A stretch of DNA of 27,942 bases, counting the filler, from an uncultured virus (IMG/VR IMGVR_UViG_2522125086_000001) (lineage: Duplodnaviria > Heunggongvirae > Uroviricota > Caudoviricetes). It is 4 parts of one record of this genome, joined end to end, with 100 filler letters (N's around TTAATTAATTAA, not from the genome) between each part and the next. Parts side by side here need not be neighbours in the genome. Positions count along the whole stretch, not along the records: positions 22,417 to 27,942 come from IMGVR_UViG_2522125086_000001; 3 more parts are not named here. One strand, written 5' to 3'. Positions 1 through 27,942 of the stretch are shown here, piece by piece (positions within the stretch are counted from its first letter, which is position 1; every line of letters begins with the position of its first letter). A program made the translations under genes and the position numbers. The notes beneath the pieces are model-generated. The model was not told the DNA's origin and ran no database searches. It saw only the letters and a program-made list of their open reading frames with translations.

Positions 1-1143
1 ATGAGTTTGCAAAAGATAGGCAAATACATAGAAGAATTTACGAAGAAAAATAAAAATGATGCGCCTTATCCAGTTTATAGTGTAACGAATAGTAATGGAT
101 TTTGTACTGATTATTTTTCCAAGGATGTTTCAGGTCAGGATAAGACAACATATAAAATTGTTCCTAAGGGGTATTTTGCTTACAATCCTTCCCGAATAAA
201 TGTCGGTTCAATAGACTGGCAGAACAGCGAGGATAACGTTATCGTTAGCCCTTTATATGTGGTTTTTAAATGTTCTGACAGTCTTGATCAAGACTATTTA
301 AAATACTTTTTAAAATCTTCTGTTGGAGTGCGTTTAATAAACGAAAAGACTTCAGGATCGGTAAGAAACAGCCTTAAGTTTAAGGAACTCTCGGAATTTG
401 AACTCAATATTGTTGATGTTGAAGAGCAACGTAAAATTGTAAATACACTTAAGTTGATTGAGTCTGCTATAGAGAATGAAAAGAAACAAATAAATTTATA
501 TGATGAGCTTGTTAAAGCCCGATTTGTCGAGATGTTTGGAGATCCGGTTTTAAATGAGAAAGGCTGGAACACAAAACCGTTATTAGAGATGGGCTCTTGC
601 AAGAATGGCATGAATTTTCATTATGAAGATAGTGGTATTGATATAAACTGTTTGGGTGTAGGTGATTTTAAAGAATATTCAGTTATTGAGAATACTGCAT
701 TATTACCAATAGTATCTTTAAACAAAATGCCTGAACCAGAATATTTGTTACAAGATGATGACATTGTATTTGTGAGATCCAATGGAAATAAAGCCCTAGT
801 TGGTAGAAGCGTGGCAGTTTATCCTGGTACCACACCAACGACGTTCAGTGGTTTTTGCATAAGATATAGAAAACATGATGATGCTATTACTATTCCATAT
901 TTACTAAGAGTGCTAAAGACTGACTCTATCAGAATGAAAATGGCGGGAAGAGGGGCAAATATTCAGAATTTGAACCAACAAATACTAGGTGCACTAATAA
1001 TTCCTGTGCCACCTATAGATTTACAAAAACAGTTTTCAGAATTTATCAAACACATCGACAAATCAAAATTTGTTGCTAAAAAAAGATTAAAGCTATACGA
1101 GGAATTATTGGAAAAGAAAACATACGATTTTTATATCCGCTAG
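1..1143 (+). CDS. hsdS: Type I restriction-modification specificity subunit
   Basis: 380 aa with two TRD-like halves separated by conserved helical spacers (EEQRKIV...LVKARFVEMFGDP; IPVPPIDLQKQF...IDKSKF); directly upstream of hsdR. Confidence 0.92.
   Translation: MSLQKIGKYIEEFTKKNKNDAPYPVYSVTNSNGFCTDYFSKDVSGQDKTTYKIVPKGYFAYNPSRINVGSIDWQNSEDNVIVSPLYVVFKCSDSLDQDYLKYFLKSSVGVRLINEKTSGSVRNSLKFKELSEFELNIVDVEEQRKIVNTLKLIESAIENEKKQINLYDELVKARFVEMFGDPVLNEKGWNTKPLLEMGSCKNGMNFHYEDSGIDINCLGVGDFKEYSVIENTALLPIVSLNKMPEPEYLLQDDDIVFVRSNGNKALVGRSVAVYPGTTPTTFSGFCIRYRKHDDAITIPYLLRVLKTDSIRMKMAGRGANIQNLNQQILGALIIPVPPIDLQKQFSEFIKHIDKSKFVAKKRLKLYEELLEKKTYDFYIR
521..1064. repeat. 18-bp imperfect inverted repeat flanking hsdS TRD2 (521-538 and 1047-1064)
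   Basis: GATTTGTCGAGATGTTTG versus the reverse complement of CAAACACATCGACAAATC (GATTTGTCGATGTGTTTG), 16/18 identical. Confidence 0.7.
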
Positions 1144-1156
1144 AGGGGTGGTTTAA

Positions 1157-3997
1157 TTGGCTCGAAGTGAAAAAGATACCCGTGAGCAGCTGATAGACCC
1201 TAAACTGAAGCAGGCAGGTTGGGCAGTATTAGCTACTAAACATGTTATGGAAAAAAGTAAGGCAGGCATTGAAACTCCTGTAACAGGAATGCCAAAGACA
1301 GGACAAAATCCTACCGGTAAGGGGTTTGTTGATTACACTCTTTTTGGTGATGATGGTAAACCTTTAGCAATAATTGAAGCAAAAAAGTCCGTCATTAATG
1401 CTGAGCAAGGACGTGTTCAGGCATGCCTTTACGCGGACTGTTTGGAAAAACAGTACGGAATAAGACCTATCATATATTATACAAATGGGTATTCTATCCA
1501 CGTAATTGATGGAGTATATCCAGCTCGAGAAGTATTTGGTTTCCATAAAAAAGAAGAGTTAGAGTATCTTATTCAGCGTAGAAATAAGCCGATTACGGAT
1601 TCTGAACCAAACGAAGATATATGTAATAGATATTACCAAAAAGATGCCATCAGAGAAGTTTTAAAACATCTCGGTACAAAGCATTCACGCTCTCTTATCG
1701 TTCTTGCTACGGGAACTGGTAAAACACGTGTTTCTTGTGCGATTTCAGAGATTTTTATTAGAAATAACTTTGCAAAACGTATACTGTTTCTTGCTGATAG
1801 AAAGAACCTTGTAGTTCAGGCAAAAGAAGAAACATTTGAAAAATATCTCCCTACGCTTCCGATGGCCACAATCATTGATGGAAAGATTAATGGTTCCAAG
1901 GAGGCTCGAATTATTTTTTCAACCTATCAGTCGATGCTTTCAATGATTAAGGATACTTCTACATGTCCTTATGGTATTGGCCATTTCGATCTTATTATTG
2001 TTGATGAAGCTCATCGAAGCCTGTTCAATAAATACGCTGAAATATTTGATTATTTTGATGCCCTAATGATAGGTTTAACAGCAACACCTAGAAATGACAT
2101 CCATAAGTCAACATATAGGGTATTCAATCTTGATGATGAAGAACCAAACTATGAGTACGACCTTGTTAAAGCTGTAAAAGACGGATTCTTAACGTATTTC
2201 AGAGCTCTTGATAGAACTCCAGATATTTTAAAGAATGGTCTTACGTACGAAGAGTTATCTGAGGAGGAGAAGGAACAGTATGAGGAACTTTTTACCGATG
2301 ATGATGGAACGATACCTGAAAAGATAGAAGGAAAACAATTCTATTCTTACATCACAAACATTGATACGATACGTCAAGTTTTAAAAGATTTAATGGAGGA
2401 AGGTATCAAGGTCAATGGAGGCGATATTTTAGGGAAAACAATTATTTTTGCTAGAGATCATAATCACGCTATTATGATTCAGAAAGAATTTAGAAAATTG
2501 TACCCTGAATTGTGTAATCCGACAGCTGTAAATGGAGTGGATTACTGCGTTGTCATTGATAACAAAATCAAATACAACGAAGTCCTTCAGAAGGAATTTA
2601 AGTATAAGCAAGAAATACGTATCGTTGTATCTGTCGATATGATGGATACAGGTGTAGATATACCAGAGGTCGTTAATCTTGTCTTTTTTAAGAGGGTTAT
2701 GTCAAAAACAAAGTTCTGGCAGATGATAGGACGGGGAACTAGACTTTGTGAGGATGCTAATGTTATTTCCCCGTCTAAACCGTATTTCGAACGCTTAACT
2801 AATGATACAAATCGGCAACATTATATATCAAAACAAGGATTTCTCATCTTCGATGTGTGTAATGTATTTCCATTTTTTAAGGAAAATCCGGATGGTAGAG
2901 AAGATAGAGCTGATGCTGTTTTATCATTAAATCAAAAGATTTACATGGAGAAGGTGGCGTTATTAAAAGCTCTTCAAAATAATCACAGTAAGCTTAATGA
3001 TGCCGAGAGAACGTTTGAAAAGGAATTGAAGCTATTCTTAGTTGAAGAGGTTATAAACATGAATCCTAATTATATTGGGGTTCAGAAGAACATAAAACAA
3101 GTGGAAAAGTATGCTAAGCCGGAAAATTGGAATAACCTTAATCAACAGATGTTCGTTGAGATAAAAAAGCATATAGCCCCAAATGTGATTGGTGTAATTG
3201 ATTTAGAATCAGCAAGATTTTTTGATTTACTATGTTATAAGTATTCGGCTACTAAATTTAATAAAAACAGTGATTTTACGACGACGGCTAAGTCAATTTA
3301 TAGTTTGGCTGTGTACTTGCTTGATAATAAACTGCATATCTATGAGGTAAGTGCTCATAAGGAGACGCTTGAATATATTACAACTGAGGATTTTCTGACA
3401 CATACAAGTGTGGTTAAGATGGAAGATATCAGAATTAATATACGAGAGTTAATGAGGTATATCGAGAAAGAAATTATTGAGCCAATCGTTTCAGATTTTA
3501 ACGATAGAATAGATAAATTAAACGATGCTGTTGACTACGATGTTGATTTTTCAGTTTCAATCGATGATTTTAAGACCTTTAAGGAAAAGGTTGAATTTTA
3601 TATAGAGGAACACCCGTCAGATCTTCTCATTAATCAGGTTGCTCTTTTTAACAAAGTTACGACTGAAGCAGTTGAAGCCTTCAAATGTGAGATTAAAAAG
3701 CTAGCAAAGACTGATGATGAGTATACAGACTTGTTTGGATGTGATGAAAACATTCCTGTATTTGTAAGAAGAAAATGCGGGATTAAGGAAGATGCTATCA
3801 AAGCTTTCGTTGAGTTTGAATCTTTAAAGGGATACTCGCTTCGACAGTTGAGTTATATTGAGGAACTCCTTAAGTACATTTCTCAGAATGGGACATTTGA
3901 CAGAAAGGACTTGTTACAGGAAGAATTGTATTTTGACGAATTGTTTAATAGTTCAGAAATAAATATGGTTTTAACTGATATAGAAGATAGATTGTAA
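1157..3997 (+). CDS. hsdR: Type I restriction enzyme R subunit (EcoKI/EcoEI-like)
   Basis: TTG start after GAGGGG; nuclease motif VDY...IIEAKK; Walker A LATGTGKT; DEAHRS; TATP; DTGVDIP; QMIGRGTR. Confidence 0.93.
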   Translation: MARSEKDTREQLIDPKLKQAGWAVLATKHVMEKSKAGIETPVTGMPKTGQNPTGKGFVDYTLFGDDGKPLAIIEAKKSVINAEQGRVQACLYADCLEKQYGIRPIIYYTNGYSIHVIDGVYPAREVFGFHKKEELEYLIQRRNKPITDSEPNEDICNRYYQKDAIREVLKHLGTKHSRSLIVLATGTGKTRVSCAISEIFIRNNFAKRILFLADRKNLVVQAKEETFEKYLPTLPMATIIDGKINGSKEARIIFSTYQSMLSMIKDTSTCPYGIGHFDLIIVDEAHRSLFNKYAEIFDYFDALMIGLTATPRNDIHKSTYRVFNLDDEEPNYEYDLVKAVKDGFLTYFRALDRTPDILKNGLTYEELSEEEKEQYEELFTDDDGTIPEKIEGKQFYSYITNIDTIRQVLKDLMEEGIKVNGGDILGKTIIFARDHNHAIMIQKEFRKLYPELCNPTAVNGVDYCVVIDNKIKYNEVLQKEFKYKQEIRIVVSVDMMDTGVDIPEVVNLVFFKRVMSKTKFWQMIGRGTRLCEDANVISPSKPYFERLTNDTNRQHYISKQGFLIFDVCNVFPFFKENPDGREDRADAVLSLNQKIYMEKVALLKALQNNHSKLNDAERTFEKELKLFLVEEVINMNPNYIGVQKNIKQVEKYAKPENWNNLNQQMFVEIKKHIAPNVIGVIDLESARFFDLLCYKYSATKFNKNSDFTTTAKSIYSLAVYLLDNKLHIYEVSAHKETLEYITTEDFLTHTSVVKMEDIRINIRELMRYIEKEIIEPIVSDFNDRIDKLNDAVDYDVDFSVSIDDFKTFKEKVEFYIEEHPSDLLINQVALFNKVTTEAVEAFKCEIKKLAKTDDEYTDLFGCDENIPVFVRRKCGIKEDAIKAFVEFESLKGYSLRQLSYIEELLKYISQNGTFDRKDLLQEELYFDELFNSSEINMVLTDIEDRL

Positions 3998-4066
3998 GGT
4001 TCATCATACTGCGGAGCTTAACTTACTACTGGTTATGTGCCGCTTATATTTAGACATAATTCATGG

Positions 4067-4097
4067 AAAAGCGGTGTAGATTTCTCTTGCACCGCTT
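4067..4097. terminator. Probable intrinsic terminator between the convergent hsdR and sigma-like genes
   Basis: AAGCGGTGTA...TGCACCGCTT stem with a T-tract on the minus strand. Confidence 0.6.
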
Positions 4098-4125
4098 GAA
4101 GGAGGGAATAAACTCATCTTACAGA

Positions 4126-4743
4126 CTATCTGCTCATGACCTTTATCCCGATTTCTTTGGCCAGGTCCAATAGGTAACGTACTCGTCGTTCAGGAATGCC
4201 TTCAATTTCTGCTATCTCTGCTGCTGAATATCCATAACGGGAGCAGAGGTCGAAGACCTTACCGATTTGAGGATCTTTTTTGTTAATAGCCTTCAGAATA
4301 GTGTCCAGGTCCATTTCCCTTTCAAAACCATCCTCGTCAGTGGCAACGTAACCGTTCAGTTCCTCCGGTTCACCATATTCGATTACTCTTGGCTGCCGAT
4401 AATTGCAATAAGGACATTTTGAACATTTTTTTTCATCAGGGCATCTGATTAATTTCCCCGATTTTCCCTGAATCATGCATCGGGAATTCCGGTATTCCCG
4501 TCTGTGTTGGTTGTCTAAGCAGTTCCAAAGGTACTTAGCAACTTCCAGGTCGGGAGTTTCAGCAAATCCAACGAGAGCCTTTGGTGAGGTTCCAAATGGG
4601 ATATGCTGACATTTGTTTCTTGGAAAACCATGTTCTTCACGGTCTTTCTCATCTTTAAATACTTCAATAGGCGCATCGTAAACTAAAATTCCATTAGCGT
4701 TAATTCTTCCTTTAAATTGTCTCTGATTAGCTGTGTTTGCCAT
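4126..4743 (-). CDS. Sigma70 region-4/ECF-like transcription factor of the element
   Basis: C-terminal region-4 HTH (YGYSAAEIAEIEGIPERRVRYLL); central Cys cluster (RCPDEKKCSKCPYC); typical of this class of prophage-like islands. Confidence 0.7.
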   Translation of the reverse strand: MANTANQRQFKGRINANGILVYDAPIEVFKDEKDREEHGFPRNKCQHIPFGTSPKALVGFAETPDLEVAKYLWNCLDNQHRREYRNSRCMIQGKSGKLIRCPDEKKCSKCPYCNYRQPRVIEYGEPEELNGYVATDEDGFEREMDLDTILKAINKKDPQIGKVFDLCSRYGYSAAEIAEIEGIPERRVRYLLDLAKEIGIKVMSR

Positions 4744-4745
4744 AA

Positions 4746-4914
4746 TTCACCTGTTCGGTTATTCCGAAGCGGTGAAACCATTCATGGCAGTACTGTCTTG
4801 TGTTCATTTCCGGCTACCCCACATTCGGAAGGTAACCAGCGGTGCATGACACTGGAGTGTTCTAAAATGCCTACCTGTTTTGGCCATGCACTCGTCAATT
4901 TGCAACTTGACGAG
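4746..4914 (-). ncRNA. Candidate structured cis-regulatory leader of the sigma-like gene
   Basis: Four consecutive stems (4891-4914, 4842-4891, 4810-4839, 4746-4776); the last one sequesters the AGGTGA RBS. Confidence 0.5.
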
Positions 4915-4990
4915 CCTCAACAGATTGGCGGCTTAGGTAGTTCATCTGAACTACTATCGACATGTTAGAGGATTTGAATTTTTCATGATT

Positions 4991-5141
4991 GGCACGTCGT
5001 GCCTATTTAAGAAGAGAATAGAAATACGAAAAAAGCTAGAGTTGATAGGGCTTTAGTGCAAACTCTAGCTTTTCAGAAAGAAGGAGGAATATTGAGAAAG
5101 GTGTGTTTACTATGAAGGTAAATAGGCATGCCGTGCCTATT
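4991..5141. promoter_or_regulatory. Two palindromic operator-like sites GGCAYGNCGTGCCTATT (4991-5007, 5125-5141)
   Basis: GGCACGTCGTGCCTATT and GGCATGCCGTGCCTATT lie between the XRE-containing regulator gene and the sigma-like gene. Confidence 0.5.
5031..5073 (-). terminator. Terminator downstream of the ImmA/IrrE-XRE gene
   Basis: Perfect 13-bp stem AAAAGCTAGAGTT/AACTCTAGCTTTT with A/T tracts. Confidence 0.7.
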
Positions 5142-5264
5142 AATTCTTAGAAAATTCTAAAAAATCTCCTATGTATGGTTCAAGGTATTCAACAGCAGCT
5201 TCAATTGAGTCACCGTATTTTACATGAAGTGCTTCTTGAATCCATTGATGTGTTTCATTGGTTG

Positions 5265-5818
5265 TGTCGATGACCAGATAATATGTCCCTCTTTTGCTCA
5301 ATCGGTTTGTCCCAATATCTGAACTTCGGAGATACAATATTGCTCACTGGCTTTGTNNNNNNNNNNNNNNNNNNNNNNNNNNNNNNNNNNNNNNNNNNNN
5401 TTAATTAATTAANNNNNNNNNNNNNNNNNNNNNNNNNNNNNNNNNNNNNNNNNNNNATCAGACTCCGGAGGCTGGTTAACCTGAAAGCTACTTCGATGAA
5501 CATTGGGAAGTCATATCCTACGGCTTCCCTCAAAATCAATAGATCTTCCTAAAAATACTTCTCACGTTTCGGAAAAGCAAATTTGCTTCTTCCTCTCTGG
5601 TAACTTAGCAATATCTATTTATCTCATTCTTTATTCCGGTGTAATCACTCCAGATTTAGGATTACTGTATCTGGTGTAAAAAAATCTGTTACAGCTGTAA
5701 CCCGTAATTTACAGGTGTAACGAAATGATCTGGAGGGGCAAAATCACTGAGCAGAATGAAAGTTAGTGCCGGACAAACCTAGCAAGCAAAAAAGGGACAG
5801 ACTCAGAGAGCATCGACA
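5265..5818. mobile_element. IS21-family-like element (interior collapsed in an assembly gap)
   Basis: Ends TGTCGATG...CATCGACA; tandem ~19-bp subterminal repeats (TGCTCAnTGrnTTTGTCCC-like) at both ends; 5-bp TSD GGTTG at 5260-5264 and 5819-5823; family inferred from end structure only. Confidence 0.8.
5357..5456. other. Assembly gap with artificial linker
   Basis: N-run containing TTAATTAATTAA (stops in all frames); the same construct occurs at all three gaps. Confidence 0.95.
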
Positions 5819-8800
5819 GGTTGGACTAAGTCTGATGTTAAAGACATCTAAGAGTTTACTGCTAATACAAGGAGGCAGGTGCAGAGCAAAACAGATAAGA
5901 ACAACAGTTTTTAGGTCTGGCTCGTTCTTGCCATTGATGATTCTGCTAATTGTTGTTGGATCTCTTCCAATGGTGTAAGCAAGTTCGTTCTGCTTTACGT
6001 TTCGCCAAACTAACAGTTGTTTTAAGCATTTAGTAGGGTCGTCTGTCATATCCCTTCGTATCTTAAGGGCTTCAGCCATGACATTTTTTCTGTGTTCGGT
6101 CTGTTTTTCCTTTGGTGCTGTTTTCAGTTCGTTATGAAAACTAACTTCAAAAGTTACATCACTTTCGTCACGATTAAGAAAACAAACAGTTTGGTAATCT
6201 TTGTTTATATTATTCTTGATTTTTAAATCAAATACCAAACAGCACTCATCCATATGGGCGAGGGCATAATCAGTGAGTTCAAGCCGTCCGTCAGCTGAGG
6301 TTTGAACATACTGAGGCGCATTGTAGACAAAATGGTTGTCAACGAATAGGTAGTCCCCATTTTCAGTTAGATTACGCAGTTCTTGGTTTTTAAACCTTTC
6401 CACTGCCGCATCATAGGCTGATATGGAGAATGTTTGGTTTGGTTTAAGGAGTCCCGGTTTAAAGCTATGTGCTTTAACGTAATGACCATCAACATATGTG
6501 TAGGCTCCAACAGCCTGGTGAAAGCCTAATTGAACGAGTCTGATTTTGGCGGATTGTCTTGAAACATTGAATTCTTGTGCAAGATTATCTATGACTTGCT
6601 CCATGACTTCAAACTCATACTTGGCACGGTTCAGCCGTTGGAGGTTTACAATATATTCCTTGGCTCTTGCCTTAAATGGTTCGGCGGGCATTTGAATTCT
6701 TGGGGCTAACTGGTTTGCTTGCCATTCTATGAATTTTAATTCTTCTTGGGCTTTCTGTTGTTCAGTCTTAGTAGCCACTTCACAGGTGATGCGAGAGACC
6801 TTTGAGTCAAAGAGTTTCTCTAGTAGAAATGCCTTTCTGTGCATAACCCAGTGAACACATTCGTGGATGATGGTGTTGTTTATTGAGCCATAACTTGAAA
6901 AGCAAAACCTATAAGGATCAACAACAATAGTCCGAGCACTTATGTGTGATGAACCATCACTGAATAGATCAGAGACATCAGCATCAGTGTCTTCAAAATA
7001 AATCTGACCAAATACAGAATCGCTTCGAATTACCTTTTGTTCTACCTTTAGGCCTAGTGTTTCAGCCAAAATAAAGGGATCAACTGTAACAGGAATTCCT
7101 CCCGATGCTCGTGATAAAGCGTTAGGATAGTACGATTTTAAGAATTCTGTTGCAATATCCTCTAATTGTTCTGAAGAAATGTATGGAACCAGGGAATCGG
7201 ATAAACAGTTGGTAGGAGCATTCTTTTTGAAATATTGTACGATTTCATCAGTTTGGATCTCCCATTCCTTTATGTCTTTTGAGAGATCCCCTGTGCATGG
7301 GACACGAATCCATGGAGTACATGTGTCACTTTCGTCAAAATGATAATCTGCTTCCCTGACTTCTAATTCCAATTCGAGAATAACATCAAAGGCTATTTTC
7401 GTTCCTGGCAAATCATTTACATAGACTTTATTTATTCTTGTGTCCAACAGTTCTATTTCGCCGATTTCCTGAACTTTACGTAATTTAAGCTCTAGAGTAT
7501 CTCCATGCTCATTGAGATACTCTGATGCCACGTTGCAAAGTTCATCGATAAAATTATTGTTTAAGAATTTTGTAAATGAATGGCCAAAAGCCATAGGTTA
7601 TTCTCCTTATAATTTCTTCCCCGTTCTAAGAAGAGTTAAACAATTTTTGAAATAAATAATAGTTTCGAGTGTTCTAATATATCACAAGATTTCAAAAAAA
7701 AGATTGTGTGTCAATGATTAGAGATAAATCAGCTATTGATGATATAACAAATGTAACTAATCCTTTTTATAAAACCCGCACTCATACCCATCCGCTCTGA
7801 GTACCAGTCCCGGAATCCACTCAGGCGTTCTGCCCATCTGTTCACAAATCTTCTCTAACGATACCTTTTCGGAACATTCAATGATTAGTTCGTCATGAAC
7901 GTGGCCGACGATGAAGCAGTGTTTCAGAGTTTGCATGGCATAGGCAAGAATGTCCCGGCTGACAGCCTGAACGATGTTTTCCACAAACTTAGGTCCGTAG
8001 CTCTCGATTCTGCTCCATTTCTTGGTTGCATCAATCCCCATATAGGTGACACTCTCGCCACCGAATTGGTTCATGCCGATACGGGGCTGAACGTAGGCAA
8101 GCTTTCTGCCAGAAGGTAGGGTGATGAACAACATGCCGTTTTTAACGGTGAATTCCAGACAGCCGACTTTCTCAGTGGTGTGTAACTGAACAGCTGTCTT
8201 TACCGCATTATCTATCTGCCACCAGAAAGAGACTATGTTCGGATTTGAATTTCTCCACATATTAACCAGCGGTTGCAGTTCATCCTCGGAAAGTCCCATA
8301 TCTAGTGCTCCCATGGCTTTAAGGGCTCCGACAGATCCGCCGTAACCAAGGGCGAGTTCCGCTATTTTACCTTTCTGCCTTAAATGACTGTTGGCTCCGT
8401 GCTTTTCCACGGGAACATGGAACATCTGACTGGCGCTGGCACAGTAGATATCACCGCCATTGCGGAATACATCTGTACGCCACTGCTCTCCTGCCAGGTG
8501 ACTCAAGACTCTTGCTTCAATGGCACTGAAGTCAGAAACGATAAACTTGTAACCGGGACGTGGGATGAAAGCTGTACGGATTAACTCTGACAGAACATTC
8601 GGAACAGAGTCATACAGCATATTCAGCATTTCATAGTCACCGGCTTTCACTAAATCACGTGCCTGTTCCAAATCTGACATATGATTCTGAGGTAGATTCT
8701 GGAGTTGAATCAGTCTTCCTGCCCAGCGTCCGGAACGGTTCGCTCCGTAAAAAAAGAACATGCCTCTACATCGACCGTCTGAACATACCGCGTTTTGCAT

Positions 8801-9409
8801 CGCTTGATATTTCCGAACGGAACTCTTAGCCAGTTGCAATCGAAGGGATAGAACTTCTGCTAGATCTTCCGGTACGGTCTTGAGCATGGCAGTCACATCT
8901 TTCTTGCCGAGACTTTCGACTTCCATGCCTTTCTGCTCCAAATATTCTTTCATCTGAATTACTGAGTTAGGATTTGAAAGCCCCGTCTTTTTTTGCATGC
9001 GATCCATCAAATCAGTCTTGGTGAGTTCATCAATCCGTAGAGCTTCTCCTACCATGTTCTGATCGATCATAATGCCACGATCATTGATTTCTTGATCCAA
9101 GTGATATTCATCCCAGACGAAGTCTGGAACTGGATAGTTCTGCAGTCGCTCTTGGATCTGCTGTTCGACCTGCACATCTCTCGCATTGTATTTCTTGAAA
9201 AGATTCCATTTCTCCGGCGCGTGCTGTGGCAGGTTCCAAGTGCGGCCACCATTAGATTTTGTCGGTTTGCAGGGGCAACAGAAGTACTTGATCAGTTCTT
9301 TTCCTTCTTTCAGTTTCTGCTCTTCAAATCCCAGAACTGCTCCAACCTTCTCTAAAGAAAGCGGAAGCCCATTGTATGCAGCCCACACTAAAGCACATTT
9401 CCAAGAATA

Positions 9410-9694
9410 CCTTTGTTCCGCACCCAATGACGACAATACGAATGGACAGTCCTTATGTGATAAGGAGTCTGTCCAATTATCAAATTAGAATTTTGCTATG
9501 NNNNNNNNNNNNNNNNNNNNNNNNNNNNNNNNNNNNNNNNNNNNTTAATTAATTAANNNNNNNNNNNNNNNNNNNNNNNNNNNNNNNNNNNNNNNNNNNN
9601 TTTCAAAGGTAAAAAAAACGTTCAAGACTTATGTGAATTGAACGTATCGCTCATTGAATCTTAAGAATTACAGGGATCAGTTGCGGAACAAAGG
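9410..9694. mobile_element. IS with 13-bp TIRs and long TSD (interior in gap)
   Basis: CCTTTGTTCCGCA at 9410-9422 and TGCGGAACAAAGG at 9682-9694; subterminal hairpins at 9443-9475 and 9618-9645. Confidence 0.85.
9501..9600. other. Assembly gap with artificial linker
   Basis: N-run with TTAATTAATTAA. Confidence 0.95.
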
Positions 9695-10082
9695 TTCTCT
9701 AAAGAAAGCGGAAGCCCATTGTATGCAGCCCACACTAAAGCACATTTCCAAGAATACGGATCAAAGTAATTTTGCACAGAATCGACATCAATCCCATAAG
9801 AGCGAAAGTATTGAGGGTAATTACGGCGCACCCACACAGACAAACAGACCCTCTCAAAATTACAGTTGTATGCCCATTTCGTTACTCGCTCATCAGTTAA
9901 TGCCGTAAGGATCTCTCTTGGCACTGTATCTCCGCAAGCAAGGTCGTATACCTCGACAGGACCTCCGTTGACAGAGACACCAAATAGTAGAATGTCAAAA
10001 TCTGGTGATGAGGCGTATTTATAAACCCCACATTTTCCAAGATCGATACTGCTCCGTGTTTCAAGATCGATTGAAAGTGTTT

Positions 10083-10604
10083 TTATTTCAGCCATGAAAA
10101 GGTCCTCCCTGTTAATACTTTGCTTATCGTCTGATGAGCTACATCAAACATGAGACCAAGTTCTCTGGTTGTGATACCGCACCAGGCACCAAATCGAATC
10201 GCTTGTACATCATCTTCAGTTAATTTTTTCCATGCACGCCCAGAATGCAGAACATCTAGTACGTTCTCGGTTTGTGTATCGTATCTCAGATTCTCGAGTC
10301 TATTGTCGGTGGCATCGCCATTATTGTGGCATACGACTTTTCCGAGAGGCGGAAGCCCAACAAACGCTAACATCACTAGCTGGTGAACGAGATATGTTTT
10401 TCGCGGGTTATGAAGAACTACCGAAAGATGTCCACCTTTATCACGTACTCCAGGGGACAAGAGTTGCTCTTTTGTTTGAAAGGTTATCGGGCCACTCTGA
10501 TTTGCACTATGAATAATCCTACTTAGGCTCTTCACATTACCGAGATTACTCGCCTGGTATTTTCCCTCGTATCCGGGGATGTCTTTCCATATTTCCTTTT
10601 CCAT
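10083..10604 (-). CDS. NUMOD4 + HNH homing endonuclease
   Basis: EIWKDIPGYEGKYQASNLGNVKS (NUMOD4); VHQLVMLAF...CHNNGDATDNRLENL (HNH); overlaps the polA start by 13 bp. Confidence 0.9.
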   Translation of the reverse strand: MEKEIWKDIPGYEGKYQASNLGNVKSLSRIIHSANQSGPITFQTKEQLLSPGVRDKGGHLSVVLHNPRKTYLVHQLVMLAFVGLPPLGKVVCHNNGDATDNRLENLRYDTQTENVLDVLHSGRAWKKLTEDDVQAIRFGAWCGITTRELGLMFDVAHQTISKVLTGRTFSWLK

Positions 10605-10618
10605 ATCAAATCCTCATT

Positions 10619-10649
10619 AAAAAAGGGCGGCAGATAAACCGTCGCCCTT
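10619..10649 (-). terminator. Hairpin/terminator upstream of HNH-polA
   Basis: Minus strand AAGGGCGACGG-TTTAT-CTGCCGCCCTT followed by a T-run. Confidence 0.6.
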
Positions 10650-10656
10650 GATACAG

Positions 10657-10800
10657 TTATTTACGGAGTAAACGTTTGTTTAACAGATATTTCACTAGCT
10701 CAACCAGATTACCGGCGATGATGCCGAGCACGCTTCCGATAACAAATCCGAAGGCAAACTTCATGAACCAGATTTCATCAGGTGTCAGTCCGCATTCCAT
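10657..10800 (-). CDS. 47-aa single-TM small protein
   Basis: MECGLTPDEIWFMKFAFGFVIGSVLGIIAGNLVELVKYLLNKRLLRK; GGAGGT RBS; not in the ORF track. Confidence 0.6.
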   Translation of the reverse strand: MECGLTPDEIWFMKFAFGFVIGSVLGIIAGNLVELVKYLLNKRLLRK

Positions 10801-10943
10801 CTATCCGTACCTCCATATCGTTTACCTCTGAACTTCCTGATTGCTGTAGCCACCAGATGGGCTAGTCCCGCACCAAGTGCAAAGAACGAAATGAACACAA
10901 TATACAGTCCGGCAACCTGCCAGAGTTCCATAGAATTATTCAT
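10785..10943 (-). CDS. 52-aa single-TM small protein
   Basis: MNNSMELWQVAGLYIVFISFFALGAGLAHLVATAIRKFRGKRYGGTDRWNAD; GAGGTG RBS; overlaps the next small ORF. Confidence 0.6.
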   Translation of the reverse strand: MNNSMELWQVAGLYIVFISFFALGAGLAHLVATAIRKFRGKRYGGTDRWNAD

Positions 10944-11010
10944 TTTTTTCACCTCATTGTCTTAAAGGCGGCAGGCATGCCCACCGCCCGAATTGTCAGA
11001 AATTACCGGA

Positions 11011-11580
11011 TTAACCTAAGAAATCTTCATCGTCTTCGTCATCAAGATCTGCGAAGTCATCCTCGGCACGACTGTGGCCGCCAAGAGGAGTACCATCAGC
11101 GAGTTTCTGCAGATTGTTGAGACCGCAGGCGATACCCTTGTTGCCGTTGGAGTTATAGGCGTAAAAGTTGATGGACGCTCTGCCGACGATACCAGAGTAA
11201 AGCTCGGAGGTATCGATGATGTCCTGTCGATCTGCGTCAACCACACCAGGCTTGGTGGTGCTGTTGGCGTTCACAAAGTAGGAGTTGGCATAGGCTGCAT
11301 CGCCTTTACGATCCTTGTCACCGTCGCGAAGCGGAGTCTTAATAGCATCAAGATCCGGAACGAACTTGGAGTTGCCCTTGAGCTTGGACTGACCTTCATC
11401 ATAGGCAGCCTTGATGGCGGCCTTGATCTTGTTTACGGTCACGGTGTCGGACTTCGGAATGATCAGCGAAACGCTGTACTTCGGAGTGCCGCCGCCCATA
11501 GGAACCTTAGGCTCGTTAACGTTAAGATAAGAGAAGATGGTCTTAGGACCGGTAATTACTTTAGTAGGACTTTTTGTCAT
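11011..11580 (-). CDS. DUF2815 phage ssDNA-binding protein
   Basis: PKYSVSLIIPKSD, PLRDGD, GIACGLNNLQKL, acidic tail; lies between DUF2800 and polA. Confidence 0.88.
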   Translation of the reverse strand: MTKSPTKVITGPKTIFSYLNVNEPKVPMGGGTPKYSVSLIIPKSDTVTVNKIKAAIKAAYDEGQSKLKGNSKFVPDLDAIKTPLRDGDKDRKGDAAYANSYFVNANSTTKPGVVDADRQDIIDTSELYSGIVGRASINFYAYNSNGNKGIACGLNNLQKLADGTPLGGHSRAEDDFADLDDEDDEDFLG

Positions 11581-11581
11581 C

Positions 11582-12721
11582 TTAGTTTTCCTCTATAAAA
11601 TCAGATTTAGCAGTGTTGAATTCAGGACGGGGATCCGTGTCTGAAACAAGCACAGGTTTACCAACGGGCTTTATAACAAGCCCACTCAACAGTTCTTCGA
11701 ACTTCTTTTTGCCTAACTGCCTGGTCATCGATGTGATTCCCAGGAGCTTTTTCTCAAACGGATCGTACCCGGCATTCTGTACAACCTTTGCCACCTCATT
11801 TTCGTCGGTGTATTTGCGAATACTTCTCCCTTCCACAACCTTGAAGTGCGGATAGCGGACACCGGAAAGAGCCTGTTCCAAAGCGTATGCCTTGATGTCA
11901 TCCGCCCAGGAGACCAGAGAGTCCACCTGTGGCAGAATTGCCGCAATTTCATCGGTATTCAGACTTGGAGCCTCAATGAAGTCATACTTTGCCAGCTCCA
12001 GACTGTATGCCGCACGGGCTCTGCAGGTAGCCTTCAGCTTGCAGAACTGACAGTGGTCACCGGCATGGAACTCACCCTTACCGGCAGATGCCAGTTCAGC
12101 CGTTGGCTTTAAAACCTCATCCGCCCATTTCAGCAGTTCCTCTGTGGATAACTCGAAGGTGTCCACATTGCCGCGTCTTGGCTGATAGATGCTGAGTTTG
12201 ATTCTTCTGATGTCGTAAAGAGCACCGAAGGTATCAAGAGCACCAAGGGCATAGCATTTAAGCTGGCTGTTCCCGGTACCGTCTTCTCCGGATGCCGTTA
12301 CAAGAACACCGACACCGTATTTCAAGTCGATGATGTGCAGCAGATCATCAGCCACAATCACGCAGTCTCCGGTTCCGAATCCATCCTTTACCCACTTGGA
12401 GAAGTCGAGTCTCTGCTCAACGCATACCAGCGGATCTGAACAGTGTTCCTTCGCGGCTGCAACCTGTTCCATGACAAAGCTGCAGTAGCCATCGGCAGCC
12501 TCCTGCATTTCAGCGTCATAGAAGGAAAGGTTCGGAGTCGGATCACTTGCATCGCGTCCAAGAGCCTTAGTCACCAGATACTCACAGAGTTCGTGAGCGT
12601 CTGTTCCCTGCTGTGCATACGGGCTAGACTGATCTTCAAGTTCAGCGCAGAGCTTTGCACTTGGGGGACAGGCTAACCAGCGGTGACTGGCTGACGCTGA
12701 CAGATAAGCGTGTTTAGCCAT
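11582..12721 (-). CDS. DUF2800 Cas4-like PD-(D/E)XK nuclease
   Basis: HAYLSASASHRWLACPPS, GFGTGDCVI..IIDLKYG, QLKCYALG, HCQFCKLKATC. Confidence 0.88.
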   Translation of the reverse strand: MAKHAYLSASASHRWLACPPSAKLCAELEDQSSPYAQQGTDAHELCEYLVTKALGRDASDPTPNLSFYDAEMQEAADGYCSFVMEQVAAAKEHCSDPLVCVEQRLDFSKWVKDGFGTGDCVIVADDLLHIIDLKYGVGVLVTASGEDGTGNSQLKCYALGALDTFGALYDIRRIKLSIYQPRRGNVDTFELSTEELLKWADEVLKPTAELASAGKGEFHAGDHCQFCKLKATCRARAAYSLELAKYDFIEAPSLNTDEIAAILPQVDSLVSWADDIKAYALEQALSGVRYPHFKVVEGRSIRKYTDENEVAKVVQNAGYDPFEKKLLGITSMTRQLGKKKFEELLSGLVIKPVGKPVLVSDTDPRPEFNTAKSDFIEEN

Positions 12722-13051
12722 TACCCAGTACCTCCGCTTCAGCTACCAGCTCGGCAAATACAGCAGGATCGGTGATGTCGGATAACTGCTTTACTCCATG
12801 AGAGGTGAGCAGTGCCTTAACCTCGGCTCTGAAACCGGATCTGGCCTTGTCGGAGAGAATGCCTCGTACTTCCTCGAAGGTGTAAACCTTGGCCGGAGTT
12901 TCCTCGGCAGCGGGAGCCGGAGTTTCGGGTTCAGCCTGAACTTCAGCTGTCTTTTTAGACGTAAATTTTCCCAAAATTCCTACTAAAATTCCCACCCAAA
13001 AAAATTAATGAATTCATTGTCACATAAGCGTTTGTGAAGATCAATTTATTC

Positions 13052-13101
13052 TTTACTCCCCCCGAAAATTGACATATAATTTTAGTAGAATTCCTACTAA
13101 A
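13052..13101 (+). promoter_or_regulatory. Transposase promoter with adjoining palindrome
   Basis: TTTACT-17bp-TATAAT (13052-13080) followed by TTTAGTAG-AATTC-CTACTAAA (13081-13101). Confidence 0.55.
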
Positions 13102-13133
13102 GGAATTTGAGGTGTCAGTAAGGGGATCAGGGT

Positions 13134-14960
13134 ATGCCAATTTACCGGAATATTGTTGTTGACATTCCATCTAAAAGCTATATCGAGAAAAAGGATCAAA
13201 GTGTATTTGTAAAGGACAGGAACGAATATGATCCTGCTGTGAAATATAATCGGGTAAGCCATGTAATTATCGGCAGGGCAATTGACAAGACAAGGATGTA
13301 CCCCAACCATAATTTCCGCATGAGATATCCTGAAGCTTTTCAGCAGGCGGCGGGAGAACCGCAGCTGAAATCCATAAAGAGGATGGGGATGTATGCCGTT
13401 GTCCTGGCTCTTCTGGAAAAGAACTCCATGTACCGGTGCCTGCACGAAACCATGGGAATTGAGTCGGCAAACCTGATTCTTGATTTTTGCATGTATTCCA
13501 TACTCCATCATTCAGCTGTTTCCGATCACTTCAGAACAGCCATGTCTGAACAGCTGCTGTTCTCCCGCAATCTCAAATCCGGAAAGGATTTATCTTCGTT
13601 TTTTAATCAGGATGAGAATATTGAAAGGCTGGAAAGGTTCAAGACAGAATGGGCAGGAGCCTGCAAAAAACGCGGGATAAAGAATGTCTGGCTGGCAATT
13701 GACGGCTCAAATAACGATTGCGCCGCAGATGCCGATATTGCTGAGCGGGGGTACGCAAAATCCAAAAAGGATGTTCCGGTCGTTAGTTATCTTTATGCTG
13801 TTGACAGCAGTGACGGAACCCCGATAAGCTTTGATGTTTACCGGGGCAGCCGAGTTGACAGCAAAGCCGTTATGAAAATGATCGGATGGCTGAAAGCATA
13901 TGAGATGAATGTCAAAGGGGTGGTGGTTGACCGGGGTTTTGCAACCAAAGATGTTCTTGAGATGCTTGACAGCAATGAACTTCAATATGTTGCCATGCTC
14001 AAGGGAGATACAAACGCTCATAAGACAATGCTTGCCGAATATGCATCCAAAATCAGCAGGCAATTCGAGTTCATGCTGGACAGATATGATAACAGCGGAA
14101 AAACAGACAATGTCAGAGTCTTCAGCAGTAATGACAATGTTTACTATGGGATATCATCAGAGGATAAGGTTAAGCTGTTTAAGCAGCATAAGTATAAGGC
14201 TTATGTTTCCCTGATTTTTGACGGACAGAACGGTGAGGAGCGCCAGCAGAACTGGTTTAAAAAGGTCTCTAATGCTGCGGTGGATTTGCAGAACAGACTG
14301 AATTCAGGAGAAGATGCCAAAGTTCCGAAGGAATTTGAAAAAAGCATGGAAATCCAGCAAAATGAAGGCAGGAAAACAGTCCTGATAAATATGGAAAAAG
14401 TACAGATCTGCGGCGATCAAAAAGGATTCAGTTCTCTTGCAACTTCCGAAAAGATGAGCGCCGGAAGAGCCAATGAAATTTACACCATGCGAAGCTCTGT
14501 TGAAGCTGATTTTGCGATAGTTAAAACTCAGCTTGGTTACGGCAAGACCGGAGTACACAGTGAAACAGGGATAAAAACCAAGATTTCCATTGGTTTCATC
14601 GCCTCTGTGATTCGAAATGAACTGCTGAAAGCTGCAAAAAAGGCGGGACTTCCTACCAATAAAATAGCAAAGGAAATCAACTACATTACGATGGGGCTCA
14701 ATCAAAGCGACCGGTATTTTGTCTCTCATACCGAAAGTAAGAAACAAAAAGAGTTCCTTAAGGAATGCGGTGTTCTCCCTGCAGATCTGGATCGTATAGC
14801 CGAGGCTGAAAATAAGAGAATTTCCAGTAAAGAACCGAACCCGTTCCACAAATTCCCTAAAGCTAACACAAAGGAAAAAAAGTCAAAGAGCGGACAGTCA
14901 AAAGCTGACAATTCCTCCGTCAGCGGGACAACATCTGTTACTGCTGACAAAGAGGAATAA
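13134..14960 (+). CDS. DDE transposase (IS1634/IS4 superfamily)
   Basis: LAIDGS, GYAK, VVVDRGF, Y..R..VE..F..K (YREK-like) motifs; single ORF filling the IS. Confidence 0.88.
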   Translation: MPIYRNIVVDIPSKSYIEKKDQSVFVKDRNEYDPAVKYNRVSHVIIGRAIDKTRMYPNHNFRMRYPEAFQQAAGEPQLKSIKRMGMYAVVLALLEKNSMYRCLHETMGIESANLILDFCMYSILHHSAVSDHFRTAMSEQLLFSRNLKSGKDLSSFFNQDENIERLERFKTEWAGACKKRGIKNVWLAIDGSNNDCAADADIAERGYAKSKKDVPVVSYLYAVDSSDGTPISFDVYRGSRVDSKAVMKMIGWLKAYEMNVKGVVVDRGFATKDVLEMLDSNELQYVAMLKGDTNAHKTMLAEYASKISRQFEFMLDRYDNSGKTDNVRVFSSNDNVYYGISSEDKVKLFKQHKYKAYVSLIFDGQNGEERQQNWFKKVSNAAVDLQNRLNSGEDAKVPKEFEKSMEIQQNEGRKTVLINMEKVQICGDQKGFSSLATSEKMSAGRANEIYTMRSSVEADFAIVKTQLGYGKTGVHSETGIKTKISIGFIASVIRNELLKAAKKAGLPTNKIAKEINYITMGLNQSDRYFVSHTESKKQKEFLKECGVLPADLDRIAEAENKRISSKEPNPFHKFPKANTKEKKSKSGQSKADNSSVSGTTSVTADKEE

Positions 14961-15202
14961 GCCCACAATTTTGACAAGCTAAAAAGGACTTTTGCTTCTG
15001 GTCTGGATTGAGGGTTTTAGTAGGATTTTTGGGAAAATTTACGTTTAGAAGTGGTTTCCGTGCCTGAAAGCAGTTCAGCTATTTCAGCGGCATCCGCGCT
15101 CAGCCTGCGGAATCCATCGATAAGAACAGTAATGTCTTTCTTTTTCATGGGATTGACCTCATAAGTTTGTTTCAATTTCAGCGGGGCGGTTTTTAAGTGC
15201 CC

Positions 15203-15474
15203 TCACTACCTAATGCCCAGAACCGGATTGCTTTTACAAAAAATTTTTAACTTTTTTTTCAGCAGCGGTTTTCTGCGCCTTCACTACCTAATGCCCAGAA
15301 CCGAGAGGCTTTTACAAAAAATTTTTAACTTTTTTTTCAGCATCGGTTTTCTGTGCTTTCACTACCTAATGCCCAGAACCGAGAGGCTTTTACAAAAAAT
15401 TTTTAACTTTTTTTTCAGCATCGGTTTTCTGCGCCTTCACTGCCTAATGCCCAAAACCCGGTGGTTTTTACAAA
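15203..15474. repeat. Tandem array of ~3.5 units with 78-bp period
   Basis: Units start at 15203, 15281, 15359 and 15437; each carries CTAATGCCCA(G/A)AA-N9-TTTTACA. Confidence 0.92.
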
Positions 15475-15533
15475 CATCTTTTTATGCCTGGAAATAGAGG
15501 AAGAAGACTGTCGGAAATTTTTTAAAGATTTTT

Positions 15534-15562
15534 TGTAAAAGCGGGGTACTTCTGGGCATTAG
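15534..15562 (+). promoter_or_regulatory. Element-specific bipartite motif ahead of the rightward operon
   Basis: TGTAAAA-GCGGGGTAC-TTCTGGGCATTAG, an inverted copy of the array motif. Confidence 0.7.
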
Positions 15563-15625
15563 AGATTGAGAGGGCGGAAAAGCCACCCTCGAGGATTTTT
15601 TTTAATGACTATCAGGAGAACTTGA

Positions 15626-15946
15626 ATGTACGCAGTTAAAGAAAAACAGGCGTGTATAAACGGGGTCTTGTTTAAGACCTTTGAACGTAAGACAACCGGA
15701 CTTCGCATTGAGGCGGGAACCACAGGATTTAAGGGAGGAAAAGAACGTCGCAGAGGGGGCAGAGCCTATGTTTCGCTTGAAAGCCTTGGCGGTGATTTCT
15801 GCTTTCTTCCGGTAATCAACGAAAAGAAAAAGGTGGTCGGCTTTGAAATTGCCGCCAGCGGTGATGATGGGGTTGAGGCAGTCAGGAAGGCTCTCAACTT
15901 TGCCTGTGATGCCATCCATGATCAGTGTCTTATGGTTAATGACTAA
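15626..15946 (+). CDS. Conserved hypothetical phage protein
   Basis: AGGAG RBS; IEAGTTGFKGG motif; first gene of the rightward operon. Confidence 0.7.
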   Translation: MYAVKEKQACINGVLFKTFERKTTGLRIEAGTTGFKGGKERRRGGRAYVSLESLGGDFCFLPVINEKKKVVGFEIAASGDDGVEAVRKALNFACDAIHDQCLMVND

Positions 15947-15961
15947 GGAGAATTTTGACTG

Positions 15962-18340
15962 ATGAAATATGCTTTTTCTAACAGCCGGAAGACCGTGAAA
16001 TGGACTAACGGCGAAATTTCGTGGGATAAGCTGGGAGAACTTCTCAGGAACACCAAAAGAACGCCAGAAACTATTGAGGCCTATCGCAAGATGACTAAAG
16101 CTCAGCAGGCTGACATCAAGGATGTCGGTGGCTTTGTCGGCGGTCATCTGAAAAAGGGAATACGCAAGAAAGGCTGTGTTCTGTGCCGTTCTATGCTGGT
16201 TCTAGATCTTGACTATTGCGGTCCGCAGGTGTGGGAGAACATTCTAAGCAAGCTACCTTACAGATGTTTCTGCTATTCCACTCATAAGCACACCCCGGAG
16301 CATCCGAGACTGCGCCTTATTATCGTATTTACCCGTGAGGTATCGGAGGAGGAATATCCGGCCATAGCCAGAATGGTGGCAAAGGAAATCGGCATTGATA
16401 TGTTCGACGACAGCACCTATGAAGCCAACCGCCTTATGTACTGGCCGTCAACCTCCATCAACGGCGAATACTTCTTCAGAGAGAAGGACGGTACCGACCT
16501 CGATCCCGATGAGTATCTTGCAAAATACGATGACTGGCATGATACATCAACATGGCCGGTGTCTTCCAGGGAGGGTGCCATAAAAGATCACGGCAAAAGT
16601 CAGCAGGCTGATCCGTTTACAAAGACCGGTCTCATCGGTGCTTTCTGCCGCGCCTATCCCATCTCAGTGCTCATTCCGGAACTGATGTCTGACATCTATG
16701 CTGAGACTGCAGAGCCCAACCGCTACTCATACATTCCAGCAGACAGCGCAGCAGGTGCTGTTGCCTACGATGACAAGTTCCTTTATTCGCATCACACCTC
16801 AGATCCGGCATGCCGGCAGCAGCTGAATTCTTTTGATCTGTACCGGGTACATAAATTCAGAGAACTCGATTTGGATGTACCTGATGACACTCAGGCAAAT
16901 CAGCTCCCGTCCTATAGGGCAATGATGGAGTTTGCCAATACCTGTCCACGGGTTAAGCGTCTGCTGCTGGAGGAACGGCAGGCAGAGGCCAGAACTGATT
17001 TTGCCTCTGATCCATCTCAGGATGATGCCGGTGATGACAGATGGCAGGAAAAACTCAAGTACATGGCCCGCAGCAAACTCCTTGAGAACAGCGTTTATAA
17101 CCTTGCTCTCATTATGACCAACGATAAACGTCTGGCGAATTTCGGCTTTAACGAGATGGCAAATGCCGTTCAGGTTACCGGTAAACTGCCGTGGAGTCGT
17201 CCTGACAATATGAAGTTCTGGCGCGATGCCGATACGGCACATCTTAAAGCCTGGCTTGATATCAACTACCTGCCGTTTTCCAGCCGGAATCATGATGTGG
17301 TCTTTACCGGCATTGCGGATAATCGCAGATTCCATCCGGTACGCAACTATCTGGACAGCCTTGACCCCTGGGATAAAAAGCCCCGGCTGGAAACTTTCTT
17401 TATCGAGAGATTTATGGCTGATGACACGCGGTATGTAAGGCTTGTTTCCCGAAAAACCTTCGTGGCGGCGGTTGCCCGCATTTACCGGCCAGGCACCAAG
17501 TTTGACCACATTCTAACGCTGGATGGCATTCAGGGGATCGGCAAAAGCACCGTCTGGAAGGTAATGGCAGGCATTGAATACTTCTCAGATGCTCTCTCTC
17601 TTACCGACATGGAAGATAAAGCCGGAGCAGAGAAACTGCAGGGATTCTGGATTGTTGAAATCGGTGAGCTTGCCGGAATGAAAAGGGCTGAAATCGAACG
17701 TGTGAAATCGTTCATTACCACCACCGATGATAAGTACCGTCCGAGTTACGGCAGAGTGGTCGAAAGTCATCCGAGACAATGCATCATGGTGGCCACGGTT
17801 AACGGCGAAAACGGCTATCTGCGAGATATCACGGGTAACCGCAGGTTCTGGGTGGTGAAATGCCGGCAGACTGAACAGAAGGTCAGATGGGAAATAACAC
17901 CGGAACTTCGAGATCAGATCTGGGCGGAAGCCAAATACTACCACGAGCAGGGTGAGGATTTAAACCTTCCTGATGACGTTCTGCAGGATGCCGAGGAGGC
18001 GCAAATCGGTGCCATGGAGGTTGATGAACGTCAGGGCATGGTTGAGCAGTATCTGGCAAAACCTCTGCCGACAAACTGGGCAACCATGGATTTGTACCAG
18101 CGACGCAGTTACCTCGATGGCGATGAGCTTACCGCGAATACGGTAACTGAGCCGAGAAAGACTGTCAGCAACGCTGAAATCTGGTGTGAATGTTTTGGTA
18201 AAAACCTGGCAGACATGAAGCCTTCCGACTCTTTCGCGATAGCGGCTCTGATGATGCAGATCGATGGCTGGAAACGTTCCGGTCGCAGAGTGTCACAGCC
18301 TCTCTACGGCAGACAGAGGGTTTATGAGTTTGCAGGTTAA
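15962..18340 (+). CDS. VirE/VapE-family primase-helicase
   Basis: N-terminal primase-like region (LVLDLD, YSTHKHTPEHPRLRL); Walker A GIQGIGKST; EIGEL; RDITGNRRFW. Confidence 0.9.
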   Translation: MKYAFSNSRKTVKWTNGEISWDKLGELLRNTKRTPETIEAYRKMTKAQQADIKDVGGFVGGHLKKGIRKKGCVLCRSMLVLDLDYCGPQVWENILSKLPYRCFCYSTHKHTPEHPRLRLIIVFTREVSEEEYPAIARMVAKEIGIDMFDDSTYEANRLMYWPSTSINGEYFFREKDGTDLDPDEYLAKYDDWHDTSTWPVSSREGAIKDHGKSQQADPFTKTGLIGAFCRAYPISVLIPELMSDIYAETAEPNRYSYIPADSAAGAVAYDDKFLYSHHTSDPACRQQLNSFDLYRVHKFRELDLDVPDDTQANQLPSYRAMMEFANTCPRVKRLLLEERQAEARTDFASDPSQDDAGDDRWQEKLKYMARSKLLENSVYNLALIMTNDKRLANFGFNEMANAVQVTGKLPWSRPDNMKFWRDADTAHLKAWLDINYLPFSSRNHDVVFTGIADNRRFHPVRNYLDSLDPWDKKPRLETFFIERFMADDTRYVRLVSRKTFVAAVARIYRPGTKFDHILTLDGIQGIGKSTVWKVMAGIEYFSDALSLTDMEDKAGAEKLQGFWIVEIGELAGMKRAEIERVKSFITTTDDKYRPSYGRVVESHPRQCIMVATVNGENGYLRDITGNRRFWVVKCRQTEQKVRWEITPELRDQIWAEAKYYHEQGEDLNLPDDVLQDAEEAQIGAMEVDERQGMVEQYLAKPLPTNWATMDLYQRRSYLDGDELTANTVTEPRKTVSNAEIWCECFGKNLADMKPSDSFAIAALMMQIDGWKRSGRRVSQPLYGRQRVYEFAG

Positions 18341-18350
18341 TGCCTGTTAG

Positions 18351-18615
18351 ATGGAACGGACAGGACAATCTCTACCTATTAATTAGTTGAGATTATAGGT
18401 ATAAAAGGATCATAGGCATTAATACACACGTATATAGCTCTAATGAAACCTATGTCCTTTTTGAGCCACTGTCCACGGTTAGATTACTTAATGGTACGGA
18501 CAGGACAACTTCTACCCATTAATTATTTGAAGTTGAAGGTATAAGAGGATCACGGGCATTAATACACGTATATAGAGTATTAATGGCTACCGAGTCCAGA
18601 TTGAGCCACTGTCCA
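18351..18615. repeat. Two 125-bp imperfect direct repeats (18351-18475, 18491-18615); putative replication origin
   Basis: Each runs ATGGwACGGACAGGACAA...AT-rich core...TTGAGCCACTGTCCA with inward-facing GGACA/TGTCC arms; directly after virE. Confidence 0.7.
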
Positions 18616-18631
18616 TTTCAGGAAGGATGAG

Positions 18632-19192
18632 ATGGAAAACAATCTTAATGAATCAGAACTCAGTGAAGCCTATCTGGCTAAATGTCTGAGACGCTTAAAG
18701 GAATGGGGAGCACCGCTGGAGGACTGGCGTTGCGTTGATTTAATCGATATGTGCGAAGGCGATGATGAGGACACACCTCCTACTTTTGCGAAGTGCGATC
18801 TCTGCGACTGCCATAAAGTCCGGTTTGTTCACGTAATGGATCATCCGCTTTACTTCGAGGAGGTTCGCGTCGGCTGTATCTGTGCTGGCATTATGGAGGG
18901 AGATGTTCTTGCGGCAAAGGAACGTGAACGACTGATGAAGAATCGCAGTCAGCGCAGAAAGAATTTTGTTGCCGGAAAATGGAAAGAGGCAACCCCCCGA
19001 AAAGCTCTCCGCCTCTACACCAGAACGCACAAAGGACAAAAATTATGGATCTCTGTTTACCCTGGAAACAGGTACTACGTAAGGTGTGATGAGAAAACAA
19101 CCTCTAGGTACAAAGGCCAGCCTATAGATAATTTTTATTCTGCCGTCTATGCAGCATTCGATTTGGCAGATCCGATGGAGGACATTCTGTGA
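18632..19192 (+). CDS. Hypothetical protein with putative Zn-binding motifs
   Basis: CDLCDC...RFVHVMDH...VGCIC; AAGGA RBS; coupled to the next gene. Confidence 0.7.
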   Translation: MENNLNESELSEAYLAKCLRRLKEWGAPLEDWRCVDLIDMCEGDDEDTPPTFAKCDLCDCHKVRFVHVMDHPLYFEEVRVGCICAGIMEGDVLAAKERERLMKNRSQRRKNFVAGKWKEATPRKALRLYTRTHKGQKLWISVYPGNRYYVRCDEKTTSRYKGQPIDNFYSAVYAAFDLADPMEDIL

Positions 19193-19467
19193 ACGAGAAA
19201 TTTATCGAGCAGAAACTGGCAACTGCCGTGAAGACCAAAGGTGGCATAGCACCGAAGTTCGTGTCTCCCTCCTTTGCGGGAATGCCTGACAGGCTGATCC
19301 TGATGCCGCATGGTGTATGTGCCTTTGCTGAACTCAAAGCTCCCGGCATGCATCCGAGAGCACTGCAGGTGGCACGGCATGAGATGTTAAGGCGATTAGG
19401 TTTCAGGGTGTATGTGATTGACGGAATTGAACAGATAGGAGGAATACTTGATGAACTTGCCGGATAG
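19189..19467 (+). CDS. VRR-NUC domain nuclease
   Basis: E..IE, GMPDRLIL, FAELKAPG, LQ motifs. Confidence 0.9.
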   Translation: MNEKFIEQKLATAVKTKGGIAPKFVSPSFAGMPDRLILMPHGVCAFAELKAPGMHPRALQVARHEMLRRLGFRVYVIDGIEQIGGILDELAG

Positions 19468-20800
19468 AACCAGTCTTCACGACTACCAGAAGTTCAGCGT
19501 GAACTTTATCGAGGAGCATCCGTGTGCAGCCATTCTCTTAGACTGCGGCATGGGCAAGAGCGTTATTTCCCTCACTGCAATAGCTGACCTTCTGTTTGAC
19601 TCTTTTGAGGTTCACAGGATTCTGATAATTGCCCCCTTAAGAGTCGCACGGGACTCATGGCCTTTGGAGCTTTCCAAATGGGAGCACCTCAAACACCTCA
19701 CTTTTTCAGTGGCTGTTGGAACTCTGGCAGAACGCAAAGCGGCTCTTGCCAGGAATGCCGACATCACCATCATCAACCGTGAGAACGTGGAATGGCTGGT
19801 TGAGAACAATGACTTTGACTACGACATGGTGGTTATTGATGAGCTGTCATCCTTCAAGAATCATAGTGCCAAACGCTTTAAGGCCCTACAGAAGGTACGT
19901 CCTAAGGTGAAGCGTATTGTAGGTCTTACCGGCACTCCATCATCAAACGGTCTGATGGATCTGTGGTCTGAGTTCAGACTGCTGGACATGGGAGAACGCC
20001 TGGGAAAGTTCATCACGAGATACAGAGAGGCTTTCTTTATGCCAGACAAGAGGAACGGTCAGCAGGTGTTTTCCTACAAACCGAGACCTTATGCCGAGGA
20101 GGAAATCTACCGCCGCATTTCAGATATCACCATCTCCATGAAGTGTACTGACCATCTGAAGATGCCGGAGCTTATTAGCTCACAGTATGAGGTGATGTTA
20201 TCCCCGGATGAGCATAAGCAGTACGAAAGTCTTAAGACTGAGCTGGTACTGACTGTATCTGACGGGGAGATTACCGCAGCTAATGCCGCAGCACTAACCA
20301 ATAAGCTGAGTCAGCTTGCCAACGGTGCAATTTACGATGACGAGAAAAATATCATCGAGATCCACAGCAGAAAACTTGATGCCCTGGAGGACATCATCGA
20401 ATCAGCCAACGGCAATCCCATCTTAGTGGCTTACTGGTTTAAGCACGACCTTGAGAGGATCAGAAAGAGGTTTGATGTCCGGGAGATTAAGACCTCAAAA
20501 GACATCACTGACTGGAATGCCGGAAAGATCCCGGTGGCTTTAATTCACCCGGCGTCAGCGGGGCACGGCTTAAACCTTCAGTCCGGTGGTTCGACTTTGG
20601 TGTGGTTCGGTCTTACCTGGTCGCTGGAGCTGTATCAGCAGACCAATGCGAGACTCTGGCGACAGGGACAGACGGCGGGAACCGTGGTGATCCAGCACAT
20701 CATTGCCAAAGGAACCATTGATGAGCGAGTGCTTAAGGCATTGTCGAAAAAGGAATTAACTCAGAACGCATTGATTGATGCGGTTAAAGCGGAGGTGTAA
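19448..20800 (+). CDS. SNF2-family helicase
   Basis: DCGMGKS, VVIDELS, LTGTP, SAGHGLNLQ, QTNARLWRQGQ. Confidence 0.92.
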   Translation: MMNLPDRTSLHDYQKFSVNFIEEHPCAAILLDCGMGKSVISLTAIADLLFDSFEVHRILIIAPLRVARDSWPLELSKWEHLKHLTFSVAVGTLAERKAALARNADITIINRENVEWLVENNDFDYDMVVIDELSSFKNHSAKRFKALQKVRPKVKRIVGLTGTPSSNGLMDLWSEFRLLDMGERLGKFITRYREAFFMPDKRNGQQVFSYKPRPYAEEEIYRRISDITISMKCTDHLKMPELISSQYEVMLSPDEHKQYESLKTELVLTVSDGEITAANAAALTNKLSQLANGAIYDDEKNIIEIHSRKLDALEDIIESANGNPILVAYWFKHDLERIRKRFDVREIKTSKDITDWNAGKIPVALIHPASAGHGLNLQSGGSTLVWFGLTWSLELYQQTNARLWRQGQTAGTVVIQHIIAKGTIDERVLKALSKKELTQNALIDAVKAEV

Positions 20801-21220
20801 ATGAACGCAAAGGAATTTTTATCAAGAGGCATCAATCTGGAACGCAGGGTTGAAACCATCACGGATCAGATTGAGCACTACAAGAGTATAGTGAACAAGT
20901 GTACCGTAACTTATTCGGATTCTCCGAAGAGCACGACTTCGAGCTACCGTCTTGAGGACTGCACCCAGAAGATTATGGATCTGCAGTCAGAACTCTGTGA
21001 GGCAGTGGCTGATCTTGTTGACGTTACCTGCGACATTGCCAGAACCATTAGTAAGGTTGAGAACTACGACTATGAAGATCTGCTGGTGAAACGGTACGTC
21101 CTTGGTGAGCCGTGGGAGAAAATCGCAGAGGAAATGAACTACTCTGAACAGCACATTCACCGCCTTCACGGCGAAGCACTGAAAAAAATTTCAGACGTGA
21201 GAGTAAATGTGATGGAATGA
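20801..21220 (+). CDS. RinA/ArpU-like (DUF1492) late transcriptional activator
   Basis: MNAKEFLS start; LLVKRYV..WEKIAEEMNYSEQHIHRLHGEAL HTH; position at the end of the replication module. Confidence 0.8.
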   Translation: MNAKEFLSRGINLERRVETITDQIEHYKSIVNKCTVTYSDSPKSTTSSYRLEDCTQKIMDLQSELCEAVADLVDVTCDIARTISKVENYDYEDLLVKRYVLGEPWEKIAEEMNYSEQHIHRLHGEALKKISDVRVNVME

Positions 21221-21248
21221 GAGTTTACTCTTAGGTTATTATTATAAT
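21198..21248 (+). promoter_or_regulatory. Putative activator-dependent late promoter
   Basis: TGAGAGT direct repeats at 21198 and 21218, then TATAAT at 21243-21248. Confidence 0.45.
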
Positions 21249-21273
21249 CGGAAGTAATGAAATAAAACTATCA

Positions 21274-21346
21274 AGGCTCTGAGGTATCCCACCTCGGAGC
21301 TTTTTCATTTGAGGCTCTGCCACCATTTTGGTTGCAGGGCTTTTTT
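21274..21346 (+). terminator. Two tandem hairpins with T-tracts
   Basis: GGCTCTGAGGT..ACCTCGGAGCTTTTT and GGCTCTGCCACCA..TGGTTGCAGGGCTTTTTT. Confidence 0.6.
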
Positions 21347-21360
21347 ATTGGAAAAACGAA

Positions 21361-21741
21361 ATGCCAAGAAGACCGAAACGACCGTGTTCCTTCCCGGGAT
21401 GCCCGAAACTTACTGACGGAAGGTTCTGTGAGGAACACGCCAAAGCTGAAGCAAGACGCTACGAGAAGTATCAGCGTGATCCGGAGGCAAGAAAACGCTA
21501 CGGAAAGGCATGGACAGTCATTCGAAAAGCCTACGCTGCCGAGCATCCTTTCTGCGAGGTCTGCCTTTCGCAGGGAAGATATACACCAACCGAGGCAGTC
21601 CACCACATTAAACCGCTCTCCCAGGGCGGAACCCACGATATAAGCAACCTCAAGGCTGTATGTAAAGCCTGTCATGCCCGAATTCACGGTGAAATCGGCG
21701 ACAGATGGAGCAGAAAAGTAAAGGATTACGACCACAAATAG
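21361..21741 (+). CDS. Packaging-associated HNH endonuclease
   Basis: MPRRPKRPC..PGC; CEVC...VHHIKPLSQGGTHDISNLKAVCKACHARIH; ATG at 21361 preferred over the ORF-track start. Confidence 0.85.
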   Translation: MPRRPKRPCSFPGCPKLTDGRFCEEHAKAEARRYEKYQRDPEARKRYGKAWTVIRKAYAAEHPFCEVCLSQGRYTPTEAVHHIKPLSQGGTHDISNLKAVCKACHARIHGEIGDRWSRKVKDYDHK

Positions 21742-21762
21742 CGATGTTAATCCCGATTTTAG

Positions 21763-21850
21763 GCCCCCAGGGGCGGTCAAAATCGCTGAAATTTTAATCA
21801 AAAAGCTTCGGCCCCTTGCCTCCACGCAGAAAAACGCAGTTTCAAAAACG
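21763..21850 (+). other. Putative cos-like packaging site
   Basis: GC-rich GCCCCCAGGGGCGGTCAAAATC... immediately after the packaging HNH, the usual cos position; positional inference only. Confidence 0.4.
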
Positions 21851-21965
21851 GTAATAACCCCGGACAGTTTTCATTCAGCCATTGAGTTGCCTGCATTCCG
21901 ACTACTTTCCGCTCAGTAATTTTTTCAAACAATAAGGATTTTGTATTAGGTCTAAAGTCAGCACT

Positions 21966-22316
21966 TTAGGCCTTCTTAAATTTCCATGGCATTGCCTGCT
22001 CAAGAATAGTATTTCTTCTTTCATCAGACAGCGATTCATCTTTCAGTTCGTCTCTGTGAATACCCATATATCTGAACAGAAATTCAAGGTAATCTTCCAG
22101 GTCAACTCCATGGATTTTGCAGGTTTCGTGAAATGATGAAAACACAGCCGTAGACTTAGCTCCCTCAATAGAGCCAAATCCGCTGGGCATTGAATGTCTC
22201 AGCACTGCAAAGTCACGAATAGCTCTCTCGGCGGCCGAGTTATCCAGAGGAATAGAGCCGTCCTCCAGAATTCTGGTGAATTTTTCCCACTGATTGTGAG
22301 AGTACTTGACCGCTTT
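21966..22316 (-). mobile_element. IS66-family transposase TnpC, C-terminal part (truncated by gap)
   Basis: KAVKYSHNQWEKFTRILEDGSIPLDNSAAERAIRDFAVLR...GAKSTAVFSSFHETCKIHGVDLEDYL. Confidence 0.88.
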
Positions 22317-22416
22317 NNNNNNNNNNNNNNNNNNNNNNNNNNNNNNNNNNNNNNNNNNNNTTAATTAATTAANNNNNNNNNNNNNNNNNNNNNNNNNNNN
22401 NNNNNNNNNNNNNNNN
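22317..22416. other. Assembly gap with artificial linker
   Basis: N-run with TTAATTAATTAA. Confidence 0.95.
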
Positions 22417-22726
22417 ATGCGTCTACTCATTAACCCCAGTTTTGTATCAGCATTTTATAAATGCCAAAAAAAGAACAGGGTTTACAGGCAAGTCCACCTC
22501 CGTCTTTGATCGTATCACTTTTCAAATTTCGTTACCGTGGATGGCCTCCAAGTTTTTCCTTTCACCACCAGGCCACTTCTCAAATGCATGGGCAGGCTCT
22601 AAGGCCTTATAGGTTTCAAGAGCGAAAACTTATGTACCGGACCATGAACTTACAACGGTCTAGTACTTTCTTTCATGGGGTATGTCAGGGATAAAACGGC
22701 CATACCCTGGGTGATTTGAGGAGAAA

Positions 22727-25300
22727 TTATTTAACACTTGACTCATACTTAACTATTCTGTTACGGGTTTCATCCATACAGGATAGTTGAGTTAATACTC
22801 TTTCCCAATATGGTATTTTGGTTTTTCGCCAGATCCTAGCAAGTTCGCTACGATATAAAGTATTAACTACGGCTTTTGTATTTTCAAACAGCTTATTGGC
22901 AGTAATTTTTAACAAATATGAATTTAAAGATTTGAGTGCGTTTACAGTTGTACATGTCACTTTGCGTATTTCGGCAGGATAATTATAAAGCTGATGTATA
23001 TGCTCAAAATTATTTTCCCATATTTTGACAGCTAGCGGATGATCTTTTACCCATTTGTTTTTTAAAGATTCACAGGCTGTTTCGGCTGATTTTAGATTAA
23101 CTGCACCATACACTTTCTCACAATCTGCACAAAAGTCTTTTTTTAATTCTTTTGAAGGAATGAATTCTGTAGAATTTATGATTAAATGGGGAATGCTACA
23201 CTGAACAACTGTTTTAGGAAATATGGAATGTATTGAATTCTCTAGATCATAAGATACCTCATTCACACATAAAAACAAAATATCGTTAACTCCTCTATCT
23301 TTTATTGAATTTAAGATGTCGGCCAGTTTGGATTTATCGTCAGAAAAGGCCTGAATATGTAATAATTCTTTGTTCCCTTCAGTGTTAATTCCATAAAAAA
23401 CGTACACAAAGCTGGATTCAATATTCTTTATTTTTACGTCAATACGATCTACAAAAACGAAACAGTATATATTTTCAAGTGTGAAATTTAATTGTGGTAC
23501 ATTTCGTTCAGCAAATTTATCACCACAATTGAAATCATGACATTGTATTTGTCTTGAATGTGTTGGTAAACCTTGTTTGTTTGCAAATTCAATTAAATTT
23601 TTATTATTTTCTTCTTCTCTAAGTGATTGATTTTTGTATTCATTACTATTGATATAATTAGAGAATTCTTTTCTAAGAGTTAATTCTATATAAAAACTAT
23701 TATCCTTTATCGAAAAATATGAAGTAATTAAATCTTTAATAGGGTTATTAATATATATTAGCTTATTTTTAGTTTGGTCATAAAGTAGTGAGTTATCTTT
23801 AAATAGGATTTCATTGTCCGTTTTTTTTAATTTGAATGTAATATCATGATGTAAATTATGATATAAAAGCAGATTAGCTGTTGCATCGTTTATATTTTGC
23901 TCGATATTGAAATAATTCTTGATATTAGTAAGTTCAGTAAAACATCCTTCATTTATGTTTTCAAAAATTTCATATATGCATAAAATATTGTAAAACAATC
24001 TCATAATGTCAGTAGGCAACTGAGTGGTTTTATCTTTGGGTAAATCTTCTGCAATATGTTCAAAATTACGTTTACGTTTATTTGAAGCTTGTCTAATTTC
24101 ACTCTTGTACGGGTTTGCATCTTCATAACCGCATGATTCTTCACCATATGCTAAGATAAAGGCAGTATAACTATATAAAAGATAAATAATATTAGTTTTT
24201 GTCGATTCTGCTTTTAACAATCTATTATAGTTTGATTGCGATAACAGCTCAATAAAAGCTAAGAATTTATCTGTAAAATTCTTGGTGTAGCTAGAGTTTA
24301 TTTGGTGGTTATCAGTGCTATTCTGTAGTTGAGTTTTTAATGAATCCTGTACCTTGTTAACCAAAATTTGCAGATTATTATCATGCTCTAGAAAAGATTT
24401 AACTGATTTGTATATATGCTCGAAATCTTGGTTGTTATTACCGATATTTTCTTGTAATTTGTTTGAGATTTCAAAAAATTCTTTAATGGCTGATCCAGTT
24501 TTTTTTAAATCAAATTTAGTGCCTATTGATTCTGAAAGTTTCGTGGCTATTTTTAATTTTTGTTTCCTCGTCTTAATTTCAGCAACGTTTTTTAAATATA
24601 TAAACAAGTGTTCTCTGTCAATTGTAATATGAGTTGTTTTGCTATTTTTTCTTATCTCATTAATTTTTTTATCAATTTGTTTTAGAAAAATGTTCAGTGT
24701 TTCTTTCGGCATATTAAGTGCTTCAAGTGTTTTATTTAATGCTTTTAGACATAAATTAAGGTCATTATTAATGCGTATGTTAAAATCATTAATTGAACTT
24801 ATTTCTTCAGGTTCAAAATTGCGTTCTAAATGTTCGTTTAATTTATCTATTATTGGTTTTATACTGCCATCAACGGAATACCCTTCGAATTGCATTTTAT
24901 CAAAAAGGCTGCGATTCAATTTAGATAAACCTTTTCTAAAGCAAAAATAAATGTCAGTCCAAAACTTAACGTTTTTTTCTAATTCTTTGGTGGTGATTGA
25001 AACATCCATACCTAAAATTGTTTTACATGTTCTTTTTAGATTCTTTACTATACATGCTGTGTTATGGGGGATAGTAGTAGCTTCTTGGTCTTTATTTGAT
25101 GTAGCTATATCTTGTTTGAACTGTGGAACCCAACATTTACGCGTGGATTTGTCTTTATCTTTGTCTTTCTCTTTGACTAAATAATCGCAAATCGAAATAA
25201 CTTCATTGATGTACTTATCATCATTGAGTTTTTTACGCCATTCGTCATGATATTTTTTTACTATCGATTCTTCACCTCGTTTTTTTTCATCCTTTGACAT
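22727..25300 (-). CDS. 857-aa protein: unknown helical N-terminus fused to a degenerate IS256/Mutator transposase domain
   Basis: C-terminal ~280 aa follow the IS256 pattern (YCFVFVD, YGINTEGNKELL, IKDRGVNDI, IFPKTVVQ, KKDFCADCEKVY, WENNF, YPAEIRK, TT.NAL); very AT-rich. Confidence 0.8.
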   Translation of the reverse strand: MSKDEKKRGEESIVKKYHDEWRKKLNDDKYINEVISICDYLVKEKDKDKDKSTRKCWVPQFKQDIATSNKDQEATTIPHNTACIVKNLKRTCKTILGMDVSITTKELEKNVKFWTDIYFCFRKGLSKLNRSLFDKMQFEGYSVDGSIKPIIDKLNEHLERNFEPEEISSINDFNIRINNDLNLCLKALNKTLEALNMPKETLNIFLKQIDKKINEIRKNSKTTHITIDREHLFIYLKNVAEIKTRKQKLKIATKLSESIGTKFDLKKTGSAIKEFFEISNKLQENIGNNNQDFEHIYKSVKSFLEHDNNLQILVNKVQDSLKTQLQNSTDNHQINSSYTKNFTDKFLAFIELLSQSNYNRLLKAESTKTNIIYLLYSYTAFILAYGEESCGYEDANPYKSEIRQASNKRKRNFEHIAEDLPKDKTTQLPTDIMRLFYNILCIYEIFENINEGCFTELTNIKNYFNIEQNINDATANLLLYHNLHHDITFKLKKTDNEILFKDNSLLYDQTKNKLIYINNPIKDLITSYFSIKDNSFYIELTLRKEFSNYINSNEYKNQSLREEENNKNLIEFANKQGLPTHSRQIQCHDFNCGDKFAERNVPQLNFTLENIYCFVFVDRIDVKIKNIESSFVYVFYGINTEGNKELLHIQAFSDDKSKLADILNSIKDRGVNDILFLCVNEVSYDLENSIHSIFPKTVVQCSIPHLIINSTEFIPSKELKKDFCADCEKVYGAVNLKSAETACESLKNKWVKDHPLAVKIWENNFEHIHQLYNYPAEIRKVTCTTVNALKSLNSYLLKITANKLFENTKAVVNTLYRSELARIWRKTKIPYWERVLTQLSCMDETRNRIVKYESSVK

Positions 25301-25626
25301 TTTTTTATTCCTACTGTTTTAACTTAATCTCAGTTATTGTTAATCAATCGGTTACGACGATACAAAATCCTCAATTGATTTATTATGTAAATATCAATTT
25401 CGTGTTCAAATGTGACAATTAACGATAGTTTATTGTTTTTGGGGGGGCATTGTACTAGCGTTTGTTCACATTATTGTAATCAAGCTAAAAAACGAATGCG
25501 ATTTTCGGATGTGGTCATGATAGTGCTGCAGATCAATTGTTATGGGCATTGTTTACTTAATGGTAGCACGTTTTCATTTGTAAATCTCCTCTGTTACTTG
25601 GCACAGGAAAGAGAAGGAAATTTTTT

Positions 25627-25655
25627 TGTAAAAAGTACCTACTTCTGGGCATTAG
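25627..25655 (+). promoter_or_regulatory. Element-specific bipartite motif ahead of the recombinase module
   Basis: TGTAAAA-AGTACCTAC-TTCTGGGCATTAG. Confidence 0.7.
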
Positions 25656-25689
25656 TAGGTAGGAACAGTAGTTTTACAGGAGAACCACA

Positions 25690-25902
25690 ATGCAAGTAAC
25701 CGAAGTTATATCAGTCACTACACCTTCCACCACACTCAGCCAAATCACCCAGGATCAGCTGCAGCAGGAATTCAACTTTCTGCGGGCGGAGCAGATTACC
25801 AGAACCATGCTCAACCAAGGTCTTATAACGGCTGATGAGTACCGGAGGATCATGGTAGAGAACACGATCACTTTCCCGACATTTATCTCGTCTATCCTTT
25901 GA
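25690..25902 (+). CDS. SHOCT-like small protein preceding serine recombinases
   Basis: LQQEFNFLRAEQITRTMLNQGLITADEYRRI; AGGAG RBS. Confidence 0.75.
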   Translation: MQVTEVISVTTPSTTLSQITQDQLQQEFNFLRAEQITRTMLNQGLITADEYRRIMVENTITFPTFISSIL

Positions 25903-25966
25903 TTATTAAGTTGCTATAGGTTCGACACAGAGCAACTATGTTACCAATTCAACAGGAGACGAGACT

Positions 25967-27523
25967 ATGAAAAAGATAACCAAAATTGAGTCTGTGACCA
26001 CGCAGCGCAAGAAAAAATTGCGGGTTGCGGCTTACTGCAGAGTATCAACTGCAAGTGATGAACAGCTTGTCAGTCTTGAGACTCAGAAGGCTCACTACGA
26101 AGAATACATCGCATCAAATCCAGAATGGGAGTTCGCCGGACTCTACTACGATGAGGGACTTTCAGGAACCAAAAAGGAAAAGCGTCCGGCACTTATGCAG
26201 ATGATCACGGACTGCGAGAACGGGAAGATTGACTTTATTGTCACCAAGTCTCTAAGCCGTTTTGCCCGCAACACCACCGACTGCCTTGAACTTGTTCGCA
26301 GACTCCTGAAACTTCACATTTCGATTTACTTCGAGAAGGAGAACCTCAATACCGGCTCCATGGAAACCGAGCTGTTTCTTTCTGTAATGAGCAGTCTGGC
26401 AGAGAGCGAATCAGTTTCAATTTCGGAAAACAACAAGTGGGGAGCCCGGCACCGCTTTGAAAACGGCACTTTCAGATTAAGTTATGCACCGTACGGCTAC
26501 AGTCTCACTGACGGAAAGCTTGTCATCAATGAGGATGAGGCTGAGCAGGTTCGGTTTATTTTCAATGAAACGCTGTCCGGGAAAAGCGCCCGTCAGATCG
26601 CAACCGCTCTGAATGATAAGAAGGTCCCTTCAAAGAGAAACGGCATGTGGACTTCTGCCTCGGTGCTAAACATTATGCGAAATGAAAGGTATGTCGGGGA
26701 CTGCCTTTATCAGAAAACCTACACGGACTTCCGGCTCAGACGCCACATAAACCGAGGTGAGGTCGATCAGTTCTATGAAGAAAATCATCACGATGCCATT
26801 GTAAGCAGAGAGGTTTTTGATGCTGTCAGCAAGGTTATCAATCAGGAGCATAAGGAGAAGAACAGGTCTGAAGGAAATCTGAAGTACCAGAACCGTTATG
26901 CCTTCAGCGGGAAACTGCTCTGCGGTGAGTGCGGCTCAGTCTTCAAACGTAGGATCAACATTACCGGAAAGCTCAAATATCCGGCATGGGTCTGCAGTGT
27001 TCACCACAAGGATCGAACCCGATGCTCAATGAAGTATGTGCGTGAGTCAGTTTTGGAGACAGCTTTTACAACCGTGATGAACAAACTGATTTTCGGCAGA
27101 AAAGAGGTGCTGCAGACACTTCTTGATAACCTGACCACCCAATCTCACAAGTCAAGACTTCGCAGAATTGATGAGGTTGAGAGAACTTTAGAGGAAATGC
27201 AGGACCGCAAACGAAACCTCACCTCCATTATGACAAAGGGGTATCTGGACCTTGCTGCTTTTACCCGCGAGAACAATGAAATTACGGCTGAGACAGAAAA
27301 GCTGATGGAAGAACGTGATCAGCTTAAGTCTGAAATCACCGGAGATCTGAACAGAACTGAATCATTGAGGGACATCATTAAATTTACGGGTAAAAGCGCA
27401 ATGCTGTCGAGCTTTGATGCGGAGCTTTTTGAAAGGTTCGTTGATCACATTGCTGTGGTTTCACGGACTGAACTTGAGTTTCATCTGAAATGCGGAATGA
27501 AGGTTAAGGAGATGGTTGAATGA
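25967..27523 (+). CDS. Large serine recombinase
   Basis: AAYCRVST (catalytic Ser), DEGLSGT..RP, KSLSRFARN, recombinase domain, Zn ribbon CGECG, coiled coil. Confidence 0.95.
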   Translation: MKKITKIESVTTQRKKKLRVAAYCRVSTASDEQLVSLETQKAHYEEYIASNPEWEFAGLYYDEGLSGTKKEKRPALMQMITDCENGKIDFIVTKSLSRFARNTTDCLELVRRLLKLHISIYFEKENLNTGSMETELFLSVMSSLAESESVSISENNKWGARHRFENGTFRLSYAPYGYSLTDGKLVINEDEAEQVRFIFNETLSGKSARQIATALNDKKVPSKRNGMWTSASVLNIMRNERYVGDCLYQKTYTDFRLRRHINRGEVDQFYEENHHDAIVSREVFDAVSKVINQEHKEKNRSEGNLKYQNRYAFSGKLLCGECGSVFKRRINITGKLKYPAWVCSVHHKDRTRCSMKYVRESVLETAFTTVMNKLIFGRKEVLQTLLDNLTTQSHKSRLRRIDEVERTLEEMQDRKRNLTSIMTKGYLDLAAFTRENNEITAETEKLMEERDQLKSEITGDLNRTESLRDIIKFTGKSAMLSSFDAELFERFVDHIAVVSRTELEFHLKCGMKVKEMVE

Positions 27524-27942
27524 GACAGAACAACACTTTTTTAGGTTACCGGATTGAGGATGGAAGGGCTGTGGTTCACGAGAAGGATGCCGCTAAAGTC
27601 AGACTGCTTTATAAGGGATATCTTTCGGGACTGAGCTATATCGATGCAGCAAAGTCTGTGGGACTGGAACTGAATGCCTCATCAGTCAAAATGCTTATGC
27701 GAAACGTCCGCTATGCCGGAGATGATTTTTATCCACAAATTATAGATCGCACCACCTTTGATGCGGCTGAAAGCGAACGCCTTCGCAGGTGCAGGCTTCT
27801 CGGGAAGAAGGAAGGGCAGAGCAAAGAGAAAGCACAGAAAACAGTACCGCAAAATTTTTCATTCAGGAAGTGTCTGAAGACGTTCGGAGACCCGTTTAAA
27901 CAGGCTGAGTACATTTACAGTTTAATTGAGAGTGAGGTGTAA
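27520..27942 (+). CDS. Small recombinase-domain protein (middle gene of tandem serine recombinase cassettes)
   Basis: LGYRIEDG, MRNVRYAGDDFYPQIIDRTTF, DPFKQAEYIYSLI; no catalytic N-domain; overlaps the upstream stop. Confidence 0.8.
   Translation: MRQNNTFLGYRIEDGRAVVHEKDAAKVRLLYKGYLSGLSYIDAAKSVGLELNASSVKMLMRNVRYAGDDFYPQIIDRTTFDAAESERLRRCRLLGKKEGQSKEKAQKTVPQNFSFRKCLKTFGDPFKQAEYIYSLIESEV

What the first reader, a model, noticed from the sequence alone, without database searches (positions are those of the whole stretch)
22727..25300. Large orphan protein fused to an apparently dead IS256 transposase domain: candidate domesticated transposase
Seen: an intact 2574-bp ORF in very AT-rich DNA, which argues for selection. 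The IS256-like region keeps the first catalytic Asp (D618), but the second (normally CVDG) reads CVNE (N680), the Glu (normally TTNAIES) reads TTVNALKS (K790) and CxxH reads SIPH. I saw no flanking TIRs. About 575 N-terminal residues are helical with no motif I recognise. It occupies the cargo slot of an island that also carries type I RM. Inference: an exapted RNase H-fold nucleic-acid-binding module, possibly a defence or anti-transposition factor.
Basis: partly seen in the sequence, partly recalled or inferred. Interest (0 to 1): 0.75.

Follow-up and report, generated by a model that had tools for sequence, protein, structure and literature searches.

The report
Dead transposase core fused to orphan protein
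A prophage in a livestock-gut bacterium carries an intact gene that joins a large protein of unknown kind to a transposase core without its catalytic residues, so a jumping-gene enzyme seems to have been kept for another, still unknown, job.

Summary
The sequence observation holds. ORF 22727-25300 (-) is intact, encodes 857 aa and has 28.7% GC. Residues 607-857 are an IS256/Mutator-type catalytic core with D618, N680 (for the second Asp), K790 (for Glu) and SIPH (for CxxH). All relatives that cover these positions share N, K and SxxH, and half have Val at the first Asp, so the core is dead across the family. The core is at least as conserved as the N-terminus and at most 39-47% identical to any active IS256 I found, so it is not a recent read-through. 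The IS256 dimerisation and end-binding domains are missing. In their place is a ~600-aa, mostly helical module with no family or fold match. This module also occurs alone (612-627 aa) in two other metagenome clades.

The window is four contigs joined by N-linkers, and the type I RM lies on another contig. The gene sits next to the SHOCT/serine-integrase end of a prophage, in a variable cargo slot, and an IS110-family end lies 8 nt after its stop.

Best reading: an exapted, non-catalytic transposase core on an orphan effector or scaffold, carried as prophage cargo. Function was not tested, and dN/dS could not be computed.

The parts
22727..25300 (-). Intact single-copy gene, 857 aa (P0001): orphan N-module plus a dead IS256-type core
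   Evidence: open frame, P about 2e-34, GC1/2/3 = 0.36/0.27/0.23; the only full match in the nearest held genome G001
23501..25300 (-). N-module, aa 1-600. Mostly alpha-helical with a small alpha/beta part at aa 488-542. No known family or fold. Occurs alone in P0004 and in P0015-P0018
   Evidence: relatives; model pLDDT 65, pTM 0.70; no fold match
22727..23482 (-). Dead IS256/Mutator-type catalytic core (RNase H-like domain, helical insertion domain and C-terminal helices), aa 607-857
23447..23449 (-). Codon D618, at the position of the first catalytic Asp (Val in 5 of 10 relatives)
23261..23263 (-). Codon N680, replacing the second catalytic Asp (N in 10 of 10)
23186..23197 (-). S702-I-P-H705, replacing the CxxH motif of the insertion domain (9 of 9)
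22931..22933 (-). Codon K790, replacing the catalytic Glu (K in 9 of 9)
22417..22718 (-). Non-coding left end of a multi-copy IS110-family element. It ends 8 nt from the stop codon, and the contig breaks inside the element
   Evidence: 24 matches in G001, the 12 longest at 96-100% identity; in L013 the repeat abuts a 480-aa ORF with DEDD_Tnp_IS110 and Transposase_20
22317..22416 (.). Artificial contig-joining linker (N44-TTAATTAATTAA-N44). DNA to its left is not shown to be adjacent
25301..25622 (-). 5' flank of the gene: AGGA about 10 nt before the ATG, and promoter-like hexamers at 25418-25390 and 25409-25382 that are not above chance. The low-GC block fades between about 25420 and 25720. 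One metagenome contig diverges to the left of 25622
   Evidence: table 7
25690..25902 (+). SHOCT-domain gene, the first gene of the divergent recombination module
25967..27523 (+). Large serine recombinase (518 aa). It is followed by a 140-aa ORF (27520-27942) and, beyond the window, by a second 521-aa serine recombinase

Best explanation
The gene encodes a non-mobile, catalytically dead descendant of an IS256/Mutator-type transposase. [quoted passage not shown] It has no metal-binding triad (D/V, N, K) and an altered CxxH motif. No similarity to the IS256 domains that dimerise and read the transposon ends was detected in the 600 residues before it. Those residues form an autonomous, mostly helical module of unknown fold that also exists as a free-standing protein in related metagenome lineages.

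The gene is low-GC imported cargo in the variable slot between the lysis genes and the SHOCT/serine-integrase module of a prophage in a livestock-gut bacterium. It is transcribed divergently from the integrases.

Shown: the architecture, the dead motifs and their conservation, single-copy status, rarity, and the cargo-slot position.

Inferred: the dead core is kept as a non-catalytic nucleic-acid-gripping or structural module that serves the N-module. As a lysogen-side cargo gene, the protein most likely acts in conflict with other mobile DNA (superinfection exclusion or defence) rather than in transposition.

The confidence given covers the whole statement. The architecture and exaptation part alone I would put near 0.75, and the conflict role near 0.3.
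For: Dead core. The alignments to 6xg8 and to the host IS256 (probability 99.9, 40% identity) start only at the catalytic domain. ISCth4 residues 1-165 are the dimerisation, NDB and HTH domains, and D175/D241/E348 and C262/H265 are the active-site residues (PMC7780238, passages and section 12). N680 is present in 10 of 10, K790 in 9 of 9 and S702/H705 in 9 of 9 aligned relatives. The first Asp is Val in 5 of 10.

Kept, not decaying. The frame is open at P about 2e-34. Six further relatives of 902-929 aa exist. The indels against P0001 are in frame, and the P0001 core is 75-82% identical to theirs against 73-80% for the N-module.

Old, not a recent capture. Core GC3 is 0.255, like the N-module (0.222), while the host IS256 gene has GC 0.446. 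The best active IS256 among 2590 matching plasmid records is 39% identical, and the best in the host genome is 40-47%.

Autonomous N-module. P0004 (627 aa) and P0015-P0018 (612-616 aa, on contigs up to 19 kb) align along the N-module and stop at the W..KF.DRD motif, just before the core would begin.

Cargo slot. Housekeeping genes start about 6 kb beyond the recombinases. In a related prophage (G018) the order is tail, GT8, holin, amidase, [a DUF285 gene on the opposite strand, its 5' half at 30% GC], SHOCT, recombinases. G025 carries yet another gene beside the same module. The G001 scaffold places tail, GT8, holin, amidase and low-GC small ORFs before a 3529-N gap that ends at the gene's contig.

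Presence elsewhere. Pieces 0-3% different occur in bovine and pig gut metagenome contigs, and pieces 1-12% different occur in one bovine gut metatranscriptome library.
Against: No function was tested, and nothing links the protein to defence. PADLOC gave only E 0.041 and 0.093, and there is no partner gene of known type.

dN/dS could not be computed, because no DNA of any relative could be fetched.

The family is tiny and closely related: three 90%-identity clusters and 11 sequences. Shared dead residues could therefore partly reflect recent common ancestry.

Some members are shorter: P0010 and P0011 are 772 aa and start at M136, P0009 is 691 aa and P0006 is 91 aa. I cannot tell whether these are broken genes or cut contigs. 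P0001 itself lacks about 75 aa that the other fused members have.

Adjacency to the lysis genes rests on a scaffold gap in another assembly and on synteny, not on contiguous sequence.

Promoter-like sites are not above chance: 20 found against 17.8 +/- 4.2 in shuffles. RNA-library contigs may derive from DNA.
Confidence: 0.5

Rival explanations
1. A functionless relic: a chance fusion of an orphan ORF with an IS256 remnant that hitch-hikes on a prophage and has not yet been broken.
For: The distribution is very narrow. The N-module was found in 1 of 401 genomes of the order and nowhere in the 185,579-species pattern scan other than the window's own genome. Some relatives are shorter, and P0001 has an internal deletion of about 75 aa. 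IS110 and IS66 debris surrounds the locus.
Against: A frame of 857-929 codons stays open in about 28% GC DNA in at least seven sequences that differ by 13-27% at the protein level, and the indels against P0001 are in frame. The core is not less conserved than the N-module, and outside the catalytic positions the IS256 motif stretches are kept. The core is only 39-47% identical to active IS256, so the fusion has outlasted a long divergence.
Confidence: 0.15
2. A transposition regulator: the dead core interferes with active IS256 elements of the host, in the manner of truncated-transposase inhibitors.
For: The host carries intact IS256 copies with YVDC / MCMDG / TTNAIES motifs. The protein keeps the catalytic-domain and insertion-domain surfaces and the His of CxxH. 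In related transposases this His touches the scissile phosphate (PMC7780238, section 12).
Against: IS256-type dimerisation and end recognition use the DD, NDB and HTH domains, and no similarity to them was detected here. The core is only 40% identical to the host's IS256. The gene rides a prophage as foreign low-GC cargo rather than sitting with the IS. The free-standing N-module relatives have no core at all.
Confidence: 0.1
3. A phage-side function unrelated to conflict, for example a regulator of lysogeny or a helper of the neighbouring serine integrases.
For: The gene is divergently placed next to the SHOCT/serine-recombinase module. The 5' flank up to about 25649 is also present in pig and bovine gut contigs (records 14 and 31).
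Against: Related prophages with 81-83% identical recombinases carry different genes at this place. In the bovine metagenomes, summed contig depth over the recombinase part is about ten times that over the gene (table 2; this is a weak measure). GC of 28.7% against 47% marks the gene as imported.
Confidence: 0.1
4. A still-active transposase of an unusual giant IS that uses non-canonical residues, for example E681 next to N680.
For: E681 is invariant, directly beside the lost Asp, and H705 is kept.
Against: The Glu is a Lys in 9 of 9 relatives, and the first Asp is Val in 5 of 10. The gene is single-copy in the genome. No inverted repeats lie around it. It scores below the NCBIfam IS256 cutoff (132 against 150 bits).
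Confidence: 0.03

Closest known systems
IS256-family (Mutator-superfamily) transposases, e.g. ISCth4 TnpA (PDB 6XG8; PMC7780238)
   Same: [quoted passage not shown] The secondary-structure order in the model agrees. The first Asp (in this allele) and the His of CxxH are kept.
   Different: No similarity to the DD, NDB or HTH domains was detected. The second Asp is Asn, the Glu is Lys and the Cys of CxxH is Ser. There is a 600-aa unrelated N-terminus. No TIRs were found. The gene is single-copy. It scores below the NCBIfam equivalog cutoff.
Eukaryotic domesticated Mutator-like transposases (FHY3/FAR1, MUSTANG). Recalled, not from a call.
   Same: The same transposase superfamily was turned into an immobile, single-copy host gene that acts without transposing.
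   Different: Those proteins keep their own N-terminal DNA-binding zinc finger and act as transcription factors. Here the native DNA-binding region is gone, a foreign module is attached, the host is a bacterium, and the gene rides a prophage.
Truncated-transposase inhibitors such as Tn5 Inh, and nuclease-dead TnpB derivatives (TldR). Recalled, not from a call.
   Same: These are transposon-derived proteins that have lost catalysis or DNA binding and have been repurposed, some of them on prophages.
   Different: Inh works through a retained dimer interface with its own active transposase, and here no similarity to the IS256 dimerisation domains was detected. TldR belongs to the RuvC/TnpB lineage and is RNA-guided. 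No guide RNA or Rfam family was found here.
Prophage 'moron' / lysogenic-conversion genes between the lysis cassette and the integrase
   Same: The slot is variable across related prophages, the composition is foreign, and the strand is opposite to the neighbouring phage genes.
   Different: The product matches no known moron, superinfection-exclusion or defence family.

Membership tests
IS256-family transposase (functional IS) | Transposase_mut / IS256 catalytic-domain homology | tested here: met
   Pfam PF00872 scores 101.3 bits (cutoff 21), but covers only profile positions 155-366 of 379. PDB 6xg8 gives E 1.4e-32.
IS256-family transposase (functional IS) | Full-length equivalog score (NCBIfam NF033543) | tested here: not met
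   132.2 bits against a cutoff of 150.
IS256-family transposase (functional IS) | Intact DDE triad | tested here: not met
   The triad is D618 / N680 / K790. Relatives have D or V, then N, then K.
IS256-family transposase (functional IS) | C/DxxH motif in the insertion domain | tested here: not met
   The motif reads SIPH in 9 of 9 relatives. The motif is defined in PMC7780238.
IS256-family transposase (functional IS) | N-terminal dimerisation, NDB and HTH domains | tested here: inconclusive
   The profile comparison with the host IS256 aligns only from its residue 163 onwards, and the Pfam, NCBIfam and PDB matches start at aa 607. A remnant diverged beyond detection in aa 490-606 cannot be excluded.
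IS256-family transposase (functional IS) | Terminal inverted repeats with a subterminal TGTAAA and target duplication | tested here: inconclusive
   No TIR pair flanks the ORF, and no match to the host IS256 ends was better than E 0.17. However, only 8 nt remain 3' of the stop before an IS110 end and the contig break.
IS256-family transposase (functional IS) | Multiple copies in the genome | tested here: not met
   There is one full match in G001. The six other matches are ordinary IS256 copies or pieces at 33-47% identity.
Domesticated (exapted) transposase | Transposase-derived domain in an immobile, single-copy gene | tested here: met
Domesticated (exapted) transposase | Purifying selection across lineages (dN/dS below 1) | not testable with these tools
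   No DNA of any relative could be fetched. Protein-level proxies are favourable.
Domesticated (exapted) transposase | Demonstrated new function | not testable with these tools
   This needs experiments.
Prophage cargo (moron) gene | Lies inside a prophage at a slot that varies among related phages | tested here: met
   The gene is contiguous with the SHOCT/serine-recombinase end, with core genes beyond. The slot holds other genes in G018 and G025. The link to the lysis genes crosses a 3529-N scaffold gap.
Prophage cargo (moron) gene | Foreign composition and own transcription unit | tested here: inconclusive
   GC is 0.287 against about 0.47, and the gene is on the opposite strand. Promoter and terminator matches are not above chance.
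Known anti-phage defence systems (PADLOC-DB 2.0) | Significant match to a defence-protein model | tested here: not met
   The best matches are E 0.041 (ZorA) and 0.093 (DruC) for P0001. P0002 and P0004 match nothing.

The most novel reading that the evidence does not exclude
The protein is the first member of a new kind of prophage-borne conflict factor. In it, a catalytically dead Mutator/IS256-type core has been recruited as a sensor or clamp for foreign DNA ends or transposition and replication intermediates. The core directs a new ~600-aa helical effector that also works alone in related lineages. This would be a bacterial counterpart of the eukaryotic domestication of Mutator-like transposases.
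Probability: 0.25. Interest if true: 0.8.

Novelty: new variant of a known kind. Interest (0 to 1): 0.5.

Why it matters
Domesticated DDE transposases are well known in eukaryotes but are rarely documented in bacteria. Two full-text searches found no paper describing a domesticated or catalytically dead IS256-type protein in bacteria. This case offers a clean natural experiment: the same orphan module exists with and without a dead transposase core, so the contribution of the core can be tested directly. If the protein acts in phage or mobile-element conflict, it adds a new protein architecture to prophage-encoded functions. If it does nothing, it shows how long a dead fusion can stay intact while hitch-hiking. 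Its practical weight is limited by its rarity, since it is seen only in a handful of livestock-gut sequences.

Tried and rejected
- **Island context with type I RM.** Rejected. The contigs are joined by linkers.
- **A second fused gene in the genome (an '1150-aa ORF' with IS256 similarity).** Rejected. It is an ordinary IS256 gene read through a stretch of N.
- **The 627-aa ORF 6 kb to the right as P0004.** Rejected. It is an IS4-like transposase.
- **Searches for relatives with DNA.** The genome-contig scan returned only an unrelated 33% match to the core. Two metagenome-contig scans found nothing, and four viral-contig scans found nothing. tblastn of the N-module against plasmids and phages found no match. 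An HMM of the N-module found only the window's strain among 401 genomes of the order.
- **Word-index searches.** These covered only the 'near' length range.
- **Fold of the N-module.** Foldseek against PDB gave 0 matches at E <= 0.001 (best E 0.34, TM at most 0.13). VIA-align against 48,161 chains gave a best Z of 6.2 and none at 8 or above, which is helical-bundle background. BFVD gave 0 matches at E <= 0.001. The ESM Atlas gave no usable hit for P0001 and only leads under 0.9 for P0015. This does not show that the fold is new. The model is of middling confidence (pLDDT 65), and its domains were not searched one by one.
- **Full-length model.** Too poor to use: pLDDT 40.9, with the N-terminal 611 residues under 50.
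- **Rfam on 21700-26000.** Only a chance-level snoRNA match.
- **Sequencing runs.** Laid contigs did not bridge the stop codon into other downstream DNA. Parts without cover, and small-share runs that I did not lay, are not used as evidence. Per-site differences inside the gene were not printed, so no synonymous/non-synonymous count was possible.
- **Earlier notes of this scan.** None found.
Full report
**The ORF is real.** The minus-strand frame 22727-25300 is open for 857 codons from an ATG preceded by AGGA. The DNA has 28.7% GC. About 8.6% of random codons would therefore be stops, and the chance of an open frame of this length is about 2e-34. The other five frames carry 29-133 stops, and 500 shuffles never gave more than 204 open codons. 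GC falls from codon position 1 to 3 (0.36, 0.27, 0.23) in a coding-like way. It is similar in the two halves of the gene (GC3 0.22 and 0.26). The surrounding DNA has 0.47-0.50 GC.

**The C-terminal domain.**
- Residues 607-816 match Pfam Transposase_mut (E 6.8e-29, profile positions 155-366 of 379).
- Residues 607-846 match the solved IS256-family transposase ISCth4 (6xg8, E 1.4e-32, chain 167-409).
- A profile of the family aligns to the host genome's own intact IS256 transposase only from its residue 163 onwards (probability 99.9, 40% identity).
- According to the ISCth4 paper, residues 1-165 are the dimerisation, N-terminal DNA-binding and HTH domains. D175, D241 and E348 form the active site, and C262/H265 form the CxxH motif of the helical insertion domain. 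I read passages and section 12 of PMC7780238.
One residue (V786) is inserted before the lost Glu.
- The NCBIfam IS256 equivalog scores 132 bits, under its cutoff of 150.

So the protein keeps the catalytic and insertion domains. It has lost two of three metal ligands and the Cys of CxxH. No similarity to the parts that make an IS256 transposase dimerise and recognise its ends was detected.

**Relatives of the fused form.**
- The word-index search found two clusters of fused relatives, P0002 (910 aa) and P0003 (905 aa).
- Their 90%-identity clusters add P0006-P0013. All are unnamed and come from ENA or Logan metagenome assemblies.
- I aligned 10 of the 11 family sequences, leaving out the 91-aa fragment P0006.
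- N680 is present in 10 of 10 sequences, E681 in 10 of 10, K790 in 9 of 9, and S702/H705 in 9 of 9 (P0009 ends earlier).
- The first Asp is D in 5 sequences and V in the 5 members of the P0003 cluster. In that clade nothing of the triad is left.
- Between P0001 and the six other sequences of 902-929 aa, the core is 75-82% identical and the N-terminal 600 residues 73-80%. Among all pairs the core is as conserved as the N-terminus or more so, except in pairs with the mosaic P0007.
- The length differences against P0001 are in-frame indels. P0001 lacks about 75 residues after aa 190 and has 14 extra near aa 500.

Results against a simple picture of selection:
- P0010 and P0011 (772 aa) start at M136, P0009 has 691 aa and P0006 has 91 aa. 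Without their contigs I cannot say whether these are damaged genes or cut contigs.
- I could not obtain DNA for any relative, so dN/dS is not available.

**Age of the core.** The best of 2590 plasmid records with an IS256-type match is 39% identical, and all are under 60%. In the nearest held genome (G001, which shares 100% of the window's sampled words), the other six matches are ordinary IS256 copies or pieces at 33-47% identity. One of them is an intact 418-aa gene with YVDC, MCMDG and TTNAIES. That gene has 44.6% GC. The dead core is therefore not a recent read-through into a resident IS256. It has diverged for a long time and has the composition of the rest of the gene.

**The N-terminal module.**
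- No Pfam, PADLOC or PHROG family matches it. The best values are Pfam E 0.038, below the cutoff, PADLOC E 0.041 and PHROG E 0.099.
- An exhaustive phmmer of residues 1-600 against 1.84 billion representatives found two proteins at E <= 0.001: P0001 itself and P0004 (627 aa, E 1.8e-12).
- BLASTP aligns P0004 with residues 1-448 at 23% identity (E 5e-24).
- P0004 led to P0015 (616 aa, 38% identical to P0004). Its cluster has four members of 612-616 aa on contigs up to 19 kb, so this length is a complete gene.
- Neither P0004 nor P0015 has a transposase domain. In the joint alignment both end at a W..KF[ED]DRD motif, which corresponds to residues 592-600 of P0001, just before the core begins.
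- Thirty-odd polar or aromatic positions are invariant across fused and free forms, among them C92, W114, C120, R122, E139, D144, H157, C390, D394, D419, D431 and R434.
- The module shows no convincing membrane helix. The maximum 19-residue hydropathy is 0.87 in P0001, although it reaches 1.8 in P0015.
- An AlphaFold2 model from the six-sequence alignment has mean pLDDT 65 and pTM 0.70. It is helical apart from a small alpha/beta part at residues 488-542.
- It has no significant match in PDB by Foldseek, in 48,161 PDB representatives by VIA-align (best Z 6.2) or in BFVD.
- The full-length model was too poor to use (pLDDT 40.9), though the core shows the expected strand and helix order.

**Context.**
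- The window contains three artificial joints of the form N44-TTAATTAATTAA-N44, at 5357-5456, 9501-9600 and 22317-22416.
- The gene's own contig starts at 22417. Its first 302 bases, ending 8 nt from the stop codon, are a repeat with 24 matches in G001. In a copy without gaps, this repeat is the non-coding end just upstream of a 480-aa ORF with DEDD_Tnp_IS110 and Transposase_20 domains. So an IS110-family element sits directly downstream, and the assembly broke inside it.
- To the right, the contig continues with a SHOCT gene, a 518-aa large serine recombinase, a 140-aa ORF, a second 521-aa recombinase, a few small ORFs, DUF1349 and an IS4-like transposase. Core genes follow: Rrf2, flavodoxin, RelA/SpoT, CTP synthase, enolase and IspD. 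The recombinases thus mark the right end of an integrated element, and the gene lies just inside it.
- Among 61 related genomes, 4 (G001 included) hold a close relative of the recombinase.
- In G018 the same module (83% identity) follows tail, glycosyltransferase, holin and amidase genes. The slot next to SHOCT holds an opposite-strand DUF285/zinc-ribbon gene whose 5' half has 30% GC.
- In G025 (81% identity) the slot holds yet another gene.
- G001 is a different scaffolding of the same contigs. It places tail, glycosyltransferase, holin, amidase and about 2 kb of small ORFs at 29-35% GC before a 3529-N gap that ends exactly at window position 22417.

Together these results place the gene in the variable cargo slot between the lysis and integration modules of a prophage. 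The link across the gap is inferred, not sequenced.

**Distribution.**
- The gene was not found in IMG/VR, JGI metagenomes, PLSDB or INPHARED with the queries used.
- It was found in no species-representative genome other than the window's own.
- Public runs from bovine and pig gut metagenomes hold it. In the laid contigs, several pieces of 240-520 nt are identical (X3, X4), and a 668-nt piece differs at 20 places (X5). Two contigs carry the gene's start together with the upstream DNA, one to about 25595 and the other to about 25649.
- A bovine gut metatranscriptome library holds pieces at 24305-24709, 24771-24979, 24959-25402 and 22869-23166 with 1-12% differences. This is only a weak hint of transcription.

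**What it most likely does.**
- Transposition is excluded for practical purposes: there is no triad, no end-binding domains, one copy, and no inverted repeats.
- A poison-subunit role against IS256 is unlikely, because no similarity to the dimerisation domains was detected.
- What remains of the transposase is a fold whose job is to hold DNA ends. It keeps the His of CxxH, which in related transposases contacts the scissile phosphate.
- My best reading is that this core is retained as a non-catalytic nucleic-acid-binding or structural module attached to an autonomous orphan module. The whole would be a lysogen-side cargo gene acting against other mobile DNA.
- The architecture and the cargo position are shown. 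The DNA binding and the conflict role are inferences with no direct support, since PADLOC is negative.
- The main rival is a hitch-hiking relic. The test between the two is dN/dS and the gene neighbourhoods of the relatives' contigs.

**Comparison with what is known.**
- The protein works like, but is not a member of, the functional IS256 transposases: four defining features were tested and not met.
- The nearest concepts, recalled rather than taken from any call, are the eukaryotic Mutator-derived FHY3/FAR1/MUSTANG genes and, in bacteria, repurposed dead TnpB derivatives and truncated-transposase inhibitors.
- Two full-text searches found no paper on a domesticated or dead IS256-type protein in bacteria (a third search failed).
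- I rate it a new variant of a known kind. Interest is moderate: the case is clean and testable, but rare and without a demonstrated function.

Noticed in passing
window 5357-5456, 9501-9600, 22317-22416: Three artificial joints of the form N44-TTAATTAATTAA-N44. The window is a pseudomolecule of four contigs, so gene order across these points is not evidence of linkage. The nearest held genome orders the same contigs differently.
   Followed up: yes
window 22417-22718; G001:C2:684335-685191: The ~300-nt non-coding end of an IS110-family element has 24 matches in the genome. They include three head-to-tail copies at one locus without an intervening transposase gene. In this IS family the non-coding end is known (recalled) to encode a guide-like RNA. 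Rfam found nothing in L013.
   Followed up: partly
L013 279-1391 (-): A TnpB-like gene (OrfB_IS605 plus the Cas12f1-like TNB domain, 370 aa) lies next to an IS110-family copy.
   Followed up: no
window 13134-14960 (+) and L016 6514-8397 (-): Two related IS4-like DDE_Tnp_1 transposases of 608 and 627 aa. The first sits between oppositely oriented halves of a phage replication module: DUF2800, Enc34 SSB and PolA on the minus strand, and VapE, SNF2, sigma and HNH on the plus strand.
   Followed up: no
window 15213-15497 (+): The ORF translation shows a peptide repeated three times (MPRT..LLQKIFNFFFS.GFL), which points to a tandem DNA repeat of about 80 nt just upstream of the VapE-like primase gene.
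   Followed up: no
window 21966-22316 (-): An IS66-family C-terminal remnant (PF13817, below the cutoff) runs into the contig end. In G001 a coiled-coil ORF start, which matches no IS family in Pfam, runs into the scaffold gap on the other side.
   Followed up: partly
L017 2235-5684 (-) (G001:C1:1768734-1772183): An otherwise intact IS256 transposase gene with a complete DDE triad is interrupted by about 2.3 kb that reads N in the held genome.
   Followed up: partly
window 5744-7594 (-): A 616-aa protein combining an IrrE/M78 peptidase-like domain with a C-terminal HTH_3 domain, on its own short contig.
   Followed up: no
L035 12918-15078 (G001:C1:769917-772077): Four small ORFs of 113-220 aa without family matches, at 29-42% GC. 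They lie between the prophage amidase and the scaffold gap that precedes the gene, and could be part of the same imported cargo block.
   Followed up: partly
window 25575-25585: A single TGTAAA, the subterminal motif of IS256 ends, lies near the edge of the low-GC block. Its orientation would point away from the gene, and it is compatible with chance.
   Followed up: no
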